A stretch of 63,883 bases of DNA, counting the filler, from Octopus bimaculoides (Eukaryota): NCBI RefSeq assembly GCF_001194135.2. It is 3 parts of 3 records of this genome, joined end to end, with 100 filler letters (N's around TTAATTAATTAA, not from the genome) between each part and the next. Parts side by side here need not be neighbours in the genome. Positions count along the whole stretch, not along the records: positions 23,166 to 51,840 come from NC_068998.1; 2 more parts are not named here. The stretch is one strand, 5' to 3'. The position numbers and the translations under genes were made by a program. Positions 1 to 63,883 of the stretch are shown piece after piece. The notes under the pieces were generated by a model. The model saw only the letters and a program-made list of their open reading frames with translations. It was not told the DNA's origin and did no database searches. Position 1 is the stretch's first letter; each line of letters starts with the position of its first letter.

Positions 1-377
1 ATATATATATATATATATATATAGACGTACTTGTACATATATACTCACATATATATCTATATATATATATTTGTTATAGTGTAAAATAAAATGTTCATTA
101 TATTATATATATTATATATATAGATGTCTATAATTTTTAAATTTAAAAAATATATACATATATGCTTCTATGCATTTATAACTCTTGATATTTAAACAAC
201 TTTGCTAACCACCTGCTATATAAAGCCTCCTTTACTGTACACACACACACATATACATGTATGTATATATATGCATATATATATATATATGTGTATTTGT
301 GTGTGTGTGTGTACTGACATAACATTTTCATACGTCCTTGATGTTTTATCAACTTGGCACCACTTCCATTCTTCAAG

Positions 378-405
378 CATTTCAATGATTTCATTGCCTC
401 TCATG
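378..405 (+). CDS. Gene L (unknown product), candidate 28-nt internal microexon, HFNDFIASH+G (phase 0 to 1); 5' exons lie outside the window
   Basis: Branch-like TACTGAC at about 312-318, then no AG until ttcttcaag| at 377. Strong donor ATG|GTAAGT at 406. Phase-compatible with the exon at 9511. Confidence 0.45.
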
Positions 406-1502
406 GTAAGTTATGGTTTTGCCAACTTAAGGGGATAGAAAAAGAAACATTCAAATGAAATCATGTCCCATCATACCTAGACGTTGTCATATTGATGCCA
501 TTTTTTTTTTCTCTGTAATTTTGCTTTGGAAAACTAAATTTGAAAATCTCAACTAAACAAAACTTAAACAAAGTAGTTGCTTATCACTATTGAAATTGTT
601 GCCCTCTGCAAAATGCATGCAGGTATGCATGCATATATGTATGTATACAAATACACATACATACATACATACATACATATATTATTATTGTTATTATTAT
701 TATTATTGAAGTGAGTGAAACATGTGTAGTGTGTTTCACTCACCTCACAAAAGAGCTTAACTCTAATAAGAACATGTCATATATTCTCTTTTTCAATTTG
801 TGTAATATGGTGGGAATCTTTCTTTTCTTTTATTGTTTTTTAATAAATGATAAAAATTTCATATTTGTCCATGTTTCAGTTTTCTTATATTTTAAGATGC
901 TGCATTCTATACTTGGTTTTAATTTTAAAAGCATCCACTTTATTAGTTCATATAAGATCAATATCAACATTCAATAATATGATTAGATTTTACTGTGAAG
1001 ATTTCAACCAAGAAAAAAAAAAGAACTTTATATGAAGGAAATAACATATTTTGAACAGTTGTTGAGTCGGAAAAGTACAAACTGAGTTTATCTTCAACAT
1101 TGATTTCCCAGTAACACCATGTCTGTGGAGAAGAAATATTTATCATAATGCATGATTAATTCAAAGGTTTATATTCTGTGCTTTAATATTGGCTATCCAA
1201 GAAAAAAATCCTTGAGAAATAGCTATTGACTATCCAAGGAAAAAATCCTTGAGAAATAGTTTCAATGGTTACACCTGTCCCAGAATGACATGGTTACTCT
1301 ATCTCAAGGACTGACATGGCCTCTTCAGTCTGTGCTAATTAAATTAAAACCCATAATGAATTGAAGGAAAATATATATATTCAACTGTAAAGGAATTACC
1401 GAGGAAATGTCTTGGTTAATTGAAAATTGCTGAAATCTTATCTATAGCATATACAAACTTCAGTGGTATATCTGAATTTCTGAAAAGTAGCATGGAGATT
1501 TG

Positions 1503-1813
1503 TGGAGGGGCAATGGCCCAGTGGTTAGGGCAGTGGACTCAAGTCAGAGGATAATGGTTTCGATTCCCAGACCGGGCGTTGTGTGTGTTTATTGACTGAA
1601 AACACCTAAAGCTCCACGAGGCTCTGGCAGGGGGTGGTGACGACCCTTGTTATACTCTTTCGCCCCAAATTTCTCTCACTCTTTCTTCCTGTTTCTTGAG
1701 TAACGCTGTGATGGACTGGCGTCCCGTCGAGCTGGGGGGAACACATATGCCATACAAACTGGGAAACTGGGCCCATGAGCCTGGCTAGGCTTTAAAAGGG
1801 TGCATAAATAAAA
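1503..1813 (+). mobile_element. tRNA-derived SINE, family A, full length
   Basis: A box tggcccagtggttagg, B box gtttcgattcc, A-rich tail. Other copies at 53535-53835 and 60530-60935. Confidence 0.8.
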
Positions 1814-2206
1814 GCATGGAAGTTTAAGAAATCCACAAAATATCAACTTGTAGTAAATATAACAGTAGGAAGATATAAGTAAATACAACGTAATATATTT
1901 TTTCCTTTGTTTATCCAATTTTTGCATTGAAAATTTTGTTATACATTTTTTGTCACTTTTCTTTAAAAAATTTTCTCTCCGAATATTAATTACAAACAAA
2001 TTGTTTTTTTTCCACAAAATAAAAGGAAAATTGTTTTAAAATAAACGTAAAAATAAAAATAAAAAAAGACCAGTCAAAATAAATTTTACTCTAAAAAAAC
2101 AAATTGGAAATTAATTTGTGCTTTTTTTTATATTTGATAACCAGAATATCAAATACTAATATTATACAGTGAGGTGTGATACCCTTGAAGACTTTACATA
2201 CCTCTT

Positions 2207-2432
2207 CTCTTTTAATCATTTCAGTCATTGGACTGTGGCCATGCTGGGGCACCACCTTGAAGAGTTTAATTGAACAAATGAATTCCAGTACTTATTTTTT
2301 TTTTCCTTTGAAGCCTGGTCATTATTCTATCAGTCTCTCTCTGCCAAACCACTAAGTCATGGGTATATAAATAAGCCAATACCAGTTATCAAGCAGTGGT
2401 GGAGGGACAAATACAGCACAAAAACACATATA

Positions 2433-2479
<47 letters not shown>

Positions 2480-2645
2480 GGCTTCTTTCAGTTTCCATCT
2501 GCCAAATTTGCTCACAAAACTTTGGTAACCCAGTGCAGTGCTAGAGTAGATGATACTTGCCCAACATGCCATAGGTACCATGCAGTGGGACTGAACCTGG
2601 AAGTATGTGGTTATGAAGCAACTTCTTACCACACAGCCACCCCTG
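2207..2645 (-). mobile_element. Family C SINE (tggctgtgtggtaagaag head, internal TA/TG microsatellite)
   Basis: Matches copies at 13435-13885 (-), 57118-57455 (+), 27000-27160, 54888-55030, 56365-56560, 60050-60200 and 62505-62640. Confidence 0.75.
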
Positions 2646-3423
2646 AACCAATCATTTATATTTCTAATATCCAGACAGGAAGCATGAACATCACAACATC
2701 ATTTTGTTCTTCATCTAGAATATGTGCAACTTTTGTGCATAGACACATAGAAGCTAATATATTTGATGAAATAGAAAATAAAGAGATTTAAATAATACAA
2801 ACTGATGAGAAATGAGAAAAAAAAAAGTTGGATAATAGAAATCTTGTGATTTATCTATTTTTATATTATTGTATTATCTTTTTTAATGAATAACATTTAT
2901 ATTAATTTACCAATCTGAATCTTACACTACTTTTTATTCTCCAAGAGAAGAATTTAAAGAATTTCGAAATAGTTAACAAATATTCATGTTTTTCTTTACT
3001 TAAATTATTTACTAAAACTTGAAAATTTTAAGCATATTTAAACTATTTCTATTGCAAATTTTCATTTATTTCCTTATTTATTTTTAATCTAAATAATGGA
3101 CAATCAAATTCAATTATTTTGCTCTGTTTTAAATATATTACAGAATAAACCAAAATGAAATATAATGGTATAATTTTTCCATTGTGCTATGGGAAATTCC
3201 TTCACCCTAATAGAATTAAGAAAATATATCTAGGAATTCTTCACTGAATTCCCCAGCTAAATCTGTTGCATTTCTCTCTATGTGTTTGTCAGGAGATAGA
3301 ATAATAGAAATATAAACCAGTTTAGTTTTCAGATCGGATTAACAAAAAAATAAATAATTCAATAATGAAATTGCAGTTGTATTGAATTAAAAATAATATT
3401 TAAGAGAGAGGGTGGAGGAGGAC

Positions 3424-3464
<41 letters not shown>

Positions 3465-3524
3465 ACAAAATAATCTGTTTTGCTTTTATTTTCTACACAC
3501 ACACAGAAGCTACACATACACTCA

Positions 3525-3577
<53 letters not shown>

Positions 3578-3944
3578 GCATATATATGTATGTATGTATA
3601 TATTTGTGTATGTATATGTATGTATATATACTCAGACACAGTTAGGCACATTAATACTCAAGCTTGATATGAAGCTGTATAAGTAGAATTTAGCAATGAA
3701 ATAGAATTCAACAGGCAAAGAAAGGGAGTCAAATAAAGGTTTTAAACACACGCGCACACGCACACGCACACATACACACACACACACTCAAAGGCTTGCA
3801 ATTGCATAAACACGAAGCTGTCAGAGTTACTATTCCTTGAAAATGGAAGGGCATTATCAACCATGGTTGAAGAAAAGAAATCTTGCAGGGACTGACTGCT
3901 AAATCGTTCAAGTCAGCTCCATTGGATGAATTGATTTATATACA

Positions 3945-3984
<40 letters not shown>

Positions 3985-4849
3985 TATATCATGAAAAGCA
4001 TGATGCATAAAAGTAATGTTTTCTTAATGTGCTTAGAAACTTGGAATTTTTATCTCCAAGTACACAATAAAAGCATCTATTCCAATAATGCTAACAATTG
4101 ACAATGGTAAATTGGTAAAGGCCAGAATAATATGTATTCATTTATATATTCTTCATGGCAAACTATGTTATAGAAACATTGCGCCTTTACAGGCAGGTTA
4201 TTTGGTTGATTCATGTAAAATGGACTGGCTAGCTCCATAAATACTCTTTACAGAATTGTAAGAAAGAAAAAAAAAATAAAAGACATGGTTACAATCTTCT
4301 AGAAAAATAATGGAAGACTGAAACAACTCTAAACCATATTAGCATGGTTTTATTGTTTGTGCTGTATTTTTATATCATAGAATAAAATGAGAAATACCTG
4401 CAGTGATTGCACTTATCTTGGAAACGAAAATCTAATTAGAAATTGAGATTTTGGTTGTCGTTTTATTATTCTTCATTGCTGAGGTTATTTCCAGAATTTG
4501 TGTATCCCTGGAGGTCATTTTGCTAGTGAGTTTGATTAATGAGGTGAAAGAGTGGTGAGTCTTGGTTGGTTGTCATGGATACAATCTACGGTACCATTTT
4601 TACTGAGGCAACGGAACGCCTGCCGCTCAATAGTAGAAAGATGCTGGTGATACTGCAGTATGTTGTGAGCTGCCTTGACACCACCCGATACACCCAATGC
4701 AGAATTTGAACTCTAAATATAAAAATCCAAAAACAAACTATAGAGCATATTGCATAATGCTTCAATAATTCTACCAATTCCACAGCTACTTTTGACCCTA
4801 AAAGGACAACTGATAGTCTCGTGACTATTTTTTGAAAATACCAAATACT

Positions 4850-5390
4850 TGGCACCTACAACTCACTAGCTGGTACCTATTACTAATAGCTAGTATTTAT
4901 AGTTGATATCTGGTATTTTTTGCCGAAAGCAAGTATTTATTGCTGATAGCTGGTATAACTGAGAATTGCTATCTTTTGGTGAAAGCTGGTACCTACTGCC
5001 AATAGCTATAAACTGGAGCTGATAACTGGTACTTCTAGCCGATAGCTGGTCCTGCTTGTTGCTGATAGCTGGTTTCTGTTACTTTTTACTGCTTGATGGT
5101 GCCCTTTGCTCCTTGATGGTATGTATTAATCATACTTGGTACTTGTTGCTGGTGCCTATTTTTTGCTTTATGGTATATGTACTACCACTTCCTGGTACCT
5201 GTTGTTGCTAACTGATATCTAATGCTCATAGCTGATTTGTATTGCCAATAGCTGGTACATATCACAGATAGTTAGTTGGTACATATTACTGACAACTGGT
5301 ACCGGCTGTTGGTACCTGAAGCTGAATGCTACGACATGTTAAAGATAGCTGAGTTGGTACCCTATTACTGATAGCTAGATGAAATCAGCT
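4850..5390. repeat. Degenerate minisatellite, unit about 20-22 bp, core gctgatagctggtac
   Basis: Recurrent tagctggtac / ctgatagct motifs over about 540 bp. The frames I translated contain multiple stops. Confidence 0.7.
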
Positions 5391-5724
5391 AAAGTGGAAT
5401 AACAGCCATCTGGAAAAAACATTGAAATGATTGCAGTAAATTTGAGTTGATAACCAATGGATTTGATATTTTATACCAGGCATTGGTAAACTTTTTCAAG
5501 AAGCAGGCCATTAGACATGGTCCATCATCAGGCATGCTGCATTGTTAAAAATATTCAAAGTAATGTTTCATCAAGCATGCCATGCAGAAAGTCCTGCAGG
5601 TTGCGGTCTGTTCATGACTGTCTTATACATTACACCAATTCCATTCAACATTCCTAGAATATTGGTTTTAAACTTTAACACAAAAACCAGCAATTTGAAG
5701 GTAGATGTAAGTCGGTTACATCAA

Positions 5725-6203
5725 CTACAATACTCAATGGGTACTTATTTTATTGACGATGAAAGGGTGAAGCAAAGTTGACCTCAGTGGCATTTGAACT
5801 CAGAACATAAAAGCTGGAAGAAATGATGCTAAACATTTTTTCCGGTGTAGCAGTAATTCTGCCAGCTTGCTGCCTATTAAAGAAGCAACATAACATGAAG
5901 AGTCTTGTTCAAGAAAACAACACGCTGCCCAGTCTAAGAACCAAACCGAAGATCTAGCCATATGCCTTCACAACATTCTTAGAATATCGGTTTAAGATTT
6001 TGGCACAAGGCCAACAATTAAGCGGGGAGGGGCTAAGTCGATAGCATCAACCCCAGAGCTCAACTGGCACTTCTTTTATCAACCTCAAAATGATGAAAGA
6101 CAAAATCGACTCCGGCGGCATTTGAACCCAGAATGTAAAAAGACAGAATGCCACTATGCATTTTGCATGGTGTGCTTAACAATTCTGCCAGCTCACTGCC
6201 TTC
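5725..6203 (-). mobile_element. Two adjacent family B SINEs (tRNA head, ATT tail)
   Basis: Shared motif ctggtactta...gaaaggatgaaaggcaaagtcgacctcggcggaatttgaactcag...ctgccagctc, CpG-decayed. Confidence 0.75.
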
Positions 6204-6497
6204 CAGCACACTTAGAATATTGTCTGATGATTCATGTGGTAAACTATTTTCTGATTTCGATAATTTGCAGTGCTGCATGTTAAAAATGTCTTAGAATGGT
6301 AAATGGAGACAAATTTCATTACTGGAATGGTTTGTCCTCCGTTAGTTACAGAAGAATTTTTTCTGCAAATGTAGCAAAGAGTAAGATCATTATTGAACTT
6401 GACAATATGAATTTACACTATTAAGAATAGAAGAAATACTTGTATGCACGTATTACTGGTATATGTGAGTGCATATGAATATAGACACAAACATGTA

Positions 6498-6538
<41 letters not shown>

Positions 6539-7401
6539 NNNNNNNNNNNNNNNNNNNNNNNNNNNNNNNNNNNNNNNNNNNNNNNNNNNNNNNNNNNNNN
6601 NNNNNNNNNNNNNNNNNNNNNNNNNNNNNNNNNNNNNNNNNNNNNNNNNNNNNNNNNNNNNNNNNNNNNNNNNNNNNNNNNNNNNNNNNNNNNNNNNNNN
6701 NNNNNNNNNNNNNNNNNNNNNNNNNNNNNNNNNNNNNNNNNNNNNNNNNNNNNNNNNNNNNNNNNNNNNNNNNNNNNNNNNNNNNNNNNNNNNNNNNNNN
6801 NNNNNNNNNNNNNNNNNNNNNNNNNNNNNNNNNNNNNNNNNNNNNNNNNNNNNNNNNNNNNNNNNNNNNNNNNNNNNNNNNNNNNNNNNNNNNNNNNNNN
6901 NNNNNNNNNNNNNNNNNNNNNNNNNNNNNNNNNNNNNNNNNNNNNNNNNNNNNNNNNNNNNNNNNNNNNNNNNNNNNNNNNNNNNNNNNNNNNNNNNNNN
7001 NNNNNNNNNNNNNNNNNNNNNNNNNNNNNNNNNNNNNNNNNNNNNNNNNNNNNNNNNNNNNNNNNNNNNNNNNNNNNNNNNNNNNNNNNNNNNNNNNNNN
7101 NNNNNNNNNNNNNNNNNNNNNNNNNNNNNNNNNNNNNNNNNNNNNNNNNNNNNNNNNNNNNNNNNNNNNNNNNNNNNNNNNNNNNNNNNNNNNNNNNNNN
7201 NNNNNNNNNNNNNNNNNNNNNNNNNNNNNNNNNNNNNNNNNNNNNNNNNNNNNNNNNNNNNNNNNNNNNNNNNNNNTAACACATAAATGCATTGTTATAT
7301 AATACACTCATCATGTGTATGCTTCTATAAATGTTGTTTCCAACATTCATTCTTGGAATTATAAGTTTTTTTCTCTCTCTGTTCTTAAATTAAATACTAT
7401 A

Positions 7402-7442
<41 letters not shown>

Positions 7443-8075
7443 TATTATAAGAATTTTTCTTTATCTTCTATATATTACATACAACTTATATATTCTTCTT
7501 GTCTTTGACAAAATCAGCAATGTTTTGGGTTGGGTAAGATGTGGAAGAATTTATTTTTTTTCTCTGGTTATAGAAATTTCTGCTGATTATTGGTTTTGGA
7601 ATTTGGCTTCTTCATATTCTACATCAATTTCATTTCTTTAAGTTTTTCTTCCTTGCTTTAATATTGTATTTTCATTCCACTTTTTTTTTTTTTTACTTTT
7701 CTTGCCCAGCATATCTTTTGATATCATTTATTCATTTATGCCATTTTCTTTTTATTTTGCTAACGTGTTTCATTATGCATATTTTACTTTTGAAAATATT
7801 TCAATGCTTAAAAGTGTTTGTAAGTTAGTTTATATTATTCAGCAATAACTTTTTAGATATGTATCTCTATAAATAAACATTTATTTTATATATATACATA
7901 TACATACATACATATATATATATATTTATATATCTCTCTCTCTCTATGTATATATATATATATTTTTACATACTCACAGATTTGAATGCTATATAAATTT
8001 TATATAACTATATATCATAAAATATACGTAACTTTTATGCTATATAAATATATTATAAACTATGTATAATACACA

Positions 8076-8134
<59 letters not shown>

Positions 8135-9510
8135 TACGTATCAATATTGATAAAATCAAGTTCTTTGTTTGAGAAACATCTCAGTATCAAATATTTAGAA
8201 TAATGTGATTCCTTAGATAGAACACAAGAGCATATATATTGAGAGAGGAGGGGTGTTGAGTTGAGTAAATATCCAACCCCACCCACACTCCTTCAGTACT
8301 TGTCTGGTAGTTATTTCATCAAAACCAGCAAAAAAAAATGAATTGGAAAGTGAAGCCAGCCTCGGCAGGATTTGAACTCAAATTGCAAAGGCCTATAACA
8401 GAGCACCTGAAAGTATTTTGTCTATTAGTCTCCCAAGTCTGGTATACTGAAGGGAATTATACATATTTCCAAAGATAAACATTTTGAATTTAGAAGAGAC
8501 TGGTTAAGGTTGAATGTAACGATCATGTAATTAACAGAAGCAATTATAACTGATTTTGTTTTAAATATAAGAACCAATCCAAAAATATATTAGGAAAGAG
8601 TATAGTTAATTAAATTATTATCAGGTTAATTAAATTAATCACTGGTACGTTTTTTTTTAATATTTCTATAGGATGAAACGCAGAGTTGATCCTGATCCTT
8701 GCATGTTGTCCCACTCCCTTTTTTAAGGTATCGTTACTATTCTGTTTCCTCAAACTGTCTGTCTCCTACTTTCCTACTCACCCTTGGCTTGAACACCCCA
8801 TTTATTCCTACCCACCTTGTACCTTGAAGGGCCACCTTGTACCTTGTAGGGCCACCCTGATACCTCATCACTACTATTTTTCTTGCATTACAACGCCACC
8901 CCTCATTCCTACCCACTCTTCTAACATGTAAGTAGTTTCGTAGCCCCTCTACACCAAAAAACCTATTTCTTAACTTTGCCCCTCGTATTTTACCCCTTTC
9001 TACTCCATATCGCTCAGCATAAAATGGTTTCCCTTGGGGCTCATAGTTTTACAAGGTGCACAGTGCTCTCAGTAGTGCTAGTGACTTGAAAACAGCACCC
9101 AGAAAATGCTGTAAAATGGTTGGCATAAGGAAGGGCACCCAGCTGTAAACAGACAATGACAAAGCAGACATTAGAGCACGATGCAGCCCTTAGGCCCATC
9201 GGTTCTTGTCAAATTGTTCAACCCATGCTAGCACAAAACATGTGACAGATGTGAATGTAATGTTTCTAGTTTTTCTTTTATAGTTTTATCTTCAAAATGT
9301 TCAGGAATTCCCTCTCCACAGCAGTTGTTGACTTATAACAGTTTCAACAGAATTATTATTAAGGACATCAATCTCACCAATCCCACTAAGTTGGCAGAGA
9401 TAATGGGAACTGTCCCCTTTTCCAGACCTGCAGCAAATTTCAATACTCAGCCCCTGCAAAACAGCTGTTGTTTGAAATTGTTGATCTTGAAATTTCTTAA
9501 ACATATTCAG

Positions 9511-9571
9511 AGCAAAACAAACACAAGACTATTAATATTCTCACTGAACAAGACCCAGCAATGGTTAGCAG
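9511..9571 (+). CDS. Gene L candidate exon, EQNKHKTINILTEQDPAMVS+AG (phase 1 to 2)
   Basis: Acceptor tttcttaaacatattcag|, strong donor CAG|GTAAGC, 61 nt, open frame, phases match both neighbours. Confidence 0.55.
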
Positions 9572-9599
9572 GTAAGCATACCTGGAACGAATTAACAGA

Positions 9600-9845
9600 T
9601 GCTAATATCAGTAGTAGTAGTAGTAGTAGTAGTAATAATAATAATAATAATAATACTTTCTACTATAGGCGCAAAGCCTGGATTTTGTGGGGAGGGGGAT
9701 TGTTGATTACATCAATCCCAGTGCATAACTGGTACTTAATTTATCGACCCTGAAAGGATAAAAGGTAAAGTCAGCTTCAGCGAAATTTGAACTCAGACCA
9801 TAAAGACAAATAAAATGCCACCAAATATTTTGCTAGCTTGCTGCC

Positions 9846-9881
<36 letters not shown>

Positions 9882-10090
9882 TCTACTATAGGCACAAGGC
9901 TTGAAATTTGATGGGGTGAGGTGGGGGATAGTCAATTACATCGACCCCTGTGCTCAGCTTGTACTTAATTAATTGACCCTGAAAGGATGAAAGGTGAAGT
10001 TGACCTTGGCAGAATTTGAACTCAGAATGTGAAGACGGTCGAAATACCACTAAGCATTTCACCTAGCATGATTCAGCCAGCTTGCCACCC

Positions 10091-10147
<57 letters not shown>

Positions 10148-10150
10148 TAA
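9600..10150 (-). mobile_element. Head-to-tail pair of family B SINEs separated and flanked by (TAA)n
   Basis: Copies at about 9655-9848 and 9878-10092, each bounded by taataataat runs. Confidence 0.8.
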
Positions 10151-10283
10151 TTTGGTCGCGCACATATGGTTGTGATGCATATGCCTGATGTACCCTTATC
10201 AGACGGGTAGTCATGATGGGTATATTGGGCTTTGTATATTTTACCCCAGTGTCATTTTGATGGCATGCACTGCTCTCTCACTC

Positions 10284-10334
<51 letters not shown>

Positions 10335-13300
10335 CATTTTAGTGGTCTCTCAAATCTGAGAAAGATGGTGTTGAAATTTCTTGCTGGACAACCTGTGCAG
10401 ATGATTTGTTAATGGTGATCGAATGTTTGAAGTGAACATTTATTAACTCACTCTTTCTGTCAAATGAATATTGCCTGACAAGTGTATAGTGAGCCACATA
10501 TAAGATGCTGAAGTGATCACAGAATAACATGAGATAAAGTGCTTTGCTCAAGAACAACATATCACACCAATCGGTCCATGAACTGAACCCACATTCTGAC
10601 TATCATGAGAGCAACATCTTAACCACCAGGTCACATGCCATTACACTAATATCAGTAATGTAGAATGAAGAACTAGTGTTTAAAGATGCAACAAGACAGT
10701 CTAATGACACGAAGCTTACTATATCTAAGAATTATGTTTGACTCCCATTGATTATATGACATTTCATATAAATTCCATGTCTGAGAAACTACCATAAAAC
10801 CAGAATCCATTTGGAATATAACCATTAGTTGCACAAATTTAATTCAATTGTCAATCCAGAATATAAAGGGCATAGATTTTCATCTGTATATTCAAAGGTA
10901 AAATCCAATTCGGCAATATTGCAAAATAAATCTCAATATTGTTTATTTAAATTTCTGAGATGATGGGGAATTATCATTATTACTCATCTATTCTCATTTA
11001 TTACTGATCCAGGATAACATGGAGTACTAATTGTGAATTGATCTGTGATAACACAAGTAGGTGATCAGTCCAAGATTCTGTTTGGACAGCAAAAGCATAC
11101 CTCAATGACCATCCATAATTTTCAGGGCAACTTAAGGTCTTGGAACAAAACAAATTTTTTTCCATATGTCCATATGTTCAACAATTCCTTTATCACTGAT
11201 TCATTTAGCACAGTGGATAATGGTATCAAATACCGATGATAAATGAAGATAGACATACACAAATATATTCGGACTAGTGTCCTTATCTCGGTTGTTATAA
11301 TTCCAAAAGTCAAGTATTCCTGGGGTGGAGAATGGAATGAGAACAACCTACCCTGTGGATTAAATGAGTTTGGATAAAAATTCCAAGGCCAGAAGATACA
11401 ACAGTAGAAATGCTGTGACTATAGAAATGAATATGAGAATACTGGTTTGAATATATATGATAATAAAATAATTGCTTGTGTAATGCTTGGCTTCTGTCTT
11501 CCCCAACTGAGGTAACCATGTTTCTTCCCTACAATAAGCTACTTGTTCCTGTACCTTTATCATAATTTAATCTCTCATCCTCTGACATAATGACACTTTT
11601 CTTAATACTACATCCTGATCAGCCAAGGAATGGTCTCTTGTAAATTATTTGGTGACCTCACTAGAGCTGGTGCTATGAAAAAAGCACCCAGTTCGCTCGT
11701 AAAGTGGTTGGCATCCAATTGTAAAGACATTACCAAAGCAAACATCAGAGCTTGGGGTGTAGTCCACTGGCTCACCAGCTCTTGTCAATCTGTCCAACCC
11801 ATGCCAGCATGGAAAACAGATATTAAATGATGGTAATGATTTACCACATAATTGTCATGACTAACATGTGTTTGAGCAATATTAGACATAACACATCACC
11901 TAGTTTAACACCCACAAACTAGTCTTCAGGTGCTTTAGCAGAGTCCCCTCTGTGACAAACATGAGAGAGGATGTTACCCTTTTTTTTATCCTGTTTTTTG
12001 TAGGTTGAGGAGAGAACTTGATATCTTGAGTTGGATTGCTTCATACAAGTGTACAAAGGTATGAGTTTTATTTTTCTTCCTTCACTTACACTTCACAACT
12101 GTCTTAAAGGTCTCAACAAAGAAACACATGTCATCATAACTTTTCTGACTGAAGCATACAAATTAAGCTTTCATATGACTTCATTTAATAGCAACAAAAC
12201 ACTGAACAGACAGCTGAGTTTATGAGGTGAAAACAATGTTCTATATGAGGGCATGCATAAATCTTCATCAGGTTTCATTATACAGCTATTGTTGTTTGAT
12301 ATGAAAACATGTTTAGAATGTAACTTCATGTGATTATACAAAGAAATATATCAAGTTTGCAGCTGAACCTGGTTATGTAAAAATCCTCACTGTAATAGCA
12401 CATGCAATGTAATCATATCAAATACACACATACACAATATATATATATATATATATATATACACACCAGTGCTTGATAAGCTGTCATATTTGGTATATGA
12501 AATATGCATCAACTGACATCTACACCAACTGAGTTTGATATACAGCCAAACAGAGTTTGGCTGTATATCAAGTCTCGAACATTCAGCTGTGTATGAATAT
12601 TATGTAAATTCAGTCATTTTTGTTGATATATATACACGTAAGCTATATTCTTAATAAAGAACCGACGACTGAATCTCTTAGCAGTCAGTCACTTAACCAG
12701 CTTGAAATAGTAACCAAATACTCTAAAATAACCCTTTAAATACACAAAGGGCAAGGTAGAGTTGCATATAAAATAAGAGATTATCACTGTTTGGATGTCT
12801 TTGATCTAAGGATTTCTTGACTAAGGCTGATATGAAGCAGAACAACAATATATTTTATAGGCATCATTACAACACATAATTCTGAATGTTAAATCCACAG
12901 CATGATTATAGGGTTTTAACAATAAACATTTTATAGGGTGTTAAAAGAGAAAGAGAAAAAAAAATGATAATATATTCTGTTTTATTACATTGTTCTATAA
13001 ACCTAATTCTAATTTAAAAAAACACAAAACATTGACTTTGTATCCTGTTTTGCTTTAATTTGTTCTATTTATCACAGAACGGAAAACCCTTTTTCCATTT
13101 TTATTTATTTATCTATTTAGTTTTTTTAAATGCTTCAATGCTAAGCTATTGTCACAGAACAGCAATCTGGTTACTGAGAGAACTGTTACCTTTCCCTAAT
13201 GATAGCTATTGTTTTCAAACAGTGGATGGTTTCTGAAACGATGTCCAACAAAAAGAGAAGAAAGAAGAAAAGAATAGTATCACAGCTTCTCAATTCATTG

Positions 13301-13384
13301 CAACCACACACGCATGCTCATAAATATATAAACATACAAACATACATATACATCTATATATTTTACACACACACACACACACGA

Positions 13385-13434
<50 letters not shown>

Positions 13435-13438
<4 letters not shown>

Positions 13439-13885
13439 TTTTATTCTTTTACTTGTTTCAGTCATTGACTGTGGCTATGCTGGAACATTACCTTGAAGGA
13501 TTTTAGTCAAACAAATCGACCTCAAGATTTGTTTTTTTTNNNNNNNNNNGGCTATGCTGGAACATTACCTTGAAGGATTTTAGTCAAACAAATCGACCTC
13601 AAGATTTGTTTTTTTTTAATGTCTTGTACTTATTCTATCGGTGTCTTTTGCCAAACTGCTAAGTTACAGGAATGTAAACACACCAACACTGGTTGTCAAG
13701 CAGTGATGGGGGGGATAGACACATACACACATAGATATATACAGATATATGATAGGCTTCAGTTCTCATCCACCAAATCTGCGTACAAGGCTTCGGTCGG
13801 CCCAGGGCTCTAGTAGAAGATACTATATCAGTGCAATTGAACCTGGAACCATGTGGTTGGGAAGCAAACTTCTTACCATACAGCT
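13435..13885 (-). mobile_element. Family C SINE, includes an assembly overlap at 13474-13617
   Basis: cagtcattgactgtggctatgctgg...ctctagtagaagatac...ggaaccatgtggttgggaagcaaacttcttaccatacagc. Confidence 0.75.
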
Positions 13886-14063
13886 ACTCCTGTGCCTATA
13901 TATATATTACATACACACACATACATGTATACATAGATTTTGTAGAACAAATATTCAGTTATGTAAAACTACAACTGATTAATATTCATATCTACTATCC
14001 ATGTGTATGTGTGTGTGTGTGCACAGCCTCATTGTACATGGTCCGTTTGATATACATACATAG

Positions 14064-14101
14064 AACGTATACTGCTACTGCCCAGGAAGTCTATAGTCCA
14101 G
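14064..14101 (+). CDS. Gene L candidate 38-nt exon, RTYTATAQEVYSP+G (phase 2 to 1)
   Basis: Acceptor gatatacatacatag|, donor CAG|GTAATA. Bridges the phase-2 end of 9571 and the phase-1 start of 14440. Confidence 0.55.
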
Positions 14102-14439
14102 GTAATATGAATATCATAATCATGAGTTACTGAAAAATATAATCTACCTGGCCTGTAGCTATCTTTACTTGATTCACAAATCTCTGATTCAAATACATTC
14201 AAATCCAATCTAGTAATATAGCATAGAAGGAAAATAAATGTATGTGTATTTTTTGCTGAATACCATTTAAAGAATTACCGTTCCTAAAGCTAGGTAACAA
14301 TTCTGGCTGTTTAATCATTTGCCAGTACAAAGCATTTTCATGAGTTTGTCCTAAGCATCCATGCTTCAGACTTTTAATTAATCCTTGTTTCGTGTGTTCT
14401 GAATTATATAAGGCTTTCCTAAGTCACAAGTTACCTTAG

Positions 14440-14535
14440 CGGTTGAAGAAAAAGAAATTTGGGAATGTGTATCATATATGATGCAAGGACACCAGGGAGA
14501 TATGTCTTGGGTATCAGATGTGACACACAGGACAG
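14440..14535 (+). CDS. Gene L candidate exon, AVEEKEIWECVSYMMQGHQGDMSWVSDVTHRT+G (phase 1 to 1 via GC donor, or read-through GKELRNLTP* to TAA 14562-14564)
   Basis: Acceptor aagttaccttag|, protein-like open frame, donor ACAG|GCAAAG. The alternative stop is followed by AATAAA at 14578-14583. Confidence 0.55.
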
Positions 14536-16219
14536 GCAAAGAGTTAAGGAACCTAACTCCTTAATGCTTTTTTCAGTAATAAAATTCAATGCTTCAAATG
14601 CTATTAATTGTATAAAGAAAATGACAGAATCAAGAGTCTGGATTGACTCAGAAGGTTTTTATGCTTCAACACTTTAGAATGTTTCCATTGGTTACTGCAA
14701 TGTTTTCAGTTGTCTTTTTAGACTTGTCAATAATGTTTTTTCCCCTCTTCATATTTATTTAGGGTTTATAGGGTTAAATAAGGATCATGTGCATACACAC
14801 ATGCAAACTTGTACACAAATACACACACAGAATGTGTTTGTATTCAAATATTAGTCTTTTCTTTTCTAGTGTTGAAAATTTTCATTTTTGGAGAAGAACT
14901 GCTGGCGCAAGTAATTTTAGTGTTAAATATTTAAATACCCTTTAAATTTAAATACCATTTAAATACTTGCTCAATAGTCTCAACAGTTACAGAAAGGAAT
15001 TGTCAATAAGAGATTTGCCAAAAGTATGCTGAGAGATGGAAATCACCATTAACAGATATTGATATTTAAACCACTTATTTTTTAAATATAAAAATTCAGT
15101 TTTGAAATATTAATTAATTTTCAAGATATATCATTACTATTTTTCTGGCCAGGATAACATATATGTTCAAACATTAACTAACATTTCTTAAAAGCGGTGA
15201 ATAATAATAATAATAATGGTCATATTTCTTGAAAAATGTTTTTCCAATAAAATCTCATTCATTCCTTCTGTTCCTTGCTCAAGTCTTGGTTACATTCTAT
15301 TTCAAATAAAACACAGAGAGACAGAAAAAAAGACATTTTTTTTTCTTTTGTTTTATATTGTACATTAATTTCATTATTTTGCTAAACATTTTTTTTGTTC
15401 TTTTATTTCTTCCAAATTTCTTTTTCCGACTCTCTTATCTCCATTTGATCCACAAACATTCATTCTCTCTCTCTCTCTCAATTTATTTTTGTTTCTGATT
15501 TGGTCTAGTCCTGCCTTTCTCTTTATCTTCTAATTTTCTTTCTCGCATTCTATTCTTTTCCCATCTCTCCATTAATTTTCCATTCCCCTTCTCTCTGTCA
15601 TATAAACAGTTACTCAAACTTTCACATTACCACTTTAACTTCTACTTTCTCTCCCTGTCTCTCTCACACACACACACACACACTCTCTCTCTCTCTCTCT
15701 GTCATTCCCCTTTTGGTTATCCTTCTACTCTTTCTTTTTTCCTTCTCACCACACCCAAGATGCTACCACCACCACCAGTGTTATTTTAACAACAATAGGA
15801 AGATATTCAATAGATAGATAGATAAATAGATATATATATACACACACACTCACAAACGTGTATGTATATATATATAGGATACACACAGTGTTATGTATAT
15901 GTATTTTGTGTCACATTGTAAACTGACAAAGGATAAAAGCGACAAGAATGAAGAAAAAACAATATTACAAACAAAAAAAATAAAACAACAAACGACACAT
16001 GCATTCAATAATTTCTTTGTTCTTTTTTTTTCTTTGTATCTTTCAACTCTCAAAAACATTGACAAAAGTTTAAAAAAAAAACAACAAAAATAAAATTAAA
16101 GAAAAACAACCCATTAAAATGGTTTGATATTTGAAAACAAAAACGAAATTAATAATAACAATAATAATTATGGATTCTTAGATAGACATGGCACCTCAGA
16201 TTCATATGGGATATAAATG

Positions 16220-16287
<68 letters not shown>

Positions 16288-16504
16288 AGAGAGAAAATGG
16301 AGGACAGGTGACATTCATGCATTTTTTCCCAAGGCTTTACTGACAGCGGTTCCTCATAAAAATTGAAACCCTTTTGCAGATTTTGCTTACCAACAGCCCC
16401 TATTTACTGTCACAGCACAATACCAGACAATGTACATTACAATAATTTTTCTTTCTATTATTTAATGATGATAAAAACAACAATAACAATATTTCTTTCT
16501 AATT

Positions 16505-16716
16505 TTGGTACAAACCCAGTAATTTTGAAAGGGAGTTGGGGGAAGTTAATTACATCAATCCCAGTGCTCAAGTGGTCCTTAATTTATCATCAAACCCAAA
16601 AGAATGAAAGACAAAGTTGACCTCAGCAAAATTTCAATTCCGAAATGTAAAAAGTTGGGAAAATACTGCAAGTCATTTTGTTAGCTGTGGTAACAATTCT
16701 ACCAGCACACCACCTC

Positions 16717-16755
<39 letters not shown>

Positions 16756-16935
16756 CCTTTCTACTAAAGGCACAAGGCCTGAAAGGTCTGGGCAGGGGAC
16801 TCGTCGATTATATCAACCCCAAAAGGATGAAAGATAAAGTCGAACTCAGAAGAATTTGAACTTAGAACATAGTGACAGATGGAATACCACTAAATATTCT
16901 ATCCGTCCTGCTAACAATTCTGTCAGCTTGCTGCC

Positions 16936-16989
<54 letters not shown>

Positions 16990-17164
16990 CATTTGCTCAT
17001 GAAGGTGGTACTCCAGCATGGCCTCGGCATTAGTGACTAAAACATAGTATAGTACTAAATACATAATGAAGTAAGTAGAATTTGACCAAAGGACACAATA
17101 GTGCCTACAAGCAAAATTTCATCCCCAGGCACAAGACAGAGTTGCTCTCTAATACAATCACGTG

Positions 17165-17201
<37 letters not shown>

Positions 17202-17554
17202 AATTGATGTCCAGTATTATGGCCCTGTGTTTTATCAGCCTTGGAAGGCGATGAAAAACAAAAGCTGACCTTGGCAGAATTTGAACTCAAAATGCATAGA
17301 TCCAAATGAAATACCAATTCTGCGATAAAAAAAAAACCCAGTTGAGACAATGTTACAAATACGAGTGAAGGGAAGAAAAGAATGATAAAGACTATGAAAA
17401 GAGACACAAAACTGTGATCCTGTTATATGACTGGTATTTCGTTTTATCAACCCTGGAGAAAAAGTCAAAGTTGATCTCATGAAGATTTGAGCCACATCTA
17501 AATACCATAAGGCATTTTGGATAATGCTCTAATAATTCTGTCAATCCAAATACC

Positions 17555-17586
<32 letters not shown>

Positions 17587-18090
17587 TATTATTATTATTT
17601 CATTTATTTGCCACAAGGGCAAAGGACGAGAGGGACAATACAAAAAATAACTCTTTATAGTATAGGCAAAAGGCCCGAAATTTTTGGGATACACTGACCC
17701 CAGTCCTTGACTAGTACTTATCGACCCCTAAAAGATGAAAAGTAAAGTCAATTGTAGCTTAATTTTAACTCAGAATGTATGGATAGATGACATGCAGTGG
17801 AGGTATTTTGTCTGGCATGGTAATGTTTCTGCTAGTTTGGCACCTTAATAGTAATAATAATAATATTTTTTTTTACTATAGGAACATGGTATGAAATTTT
17901 GGGGGAGGGGGGGGACTTCTTGATAACATTGATCCCCGGTAGTCAACTGGTACTTATTTTATTGGCCCTGAAAAGATGAAAGGCAAATTTAACCACAATG
18001 GAATTTGAACTCAGAACGTAAAGCCAGCCAGAAGACATGTTGTGAAGCATTTTATCTGGCTTAATAATAATAATAATAATAATAATAATT
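16505..18090 (-). mobile_element. Train of about six family B SINE copies and fragments interleaved with (TAA)n
   Basis: Repeated gaaaggcaaagttgacc...atttgaactcag cores near 16610, 16840, 17265, 17460, 17740 and 17980. Confidence 0.75.
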
Positions 18091-18650
18091 TTTTTTATTT
18101 TCAATCCTTTAGTTTCTTTAGTTTAACCAAAAATACATGGAACCTCCAACCGAAAAAATAAAATAAAATAATAATAAAAAGGTATCGGAGTGATTTTGAG
18201 ATATCTATTAATCCATTGCAGCAAAGTAATTAATATTTTAATGCTTTAATGATATAAGTATCTCAATTGCTAAACAACAATATCATCTTAATTAGTTTTG
18301 ATGTTAATTAATACTCACTTATCTGACCATTTCACAGACACATATACACTTCACTTAATTCACAGGCAGAACTTGCATGACGCGAGGTGTGACAATGCTG
18401 TAGCTTTGAATTACATTTACAATCTATCTGTTGGGTTTCAGTACAGTTTCTGTCTACCAAGGTGCCATACATTGAGATTGAACCTAGGATAGGACTTCAT
18501 GAATCTGAAACAAACTTCTTAACTATTTGGCCACATAGTCTCCATCAAGAAAGTACAACTCCAACACATATATATGTGCATGCATATATATAAGTTATGT
18601 AGCAATCTTCTCTAACTACAGTTATCATATTCAGTTAAAATGTCTTACAG

Positions 18651-18722
18651 TTAAGCTGGTTCCTATGTATTTCCCTGAAGAGAAAATTACATCCTTATCA
18701 ACATCACCTATTCCTATGGAAG
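18651..18722 (+). CDS. Gene L candidate 72-nt symmetric exon, VKLVPMYFPEEKITSLSTSPIPME+G (phase 1 to 1)
   Basis: Acceptor aatgtcttacag|, donor AAG|GTATAA, open frame continuous with the chain. Confidence 0.45.
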
Positions 18723-18800
18723 GTATAATTTGTAATCTTCGAAACATATGTTGGAAATAAAAGAATTCATTTAACATATGCGTTTTACTCCATTTACTAA

Positions 18801-18840
<40 letters not shown>

Positions 18841-18888
18841 GTGCATACATGTACACATATATATATACATACAAATATACATATATTT

Positions 18889-18951
<63 letters not shown>

Positions 18952-19412
18952 NNNNNNNNNNTATATATATATATATATATAGGGAGAATTCACAAAAAAA
19001 ACAACAGATGAAGACAGGTGTATATATATATATATACACATACATACATATACATATATATAGATATACATACACATACATATATATACACATAAATATA
19101 TAATTAAATATATTTATACCACAGTGTAGCCTGTTATCAACTCAAGGAACTAAAAATAAAGAGAACAACTGTTTTGATAGCATTACAACCACGTGACTGT
19201 AGCTGAGCGATAGAGGCTTAAACACCTAGAAGCCATTTTGAATTTCTTTTAAACCCTCCACTCTGTCCTTGAACAACTGACAAGGTGGATGTGCCCTATG
19301 TGAAACGTTGAGTCAAACTGTTATTATGTACATATGACTCCAACCAAATGTGTTCAGTGCTTTCTTTCTTTCATTTGTTTATACACTCACTCTCTATTGC
19401 TCCCCCTCTCTT

Positions 19413-19474
<62 letters not shown>

Positions 19475-19990
19475 NNNNNNNNNNNNNNNNNNNNNNNNNN
19501 NNNNNNNNNNNNNNNNNNNNNNNNNNNNNNNNNNNNNNNNNNNNNNNNNNNNNNNNNNNNNNNNNNNNNNNNNNNNNNNNNNNNNNNNNNNNNNNNNNNN
19601 NNNNNNNNNNNNNNNNNNNNNNNNNNNNNNNNNNNNNNNNNNNNNNNNNNNNNNNNNNNNNNNNNNNNNNNNNNNNNNNNNNNNNNNNNNNNNNNNNNNN
19701 NNNNNNNNNNNNNNNNNNNNNNNNNNNNNNNNNNNNNNNNNNNNNNNNNNNNNNNNNNNNNNNNNNNNNNNNNNTGTGGTTGGTAAGCAAGCTACTTACC
19801 ACACAGCCACTCCTGCACCTGTATATATAAACATATATATATTATCAGTTTTATAAATGAGATCAAGTTGGAGTTAGTGGAACTGTGACTTTAGTTTCAA
19901 CCAGTTACAGAGGGTTGCACTGATATATTTTACAAAACAGTTTATGAGATTCTTCATATATCATATTCCTTGTGTCCTTGTCTCTCCAAG

Positions 19991-20010
19991 AGGTTGCAAG
20001 GAATATATAA
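19991..20010 (+). CDS. Gene L candidate last coding exon, EVARNI*
   Basis: Strong pyrimidine-rich acceptor ttccttgtgtccttgtctctccaag|, in-frame TAA at 20008-20010. CpG depletion ends shortly downstream. Confidence 0.35.
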
Positions 20011-20409
20011 ACAACAGTGAAAAATGAAAAAAAGAAAAAAAGGAGAGTTGGCTCTGTACATGATTGCTTGATCTGAGAGAGAAATATGCAGTAAAATTCT
20101 AGAAATAGAATAGTGACTGACCCTCCCTTGAATTAAGCCTCACTGTTTCAGGAAAAACGGACAAATACATTGCTTAACACAGCTGGAGTTCTTTTGATCC
20201 TAGATCAGCCTGATTAAAGGTGAACTGGGGTCAAATAACAACAAATACAACAACAACAACAACACAAGTGACAATGAGCCATTAAGTGGTAATTTGAGCT
20301 GTTGTTAGAAATAGAAGTTAAATCTGTCGAATTCAGATAGCATATAACAGTAAATAGACAGGCAGAGGATAATAAAAATTATTGATAGACTATGTCTGAG
20401 GTGTGGGGC

Positions 20410-20440
<31 letters not shown>

Positions 20441-21868
20441 AAAAAATCAACCAAACAAACAAACAAAAAAGAAAATGCCTTTGAAACTAGGTTGGCTGGA
20501 TCAAGTCTGACAGTGAGGGAGACCTCTAATCAACAAAAACAACAATAACAGCTATAGCTGTTAAGTTTTTTCCTAGACAATGAAACAAAACAAACAGTGG
20601 GAGCAGCTTATCTCTGCACTCTGCTGATAAACAGAAATGAAGTGTTACCAATTTCTATTTTCATTTATCTCAATTCAAAATCTCTTTGTTCTCAGTAAAT
20701 TTCAAAGTTATCTGGTCCTTTCTTTCTTCCTTTATTTCTTTCCATCTTTTTGTCATTTTTTTTTTGGCTTCAATTCAAAACAAGGGAGGGGCAGTTTATA
20801 TGCCTAATTCTTCTCTACCCCCTTCCCCACCCCCAACTCACAGCTAGATAGTTATTCATTCAGTGTTAATACAAATCAATAAACATCTGAATAAAAAGCT
20901 ACAGAGCATCAATAATACAATTTCAGCAATTAAACTTCTTTTTTTTTCTTTTTTTTACTTTGTCATTACACATTGTATGTCTGTATCTCTGATTAATCAT
21001 CATCATCATTATTATTATTATNNNNNNNNNNNNNNNNNNNNNNNNNNNNNNNNNNNNNNNNNNNNNNNNNNNNNNNNNNNNNNNNNNNNNNNNNNNNNNN
21101 NNNNNNNNNNNNNNNNNNNNNNNNNNNNNNNNNNNNNNNNNNNNNNNNNNNNNNNNNNNNNNNNNNNNNNNNNNNNNNNNNNNNNNNNNNNNNNNNNNNN
21201 NNNNNNNNNNNNNNNNNNNNNNNNNNNNNNNNNNNNNNNNNNNNNNNNNNNNNNNNNNNNNNNNNNNNNNNNNNNNNNNNNNNNNNNNNNNNNNNNNNNN
21301 NNNNNNNNNNNNNNNNNNNNNNNNNNNNNNNNNNNNNNNNNNNNNNNNNNNNNNNNNNNNNNNNNNNNNNNNNNNNNNNNNNNNNNNNNNNNNNNNNNNN
21401 NNNNNNNNNNNNNNNNNNNNNNNNNNNNNNNNNNNNNNNNNNNNNNNNNNNNNNNNNNNNNNNNNNNNNNNNNNNNNNNNNNNNNNNNNNNNNNNNNNNN
21501 NNNNNNNNNNNNNNNNNNNNNNNNNNNNNNNNNNNNNNNNNNNNNNNNNNNNNNNNNNNNNNNNNNNNNNNNNNNNNNNNNNNNNNNNNNNNNNNNNNNN
21601 NNNNNNNNNNNNNNNNNNNNNNNNNNNNNNNNNNNNNNNNNNNNNNNNNNNNNNNNNNNNNNNNNNNNNNNNNNNNNNNNNNNNNNNNNNNNNNNNNNNN
21701 NNNNNNNNNNNNNNNNNNNNNNNNNNNNNNNNNNNNNNNNNNNNNNNNNNNNNNNNNNNNNNNNNNNNNNNNNNNNNNNNNNNNNNNNNNNNNNNNNNNN
21801 NNNNNNNNNNNNNNNNNNNNNNNNNNNNNNNNNNNNNNNNNNNNNNNNNNNNNNNNNNNNNNNNNNNN

Positions 21869-21909
<41 letters not shown>

Positions 21910-22673
21910 TCTATATCTTTTGTGTTGACACATTTGTAAAACTACAACCTAGAGGCATACACAATTGACAGAACAGAGTCTAGCCCGACCCAATCCTAGC
22001 TCATAGGAGTATATTCTTCTGCTTTACTCTTTTACCCAAATAACATAGCTGAGAACAGCATTTCTCTATGCTTTTGTTATAGCATTAACATTTTTCTATA
22101 TGCTATGTATATTTTATTTTGAAGTTAATGATATTGTTTTGCATGTTACGTGTATGTTCATTCGTCAAATTAAAAGAGAGAGCATTTGCTCTCTTGTTTT
22201 TAATTGTTAGTCTTTACATACAGTGCATAATTACAGCAAACATACCACACACAAATACACACAGACACACACAAAGACACACACACACACACACACAGAG
22301 GGTGTTCTCAAAAGAATGCTTGATTTTTAAAATCAGCTATCACCTATCTGTTTTGTATTTATGCAAATTTATACTACTCTCAAACATTGTTGCATCAGTA
22401 AATCTAGGCAATATCATTGTGACATCTAGTGCATATGTGTGTGTGCGTGTATGCACACACACACACATGTATATATCCATCATTTATTTATACACACCAT
22501 GTATACAAACTTAAGTACAGACAAAATACCATATTAGTGAAGTTTTCATAATTTCATCTCTCTCTCTGTCTCTCTCTGTTCACTGCAAAATGTAATCGCT
22601 TATCCACTGAAAGACATCACATTAAAGAACATGGGATGCTAAGATCAGCTCTCTCTACCAGTCAATCTCTTTT

Positions 22674-22739
<66 letters not shown>

Positions 22740-22944
22740 CACACATGCATATGCATACGTACATACATACATATATATATATATACATATATACACAAAC
22801 ATACATATACATACGTATATATACACACACATACATATACACACACATACATATACATACATATATATACACATACATACCTACACATACATATATGTAT
22901 ACGCACACACATATATATACATACACACACACATATATACATAC

Positions 22945-22976
<32 letters not shown>

Positions 22977-23109
22977 AATTATTAAAGCAATAGAAGCAAT
23001 ATTAATACTAAAAGGTAAAATTATATATATATATATATATATATTTAAAATATATATACATATATNNNNNNNNNNNNNNNNNNNNNNNNNNNNNNNNNNN
23101 NNNNNNNNN

Positions 23110-23121
23110 TTAATTAATTAA
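23110..23121. other. Assembly linker TTAATTAATTAA inside a 100-bp gap (44N+12+44N)
   Basis: Palindromic 12-mer with TAA in all six frames. An identical construct sits at 51885-51896. Confidence 0.92.
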
Positions 23122-23165
23122 NNNNNNNNNNNNNNNNNNNNNNNNNNNNNNNNNNNNNNNNNNNN

Positions 23166-23200
<35 letters not shown>

Positions 23201-23759
23201 CATAGACGTATATGTTTCTGCACTACTCTTCACATGCATTAATACACGGACAAAATTACCTCCACATAAAAACCCTTTGTATTGAGGTATGACTGGTATA
23301 TGTATGACGATATGTATACGTATTCATCAATGTTAGTGTACGCGTGTTATGTGTGCACCAGTATGTGTGAATGTTTGTATGTATGTATATATGTATGTAT
23401 GTATACATATTTATGATCTCAGAGTTTATGCGAAAGTTTATGTGACAAAAATAGTAACACGGAGACATGGTCAGTCTGAGCGTACTTGAATCGTATTTCT
23501 GCTACTGTTATTCAAGAGGTAAGGAGTGTTTTAAAACCAGGCAACTGATGACGTCAATAAACAGAGTACAGCTACAGTCCAACCAAAAGATTTTTTCACA
23601 TTAATCTATCTACCAAATTGAACTCATAAGTTGACTTTATCTAAGTTTATGGTAGAGGAGTCAAGACTAAAATACTGTTCAGCAGGATCGAACTAAGAAT
23701 ATGTTATCATTGCATGGAAAACACCACCGCCCACACAGTCACATATATACATACATAGA

Positions 23760-23822
<63 letters not shown>

Positions 23823-23968
23823 TAAAAGAGTTCCAACTCTGTCTGTTTTTTATGTTTTATTTATATTCTTATAAAATTAATGTGGGATATAGAATATGGA
23901 ATATATAATATAAATAGTAAAATGAAATGACGTATTGAATGTCTTATTGAATATATGAAAGATTGAGT

Positions 23969-24096
23969 ATTAAATATACAGTATTAAATATATAAGGACT
24001 AGTATACTTTCCTGCCTTATGGCAGTCATCAAGTTCTGACTGCCATGAGGCAGGAAAGTACACTAGTTCTTATATATTTAATACTCTATATTTAAT
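23969..24096. repeat. Near-perfect palindrome: 60-bp arms, 8-nt loop
   Basis: 23969-24028 versus the reverse complement of 24037-24096 differ at only four positions. Confidence 0.9.
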
Positions 24097-25434
24097 ATAT
24101 TTTAGTATACATACCTTATAAATTAGCGTTTCGACAATAAAATAGCTGTATATATGTATATACGTATGGCTTCAACACTGTTCACCATTTCTCAAGTATT
24201 AGTGACTCACTAAGTAGTTATCAGCGGGAAACTTTCGTTTAGTAGAAGAAAATCAAAACAAGCTGATACGCAATGGGATCGAACCTGACAATCACACATT
24301 CATGCCGGCACTAGATATATATAACTGATGACGAAGACGATATGTAATTAAGAAATACAGGCAAAGTTGCTATATTGACATTATAAAATCCTTAGCCCCC
24401 AGGAGATGCATATTTATTGAGCAGGCATAGTCTTAAAACATTATAATATCAATAAGGGATATAAGATGTCTGCAATTATAGAAAAATGACAAAATAAAAC
24501 CGCAGTAAGAAAACATGGCGACTGGCAAACAATAGTAATATATTGAGAAAGGCTAGCGCTATTAAACCGATATGGCAGAAATGAGAAATGAAAATGGCAA
24601 TAAAGACAAAGACAAACACACACACACACACACACACATAGCTGATTTTATTTCTATCTTTCTACCTGCCCACGTATTCCTCCATTCATTGTTGCATACA
24701 TTTGTGCGTTCATGCATACATTGTGATGAAGGTATGTCTATATTTATCTAGCTGCCGAACAATCTATCTCTATGCTTATCTCTGTCTCCCTCCATATCTC
24801 AAGTCCCCATACCAACATTATACGTAGAATATATACATCTAAACATCTTACCCCATGCCTACTTAAATACCTATAAATATATCTCAAAGTACCTACCTAC
24901 CTGCCTACCTACATACCTCCCTAACTATGAACCTTCCGTTTTATCGAACAATTTATCGATCCCAAAATTCGTGTATACGTGCTTGCATACCGTTCTACAA
25001 GTATATAACAAACTGCCCTTTTACACATATATGTATACACACACACACACACCCACACACACACACACATACACACACACACACACATANNNNNNNNNNN
25101 NNNNNNNNNNNNNNNNNNNNNNNNNNNNNNNNNNNNNNNNNNNNNNNNNNNNNNNNNNNNNNNNNNNNNNNNNNNNNNNNNNNNNNNNNNNNNNNNNNNN
25201 NNNNNNNNNNNNNNNNNNNNNNNNNNNNNNNNNNNNNNNNNNNNNNNNNNNNNNNNNNNNNNNNNNNNNNNNNNNNNNNNNNNNNNNNNNNNNNNNNNNN
25301 NNNNNNNNNNNNNNNNNNNNNNNNNNNNNNNNNNNNNNNNNNNNNNNNNNNNNNNNNNNNNNNNNNNNNNNNNNNNNNNNNNNNNNNNNNNNNNNNNNNN
25401 NNNNNNNNNNNNNNNNNNNNNNNNNNNNNNNNNN

Positions 25435-25467
<33 letters not shown>

Positions 25468-26279
25468 GTACATATATACATAGATGTATGCGTTTACTTA
25501 CACGCATCCACACCGGCATCCAATCATATCTCACCTCCATACAAATACTCACCACTCTTAGACAAATATAATATATATGTTTACAAAACTCAGTAGAGCC
25601 AGAAGCTAAGAGATTCCAAAATGACAAGAATTAATTTCCTCGGCATGAACAATGGAACCACTCCAAGCACACACACACAGAAAATATATACATACACACA
25701 CATAGGCAAGATATACATACACACACACAGACAAGATATACATATACACACACAGACAAGATATACATATACACACACTCTCTCACACACACTCCCACAC
25801 ACATGTTGGTACAAATGAGAAAGAGACAGGCACACTCACATATGCGTGTGTATGTGTGTATAAGTGTCGGTATGGTTTCGGGTTAGTGTTTATGAATAGT
25901 TTATTGGTTATAGTCTCGTATATGTTTCACCCCCCCCCNNNNNNNNNNNNNNNNNNNNNNNNNNNNNNNNNNNNNNNNNNNNNNNNNNNNNNNNNNNNNN
26001 NNNNNNNNNNNNNNNNNNNNNNNNNNNNNNNNNNNNNNNNNNNNNNNNNNNNNNNNNNNNNNNNNNNNNNNNNNNNNNNNNNNNNNNNNNNNNNNNNNNN
26101 NNNNNNNNNNNNNNNNNNNNNNNNNNNNNNNNNNNNNNNNNNNNNNNNNNNNNNNNNNNNNNNNNNNNNNNNNNNNNNNNNNNNNNNNNNNNNNNNNNNN
26201 NNNNNNNNNNNNNNNNNNNNNNNNNNNNNNNNNNNNNNNNNNNNNNNNNNNNNNNNNNNNNNNNNNNNNNNNNNNNNNN

Positions 26280-26314
<35 letters not shown>

Positions 26315-27768
26315 AACAACTTATTACAATTCAGGCAATAGTGTGTACACTTTACAGGAAGGAAATGGAGCATGAGTGAAGCTATTTAGTCGGAGTTGGC
26401 AGGGTCCGGTCAAATATGGAGGTTGTGATAATTACAATGGCGAACACAAGGAGTTCAATGGGAGTGAAAGGAAACAATTAGGTATCTTGCCAAACAAGTA
26501 AGCTGATGCAGACGACATATTGCCAGCAGAAAAAGTCTTCAGATTGAAAATGGTGTAAATATATCTGAAGCAGTCGGTTTTGGAATCCAACGCGCTTTGG
26601 CAGAAATGGAAATAGCTGAAAAATGAAAGCGATCGTGTAGTATGTCTTGGAGAGTGAAGAACGCACTAAAGTGCTTGTATTTCTTCCCGAAAACTGGGTG
26701 GGATGAAAATAAGACGACTCAGTGCAGCCCTTTTGGTACCACTCAATTGGCGTCGCTGATTCGACACTGCATTATTTGAGATCTAACGTTTTATTGTCTC
26801 TCTTGTTCTCTTACTCCTTAACTCTCATTCCTCTTTCTTTTTCTCTTATGTGTGTGAGCGTATTTCTTTTATGTATATGAAGGATGGGGGAAGATTTTAC
26901 GTCAGTCGTATTCCATTAATAAATTGTAACCTCTCTCTCTTTCTCTCCCCTTTCGCTATCTCTCATTCTTTGCGTTTGTCTAAATATACGACAGAGCTCT
27001 TTCAGTTTCCGTTTGCCAAATTACCACATCCATTCACTCACAAGGCTTTGGTCAGCCCTTGGATATGGTTAAAGACATTTTCCCAAGGTGCCACGCAGGG
27101 GGGGGGGGGCTGAACAAGGAACCATGTGGTTGGGTAGCACTCTTCTTAAGACGCAGCCATATAATTCAAACATAAACATATTAATCTTTATTTGTTTCAA
27201 CCTAAGATGACATTGTGGTAGCAAGAGAAGAAATATTCTGCTGCATTTAAATCAATACATCCCCCCACACACATACACATATATTGTGTGTGTGTGTGTA
27301 TGGGGGAGTTGTGTGTGTGTGTGTATGTGTGTGTATGCATGAGTATTTGTGTTTGCATAAATATATATAATTATATATATATATGCAGGCATCTATCCAT
27401 ATACGCATGTATGTTTCTATATGTATTTGTGTATATATGTATATATGTGTGTGCGCATGCCTGCGTGTGTGTTTGTGTGTGTGTGTATACATATTCATCT
27501 ACTTTGAAAATATATTGAAAATCATCATTGTAGTGTAGTCTTTATGAACGTCTGATAACATTCTAGAACATACACAAACACACACAATCGAGCATCACGC
27601 ACTCTATCACACAGGCACATCTAGTATTGATTGTTGTACGGTCACATTTAATTATTTATCTGTATACATAGCATATTAGGACCCACCTTGGCTCGTTGCC
27701 TGAAGGTTTCAAGCAACAAAGATAAATATAATATGGAGTTGAAAGTTCTATGTTTGACAAAAGGAAAA

Positions 27769-27801
<33 letters not shown>

Positions 27802-28107
27802 AAACGTATTGTTTGATATCTAATGCCTAAAAAAAATATATATCTTTCATGGAAACGTGGTGATCTGATATTTTGGTTGCTGATAAATAAATCAAAAGGA
27901 AGATTCATAATCAATATTTATGAATCTGGGAATCGAAATATTTCGATGGAAGAAAACAAATATTTAAATAACCAATGAAAACTCGTATTCTTGTAACTGT
28001 TCTTTCTACCGTTGGCACATGTCCAATAAAGTTTACGAGGAATGCAAAGAAAGTAGGAAATTACTTCTCCCCATTTATATACCACTGGAGCATTATTACT
28101 GGTACAT

Positions 28108-28240
28108 TTGGCAGGCAGAATCGTTAGCACACCGGGCGAAATGCTTAGCGGTATTTCGTCTGCCGCTATGTTCTGAGTTCAAATTCCGCCGAGGTCGACT
28201 TTCGCCCGGCGTGCTATCAATTCATCCAGCTCGCTGCCTT
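28108..28240 (+). mobile_element. Family B SINE head followed by an inverted copy of its own 5' end (fold-back)
   Basis: gttagcacaccgggcgaaa...gagttcaaattccgccgaggtcgacttt then cgcccggcgtgcta...ccagctcgctgcctt. Confidence 0.75.
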
Positions 28241-28346
28241 AATATGATAATAATACCGTAGGCTGCAGGTAGCGAGCCTATTATGCATGCAAGACTCCAG
28301 GATCCCTAACAAAACCTGTGATAAAGAAAATTATTAATATTAATAA

Positions 28347-28473
28347 TAATAATATAGCCTGAACAGGATAAACTATCTCTATTTTACAAAAAAAGTGTGG
28401 GCGGCCATGGCTGGCCACCCACACTTTTTTCTGCAAAATAGGGGTAGTTTATTCTGTTGAGGCTATATTATTA
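28347..28473. repeat. Palindrome: about 57-bp arms, 4-nt loop
   Basis: aatatagcctgaacaggataaactatctct...gtgtgggcggcca pairs with tggccacccacac...ggctatatt, with six substitutions and one indel. Confidence 0.85.
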
Positions 28474-29449
28474 GTATTATACTGCGTTTGAGAATTTAAA
28501 ATCACATCTTTAACTTTCTAAGACATCTCAACGCCTCTAAAAGCAAACTTCGTTCGTTTGTATACGTTTATCGTAATTTGAATTTAATATTAATAATGTT
28601 TTATATTATAATGTTAATGACAATTGTTTCTGATTTGGCAAAATAACCCCAACAACAATAATAATATTAGTAAGAATACTTAAAAAAAAATAAAGAAAAA
28701 AATATAATATTGAAATCTGAAGTACATTTAAAGTTGCATAAGATTGATGACAGAAGTGCCTGCAGGTTGGACAACATATCTCTGTTACTGAAGATAAATT
28801 GCTCCTTGTAATACGGTTCTTCATGATGATAGGTGGACCTAATATATTATTGGCTAGTATAACAACAGTCTGATTAGAAGCATATTTATACCAATACGTT
28901 CCTACACACACTCACACACATGTGTGTCTGTATATATGCCTCGTTCGTAAGATAAGAAATGTCTTTTCATAAAACCTTTGCTATTCTTATTGACTCTGTA
29001 TGTTAGATCAGACATGATTTCTAAAGTAACATTCAACGCCAGATATTGAAAGAAAAAAGTAATTTGTGTATGTAAGACTTTTTACGCCAAATCTTACATT
29101 ACTTATAGTATTAATGGTTTCTAAGATATACACCAGACAAGAGAAATAGGGTGGGAGATTACAGAGGGAAAAAATAAACACTGATTATGTCAGTTACACT
29201 ACTTGACTGGAATTTACAATTACAAGCGCACACAAAAAAATGCATATATACGTACACTTATCTCTCGACTATCGCAGGTAATACGTTTCAAAACCACACG
29301 AAAATCCTCAAAGTAGAAACAGTACTGTAGTCTATATTTTTTTATATTATTCTTATAATTTGTATGTATTTATTTTATTATAAATGCAAAACAGCACCAC
29401 GGAGGAATCCACGTAAGCTTAAATAATCAACCGCAATATATATATACAT

Positions 29450-29506
<57 letters not shown>

Positions 29507-29968
29507 NNNNNNNNNNNNNNNNNNNNNNNNNNNNNNNNNNNNNNNNNNNNNNNNNNNNNNNNNNNNNNNNNNNNNNNNNNNNNNNNNNNNNNNNNNNNNN
29601 NNNNNNNNNNNNNNNNNNNNNNNNNNNNNNNNNNNNNNNNNNNNNNNNNNNNNNNNNNNNNNNNNNNNNNNNNNNNNNNNNNNNNNNNNNNNNNNNNNNN
29701 NNNNNNNNNNNNNNNNNNNNNNNNNNNNNNNNNNNNNNNNNNNNNNNNNNNNNNNNNNNNNNNNNNNNNNNNNNNNNNNNNNNNNNNNNNNNNNNNNNNN
29801 NNNNNNNNNNNNNNNNNNNNNNNNNNNNNNNNNNNNNNNNNNNNNNNNNNNNNNNNNNNNNNNNNNNNNNNNNNNNNNNNNNNNNNNNNNNNNNNNNNNN
29901 NNNNNNNNNNNNNNNNNNNNNNNNNNNNNNNNNNNNNNNNNNNNNNNNNNNNNNNNNNNNNNNNNNNN

Positions 29969-30001
<33 letters not shown>

Positions 30002-30063
30002 ATTACGGTGGTGCACCAGCATGACCGCAGCCACTTGGCTGAAACACATAAATAAATAAATAA

Positions 30064-30099
<36 letters not shown>

Positions 30100-30357
30100 C
30101 AACAAATATTATGTACCAAGAAAATCATTTCTTTAATTTAGATCTCACCTTAACATCGAACACTCGTTTTAATTGCATTTACATAAACATATATACACAC
30201 ACACATATATATATATATACATACACACACATACATGCACATATACATACACACACTCACATATGTATATACACATACGCATGCACATATACATACACAC
30301 ACTTACACACACATATAAATACACATATACATGCACATATACATACATATATATACT

Positions 30358-30390
<33 letters not shown>

Positions 30391-31468
30391 GATCAATTCG
30401 AAGATGTGAGAGCCACATTAGGAATTATATAAACCCCAAAATTCCACTGGTTAATCGTATAATGAGAAAGTCTCTGCGATATGCGATAGGGATTATTGTA
30501 GTAATACATATTTATTAATAGAGAAAGAAAGAAAATGGAGATAGATGGATGTATGAATAATTTATTTGTATGAGATTTCAACATCTTAGTATCATACACA
30601 ATAAATTATTTGTGCATCCATCTTTCTCCATTTTCTTTCTTTCTTTCTCTCTCTCTCCCTCTCCCTTTCTGTCTGTCTCTGTGTGTCTCTCTGTCTCTCA
30701 CTCTCCCTCTATATATAGACATATTATTAAGAATTAATAATAATACCTTCGAAAATATAATTGTTAATAGAACGTTATCAAGGTAATCGAAATTGGTGAA
30801 ATTTTAACTGAACATTTGAACAAATTTTAGCAGTTACCGAAACGCCTGTAACGCCGAGTAACACCAAATGCTTTGCTTGTTCGTTTTCCATTTATATATC
30901 TATACTCTGCTCCTGATAGGATGGCCTGGGGTTATATGTTTTTAATGATAGTAGACATCTGCTCTTCAAATATATAGAGTTGGATAATATACAACATTTT
31001 GCGAATATACTCTTACGAATATCGGAGACTGTGTCTAGTTTGAATGTATTTAAGTCAAACAATTTCTCTTTATCGATTTTCAAAAGATTTCCATGTGAAA
31101 GATTTTTGTCATTGATAAAGTAATTCTCTTGCTTGACAAATTTCGCCATTCCTATTTCCTTTGTTATTTACGCTGTCTTCTTGCTGTGGTCAACATTGCA
31201 ATCGTGTATTTCTCAGATATTTTCCCGTCTCTAATTCTAATGTTTGTTCCATTATCTCTGTGTCCTTGCTATTTAATGACGTATGCAAAACTCTGCTGTT
31301 TCCTCAAACATATCATAATGCTTAAAGAAGCATTCAAGCTTCTAAAATTGCTTAATACGTTGTGTCTGCTGGTGAGATTTCATGCTTTGGTCTCTGTCTC
31401 CCCCCCCACTTTCTTTGACAGACACAATCACTGCCTTCTCTTTCTGTACTCTTTCCCTTTGAGAGAGA

Positions 31469-31730
31469 GTGCGGCGAATAAACTGTCGTCTAAATGATGC
31501 AAAAACAAAAACACTGACATCTCATTTTAACAGATATATTTACCAAATTTACATAAAAATATCTTGAAATACTGAAGAGTAAATTTATTCTACAAAATCG
31601 TCATTGGCTTCTACCACAGCCTCCAGATGACTTCAGAATCTCCTGCATCTCTCCTGGACGGTCTCCTTGCTGTCATAATCCTTACCTTCAGTTTATCTTT
31701 GGTGTTCCAAGTTCTTTTGTTGGTCTTTCT
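31469..31730 (-). mobile_element. Tc1/mariner (maT/DD37D-like) transposase C-terminus and 3' end
   Basis: Minus strand reads RKTNKRTWNTKDKLKVRIM and KETVQERCRRF*SHLEAVVEANDDFVE*. Confidence 0.6.
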
Positions 31731-32534
31731 ATACACACATATATATATATACATATATAAAGGTATGTCTGATCGGAATTTCACTTTTCCTCTTTTTTTC
31801 TCCTTTTTCTTTTTCATTTTCGAAAAGAAAAGCTGTACATGTATTTGTCCCGTCAGTGTTCAGCCCTGTGTAGCTAATAAAGAAAGTTATCTATTTATCT
31901 ATATACATATATACATATATACACTATATATGTATATTTATATAATAATATATGTATATCCATTTATATGTATTTATGCATCTATATGCATATATATCTA
32001 TGTGTATGTGTTTGTTTGTTGGTTTGTTTGTGTTATAAATTATTCACAATATTTTTTGTAAGCACGTAATTTTGTCTATATTGTTATCTTTGTATAAAAC
32101 TGTCAAATGTTTAAGCAGGTTTTTTCTTAAATCGTTACTTTTCAAGTGAAGAAGCTATTACGATGATTTCAAAGATGGCATATTTATCTTTTTTCGCAAA
32201 CGTTTGCACCCCATTATGCCTGCATTAGGTATGCCACATTATAGCTGCTGTATACTGCAGCATTTTTATACAATGCATTGTACACGTACACATGCACGCA
32301 TATGCATTCATAATGACTATCAGGGCATTCATACTGACTATCAAAACCTAGATAACATTTGTTTTATTATAAACAGCTGCTAACATTATGTCATTTCTCT
32401 CACATCCCTTTACAGAAGTATGTATTATTGTATGGATATATATACGCGTGTGTGCCTGTGTGTATATGTGTATGTATGCATGCACGCATGTATGTATGTA
32501 TGGATATATCTATGAGCGTGAGTGTGTGTGCCTG

Positions 32535-32582
<48 letters not shown>

Positions 32583-32632
32583 CATATGTACATGCAAACA
32601 CACAAAAACACATCGGCTTATTTAGTGTTATG

Positions 32633-32671
<39 letters not shown>

Positions 32672-32681
32672 NNNNNNNNNN

Positions 32682-32717
<36 letters not shown>

Positions 32718-32965
32718 TGCACACACTCGCACACACATGCATGCATGCATACATACGCACATACGCATGTACGTGTGTGTTTGTATGTTTGTGTGTGCAT
32801 ATCAACACTCCCGTCTATACGTATGTTTTGTATTATACTTTGCATTTAACTATATATCTATGAATGTATAGCTTTCGTCAAGGTCATTATGTTTGTAACC
32901 CTTTTATATTCACCAAATCCCACAGTCATGGGTGTATTGTGAATAAACCACGTTACATTTTAAGG

Positions 32966-33016
<51 letters not shown>

Positions 33017-33137
33017 TATTATTATTATTATTGTTATTATTATTAAATTTCACATAATAAGTGCCGTCAAGAATGAAATCAATATATTGCATTTCTAAAG
33101 CTATTAAATGCATTATATTGCATTCAATGCATTTTAG

Positions 33138-33167
33138 CACCTGGTGCGCATTTTATGAGTATAAAAG
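33138..33167 (+). promoter_or_regulatory. Core promoter of the secreted-peptide gene: E-box CACCTG (33138-33143) and TATA box TATAAAAG (33160-33167)
   Basis: Consensus TATA 91 nt upstream of the ATG at 33251, with an A/C-rich 5'UTR-like stretch and no intervening ATG. Confidence 0.7.
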
Positions 33168-33250
33168 CAAGGGTCTATCTGATTGCATTAACCCACATCA
33201 AACCGCTGCATAACTCTACAACTTCTTCAACAACCAGAAAAACATCCAGG

Positions 33251-33305
33251 ATGAAATTGGTCATCATTCTCTGTCTCTTAATATTGGGCAGCTTCGTAAG
33301 TGCTG
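33251..33305 (+). CDS. Secreted six-Cys peptide gene, exon 1: signal peptide MKLVIILCLLILGSFVSA+G (phase 1)
   Basis: ATG in ccaggATGA context. Classic n/h/c signal peptide ending V-S-A. Donor CTG|GTAAGT at 33306. Confidence 0.88.
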
Positions 33306-33789
33306 GTAAGTAATTCCTCTATTCTGTTCCTTTAACGGTTATTCTATATAACTGGATTAAGTCATTAGATAAAGGCCAGAGATCATGTGGTACGTGAGGG
33401 GTTTAGCTGGTAATTAATGTTTAGTCCCGTGTATTGCCTACCCCTTTTTTTACCGACTTCTTAAATGACGAAATGCAGGTCGGTATTGCATAAAGGAGAA
33501 AAAACCGTGGACATAACTCTTCAAAGCCACTTGAGCATTACATCATTTGCGTCCAAGAGGGGAACGATTCGACAAACATTGGACAAATTGTCAAATTTAG
33601 AAATTCGTCAAGCAAGGCTAAACACTCGTCCTCATGCGGCGAGCGCGCTTCTGCATGAGTGTTTCGATAAGTCACCGTCAGAAAACAACTGTCGCTTTAG
33701 GAACTCCGTTGGCCAGCAGTATATCTGTCATATTTACAATGTACACAGAATCGAACGCCTTTGTGAAATTAACAAAGAGCAATACCAAA

Positions 33790-34225
33790 ACTTTTGTACG
33801 TGTCCCCTACGAAGATCCTTGAAACTATGAAAATCTGTCCAAGAATTTCTGTAAAGTAGTCGTGAAATCGCTACTCTCTATGGTTCAGCATGGACAATGC
33901 ACAAAAGGCTCGAAAAAAAGCTTGATGATGTACAATACAAACAGAAATGATTCATGTGTTTTTTCATCTTTATCAGTAGCAACGACTTACACAGCAGCAA
34001 CTGTATGCCAGTCTTTCTTCCATCACCTGGGTAATCAGAGAAAGAACACGTTATGTATGACACTATTGGAGAAGTAATTTCCGGAGAGTTAGTCTGGAAG
34101 CCTATGTACAGACATACGAGTATTGGCAGTCTAAGAAGAACATATATTGATCAACATGTGGAAGACACTGGATATCAAGTTGAAAATATAAAGACTGCTA
34201 TGGGACATCAGAATGAAGGCTCGAA
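33790..34225 (+). mobile_element. Degenerate 3' end of an RTE-like LINE ORF2, in intron 1 of the peptide gene
   Basis: Broken frames give LYGSAWTMHKRLEKKLD, QQQLYASLSSITWVIRER and LVWKP...RRTYIDQHVEDTG...IKTAM, typical of LINE C-terminal regions. Confidence 0.65.
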
Positions 34226-34653
34226 TTACATCTTTTTCTGGAAAGGCAAAATATTTGATAGAGCAGCGAAACCAGAGACTTCTCTAGTGAAAAAATTCAT
34301 TCTGGCTCTCACATTTATCAGTGAAAGGCTCATGTTCATCCACCATCCCCTTCTCAATAACGTCCCTACCCTTTATTCTGGTTGTATAATCGAGAATTCT
34401 TTCTACTCCTATCTCAACAGGATCATCGAGGTCGTGTGAAGAAGAAACAAATGCCAATGCCCCCCCCCACACACACAAGAGAAACACGCAAACACACAGA
34501 CACAGACACAGACACACACACACAGACAGAGACACACGCACACACATGCATGATGGGCTTCATTTATACGGATACATCATAACTCTTAAGATAAATAATA
34601 CAAATGCATGCTATAGGTGTCAGAAATATTAAAGCTTCATTTCTTTATGTCAG

Positions 34654-34747
34654 TCGACGAGAACGCATGCGTCCAGAAAGCTCATGACTTGTGCCAAACT
34701 GAAGTGAGTAAAGTCGGACCTATCAAAAGCGATGTAGACTCGTGCAG
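34654..34747 (+). CDS. Secreted six-Cys peptide gene, exon 2: VDENACVQKAHDLCQTEVSKVGPIKSDVDSC+AG (phase 1 to 2)
   Basis: Acceptor ttcatttctttatgtcag|, donor CAG|GTAAGT at 34748, 94 nt, open frame with three Cys. Confidence 0.88.
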
Positions 34748-34757
34748 GTAAGTGTAA

Positions 34758-34836
<79 letters not shown>

Positions 34837-35571
34837 GAGCTTCGGCTCATGCTATTTTTATGTTGTATATCTTTGAATCGTTCACAAACTTCCATGCATA
34901 AATAATTTATTAATCCTGATCAATTAGACACACTACTATGTCTGGAAAGGGATCCATCCATCCATCCATCCATCCATCCATCAATACATAAATATGATAC
35001 ATACATACATACATACATACATACATACATACATACATACATACACAGGAGATCCCGACCAAGTTCCTCCACCATAAGAGAGAGAAAATGTTGACAGACA
35101 ACAAATGTAGGCTTTACAAGACCAAGACAGAAGACATCAACACATTGTAGCCAACTGCTAGTGAATATTTTCCACATATTAACTTCGGGATGACTCAGTG
35201 GTCAGAACAGGCTGGGAGAAGATAATAAAAAAAATATTGGTGGAACTTAAAAGTTAAAACAGTCACAAAGTTAAAATATAACCGTCCAGGATTTGTTTTG
35301 TGGGACCACAAGGGACAAATATGATCTGTTGCTAAAGTTAGCTTCCTTCTCAACACAATGTGGTCAGATCAATAGAAGAGACAGCTGATACCTAGTGACC
35401 ATTGGAGTTTATAAATTCAATGCTCAGTATGCACGCTCAGCCTCATAACCACTATTATTGATGCAACAAGATATGTATCAACCTATCTAAAGAAAATATG
35501 GCTAAACTTGAGATCTTGGAGTGAAAATGAACATCCTTAATTCGTACATTACAAATGATCAGGCTCAAATC

Positions 35572-35745
35572 TTTATCGATAATGGATCGAACTGAACTAT
35601 AAACAATCTGCACATCCTGATAACTCACGGATAGTGATTCGACGATTTTCCCTCACAGTTGCACGCACATCTGCGATGTTTTTCTCAGTTCTGCTGGTTG
35701 CGGGTCTCCTAGAACGTTCGTCAATATCGACCTTTTTTCGGCCAT
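35572..35745 (-). mobile_element. Mariner transposase fragment in intron 2 of the peptide gene, same family as 38140-38310
   Basis: Near-identical to 38140-38310 (aatctgcacatcct...gattcgacgattttccctcacag...gatgtttttctcagttct). Confidence 0.7.
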
Positions 35746-35980
35746 TTATGTATGTGTGTAAGTATTTAATCTGTCTGTCTGTCCTTGTTTGTCCCCTCTG
35801 TGTGTAGCCCCTTGTGGGACGTAAAGAAATAAGAGGGAGTGAGGTGGCGAGATAGACGTTTATAAATTAAGAAAATGCGAGGAAAAGTTTCGGCTGGTGC
35901 TCGACAGGAGTGCAGTGAACTGGTTGGGAGTATCACGGTTGAAATTAATTTGATTAAAATATCTTTTTCTTCTCTTTCAG

Positions 35981-36074
35981 GCTCATGAAAATGATGAAAG
36001 AAAAGTGTAAAAAATTAGAGGATGATACCGAGTGTTATAACGTGATGGTTCAACGCCATACAGCCAATTGCTAA
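35981..36074 (+). CDS. Secreted six-Cys peptide gene, exon 3: RLMKMMKEKCKKLEDDTECYNVMVQRHTANC*
   Basis: Strong acceptor atctttttcttctctttcag|. Only the phase-2 frame is long and open. TAA at 36072-36074, three Cys. Confidence 0.88.
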
Positions 36075-36086
36075 AGTAATATCTTA

Positions 36087-36112
36087 AATAAAACAGGTGT
36101 TTTTTCTTTTTC
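36087..36112 (+). terminator. Polyadenylation signal AATAAA with downstream GU/U-rich element for the peptide gene
   Basis: AATAAA at 36087-36092, 12 nt after the stop, followed by caggtgttttttctttt. Confidence 0.7.
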
Positions 36113-36685
36113 TTATAATTATTTCGTCATTTATTATTATTTGTGCAATAATTGATATGGCAAACTGACAGAATCGCTCCAGCGTCGGCCAAAATGTTAA
36201 GGGGTACTTCTTGCAACTATTTAGGGTTATAATTCTAAATAACGCTGGGGTCAACTTTGACATGCTTCTTTTGGACTCGATACGATAAAATATTAGCAAA
36301 GGAGTGGCGTCTATAAAATTAAATTTCCTTCTTCACCTTAAAATTAACCTTCTGCCAAAACTAGAAAGAAGAATTATTTTGTAATAATTGCTGTCGTAGC
36401 ATCAATTCAATGAGCCATATTTTGGAGGAGGAAAGATAAAGTGATTCTAGCAAACCCAGGTGGTCTTGTGTACGTGTATGTACACACGCACACACACAAA
36501 CACACACATACACGCACAAATACATGTGTATGTATGTAGGTTGGTGTACATCTGAGTGTGTATATTTGCCATAACNNNNNNNNNNACACACACACACACA
36601 CACACACATACATATGAATATATGTATATGTCTGTATCTGTGCGTCTGTGTGTGAGTGTTTGTTCATATATTTAATTACACATGT

Positions 36686-37008
36686 GAAGGCGCGTGGCTT
36701 AGTGGTTAGGGCATTCGGCCCGCGATTGTAAGGTTGTGAGTTCAATTTCCGGCGACGAAGCGTGTCCTTCAGCAAGACACTTTATTTCACGTTCCTCCAG
36801 TCCACTCAGCTGGCAAAAATGAGTAGTACCTGTATTTCAAAGGACCGGCCTTGTCATACTCTGTGTCACGCTGAATCTCCCTGAGAACTACGTTAGGGGT
36901 ACACGTGTCTGTGGAATGCTCAGCCACTTGCACGTTAATTTCACGAGTAGGCTGTTCCGTTGATTGGATCAGCTGGAACCTTCGTCGTCGTAACCGACGG
37001 AGTGCTCC
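36686..37008 (+). mobile_element. tRNA-derived SINE family E, CpG-rich, just downstream of the peptide gene
   Basis: A box tggcttagtggttag, B box gagttcaatttcc, central gtgtccttcagcaagacact...ccagtccactcagctg. A decayed reverse copy lies at about 10340-10642. Confidence 0.8.
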
Positions 37009-37210
37009 TTTGTCTAATTATACATAGATGCATGCAAGTATATGTGCATATATATATATATATATATATATANNNNNNNNNNNNNNNNNNNNNNNNNNNN
37101 NNNNNNNNNNNNNNNNNNNNNNNNNNNNNNNNNNNNNNNTATATATGTACATATGTAGATATGTGCATATGTACATATGTGTATTATCCATATGTTTGTA
37201 CAAATATACT

Positions 37211-37255
<45 letters not shown>

Positions 37256-37740
37256 ACCTTTCTCTCTATCTCAACCTGTCAATGCAATACTAGTGAACAT
37301 TACTTAATCCAGACCTATAATTATCTCAGTTTGTATCAAAAACCATCCGGAATTTAGATTACAACCTTATCTAATATGCCGCCAATAAAATATTACACTA
37401 AATTAATATTTTAGCTCTGCGCATTTCAATTTCCAACAGTAAATAATTTAAGTGGATGCATTAAAGAATTTGGTTAATAATACATCATGCTCCTTTGGCA
37501 CAAAGCCCTAATGCTAAATAGATTTAATATTTAGTGAAGGATAACTTAAAGCACTCTATCTCAAATTGAACGTTTAAAATAAAATGCCCACGATATGGAA
37601 AGGAGAACATATTTTACAAGCACGCATAGAATCATAGAGAGGTAGAAGATAGATAGATACATACATTTATATATACATACTTACATACATACTTACATAC
37701 ATACTTACATTCATACATACTTACATATTTACACATACAC

Positions 37741-38390
37741 TAAGTATCCGGCTGTTGCTATAGTAACGACGCTAAAACATTCAAAGTGAAGCCGCTTGGC
37801 ACAGACTGACCTTGAACACTGCTATGCAAGCACACTAACTTTTAACGTTCCAGCTCACTCCCGCTGTTTACAGCAGTCCTTGGAAGGAACAGGTGTAGCA
37901 TGCGATCGTCGCGCTGACCACGACAGAGTAAGTTGAGCGGAGAACCTGATCAAATCTTGCGGAAAACTTGGCGATACCGGGTCAGAGACCTACGGAAATT
38001 TTCAAAAAGTGTTCCTCGTTCTCGACACGATCTAGGAGATCTTGTGCAACTAAAGCTCGAATGTCTCCTTGCTTCTTGGTCAGATGAAAGCAGTTTTGGC
38101 ACAAGTTTTCCAGACACGCGTCACATATTCAAGACTTCAGTGATAATGGACTGAACTGAACCGTAAATAATCTGCACATCCTTTGATAATTCACCGATGG
38201 TGATTCGACGATTTTCCCTCACAGCTGCACGTATATCTGCGATGTTTTTCTCAGTTCTACTGGTTGCTGGACTCTCAGATGTTTCATCAATGTTGACACT
38301 TTTTCGGCCATCTTGGAAACGCCTGAATCATTCGTAAACTTGGGCGCGGCTCATGCACTCGTTTCTATACATTTCCTGAAACTTCGTAGT
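37741..38390. mobile_element. Mariner-type transposon 5' half with an internal inversion
   Basis: + strand to about 38010 reads IKSCGKLGDTGSETY. - strand 38390 to 38010 reads KFQEMYRNECMSRAQVYE*FRRFQDGRKSV...RENRRITIGELS...KLVPKLLS, the mariner N-terminal HTH region. Confidence 0.75.
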
Positions 38391-38424
38391 ATTGATATAA
38401 CAACTTTCTTAGTAATGGTCAATG

Positions 38425-38505
38425 CAGCGATAACAACAAACAAGATGAGGACAAATATCTGTCAAATGTAAATAATGTAAATAATGTAAATAATGTAAAT
38501 AATAA
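38425..38505 (-). repeat. Repeat end with (AATGTAAAT)x4 tail, possibly a Penelope-like terminus
   Basis: aacaaacaagatgaggacaaatatctgtcaaatgtaaataatgtaaataat. The family assignment is recall only. Confidence 0.35.
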
Positions 38506-38646
38506 ACACTCATTTGTTTTCAAATATGTTATTACCAACGCTAAACTTGTAATCAACATTTGTTTCTACTTTTCTTACAAACGTGTCTGCATACATCTCA
38601 TTAATCCTGAATAAAAAGTCCGATGAAATTATATATATAAGCGTGT

Positions 38647-38704
<58 letters not shown>

Positions 38705-39334
38705 ATGTATAAATATTTAGATAAATAAAGATATAATAATGAATTAAACAGATGTTGTGTATTGTTTAACAAACATTCGACCGAACCTTCAGTTTTCTAC
38801 ATCGCAATTATATTACGCCGCGCCCCGGTATCGAAAGCAAACAACCAAACATCTCGGTGTGTATTATTTCAATGCTTTCATTGCAATGAAAGAGAATATT
38901 ATATAAAAACCATCAGTCCCATGACTGACTTCACTTCTGTATTGAAAATAATGGCGAATTTGGATTAGTTTATGTTCTAAATTACCATTGATAAACTATT
39001 AAACACATTTTACTTTCTAACAATCAAACATCTAAATGGCTGTAATAAAGACTCTGGGTTGTGAGGCATCAAAGAACTTGAAACTCAATGTTATTGTTAA
39101 ATGAGTGAAATATTTAATGAAGGATAGATGAAAGCAAAATATCTAAAGTCAAATGTGAGAAGTGAAATAACTATAATTCATAATGGATACCGAATTAGAA
39201 TGATAATCCTGTTTAACGAAGATCTAAATGGACTAGGCATACATGCTATTGTCAAAAGTTTACGTTAAAAATACTTCGATTATATGAAGGAATAAAACTC
39301 ATACGAGAGCATAAATCTCAAATACATATCGATT

Positions 39335-39525
39335 TAAAATTTTGGCAGCGGGTGGGGAGTTAAGCCGATTACATCGACCCCAGTACGCAACTGGTACTTA
39401 ATTTATCGACCCTGAAAGGATGAAAGGCAAAGTCGACCTCGGTGGAATTTGAACTCAGAAATTAAAGACAGACGAAATACCGCTAAGCATTTCGCCTGGT
39501 GTGCTAACATTTCTGCCAGATCGCT
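39335..39525 (-). mobile_element. Family B SINE, CpG-rich copy
   Basis: aaagtcgacctcggtggaatttgaactcag...gacgaaataccgctaagcatttcgcc. Confidence 0.85.
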
Positions 39526-39840
39526 GTGTTTATTGAATAAATAATTAATACAATAGAAATTTCGGAAAGAACAAAAGTTTTTCGAAGAAAACTTATATTC
39601 CCGATTAAAGTCATGGAATGTAATGTTTTATTAACAGCGTATTAACATCTCTTTGGTTTGTGAATAAGAAACGACGGAAACATGCGAAAGTTCAAATATA
39701 AACTTTTAAATTTACGCTGCTGCAGGCATGACAAGTTCTCACCAAGAAAGAAAATGAAACTTGGCTTTCTGAAAAGGAAAACATCATATAACAGCCCTAA
39801 AGCAAATAAACTTATTGAATAATGTCTTGAGATGAATATC

Positions 39841-41355
39841 ACTGTTTCAATCTCGTAGACCATTTCTCATCTACACAATATGTACAGCAACAAACAGATG
39901 TAATTTTCCATTACTTTATAACCATTGAAAAGACAGTGAGGTAATTATATTGAATTCAATTAGGAATTTATTGTTAAAGAAAACTTCTCTTATTCGTTTG
40001 AAATAAAGCATAATTGAAACCCTACAATGTGAAAGATGAAGGTTCTATCGGTTCAATGACTCTCTCGAATTATTGAATAAACTAATTTCTGATAAACTAA
40101 TTTCAGCCAGTGTCAACATTGCCTACAATAAAACTATTTAATTTATTGGAAGAAATGGGACAGAGTAACTAAGTGCAATACAGAGACACAGAAAGGAATG
40201 AATAGATCGATATTCCGATCAAGTGAACCTTCTAACCATTGTGTTATATTTGTTGCTGAATATTCCTGAGCGACGCGTATTCTTAACGTATTTTACTAGA
40301 TGTAGCATGACGCAGGGTACGTCGATTGTGGTCCTCTGAATTGTAGATAATGTCCACCCAGTCTCCGTGTAGCGACGGCCTTATGAGTGTTAAGCAAACT
40401 CGTACACTAGTCGTCCATGATTCACCCTAATAATTTTCATTATTAATCGTTAAAACACAACATAGAGTAATATCTCTTAATACACAGTCAGAACAAAGTT
40501 TAAAATTACTGCCTTTTGTTTTCTTGTCTTATTGACGGTTTGAGGAAATGTTAAGAAATTCACGTTCAGCAATTGGGTGTTAATACCTATTACTCTATGT
40601 TATTATGTTTTAATGTATAATAATGGAAATCACTCGGGTGAATCGATTCGATTTCAGGGCCCCGCGTTTTTATGTCTTGGCAGTCCTGTTTAGCATAACC
40701 TCCAGTTGATCTAGGCACTGTGAGTTAAAATGGTTACCCGGATATTGAGTGGCAGTTCATTAGGACAGTGTCTATAATCCAGAGGACCAACATCCTCACA
40801 CACACATTGCGTTATTTTACATGGAATAGAATCTGTTGAGAATATGCGTCAATGAGGATTATGCCGTAAAAATTAATATATTGCAATGAATAGAGACTTC
40901 ATTTGATCAGCAAGTTTGAATACTCATCATCACAACCGACGGAAAACCTGTTCACTCATGTATGTCGTTCTGTATTGCTCTAAGTTATTCTGTCTTATTG
41001 CTTCCTGTCAATAATGAAGAAGCATTATGAATTATAAATCTCTAATGTTTTAAAGTACAAATATATTTGTTGTATGCAAAGTTGACGCTAACTGAAATTA
41101 GTTTATTAGAAAACCAATATAGTCGATAATTGGTGATAGCCATTGAACCGATAAAATCTTCAGCTTACATATTGTAGGGTTTCAATTATGTTATATTTCA
41201 AATGAATAAAAAAAAAAAAAATTCTTCAACAATAAATTCATAATTGAATTCACAATTACTGAACTGTTATTTTAATGATTAATAAAGTAATGGAAAATTA
41301 CATTTGCTAGTTGCTATTATTTTATGTACATGGGAAATAGAGGAGATTGAAACAG
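39841..41355. repeat. Long diverged inverted repeat: arms about 39841-40140 and 41062-41355, spacer about 920 bp
   Basis: Colinear blocks gatgtaattttccattacttta, cataattgaaaccctacaat, atcggttcaatg and ataaactaatttcag occur inverted in the right arm. Confidence 0.85.
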
Positions 41356-41697
41356 AGCATTTTTCCTCTTAAGACGTTATGTAATAAGACTATTTACTTT
41401 AGGGCGGTATTAATGTTATATGAGGTTTTCCTGTCTACAGAGTAATGTTACATTTCTATTCTAGGAGAGAATCTAATCTGCCTTCAGCCGTATTATTCTG
41501 GAAATTTTAGTAAGAACTTTCGCAAGTTTGCATTTGTTTCCCAAACAGATTTTAGTGCTTAAATATATATGGTACTAATGAAACATTACGTTCAATAGCA
41601 TTGGTTAGAAATATAAGCTTAATTTGACACATATTGTGTTCTTTTCTATTTTTCTATTGTATCAACTTCTTATTCAATACTGAGAATATTCAAAAGT

Positions 41698-41905
41698 GGA
41701 GAGCTGGCAGAAACGTGAGCACGCCGGGCGAAATGCTTAGCAGTATTTCGTCTGTCAACGTTCTGAGTTCAAATTCCGCCGAGGTCGACTTTGCCTTTCA
41801 CCCTTTTGGGGGTCAATAAATTAAATACCAGTTGCGTACTTGGGTCGATCTAATCGTCTGGCTCCCTCCCCTAAAATTTCGGGTCTTGTGCCTAGATTAG
41901 AAAAG
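41698..41905 (+). mobile_element. Family B SINE, full length, sense orientation, CpG-rich
   Basis: A box ctggcagaaacgtgag, B box gagttcaaattcc, body and tail present. Confidence 0.85.
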
Positions 41906-42989
41906 ATTGCTGAGAATATCCAGACAAATTATGGTAGCTAACCGTAATATTTAATGCTCATTTAAAACCACCAAAACTCGTTCACCGATGACATGTGATT
42001 CCCGTTCAGCTTTTGAATAATAATGCACTAATCTACTTATGATTTTCCTCTCATCGTATTTCTACAATACTTTTCATAAATATTTGTGCGTTAGTAAAGT
42101 CAATATTCACACCTGACATCCACAGATGTTTATATACAATGTCGTTTTTATCGTCGATCACTTTCTGTAAATCTCATTAAACTCGTATGAACTAGGCAGA
42201 ACAATATTCTACTTACAGACACATATATCACCATCATGGATAAGTGTGCTCATGTAAAGTATCGGCAAAATCTCAAATATTAAATTGCGTAATTCTACAA
42301 CAAACTTATTGTTTCCTCCCGACAGCTGGACTGAATCATCTTATTAATAATCAATCACAGATCATAATAGTTACCTATTTGGCACAGGCACACGAATATC
42401 AGGATGTATTTGAAATTTATGCGCTTCAATCGAATTTTACCATAGATGTTTGACAATGGCTTGCATGTTAAGGAGAACTAGTTTTTATTCTAATTGAATG
42501 TGCTCGAACGCGTTCCATTCCATATTGCAGCGATTTCATTTTAGAAACTTCACTTCAAATTATCTTTCTTCATTTCTTCTTCGTTAAGTATTTAAGAAAT
42601 TCATCACTAAGTTTTGAATTTAAAACGTTTCGTGTTTCAGCAAGCAGATACTTTAATACACACACTCAGATACGTGATTACTAGAAACTGGAATATCTAC
42701 AACTATGATATTAATTTAGTGTAATATTTCATTGACAGCTACTTAGACATGGATGTAATTGAAATTCGTAATCACTTCAAAATACAAAACTAGAACTATT
42801 CATAGGATTGTATTAAATAATTATATTGCAATGACAGCAAAGAATTGTAATACACCAACATACTACGATTTTAAATACAGTAGTGTATTAAACGTGGTGC
42901 TCCACCGTGGCCGTATTGAAATGACTGAAACAAGTGAAAGAATATAAATTTATGTGTGTGTGAGTGCGTGTGTGCGTGTATGTGTGTGA

Positions 42990-43050
<61 letters not shown>

Positions 43051-43735
43051 TACTCAATATGTATAGAAACTATTTGTTCTAGAAATTATACCTTGAATAT
43101 TTTTTAACGTACTGGATAATCACGTCGTGCAGAAACTCGACTGACGAAAACGTAATATAACACTAGATGACCGCAGCTTGAGAGCTTTTATCAGAAAACT
43201 GCTAAAATAATTCACGAAGCTTTGGAATCTCGATAGATATCACTCGTTATAGATAAAAGGCAAATGAAATGGATTATCAAAATTGTGTTTGAGACGAAAT
43301 AACATTCGGTACTTCGTTGCCGAAAATTCTCTTCATGTTTTCAGCTTCGCAAGGACGAATTTGCCTTTCATCTTTCCATTTCACTAAAATAAGATATCAC
43401 TTATATAATGGCGTCCATTATATGGATTATGTTTTCTTAAAATTCTGTAACGCTCCATGAAGTTTAGCTATTAATAAATGATTCTAGATTCAGTGTAGCC
43501 CGTTAATCTAGATACAAAAAATTAAACATAAAATGACATGTGCATACACACACACACACACACACGCACGCAAACACATGCATATACACACACACGTGTG
43601 CAGACACACATATAGACACATGTGTGCATACACACGCGAACACTTGTATACATGCAGACACACATGCATCCATATGTATCTATTATCACTCTTTATATAT
43701 ATCTCAGTCTGTATGTATGTATTGTATATGTATAC

Positions 43736-43790
<55 letters not shown>

Positions 43791-45501
43791 TATATGTATA
43801 TATATGCATATATCAAACTGAAGTAATATGTTAACTATGAATATTTTACTTACAAACAGTCAAGTATCTAACTGAATGTATTACATATTCTGATTTTTGA
43901 AGAATCAAATACTTTCGACACAGAATCTTAGAGTTAAATTATGTTTGTCTTCGTAGGAAAATAAAAATAAAAAAAAACAACATATAATATTTATCGAATG
44001 AGAAATGAAAGTACACCTTCTGAAGACGTGAGTTAGAAATGAAATCTCTATAAACCAGAAGAGAAACCGAATTAGTAACATTATATAAAACAAAATTAAG
44101 CTTTACACCTGTTCCAGGTTTGTACGTATTATATGTCTTCTGAAGGCATATAACTGTTTCTATGTTACACCTGATTTGTTTTTTATTTTAGTCTTTGCGT
44201 CTGAGTTTGTTATGCGAGTGCATCGTGGACCTGGTTTATTTCCATGTTTTCATAGCATTAAGGTGTGCTCGAGCAGAAACAGATTCTTCTGGAAAAATGT
44301 CCTCAATAACAAAAAATAGTTTACCGTATATATTTGAATGGTATTTGTTAAATAGTTGCATAATGGTCCTTTCTACATGATACTAATTCTGACTTTTCTT
44401 GGAAAAGCTCCTTGTATTTACCTATTGGTGAACAGATTCAATATTTTAATTTCGACTCATAAGTTGTTGCAATGTTACAGACGGACATATCAACGAACTG
44501 TGAAATCCATTATTTTCTACTCAATCAACAGAAATAGTGATACAGGATTTCCATTTTCATTATTTCTTCTGAAAGAGTAGATGTGTTACGAGTGTCTACA
44601 TTTCAACCAGTTTTATATCTTTCTCTCCCACTGTTTCTCTCTCGCTCTCTACCTCTCATTCTCTTTCAATTCTTCCGATAGTTGCACAAATCAAAAACTT
44701 GCCATTGAGCAAACAGGATATTTGATTAGCTACAGTCGAAAACTGGTCTTGCGAATAGCTTGTTCCTATATATTCATTTAGCTCTATTGCTGCGAGCTAT
44801 CAACATGACGTTGTTTTTCATACAACTAGAGATAAGTTTCAAGAAGATTTTATTGAACAACTTGTTGTACTTGAAGTTAATGGGGATATATTCTATGACC
44901 GCTAAGAAAATTCTGACTCTATTGCTTATTACAATTCATGCTAAAGTGAGTATTAAACCAAATTAGTTTTCTTTTTCCTGGACTTGTTATTCTGAACGCT
45001 TTTGCTCTGTGATATATTTGAATTTATATGTTATTTCTCTTCGAATATCATTACATTAGTGAGAAGAACAATAACATATACCTCGTTGAGAAGCTAAACA
45101 AACATCGCTGCCATATACATGAATATCATTTCCTATGTTATGGAAGCGGTTTAAAAATATAAACCAATCTGAAATCAATTATATGGTGAGGAAATATCAA
45201 TATTAGTCAATGATTAGTACGATTGTAATTATATCCACAAGTACGGAAGGTAAATTCGGATACATTTTTGTTGTAATATGACGTCATCAGGAACGATAGG
45301 AACATTTATTACATGTATAAGAGAGTAACGTATATTAATACGTGCTGATGAGTTGTTCGGAAAGATTTTAGAGGAGACATTGAGAAAATACAACAGTAAG
45401 TTAATAAATTATTAATGATCGGGTGTCATTCCATTCGGAATTTTAAGATGTACCTAACGCACGTATGCACACATACACACATGTACAGATATGCCATGAC
45501 A

Positions 45502-45962
45502 CACGAGGGTGTGATGAGAAGTTCCTGGCTTCGAGTAAAAGAAAATACAGGAGGATCAGTCAATTACGATGTTATTCAACATATTCGCCTCATAGATTCA
45601 CACACAAATTGCACCGGTCCTTCAGTTTTCTTAAGCCCTCTCCAACCAGGCATTTTGCGAAACCCTTACAGCCAGGACCTTACCATCACCCGTCGTATAC
45701 TCCGATCCTGGAGTGTCGTGCCAACCTTAGAATCATGGCTGAAGTCCTCCTCCTAAAAGTTTCGTAAAACCGTGATTCCGTTTCAATTTCCTCTAATGTT
45801 ACGAAACAGCACCCCCTCCGCAACGTTGTACTTTGTCACAAACAGCAACGTCTTTAGGGATGTAGGACCAGGTTTGTTATCATGATGCAAAAGCCAATTA
45901 CAGTTGCAGCACTGTTTCCCGCTGCTAGAAGGTGGTAGGGGTTCATTCCACACTGCTCGCAA
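45502..45962 (-). mobile_element. Mariner-type transposon 3' part with TIR remnant
   Basis: Minus frame WLLHHDNKP..TSLKT resembles the conserved LHHDNAP motif. Left end cacgagggtgtgatgagaagttcc resembles a mariner TIR. Confidence 0.6.
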
Positions 45963-47097
45963 TATATGTGTGTGTGTGTGTGTTTGTGTGTTGTGTTTAT
46001 TTGTGTGTGCACTCAAGCGTATGGTGTGTCTATGTATATATTAATACATATTAATATATATATATATATANNNNNNNNNNNNNNNNNNNNNNNNNNNNNN
46101 NNNNNNNNNNNNNNNNNNNNNNNNNNNNNNNNNNNNNNNNNNNNNNNNNNNNNNNNNNNNNNNNNNNNNNNNNNNNNNNNNNNNNNNNNNNNNNNNNNNN
46201 NNNNNNNNNNNNNNNNNNNNNNNNNNNNNNNNNNNNNNNNNNNNNNNNNNNNNNNNNNNNNNNNNNNNNNNNNNNNNNNNNNNNNNNNNNNNNNNNNNNN
46301 NNNNNNNNNNNNNNNNNNNNNNNNNNNNNNNNNNNNNNNNNNNNNNNNNNNNNNNNNNNNNNNNNNNNNNNNNNNNNNNNNNNNNNNNNNNNNNNNNNNN
46401 NNNNNNNNNNNNNNNNNNNNNNNNNNNNNNNNNNNNNNNNNNNNNNNNNNNNNNNNNNNNNNNNNNNNNNNNNNNNNNNNNNNNNNNNNNNNNNNNNNNN
46501 NNNNNNNNNNNNNNNNNNNNNNNNNNNNNNNNNNNNNNNNNNNNNNNNNNNNNNNNNNNNNNNNNNNNNNNNNNNNNNNNNNNNNNNNNNNNNNNNNNNN
46601 NNNNNNNNNNNNNNNNNNNNNNNNNNNNNNNNNNNNNNNNNNNNNNNNNNNNNNNNNNNNNNNNNNNNNNNNNNNNNNNNNNNNNNNNNNNNNNNNNNNN
46701 NNNNNNNNNNNNNNNNNNNNNNNNNNNNNNNNNNNNNNNNNNNNNNNNNNNNNNNNNNNNNNNNNNNNNNNNNNNNNNNNNNNNNNNNNNNNNNNNNNNN
46801 NNNNNNNNNNNNNNNNNNNNNNNNNNNNNNNNNNNNNNNNNNNNNNNTATATATCCTTTATATTATATATATTGTATAATTGATGAAGAAAGTGAGGAGG
46901 TATGGGGGTAATATATCTTATACACCCCCAATGAAATAATCGTCACCAACTGGTTTTATTGGATTTTTATCTGCATCAGATTATACATTTCAGTCCGTTG
47001 TTTTGTTCCGGTTTACTATGCGGTTTGTAACCTGATCCATTAAGGGAGCTTTTTCTGAGTACTACTGGATTAGTCAAAGCCGTATATTGTGCTTTGA

Positions 47098-47174
<77 letters not shown>

Positions 47175-47232
47175 AAGTAAAAATGCTAGTTGCAAAATCT
47201 CTCCAAGAGATCACCGCTGTAGTTGCACTGAC

Positions 47233-47405
47233 AAGTAATATTCATGGCCACTTCAACATGGCTTTCCGATCGAACGGACGCTACTGCGATTTTTTTTAGC
47301 CCTAGAGATTTCCTTTTGCAGGTTAACGATGTCCTCTTGGGGTTAAAACATCGCAGCAGTGTCCGTTCGAACGGACAGCCGTTGAAGTAGCTACGAATAT
47401 TACTT
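47233..47405. repeat. Imperfect palindrome, about 75-bp arms, each carrying a nested 16-bp palindrome
   Basis: aagtaatattcatggccacttcaac...ttccgatcgaacggacgctactgcga pairs with tcgcagcagtgtccgttcgaacggacagccgttgaagtagctacgaatattactt. Confidence 0.8.
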
Positions 47406-48084
47406 ATATNNNNNNNNNNNNNNNNNNNNNNNNNNNNNNNNNNNNNNNNNNNNNNNNNNNNNNNNNNNNNNNNNNNNNNNNNNNNNTATATATATATATA
47501 TATATATGTACATATATGCCCAGGCGTTGCGCGTGTATGTGCTAGAAGCCTGCTTCCCAACCACATGGTTCTAGGTTTACTCCCTTGAACAGGCCTTGTG
47601 AATGCATTGGGTTTGCTTTCTAAATACTATTGACCAATTTTAAATATTATTGGAACTTAATCAAAAGGTACGAGGAATCTTATATGTATACCATTCTGCC
47701 TTAATAATGGAACTGAAGATACAGTATCCCTGCATATCTCACGTCTGTTTTCATTCCTCCACTTCACTCTCTATATCATATCTTATCTGGAATAACTATT
47801 GCTTAACCATCTCCTCACACCGTCTCCGATGAAGGGATATTATGAAATATCACAGAAACAACTGCATGACCCTCTATTTATAAATGTTCGGAAATCTTTC
47901 ACTGCCTCGGATTTTTATCTCATCCTGTTAATTTTTTTTATATATACACATCTTTCAGAAGAGTAAAGTACAATGTAAATATGGTTTTAGCGGGGATTAT
48001 GTTTAGTATGCTCAATGCGTCACGTGGTGACATCTGGAGAATAACGGCATACATACAAGTACGAGAATTATATAATCAATAGTC

Positions 48085-48292
48085 ATTCCTACTGAAACCA
48101 CAAGACCTGGAATTTAAGTGCAGGGGGATAGTCGGTCACATCGAACCCAGTACCTGACTGGTACTTAATTTATCGGCCCCGAAAGGATGAAAGGCAAAGT
48201 CGACCTCGGCGGACTCAGAAGGTTGTGGCTGACAAAATACCGCTAAGCATTTCGCCTGGTGTGCTAACCATTCTGCCACCTCGCCACCTTAA
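48085..48292 (-). mobile_element. Family B SINE, CpG-rich copy
   Basis: tttatcggccccgaaaggatgaaaggcaaagtcgacctcggcgg...ataccgctaagcatttcgcc. Confidence 0.85.
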
Positions 48293-49673
48293 CTATATGA
48301 TTGATAATGATTTTATGCTGTATTTGCCACAAATGTTTGTTGGTTGTGTATAAGTGACGTGGAAATAAGAGAATACTATTATTGATTTGCTTTCAAATTC
48401 ACTCTTATTACGAATAATGCTACTGGAAAGTAACCTGATAATCTATTTGCTTTATTAATATATTTAGTTAAAAAAAAAAATCCTATGAGAATTGTAATTA
48501 AATTTAACTCTTTCGAACGTAAATAAATCCTTTCTACCCGAAATTATGTTTTTGCGTGTTAAAATAACTCATGCAGAGAATTTATAATGACAGTATGATT
48601 TTGGCTTTATTCTTCGAAAGTCACAGCACTGCTATTCAACTGGAAGTGTTGATTCCTAAATGGAATAATGTTAAATAATTGCTTGATGAAATTTTAAGAA
48701 CAAAATATATGCAATATAAAAAAAAAAATAAGTGAATAATAAATATGTCAGGGCATTTGCAATTCATTTGTCAACAAAACATGGCTGATAGTGTTTAAAA
48801 ATATCATCATTGTTTAAAATAGCACAATCGAGAGAGCATTGTAGTGGCAATAATCAGGAACAGTTTTGCAAAATTAGAACTAATAGATACCCCAGTAATA
48901 CTGTACTAAATTATGTTTTATAGGGTCTAAGATATTCGTGAGAGATATACTCGGTGAAGTAGATAACAATATATGACTTTAATTATTGCCGACGAATAAA
49001 CTGATACAATCAACAAAGAATAATTTTGTTCTAGTATATCTATTATAAATATTCATTTCTATTCGAGTGATATTTTTTTTTTGCAACCTGAAGGTCTACA
49101 CTAAAAATTCGGGTTCGGGGCTACGTAGGTCGAATCGATGCTCAAATGGGAAATTTAATTTGTTACTAGAACAAAGTCTTGGACAGCCTACACAATTTGT
49201 CAAAATCACAGCAAGCAACTAAAATGTCATCAACAAATGAACGGAGAAAGGCTGAAATTCCTACACAGGCTTTGAAAGATATTAAAAAGGAATATTAATT
49301 TGTGCTCCTCTCTGATGATTTTGTACGGAAGGCATTGACATAACACTTTGATTTAGAACTAATATTACGACTGAATCCAAATATTGAAATGGGAATTGAG
49401 AAGTACCATTAGAGAGCTGTGTATTTTGAGGCAGTACATTTGATAAATATCCTTTTTTATTGACCAACACTTTGATCAAGCGAATTACGAAGCTATATTT
49501 AAGGCTGGTGACATTGTATCGGAAGGCGATTAAGAAAGAGAGCGTGCCAACCGAAAAAAGTGAAAGAATGACACATCGGTTATATTGACATTCATTATTT
49601 GATAGCATCAATTTTGGGAATTAAAGTTTCTATCAGAGAAGGAAAGCGAGCGAAGGAGAGAATGACGATGGAG

Positions 49674-49754
<81 letters not shown>

Positions 49755-50734
49755 GAGAGAGGGAGAGAGAGGGAGAGAAAGAAAGAAAGAAAGAGAGAGT
49801 GAGAAACCACTATTTCATGATTGATCGATAAAATTAATATATATATATATATACATACATACAATCGTGACATCTAGAGATTAGTAAAATTTGCCAACTT
49901 TTGCTGGTAAATCCTGTAACATCTGCTGGTATTTCCGAACAAAACTTTTCTCAAGCAAGGTGATTAAAGACGTGTGTTAGGTCAAGAACGACAAAAGAAT
50001 GATTATATTCTCTGTTGCACAAGAGATTAACTTTTCGTTTGGTTAAATACTAACACTCAAAATATCACTGAAGGCGTTTCTGGTAAACTTTTTCCTTCCC
50101 AAACCTGGAAAGGTAAAGATTGGTATTTTATACTTACAATGACTTTTAACAATAACTGCTCAGCTGTGTCATTGCAATCACCAGATACATGTGTTATTGT
50201 AATAACCATCACTGTATTTCACCAAGCAGTTTCTATGAAACTAACTACGACTTTTGTTTTAATATTAGCGACACTGCACATAGGAAATTTGAGGCAGTAC
50301 TAAAACTACCATTGAGTTATGAAAGGCTATTGTCAACGGCTTGGTTTGTCAAAGAACCTCCGAGTTCGTTCACAGGGTTTAGAAAAAGTGAAGGATAGTT
50401 CCAAAAACAATGTGAATCTGAGTGGGGAATATGTTGAATAAAATCATAATTAACTGATTCTTCTGTATTTCTTTTACCCAAATCCAGGACTTTCTCAGCA
50501 CCCCTTCCTTAAAATATTCTTTATTTGTGGGTTAAAATGTTTGCTATGGGTATGTCACATAGCCTGTCACATCAGAGTTGGTGCTTATCTTCATCTTGGA
50601 TGAGCATTCATTGTCACTGTTCACTATTAGCGTGCACACACACACAAACACACACACACACATGTGTGTGTGAGTGAGTGCGTGTGTAAAGAGATATGTA
50701 GTTTGAATACACACACACACACACACCCACACCC

Positions 50735-50855
<121 letters not shown>

Positions 50856-50992
50856 ATGTCCATGTATATACATCTATATAACTTTATCTATCTATTTCCA
50901 ATCTACATGTATATATCCACACACAAATATATATCTACAATGAAAGGACGAATCCTACAATAATAATTTTTCTGTCGACTGTGCAAAGCTAT

Positions 50993-51032
<40 letters not shown>

Positions 51033-51884
51033 TCACTCTCTCTGTTCTCCCCACCTCTCTCTCCGGTATGTTCTTAAACCCACGCTGTCTTGCCATGCCG
51101 AACTTTACCCATCTTCTAAAATATTTAAATCGGATTTTCTTTTGAATATGTATAGGAATATTTTGCGGTGTCTGACCCGAAGGCGTCTGACTCCAGGTGT
51201 ACGCAGCAATTAGTAGAGATAAATTATCAATGGCCTCTCTCGGAAGACCGTACTGTCTTGAAACAGGAATAATCCAGAAGACGTCAGAAAATAATTGCGG
51301 GAAATGTGTATTATGGACTTTCTTTGATCGAACAACTACAACAACAATAACTGCAAATGGAACGGAAATACGATAAAAACAATTACAACGACAAGAACAC
51401 GTCTTCTACCTTTTGTACGTAATAAAACTAATTTCAGCGTAATCTTTGCATCGCTCTATGGGAAAATGGTGTAACCTCTTTGCGTATATAAACGTGGGAA
51501 CAGTTTGCGCAATCAAGAATCCTACCGATAATAGCGAGGTTAGATAACTGGATTGAAAGAAAGAGCGAAAGGTAGATCAATATTTCCAGCAATATCTGTG
51601 AGCAGTTGGCTTTCTGAATTTCTCAGATGTTGATCACGATTAACGTTTGATGTTATTAGGAGCAGTAAGATTCGCAGATGGGGCAAATAATTTACATTAA
51701 GAAGTTATTATTTGCAAGCCTGATGTGAGGAGATAGATTCATACAATCATACAGACATACATGCGTACATATATATTTTATATATAGATGTGTGTGTGTG
51801 TGTTTGTACATACATATATATATATATATATGTATATATANNNNNNNNNNNNNNNNNNNNNNNNNNNNNNNNNNNNNNNNNNNN

Positions 51885-51896
51885 TTAATTAATTAA
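51885..51896. other. Assembly linker TTAATTAATTAA inside a 100-bp gap
   Basis: 44 N on each side, as at 23110. Confidence 0.92.
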
Positions 51897-51940
51897 NNNN
51901 NNNNNNNNNNNNNNNNNNNNNNNNNNNNNNNNNNNNNNNN

Positions 51941-52243
51941 TGATAGTGACTCCGCAATTAGGGCAAGGTCATCAGCATAGAGGAGCTCCCAGGGGCAACC
52001 TGTCTTGAACTCCTCTGTGATTGCCTGGAGGACTATGGTAAATAATAGGGGGCTGAGGACGGAACCTTGGTGGACCCCTACCTCTACCCGGAATTCATTG
52101 CTGTACTCATTTCCAACCCTCACCTTACTGGCCGCATCTCTGTACATGGCTCGCACAGCTCTCACTAGCCATTCTTCTATCCCAAGTTTCCTCATTGACC
52201 ACCAGATAAGGGATCGGGGGACCCTGTCAAAGGCTTTCTCCAT
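51941..52243 (-). mobile_element. Non-LTR retrotransposon (RTE-like LINE) reverse transcriptase fragment
   Basis: Translation EKAFDRVPR...GVHQGSVLSPLLF...ELLYADDLAL contains canonical RT motifs. Truncated by a gap and a microsatellite. Confidence 0.92.
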
Positions 52244-52624
52244 ATGTGTGTGTATATATATATCTGTGTGTATTTATATGTATGTGTGTGTGTATATATA
52301 TGCATGTGTGTGTGTATATATATGCATGTATGTGTTTGTATATATATATATTCCATTACTTCTGAATGTTTTCTTGTTCATCCTAGTAGCTGTTTTACTT
52401 TATTGCATGTGTATGATTAAGATAATGTTGTTAAATTTGACATTCAATTTCCATAAATCAACTAGTGTATATTTTTTTTTATTCCAAATTCTTCCTTTTT
52501 TTTTTTTTAAATACTATTTTTCAATTGGACATTATTTCTAAAATGAAAATGAAACACACAGACACGAGCACGTACACACTCGTATAATGTTTGTTACTGT
52601 ATTATTCGAGATTGATATTTAAAT

Positions 52625-52647
52625 ATGAGTCGCAGCAAAGCCTTCTG
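52625..52647 (+). CDS. Candidate first coding exon of gene R, MSRSKAF+TG (phase 2)
   Basis: ATG at the end of the CpG-retaining domain, donor CTG|GTAATA. Joins in frame to 54739. Confidence 0.3.
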
Positions 52648-53534
52648 GTAATAATTTTTTTTTTTTTTAAATATTGATAACTCATTAAAAAAAACAAAGA
52701 AAGAAATAAAATTTAACCATTTTTATCAGTTTTCAATTATCATATTGGTTGGCAGTTAGAACAGCAGTAATAGTTCACCATTTCACTGGATGGATTCTGT
52801 GACCCAGTTTCAAATCTCATCTGAAATGCCTTCATTAATGGACCTTACAAAAGGTCCATTAATGCCATGACTTTCCATTCTCTCTTCTAACTTTTGGGCT
52901 TCATGTTTAAAGCTTTCATTGTTTTTGTTTCTGCTGTTTCAGAAATGTAAAACATGCAGCCATGGATATGAAGTTTTGGTATTTGTAGGAATTGATGGAA
53001 TGGTATTATTGATTGGCTGTTTTCATCTCTGCTTGTGTGTGTGTGTGTGTGTAAATGAACTACCTTGCTTAAAACTATGGCTATTGTTAAATATTTCTTT
53101 TGTCTTAACATAATTTTTTTTTTAACCGACTTTAGTTACATTCCTTTTAAGACAAACNNNNNNNNNNGTTAATCAAATGACCATTGTCCATCTCTTTCTT
53201 TATTACTATTCCTTATATTTTCTCCCCTACCCCCTCTTCTTCTCTTTCCTGCTAACCTCTATTTCTGTCATACTCTTGCAACCTCTATCCACTGATTCTG
53301 ATTCTTCTGTTGTCATTCTATCCCCTCTTCTTTTCAACTTCTCAGTTTGAGTGAACAAGTACATTCTACTCTCACTAATTACCAAGGCTCCTTTAGTGCT
53401 AGCAGCACAGAAAAATGCACCCAATACATAGTGGTTGGAAAATGGGTGGAGACAGTGTCAGGTCAAAAGAATCCTTTAGACTTATCAAAGAAATGACAAA
53501 TTCTTCTCTAATGTCATGATAAAATGTTGTTGTT

Positions 53535-53835
53535 GTTGTTGTTTGTTCCTTCTCGAGCCATGCCTGGCTCATAAGGGCTGGTTTCTCAGTTTCATTGACA
53601 TATAGGTTCCCCACCTGGGTAGGACACCAGTCCATCACAGATGGGCTGCTAGATGCAGGAGGAAAGAGAGAAAGTTGTGGCGAAAGAGGCAGAAGTTTGC
53701 ATCCTCTTTTACCAGAGTCATGTGGAGCTTTGATGTTTCACTCATAAACACACACATCGCCTGGTCTGAGATTCAAACCCGTGATCCCTCAACTGCGAGT
53801 TTGCTGCTCCAACCACTAGGCCATGTACCTCCAGA
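53535..53835 (-). mobile_element. tRNA-derived SINE related to family A
   Basis: Reverse complement carries a tggcctagtggttgg A box and gggtttgaatc B box, and a body similar to 1503-1813. Confidence 0.65.
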
Positions 53836-54738
53836 CCATGATAAAATATATGCTGTACAAATAAGTAGAGACATTGTAGGGTTGAGAAGATTCTTTGGCC
53901 TTGTTGAGGACACAACATCTCTAGTGTTGGTGCCATAATAAAACATTTGTCTTTGAAGTGGTTAATGAACAAATAGAGACATCATAGAGTGATGAAGGCC
54001 CTCTTTAGCCTTGCTGGGGAATCCAAGCTAAAAATGAAACACACAAGCAAGATGTGGTCCTCTGGTTTGACTTGGAGTGCAGTAACTCCAGATAAGAGTT
54101 CAGTTTGTGACAGCTTGTCCAACCCATACCAGGACAGAACATCATCATACATTTCCTATGCTGGCATGGGTTGAACAGTTTGACTGGAGTTGATAAGGTG
54201 GCACCAGGTTCCATTGTCTGTTCTGGTATTGTTTCTTTGGCTGGATGCCCTACCTAATGCCAACCACTTTATAGAATGTACTGAGTGCTTTTCATATGAC
54301 AGCAGCATCAGTGGTTTTATGGCATAAAATAATAATAATAACAATAACTACAATTAACAAGTGTTTTGGTATTGAATTCTGGGATTGCATTGCTTTGTTT
54401 AAGAGAATTTGAGTTCAGTGCTAAAAAACAGAAATAACTGAACTTTCTAGTCTAGCAGTGGTCTGCTTTTGGGCAGGCCCTCCAGCATTCTTTATACAAC
54501 CTGGGAGGGTCCATACCCTCCTCTGCCACTATTCAGTAAGTTACTGGAACTTTGGCTATCATGGCTTGACTTGAGACAAATACTGGAGTGGCTTCCTGTT
54601 GCCTTCTCCAGGCAGGTGGAATTTGAACTCACAATGTCGAGAGCCGGAAGATATAGTGTAACTTTAGCTTCCTGTAATAATTATTTATTGAGGTGATGAC
54701 CAGTATGTTTGACAACCTGTTTATTAAATCCAATGTAG

Positions 54739-54785
54739 GGGATTTTTGGTATTCTTCACTGCCTTCGCCTTGTTCTTGGGAATAA
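54739..54785 (+). CDS. Candidate second exon of gene R, completing MSRSKAFWGFLVFFTAFALFLGI (signal peptide or signal anchor)
   Basis: Acceptor aaatccaatgtag|, phase-2 join gives Trp then a hydrophobic stretch. Donor TAA|GTAACA is moderate. Confidence 0.3.
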
Positions 54786-56228
54786 GTAACAAACTTGACT
54801 GTTCAGAAATGTTTTTTACTATAAACCAACATCCTCAGTAGCTAAAGCACTTCTTGTTATATGCTGGTGTATTCTAGACAAACTGTAGCATAACTGTGTG
54901 GCTAAGAAGTTAATTTGCCAACCACATGGTTTAGGATTCAGTCCCATCTTCTACAAGAGTCCTGAGTCAACCAAAACTTTGTGAGTTTGGTAGATGGAAA
55001 CTATCTACCATAAGTGTATGCAAGTGTTTGTGTATATATGAAGAACTTACTTTCAAAACCAGATCTATACATTGGAATGACTTTTGGGTTAATATAGAAC
55101 TGAACAACTTGAATATATCTGGTTTTGATTGGAAGACTAAGATTCGCCTATTGTTTATATGGCATCTATTCCCAGTTTGACTGAAAAAAATTTCACGTGC
55201 TTGAAGCCAGCAGCTTGCAGTTTGTATTTTAATGGTTTTCATGAAATCAACCAAACATGCACTTTTACCAGTTTTAAAAGTAAGCTCCTCATATGTGTGT
55301 GTGTGTGTGTGTTACTGTCTCTTTGCCTTGGTTTCATGTGAGAGTTGTAAACAAATGTCACCCTTACACAAACGGCGTCCTTCATTTCCAATCTTCCATA
55401 AAAACATGTCTAGTCATGAGGAATCGCTTATGACTAGATATGGGTTGGTGACAGAAGGAGCATCCAGCTGTAGAAAATTTGCCTCAACAAATTCTGTCCA
55501 ACCCATGCGTATGGAAAAGTGGGTGTTAAACAATGATGAGGATTTGATGATTTCATACAAGAAACACAGCCTATGTGTTTCATTTCATTTACAAAGATTT
55601 AGTAAAATATTTGTTAGATTCAGTAGAAGCATTAATGTAAAATAGTCATATTTAATGTAAATTTATAGTTGTGGTATCTTGCTCCCAAGTGCTCCAGTAA
55701 AAGATTTGAGGAGCTGCTTCAATTAAATGTATATGTATGGCTGTTGTTTAACCTTCTGTTGGCCATGACAACCTCACCTCACCTCATTTTAGGCATAGAG
55801 TATATTTAAAGCAGCATTATCTTGTGTGTATTTTTCCCTTTATAAGACAGTAGGGTATAATTTGTGGGAGATTCAGTTTCTATTTTTAGTCAGTTGAATG
55901 ACCGTGTAGAGACTCTATCATTGACTTTTGTGGGTGGGTGTGTGTGTGAGAGAGAGAGAAAAAGTGTGTGTGTGAGAGGTAGAGAGAGAAAGCGATAAGG
56001 AAGCTGGCATGTATTCTGTAACTTTTTTTTGTTGTTTTTTTCACATTCTGATACAGTATGAAGCATTAAACCCCCAGGCATGACTGGTATTAGTACTCTT
56101 TCTCATGTTGTATCATAGAAGGCAAAAACTGTTTTTTGAGGTGGGGGTGGCTTGATCTTGTGTAAATATCTATAAAATCTATATGTGGACCTTGGTGTTA
56201 ATCATCTAGTCCTGATTCAGAAAGGAGA

Positions 56229-56262
<34 letters not shown>

Positions 56263-56639
56263 GAGAGAAAGATAAGTCCTTGTAAATTGCTGTTTAGTCC
56301 CTAATCAGCCCTGATCAAGTAGACCTATAAATTAAAGGTATTCCATAGGACTATCCCACATTTATATATCTTTTTATTCTTTTACTTATTTCAGTCATTG
56401 GATTGCGACCATGCTGGGGCACTGCGTTGAAAGATTTAGTCAATCAGATCAATCATAGTCTTTATTTTAAGTCAGGTATTTGTTCTTTTGTCCCACTTTG
56501 TTGAACTACTAAGTTACAGGAACTTAAGCCAGCACCAGTTGTTAAACAGTGACAGATAAACACACACATTCCACTCACTCACTCATTCTACTCCACTCAC
56601 TCCACTCCACTCCACTCACTCACTCACTCACGTTTATCC

Positions 56640-56785
56640 ATATCATATGGATAAAGGCTAAGTTGACCTCGGTGGAATTTGAACTCAGAACATAGCAGCA
56701 GAAGAAATACTTCTAAGCATTTTGCCCAGCATGCTAACAATTCTGCCAGCTCACTGCCATGATGATGATGATGATAATAATAATA

Positions 56786-56852
<67 letters not shown>

Positions 56853-57043
56853 TTTCTACTATTGGGGAGGGGGATTAGGTCGATTGCATCAACTCCAGTG
56901 TTTCACTGGTACTTAATTTATCGACCCTGAAAGGATGAAAGGCTAAGTTGACCTCAGCGTAATTTGAAATCAGAATGTGGTGGCAGACAAAATATCATTA
57001 AGCATTTTGTCCAGCGTGCTAACGATTCTGCCAGCTCACCACC

Positions 57044-57104
<61 letters not shown>

Positions 57105-57110
57105 TAATAA
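56640..57110 (-). mobile_element. Head-to-tail pair of family B SINEs with (GAT)(AAT)(TAT)n and (AAT)n spacers
   Basis: Cores at about 56660 and 56945, CpG-decayed. Confidence 0.8.
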
Positions 57111-57117
57111 TAGTTTT

Positions 57118-57455
57118 AGATGTGGCTGTGTAGTTAAGAAGCTTCTCAACAGTGATCTTACTGCAGCTCACGTTGAGAAAGTATCTTCTATTATAGCCCC
57201 AGGCTTGCCAAAACCTTATGAGTGGCTTTGGTAGATGGAAACTGAAAGAATCCCATTGTGTGTGTGTGTGTGTGTGTCTTTGTATTGTGTCTTGTATATC
57301 CTTTGCCACTGCTTGACAACCAGTGTTGGTTTGTTTATTTCTCCATGACTTAGACTTGAAAGTTAAGTACTGGGTCAATTCATTTGACTAAACTCTTCAA
57401 GGCGGTGCCCCAGCATGATCGCATCCTGTGACTGAAACAAATGAAAGATAAAAAT
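57118..57455 (+). mobile_element. Family C SINE
   Basis: gtggctgtgtagttaagaag...ggtagatggaaactgaaag...ggcggtgccccagcatg...tgactgaaacaa. Confidence 0.75.
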
Positions 57456-57621
57456 TGGCTTTGTTTTGTCCAAAGCCTTGGCTTTCTATAGCTTTATTAT
57501 TATTATTATTATTATTATTATATCTCTATTGTTTAAGTTAAGATTCTGTTATCTTGAAATTCTTTATCCAGTTATTTATTATCTCCATCAATTATCACTC
57601 TGTAACACCCACCCACCCCGG

Positions 57622-57670
<49 letters not shown>

Positions 57671-58264
57671 GCTCACGCTCACAAATACTAATACTTTTTA
57701 TCTTCCTTCCGTATCTGCCATCCTTTCCTCTCCTCTGTTTCCATTGTCCCTTGTTTACCAACCGCCTCCCCAACCCCAACGTACATCAATAAGACAGCCC
57801 ACCAACCGACTGACCGAACAGCCTGTCTACCAGCCAGCCACACAGCCATTCTTTGTTTCCCTATGTATTATTAATTCACCCATGGACAGCTCTGAACCAA
57901 CAACCGCCATCACCAAACCCATGCCGGACACCTATGTACATGTTTTTTCACCAGTAAGATAAAGAGCTATTACCATCAATCTCTCTTCAACCCTTAGTTC
58001 TCTCTCCGTCTATCTTATCTCATTGTTTCACTGTCTGTATGTCTAACTTTCGGTCTATCTGTTTTATATATTAATTGGTCTATCTGTCAGTTGGGTATAT
58101 CTGTCTTTCTATCAGTCAGTATGTTTGTCAGTCTTCCTGGTTCTAGTAACTATGCCAGTCTTTTGTTCTTAATATGTTCCAGCACAGCAGACTATAGCTA
58201 AGACAGCTACAGCCAGGCATTTCGACCGGTACCCTTCTTTTTCTTCTTCTTCTTCATTTTCTTC

Positions 58265-58368
<104 letters not shown>

Positions 58369-58807
58369 CCAACCAACCACCTTGCTATATGTCTGTTCTT
58401 GTAGCTGCTGCTACATTACTAGATGCAACTATTAATAAGATTACCATTAACTACTGCTACTGTTACAATAGTACGACTATCACTGCATCCACCACCACAA
58501 TCACCAATGTGGCAGCGGTTGCTATTGTTGTTACTACTACTACTACTAATGATGATAATAATAATGGTAATGATACTAATAATGGCTATAACAACAACAA
58601 CAATTATAGTTATTGTTGTTTAGCCACCAAGTGGGCCCCTGATTAAATAGGCCGATGATCGAAGGCATACCAGCCCTCACATCAATCTGTCTATATTTTT
58701 CCAATCATAGTGGACTGCAGACTTCATTATCCAAAGTGTAGCTGTTGTTTCAAGCATATGGGTGTGCCAGTGTAGGATTCACTAATTGGCCACTAGTACT
58801 ACTACTA

Positions 58808-58842
<35 letters not shown>

Positions 58843-59499
58843 AGTAGTAGTAGTAGTAGTAGTAGTAAGAGACAGTAACAATACTAATGGAGTGGTGTGG
58901 TAGTAGTATTTCATACTCCTAATGACAGAACTACTATTGCTATTGTTAGTCTCATAGACAGTACCAATATTATTTGATGACTATTACGACTACATACTTT
59001 GGATTTTTCTTCCAAATGATTTATTACCAATCCACAAACACCATTTACAGCCCGTACATACATCCGTCTCCCCCTATGGAAGCAGAGAGCAATGGGGAAA
59101 GCAAAAAGGCCGAATTGAAGTAAATTATGTGTGTGTGTGTGTGTATGTGTTCACATATGTATGTATGTAAATGCGTGTGTGTGCATATAACTATATGCAT
59201 ATGCCTGTGTATATATGTGTATTTATACATGTGTGTGTCTATATGCAAAACTGTGTATGTGTTCATTCATTTGTTTGATGCCTATTTTTTTTCCACACTT
59301 TGTTGAGATGGGTTTTCTACTGCTGGATGCCCTTCCTGTTGCTAACTCTCACCTGTTACCAAGTCAGGTAATATTCCCATTACCATACATTGTTTTCATG
59401 GCAGATTTGACATGAAGAACACTGCTGCATGGGAACTTTTGTTTACAAGTATCACGTAATGTCAAGGCCAGAAGACAGTCTCATGCATGCACACACACA

Positions 59500-60030
59500 T
59501 CGTCGTTGTCATCACTTAACGTCCGTTGTCATCACTTAACGTCCGTTGTCCATGCTGGCATGAGTTGGTCGGTTGACCGGGCTGACATGCTGTAAGGCTG
59601 CACCAGACTCCAGTCTGATTTGACATGGTTTTCTATGGCTGGGTGCCCTTCCTAATGCCAACCACTACGAAAGTATGATGGGTACTTTTACATGCAAGGG
59701 TGTCATTTGCATGACACCAGTGTGCTTTTGCATACCATCAGCATGGGTGCCAATTTGCGTGACACTAGTATCTGCCATGACTTTGATTTTGCTCGGCTTG
59801 ACGGGTCTTCTCAAGCACAACATAATGCCAATGGTCTTGGTCATTTCCTATGTGAGACCCAACACTCGAAAGGAACTCAGCCACCTTGCTTCCATGAGGC
59901 CCAACACTCAAAAGGAACTCAGTCATTTTGCCTCCGCGTGGCCCAAATGCTCAAAAAGTGTTCTTTACATGCCACCAGCATAGGTGCACTTGGCTTGACG
60001 GGTACTCTCAAGCACAGCACATCACCAGAT
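59500..60030 (-). mobile_element. Family D repeat (GAT-tailed retroposon 3' end)
   Basis: catgctggcatg...ggtgcccttcctaatgccaaccact. Related copies at 9070-9262, 11630-11840, 54045-54320, 55300-55550, 59300-59420 and 62690-62925. Confidence 0.65.
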
Positions 60031-60529
60031 AGATAGATAGATGTATGACAAGTTTCTATTAGTTTCAGTCAACTAAGTCCTTCCACAGGACTTTGGTCGG
60101 CCTGGGGCTATAGTAGAAGACACTTACCCAAGGTGGCACGCAGTAGGACTGAAATGGAGACCACATGGTTGGGAAGCCAACTTACCACATAGCCAATCCT
60201 ATGCCTAGTATGATTTCCTTGTTATAAATTGAAATGCATTCCAAACAAAATAAAGGTTAAGTTTTATTTGTGAAATACAGTTGCTTTGAATTTGCTTCAG
60301 AAAGAGGTCTCTGTTTGTGATGGTTAGTTGGGGTGGGGGCACTAGGAATGTGACCTGGGTGGCAAGAGGTGGCAACCTGAAAAAGGTTGGGAACCACTAC
60401 TTTAACCAAATCAAGTGGAACACTTGTCATTGTAACTGACAGAGTACCGCGCCCAACATCATTTGCCAGAATCGAAATAGCTTGCTGAATTTGATGTAAA
60501 CTTTCTGCTGGTGGAAAACCTATAAACGA

Positions 60530-60935
60530 TAAACGTCGCCCTTTCAAAGCCTAGCCAGGCTCATGGGCCCGGTTTCTGTGACGTATGTGTTTCCCCCCCC
60601 CCCCCNNNNNNNNNNNNNNNNNNNNNNNNNNNNNNNNNNNNNNNNNNNNNNNNNNNNNNNNNNNNNNNNNNNNNNNNNNNNNNNNNNNNNNNNNNNNNNN
60701 NNNNNNNNNNNNNNNNNNNNNNNNNNNNNNNNNNNNNNNNNNNNNNNNNNNNNNNNNNNNNNNNNAAAGTTGGGGCAAAAGAGTACCACAGGGGTCACCA
60801 CCACCCCCTGCCGGAGCCTCGTGGAACTTAAGTGTTCTTGCTCAATAAACACTCACAACGCCCGGTCTGGGAATTGAAACTGCGATCCTCTGATCGCAAG
60901 TCCGCTGCCCTAATGACTGGGCCATTGCGCCTCCA
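60530..60935 (-). mobile_element. tRNA-derived SINE, family A, interrupted by an N gap
   Basis: Both flanks of the gap match the reverse complement of 1503-1813. Confidence 0.8.
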
Positions 60936-61479
60936 CAGAAAACCTATAGTTGTGAATAGTTTGACCATATTATAATATGTTGCCAAACATAATTTATTAA
61001 CTGAGCTTTTCAGTTAATCCTGTATAACCCAGCTATGTTATGTAGGTTTATCCTTCTTCTCAGTTGCTTTTATGAGTTGCCTCAAAGTTTTCCGTTAATA
61101 CACCTTGAAGTCAGCTATAACATGTTATTAATCTCTTGGCTGCAGCAAAAAAGTTATGTTCTTGAGGGCATGTTTCACCCTTACACTATCACAAATATCA
61201 TATTTTGTTTGAAGTATTGGAAGTCTAGCATTATATTTTTCTGCAGCAGGGCAAAAGTAGTTTGTAAACCAGTCTTGGAAAAGGCTCATAGTCACCCCAA
61301 GCTTTCTTCTTTCAGTTTTTCAGTTTCAAATCACAGGTAAATTAAACTTAGCATGACCCCTTGGCAGCCCTTGAATTTTGAGTGTGAACAATAAGGATTT
61401 TAATTTTCATATCACCACTAGCATTTCATATGATCACCATTTCCTTTCACAAGAAGTACAAGATGATTTTTTTTAAGTT

Positions 61480-61708
61480 TTAACCCTTCAGCTTCCACAT
61501 TACTCTGTCAAATTTAATACTTATTAATTTACATTGTTTTGAATTCATCATGCATTATCTTGTGACTCCGAGATTTCACTGATGTGATTGTATATTTTTA
61601 GAATGACATTGTAGGTTAGGTGTGAGAGGTCAGATTTCAACAGTTTGAACATAAAACAGGTAGAATATTTTGTGTTGGATATGACCAGTTGAAATACTAA
61701 AGGATTAA
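61480..61708. mobile_element. Non-autonomous piggyBac-like MITE
   Basis: Flanked by TTAA at 61480-61483 and 61705-61708, with decayed short TIRs cccttcagc / tactaaagga. Confidence 0.5.
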
Positions 61709-63883
61709 GCCTTAGTAATGATTTCTATTCACTGGAAATAAAAATCTAAGTAGAATAAAATTCAGTTTCATCAACACCATTCCACTTGTTCTAGTGTACA
61801 GCTTCTTTCATTATTTCCTTCAACTACTAAGCTTTATTGGCAACTTAACCAGTCATTTTAGTGATGTGCAAATTAAGGTGCATTTTCACCTTTTCTAATC
61901 AGTCTTCACTAAAAACAGATTTTGGATCAGAAGTTGTACTTTTCACTGTCTACAAATTGTCATACAAACTTTTAGCTTTCACTAACCCCTTGTGATACCA
62001 GCTTGCCTGAGACCATCCATAGTTGTATGATATAAACTTTCTGTTTTAAAGTGATCTTAATTCAAAACCTTCCATCTAAATTCTGTGTTAATTCATGTTC
62101 CAAACACCAAATTAATAAGGTCAAAATATTTTTCTAAATCTTTCATGTTTTTCAAAATTAATTAAAACAGCCAGTTTAAGAATTATGGTAACAAAAGATT
62201 TTAAACCCAAACTCACTGTAGACAAGAAGGAAGACAGTCTATTCTTCTTTTTTTTGATAGGGTTTGGTAAAGAGAAACTGGGATTTATCTTGTTGGTACT
62301 CCTGGTGAACCTACAATGACATTCCTGATCATTCTTCCTTAGCAAAATCTGACAAGATGAAGACATGTACAGAAGGAAAACAATTTTAAGTTGAAGGTAA
62401 ATTTTCAAGAGAAATCCAAACAGAAAATGCCTTCATTAAGCTCAATTCTGGACCATTTACAGCTACTTTCCAAGGTGGCCAACACCTGCTGTTCTACATG
62501 TTTGTGCGCATGCATGCACACACATTATGTTTGGTCCACCTGCACAGCACATTGGGTGTCTTCTGTTATAGCCCTGAGTCAATGAAAGACTTGTGAGTGG
62601 ATTTGGTAGAAACTGAAAAAAGCTCATTCTGTATATGTATACACAATTCTGTGTATGTGTGCGTGTGTGTGCTTGTGTGTATCCTTGTCTAGACATCATG
62701 TGATAGTAGTAAATGAGCATCATTGCCATACAAGCAACATTCATTTCCATTCTTTGTTTCCAGTCTTCCATGAAAAACATGTCTAGCTAAGGAAAACTAT
62801 TACCTTGCTTGGGAACAGGTAGGGATAAGCAACAGGAAGGGTATCCAGCCCTAGAAAAGTCTGCCTCAACAAATTCCATCTGACCAATGCAAGCATGGAA
62901 AAAATGGACATAAAATGACAATGAGGTGTGTGTGTGTGTGTGTAATTCTGCTTGCCCCTTTTTCTTTTCCGTACATACAGCTGTTTTTCTGTTTTTTCCT
63001 TATTTTTTTTTTTTAGTTGAATGCTTGAATCGTGTAACAGCCAGAGGTCTAGTAGCTACCAGTCTATTAAAGTCTATCATCTGTTGTGGGGTGTGGGTCA
63101 GTCATTTTGCTTATTCACCAGTCAGGTATTGAGTCCATTCTGTCTCAGTCCAGCCATCCACTCACCTCCCTCATCACCTACCTACCTACCTGCCTACCTG
63201 CCTACCAAACCATTTACGTACATGTAGCTGACTGGTTAGCTGTTGCTTTGTCTAGGTTGCTAAGTTGTTACATTATGACTGTCTGGTCTGGTCTACATGT
63301 GTGTATGTGTATCTAAGATTTAGTACTGCAGGTAAGGAACAAATGAAAGAGAGAAGGAAGAGGAAAATGCGATACAGGAGAAAGGTAGTGAACATTGTCT
63401 GTGTGTCTGGTTTGTGATGATCTCGATGTGATTGGGGCAGATAATGTGTAGCTATTGTACTAAGTCGAACATATAGTACACAGTTATTGTGTTAATTAAG
63501 TCCTACATTTGTCACATTTCCTGTGTGGAACTTAAAATGAAACTTAAAATAGCAAATAGCACTCACTCCATAGCATATATTTCGATGGGTAGGCAGGTCG
63601 TGTTACATTAACCATTCAAACCAGGGAAAGACTGAGGACTTGAAATGACTTTAGGTGGACATTGTCCCTGGACCGTTTCTTCCACGTTTGTCTAACATGT
63701 AATTTTTTTTTTTCCTTTTTTTTTTTGAATGTTTGACTCCACCATGGCTTGGTAGAATATTGGTGAGAGAGGTAGGAATGAGGCAGAGTGATTGTCACTC
63801 TTACGTGTGAGTGTGGGACATGAAAAAAATTGAACAAGTGACTTCAAAACGAAATTGTTTTAAAATCCCTAGATTACATATAT

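Follow-up and report, generated by a model that had tools for sequence, protein, structure and literature searches.

We describe an as yet unannotated three-exon gene of the octopus lineage that is very probably functional, and that probably encodes a secreted, disulfide-locked helical mini-protein evolving rapidly against some partner. The gene was read in a 63,883-nt stretch of Octopus bimaculoides DNA made of three joined parts (hereafter "the window"), where it lies on the plus strand of a 28.7-kb piece. Three lines of evidence bear on it, namely the structure of the locus itself, the preservation of this structure in Octopus vulgaris, and a rate of change in the mature exons which exceeds that of the DNA around them.

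Base-by-base inspection and a scripted re-derivation from the window sequence both returned exactly the gene model of an earlier sequence-only reading, including its 80-aa spliced product (Table 1). The TATA box, GT-AG splice sites, phases (1, then 2), stop codon and AATAAA that this reading had listed are all exact in the sequence, and are intact in the O. vulgaris orthologue. The coding exons (55 nt + 94 nt + 94 nt) are joined through two identical donors (G|GTAAGT) and two good acceptors, and the start codon has an A at -3. The six cysteines of the product are divided evenly between the last two exons: exon 2 supplies residues 1-31 of the mature part (VDENACVQKAHDLCQTEVSKVGPIKSDVDSC), 2 nt of an Arg codon and cysteines 1-3, and exon 3 encodes mature residues 32-62, (R)LMKMMKEKCKKLEDDTECYNVMVQRHTANC, followed by TAA, and carries cysteines 4-6.

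A rule-based scan of both strands of the piece (requiring an ATG, a signal-peptide-like first exon, an internal exon, a terminal exon and AATAAA) had this locus as its sole match, and the same scan gave zero models in 300 sequences simulated from the piece by an order-3 Markov process, so that the gene model exceeds a chance arrangement of signals. At the locus itself, another combination of splice sites (33251-33295 / 34654-34703 / 35981-36074) satisfies the scan as well; the second donor of this alternative, at 34704, changes from GTGAGT to GTCAGC in O. vulgaris, and the model of Table 1 is preferred because that donor is not conserved. The intronic repeats were considered as possible LINE or mariner relics, but Pfam gave no confirmation and they are here called repeats only.

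Table 1. Features of the peptide gene in the window, and its exons in O. vulgaris
Feature	Position	Strand	Description
TATA box TATAAAAG	33160..33167	+	91 nt upstream of ATG; putative promoter role
Core promoter and putative 5' UTR	33168..33250	+	Read from the sequence; transcription start putative
Initiator-like CCACATC	33193-33199	+	Within core promoter / putative 5' UTR
Exon 1, coding part	33251..33305	+	ATG; 55 nt; phase 1; predicted signal peptide MKLVIILCLLILGSFVSA and first base of Val19; followed by GTAAGT
Intron 1	33306..34653	+	1348 nt; GTAAGT...CAG; filled by repeat debris and a CA-rich microsatellite
Exon 2	34654..34747	+	94 nt; phase 2; preceded by ttctttatgtcAG, followed by GTAAGT
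Intron 2	34748..35980	+	1233 nt; GTAAGT...CAG
Intron 2 repeats	from 34760; 35565-35745		(TAC)25 run from 34760; CCAT/CATA microsatellites; interspersed repeat at 35565-35745
Exon 3, coding part	35981..36074	+	Preceded by ttcttctctttcAG; TAA at 36072-36074
Poly(A) signal AATAAA	36087..36092	+	13 nt past the stop codon
O. vulgaris exons (OX597831.1)	19529198-19529144, 19525290-19525197, 19520665-19520572	-

In O. vulgaris, the orthologue lies within a ~20-kb locus (L001; OX597831.1:19518149-19538406, reversed) which is colinear with window positions 31770-37965. All three exons have identical lengths, phases, GTAAGT donors, AG acceptors, ATG and TAA in this second species; the TATA box is the same TATAAAAG, 90 nt upstream of the ATG (L001 position 9119), and the same poly(A) hexamer is found at the same distance from the stop codon (L001 position 17848). 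The core promoter and putative 5' UTR are ~90% identical, i.e., at background level, and both introns are colinear with their counterparts, at ~90% identity for intron 1 (3853 nt in O. vulgaris because of extra sequence) and 86-87% for intron 2. At the protein level, the two species share 16/18 signal-peptide residues, 41/62 mature residues and 6/6 cysteines, with 35 of the 56 mature non-cysteine residues kept and three blocks constant (VGPIK, DSCRLxKMMK and TECYNVMVxRH). The annotation of O. vulgaris at this locus makes no call for the peptide gene, and calls an 85-aa ORF inside intron 1.

Evolutionarily, mature exons change about twice as fast as the surrounding DNA, with positive selection as one possible cause. 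In this comparison of two species, O. bimaculoides and O. vulgaris, the mature region (counted without the 54 nt of signal-peptide coding sequence) differs at 43 of 186 nt (23%), vs. 494 of 4533 (10.9%) for non-coding introns and flanks (Fisher p = 3e-6). The signal exon is identical at 52 of its 55 nt (5.5% differ), and the differences amount to 22/94 nt (23.4%) in exon 2 and 21/91 sense nt (23.1%) in exon 3, with all three cysteines retained in each. Hypermutability of CpG sites was rejected as the cause of these fast exons, the excess being present at non-CpG sites too (22.7% mature vs. 9.8% non-coding, p = 2.4e-6). Non-synonymous differences (31 of 152 sites) are above the intron rate (binomial p = 4e-4). 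Of the 62 mature residues, 21 are replaced, with 12 of these 21 replacements altering charge. The classical dN/dS of the mature part is nonetheless 0.50, and does not rise above 1 because silent sites are fast too, with a silent change in 9 of the 41 codons whose residue is unchanged. Instead of positive selection, the acceleration may therefore stem from deep allelic coalescence, from hypermutation of the region or from gene conversion by paralogues as yet unseen. With its putative signal peptide, conserved cysteines and fast mature region, the predicted product probably belongs to the class of accelerated secreted disulfide-rich peptides, which resemble toxins, pheromones or reproductive proteins.

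The signal peptide, as identified by simple rules, begins with MK as its n-region, continues with a hydrophobic core of 13 residues and has V-S-A at positions -3 to -1; it passes the same crude rule set as in the gene-model scan. The earlier description of a hidden three-exon gene for an 80-aa secreted six-cysteine peptide is strongly supported, with all gene signals and six cysteines retained in O. vulgaris. The predicted mature peptide has 62 aa and a mass of 7.1 kDa in the window, with 10 basic and 11 acidic residues and a pI of 6.1 (7.75 for the O. vulgaris orthologue); its sequence includes no KR/RR convertase-type sites and no amidation signal, and its tryptic peptides include AHDLCQTEVSK and LEDDTECYNVMVQR as candidate markers. 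The cysteines of the spliced mature peptide are spaced C-x7-C-x16-C-x9-C-x8-C-x11-C, which agrees with the sequence-only reading for gaps one, two, four and five and corrects its third gap from x8 to x9. AlphaFold, run on the single sequence, predicted helices at residues 3-21, 27-41 and 48-61 with low confidence (pLDDT 65.6, pTM 0.40), and the amphipathicity of these helices was not significant. What the sequences show directly is the gene structure and its conservation, the retained cysteines, signal-peptide-like features by simple rules and the exon-limited acceleration; secretion, the cleavage site, the disulfides, the helical fold and any role are properties that we infer.

Judged by sequence searches, the peptide matches no known protein family and is octopus-restricted in the collections searched. 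A word-indexed search of 5.8 billion proteins found no match to either the single protein or a profile of the two orthologues; since this collection includes the O. vulgaris annotation, no pipeline called the gene. An exhaustive phmmer search of 1.84 billion representatives returned one match (P0001, 2270 aa, composed of 14 near-identical repeats), which we rejected as an artefact because a weak per-repeat match, with no cysteines aligned, had been summed 14 times. Pfam yielded noise only (Ibs_toxin and Bfc at E > 0.1), a sequence search of the PDB gave nothing meaningful, and none of the protein, Pfam and PDB searches matched a known toxin family. Exact-pattern scans of metagenomes for conserved exon strings found no match, and full-text literature searches with short stretches of both orthologous peptides matched no paper. 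Nothing comparable emerged from searches on cysteine-rich peptides and venom peptides of octopus or on the octopus sperm attractant, the sequence of Octo-SAP lying outside this direct comparison. Paralogues, a search for which the sequence-only reading had proposed, were found by tblastn neither in the 28.7-kb piece of the window nor in the 20-kb O. vulgaris locus.

Several other readings of the locus have to be weighed against that of a fast-evolving secreted peptide. The lack of annotation in O. vulgaris and the absence from all protein collections searched would agree with there being no functional gene at all, i.e., if chance signals, a pseudogene or a non-coding transcript had been mistaken for one. 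Yet the frame is open from start to stop, the four splice sites and six cysteines are kept, and no exon has changed in length, although 19% of coding bases differ. In neutral simulations, the ATG, an uninterrupted frame with its stop, all four splice dinucleotides and the six cysteines were retained together with a probability of 0.013 under the intron rate and 4.7e-4 under that of the exons. Multiplied by the probability of no indel in 243 nt (0.06), this corresponds to a joint neutral probability of ~1e-3 to 1e-5 for the preserved features, which, with no model in any of the 300 simulated pieces, makes a non-functional locus very improbable. The gene features are kept beyond neutral drift, and the locus is therefore best regarded as a functional protein-coding gene. 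For such a gene, a signal peptide ahead of a small product with cysteines could also denote the precursor of a conserved neuropeptide or hormone of an unrecognized family. This is an improbable reading, however, given a mature identity of only 66% between two congeneric species, exons faster than introns (unlike receptor-constrained hormones), the lack of dibasic and amidation signals noted above, and no homologue outside Octopus in the protein collections searched. An antimicrobial or immune effector peptide would likewise be small, secreted, disulfide-stabilized, lineage-restricted and fast-evolving; antimicrobial peptides, however, are for the most part clearly cationic as well as amphipathic, whereas the charge of both orthologues is near neutral and the predicted helices are not significantly amphipathic, and we regard this role as unlikely. 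A salivary-gland venom or defensive toxin, engaged in a conopeptide-like arms race with prey or predator targets, is a possibility that we hold with considerable doubt. What speaks for it is the combination of a conserved signal exon, mature exons faster than introns and a cysteine frame that is kept, since a conserved signal and cysteine frame with fast mature exons have been described for conotoxin and snake-venom PLA2 genes. In genes of the conopeptide/snake-venom type, exons outpace neighboring introns, silent sites included, and the octopus gene does the same. This likeness concerns the mode of evolution only (conserved signal and cysteine framework, hypervariable mature region): the octopus gene has no sequence or cysteine-framework match to toxin families and no pro-region, and its cysteines are distributed over two exons. 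Toxin genes are commonly found in tandem arrays, but the octopus gene is apparently single-copy locally, both in the window piece and at the O. vulgaris locus, and nothing similar is mentioned in a paper on cephalopod venom that was consulted.

The sequence-only reading had further likened the peptide to Euplotes raikovi pheromone Er-1, at both ends, and to Aplysia attractin. Kinship or close structural analogy with these helical three-disulfide waterborne pheromones would agree with a small six-cysteine peptide with three predicted helices, and with a C-x8-C-Y segment common to the peptide and Er-1. Er-1, Er-10 and Er-13 (PDB 1erc, 1erp and 6e6n) are also small, secreted, six-cysteine three-helix proteins, albeit compared here with octopus helices predicted at low confidence, and, with their cysteine frame fixed, vary strongly from one allele or species to another; attractin (PDB 1t50) has a similar mass (~6-7 kDa), six cysteines and a helical structure. 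However, the cysteine spacings are different throughout (7,16,9,8,11 in the octopus peptide, 6,4,3,8,7 in Er-1, ~6, 4-5, 3, 7-9, 7-9 across the Er family, and 8,6,5,6,7 in attractin), and Er pheromones are only 38-40 aa long, compared to 62 aa. The disulfides of the Er family (I-IV, II-VI, III-V) are set in a three-helix bundle, vs. three predicted helices at pLDDT 65.6 for the octopus peptide. Er pheromones are produced by ciliates in the form of pre-pro-precursors, whereas the octopus gene is metazoan, intron-split and without a pro-segment. The IEECKTS motif, conserved in attractins, is absent from the octopus peptide. In Smith-Waterman alignments (Er-1 sequence verified against PDB 1erc, attractin from PDB 1t50), the score of the peptide against Er-1 was reached by 5-8% of shuffles, and those against Er-10, Er-13 and attractin by 34-99%, the attractin score (26) being lower than the shuffle mean (28.4). 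For the O. vulgaris orthologue, the score against Er-1 was reached by 19.5% of shuffles (p = 0.2), and the residues "echoing" Er-1 (KKLEDD) are replaced by EDLKAN, which places the Er-1-like residues among the variable ones. The likeness to Er-1 is thus undone by a non-significant score, a different spacing and residues replaced in O. vulgaris, and that to attractin fares no better, with its score below the shuffle mean, its different spacing and no Pfam match. Pfam should hold both families, yet neither the Euplotes raikovi pheromone family (no match at E <= 10) nor that of attractin was matched. In the fold comparison that had been proposed with Er pheromones and attractin, run here with a low-confidence query model, a Foldseek search of the PDB (where both 1erc and 1t50 are deposited) retrieved only generic or designed helix bundles (E > 3), and neither 1erc nor its relatives. 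Overall, we consider membership in, or close resemblance to, these pheromone families to be very improbable.

The reading that we prefer is thus that of a fast-evolving secreted mini-protein of the octopus lineage, which could operate as follows. A TATA-box promoter would drive a three-exon transcript for an 80-aa precursor, and an 18-residue signal peptide, cut after Ala18, would route this precursor to the secretory pathway. The mature near-neutral peptide is predicted to consist of three helices locked by three disulfides, and the lack of a pro-region and of obvious convertase or glycosylation sites suggests one product per precursor. In this scheme, change would spare the cysteine scaffold, the signal peptide and the few blocks named above, and surface positions would turn over at ~2x the rate of neutral DNA, often with charge reversals and mostly around Cys41 (residues 39-47), as is expected of an extracellular ligand or effector with a changing binding partner. 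Tentatively, this partner could be a conspecific receptor, the peptide being a reproductive or chemosensory cue; a target in prey or predators (with the peptide as a salivary venom or in defense) seems somewhat less likely, microbes appear less likely again, and the remaining probability falls to something else. The broader proposal of the sequence-only reading, a cephalopod-lineage secreted signaling, venom or egg-associated peptide, is compatible with this fast, exon-limited evolution.

It is tempting to speculate, on rather thin odds, that the peptide is the first member of a new family of protein chemical signals specific to octopus. It would then be a species-specific pheromone, either waterborne or acting on contact, or a ligand by which gametes or mates are recognized, with species identity residing in the hypervariable patch around Cys41 and a co-evolving receptor, e.g., among the expanded octopus chemotactile receptors. 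To our knowledge, octopods are not known to have any such peptide pheromone. Among cephalopods, SP-alpha and SP-beta of Sepia officinalis are precursors of 248-252 aa, from which cleavage at dibasic sites releases five or six peptides, in part amidated (PMC3484142). Like the octopus peptide, they are secreted cysteine-containing candidate pheromones without homologues outside their lineage (PMC3484142), but the octopus precursor is only 80 aa long with a single predicted product, and the database searches showed no similarity.

More generally, taxon-restricted small secreted peptides are routinely missed by annotation, yet are the usual source of toxins, pheromones and gamete-recognition proteins. 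The octopus gene offers a clean case of exon-limited acceleration which includes silent sites, a phenomenon whose cause is still debated for conopeptides. For this locus there is now a precise gene model validated across species, a mature product defined well enough for synthesis, and a clear evolutionary signature in which the cysteine frame is fixed and exons outpace introns, so that the role of this peptide in octopus biology is directly testable.

Reading of window positions 33100-36300, followed by a scripted rebuild of the coding sequence, placed the exons, splice sites, phases, TATA box, stop and AATAAA of the predicted peptide gene exactly where the sequence-only reading had put them, and gave an identical 80-aa product. 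The sole error found lies in the proposed cysteine pattern, whose third gap is nine residues rather than eight (C-x7-C-x16-C-x9-C-x8-C-x11-C), the remaining gaps being right. Of two tandem GTAAGT sites, only the donor at 33306 leaves the frame open into exon 2. A rule-based scan (ATG, signal-peptide-like first exon, GTRAGT donors, pyrimidine-rich acceptors, frame-compatible internal exon, terminal exon, AATAAA) matched only this locus on both strands of the 28.7-kb piece, and none of 300 order-3 Markov simulations of that piece gave a match. A second splice combination at the locus also satisfied the scan rules; this competing model was ruled out by its donor at 34704, which is GTGAGT in the window and GTCAGC in Octopus vulgaris.

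Features of the peptide gene and of the surrounding 28.7-kb piece (window positions)
Feature	Position	Strand	Basis or detail
TATA box TATAAAAG	33160-33167	+	read from sequence
Start codon ATG	33251, A at -3	+	read from sequence
Exon 1	33251-33305, phase 1	+	sequence reading and scripted CDS
Exon 2	34654-34747, phase 2	+	sequence reading and scripted CDS
Exon 3	35981-36074, TAA at end	+	sequence reading and scripted CDS
Donors, both introns		+	G/GTAAGT, read from sequence
Acceptors, two introns		+	ttctttatgtcAG and ttcttctctttcAG, read from sequence
Poly(A) signal AATAAA	36087-36092	+	read from sequence
Open frame, intron 1	34035-34436		134 aa
Counterpart of P0002	~34053-34300	+	L001 10001-10258
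Broken frame, intron 1	33480-33800	-	LINE-like
CA/CAGA-rich tract, intron 1	~34468-34545
Perfect (TAC)25 microsatellite	34760-34834
CCAT and CATA repeats	~34952-35046
Interspersed repeat, two direct copies	35565-35745; 38129-38311		83% identical
Short interspersed repeat family	28111-28202; 39363-39524; 41693-41890; 48099-48290		~90-200 nt, 77-90% identical
Inverted pair, 0.8 kb	39363-40139; 41059-41859		74% identical
Assembly gaps (six)	25090-25434; 25939-26279; 29507-29968; 37073-37139; 46071-46847; 47410-47486		N runs of 67-777 nt

The decisive evidence for this gene is its O. vulgaris orthologue. The intron-1 open frame, used as a control query for the cephalopod content of the protein collection, retrieved a single match, P0002 (85 aa, "Hypothetical predicted protein [Octopus vulgaris]"), whose contig led to the locus L001 (GCA_951406725.2, OX597831.1:19518149-19538406, reversed). 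L001 is colinear with window 31770-37965 (BLASTN) and thus represents the orthologous locus, in which all three exons are present (tblastn). Their lengths (55, 94 and 94 nt), their phases and the codon position of the TAA agree with those of the window; the donors read GTAAGT, the acceptors CAG and TAG. TATAAAAG lies 90 nt upstream of the ATG and AATAAA 13 nt downstream of the stop. The encoded protein, MKLAIILCLVILGSFVSAVDEAACVTKAHNLCASQVSQVGPIKGNSDSCRLLKMMKNDCEDLKANTECYNVMVNRHKNNC, is identical to that of the window at 16 of 18 signal-peptide residues, 41 of 62 mature residues and all six cysteines, in a locus whose non-coding DNA is ~11% different.

P0002 itself, the sole gene called in this 20-kb locus, falls entirely inside the first intron of the peptide gene and shares its strand. 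It contains no Pfam domain and resembles a spurious prediction on sequence derived from repeats. An unspliced peptide-gene transcript might have it as its longest ORF, which would hint at transcription of the locus. In O. vulgaris, intron 1 spans 3853 nt and intron 2 4531 nt, far more than the 1348 and 1233 nt of the window, owing to ~2.5-kb and ~3.1-kb blocks (L001 10386-12942 and 14492-17594) without window counterpart, which may have been inserted in O. vulgaris, deleted from the genome of the window or lost there through assembly collapse. The (TAC)25 run begins 13 nt past the exon 2 donor, and O. vulgaris intron 2 opens likewise (GTAAGTGTAAACTACTACTA). The minus-strand translation of the direct repeat, one copy of which sits inside intron 2, reads …RRPATSRTEKNIADVRATVRENRRITIRELS…, which we take to resemble the N-terminal helix-turn-helix region of a mariner-type transposase, a reading without Pfam confirmation; the broken frame in intron 1 (…LLFVNFTKAFDSVYIVNMTDILLANGVPKATV…) resembles a reverse-transcriptase motif of LINE elements and had zero Pfam matches. 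The short repeat family has at least four copies, in both orientations, and also occurs in L001. The assembly gaps are mostly bordered by TA/CA microsatellites, which indicates a short-read scaffold assembly, and no other convincing gene was seen within the 28.7-kb piece.

Evolutionarily, the alignable non-coding DNA around and within the gene differs at 494 of 4533 columns (10.9%), and gaps open in it at a rate of 0.0115 per base. Neutral substitution simulated on the window's coding sequence left the start codon, the reading frame, the stop, all four splice dinucleotides and the codons of all six cysteines intact with a probability of 0.013 at this non-coding rate and of 4.7e-4 at the rate seen in the coding sequence (18.9%); the chance that 243 nt escape any indel was 0.06. 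The joint neutral probability is about 8e-4 to 3e-5, and the frame, splicing and cysteines of the gene are under purifying selection.

Within this frame, the mature region changes fast: excluding the 54 nt of signal-peptide coding sequence, 43 of 186 bases differ (23%), vs. 10.9% of non-coding DNA (Fisher p = 3e-6) and 3 of 55 bases in the signal exon (5.5%). CpG decay is ruled out as the cause by the excess at non-CpG sites (22.7% vs. 9.8%, p = 2.4e-6). Of 152 non-synonymous sites, 31 differ, more than expected at the intron rate (binomial p = 4e-4); two or three bases differ in 11 of the 21 replaced codons, and 12 of the replacements change charge, concentrated at mature residues 39-47 (EKCKKLEDD vs. 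NDCEDLKAN in O. vulgaris), 15-17 and 26-28. No residue changes in the blocks VGPIK, DSCRLxKMMK and TECYNVMVxRH. The classical dN/dS of these two sequences is only 0.50 (dN 0.238, dS 0.477) because silent sites are fast too, with silent change in 9 of 41 unchanged codons. Silent sites of the mature-peptide exons (34654-34747, 35981-36071) seemingly evolve 2-3 times faster than the introns (33306-34653, 34748-35980; 10.9%), a difference that may come from gene conversion, from balanced alleles, from hypermutation or from replacements involving several bases. The acceleration as a whole could stem from diversifying selection, gene conversion confined to the exons with unseen paralogues as donors, balanced alleles that coalesce deeply, or a locally raised mutation rate, and a comparison of two sequences does not tell these apart.

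Neither a single-protein query (word-indexed search) nor a two-orthologue profile found a homologue in a collection of 5.8 billion proteins, where a relative deposited in UniRef, on which the collection draws, would probably have been retrieved; this would extend to the octopus sperm attractant (Octo-SAP) if it is among the proteins collected. The sole match of an exhaustive phmmer search of 1.84 billion representatives, a 2270-aa protein with 14 near-identical repeats, is an artefact of summing weak, cysteine-free per-repeat matches. Pfam gave no match below E = 0.1, and PDB sequence searches no meaningful one. The sequences taken for the pheromones Er-1 and attractin agree with the PDB (1erc; 1t50). 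The "echo" of Er-1 proposed in the sequence-only reading did not hold, as 5-8% of shuffles score as high and the residues concerned are replaced in O. vulgaris (19.5% of shuffles). Cysteine spacings of 7,16,9,8,11 here compare with 6,4,3,8,7 in Er-1, 6,4,3,7,9 in Er-10, 6,5,3,9,7 in Er-13 and 8,6,5,6,7 in attractin, and the Smith-Waterman scores against the last three were reached by 34%, 99% and 65% of shuffles, respectively. Membership in the Er or attractin families is rejected on these differing spacings and shuffle scores (5-99%). A low-confidence single-sequence AlphaFold model (pLDDT 65.6, pTM 0.40) has three helices (3-21, 27-41, 48-61) and recovered only designed or generic helical bundles from the PDB with Foldseek (E > 3), which makes a helix-prone peptide plausible.

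The gene thus described combines a conserved TATA-promoter, three exons, six invariant cysteines and a hypervariable surface. Its N-terminus, the slowest-evolving part, is signal-peptide-like (MK, a 13-residue hydrophobic core, V-S-A at -3 to -1), such that the precursor would enter the ER co-translationally and be cut after Ala18, the six cysteines would oxidise to three disulfides, and one 62-aa, 7.1-kDa, near-neutral peptide (pI 6.1; 7.75 in O. vulgaris) would be released per precursor. No further processing is predicted, because the peptide sequence contains no KR/RR site, amidation signal or N-x-S/T sequon.

An invariant framework combined with a surface that changes quickly and swaps charges suggests a putative extracellular ligand or effector tracking a changing partner. 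A tandemly expanded venom family is slightly disfavoured by the locally single-copy gene, with no further copies in the 28.7-kb piece or the 20-kb O. vulgaris locus, and a cationic antimicrobial peptide likewise by a product that is near neutral and not amphipathic. Together, these properties slightly favour a cue for recognition among individuals, as which the peptide might tentatively be regarded.

To our knowledge, the closest parallels in mode of evolution come from the genes of conopeptides and snake venoms and from rapidly evolving pheromones or proteins of reproduction, in which signal sequence and cysteine frame are conserved and exons evolve faster than introns. Sepia SP-alpha and SP-beta differ in being multi-peptide precursors (PMC3484142). 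By its sequence and cysteine framework the peptide falls in none of the systems compared, and represents a new family in a familiar class, so far known only from the genus Octopus (two species compared).
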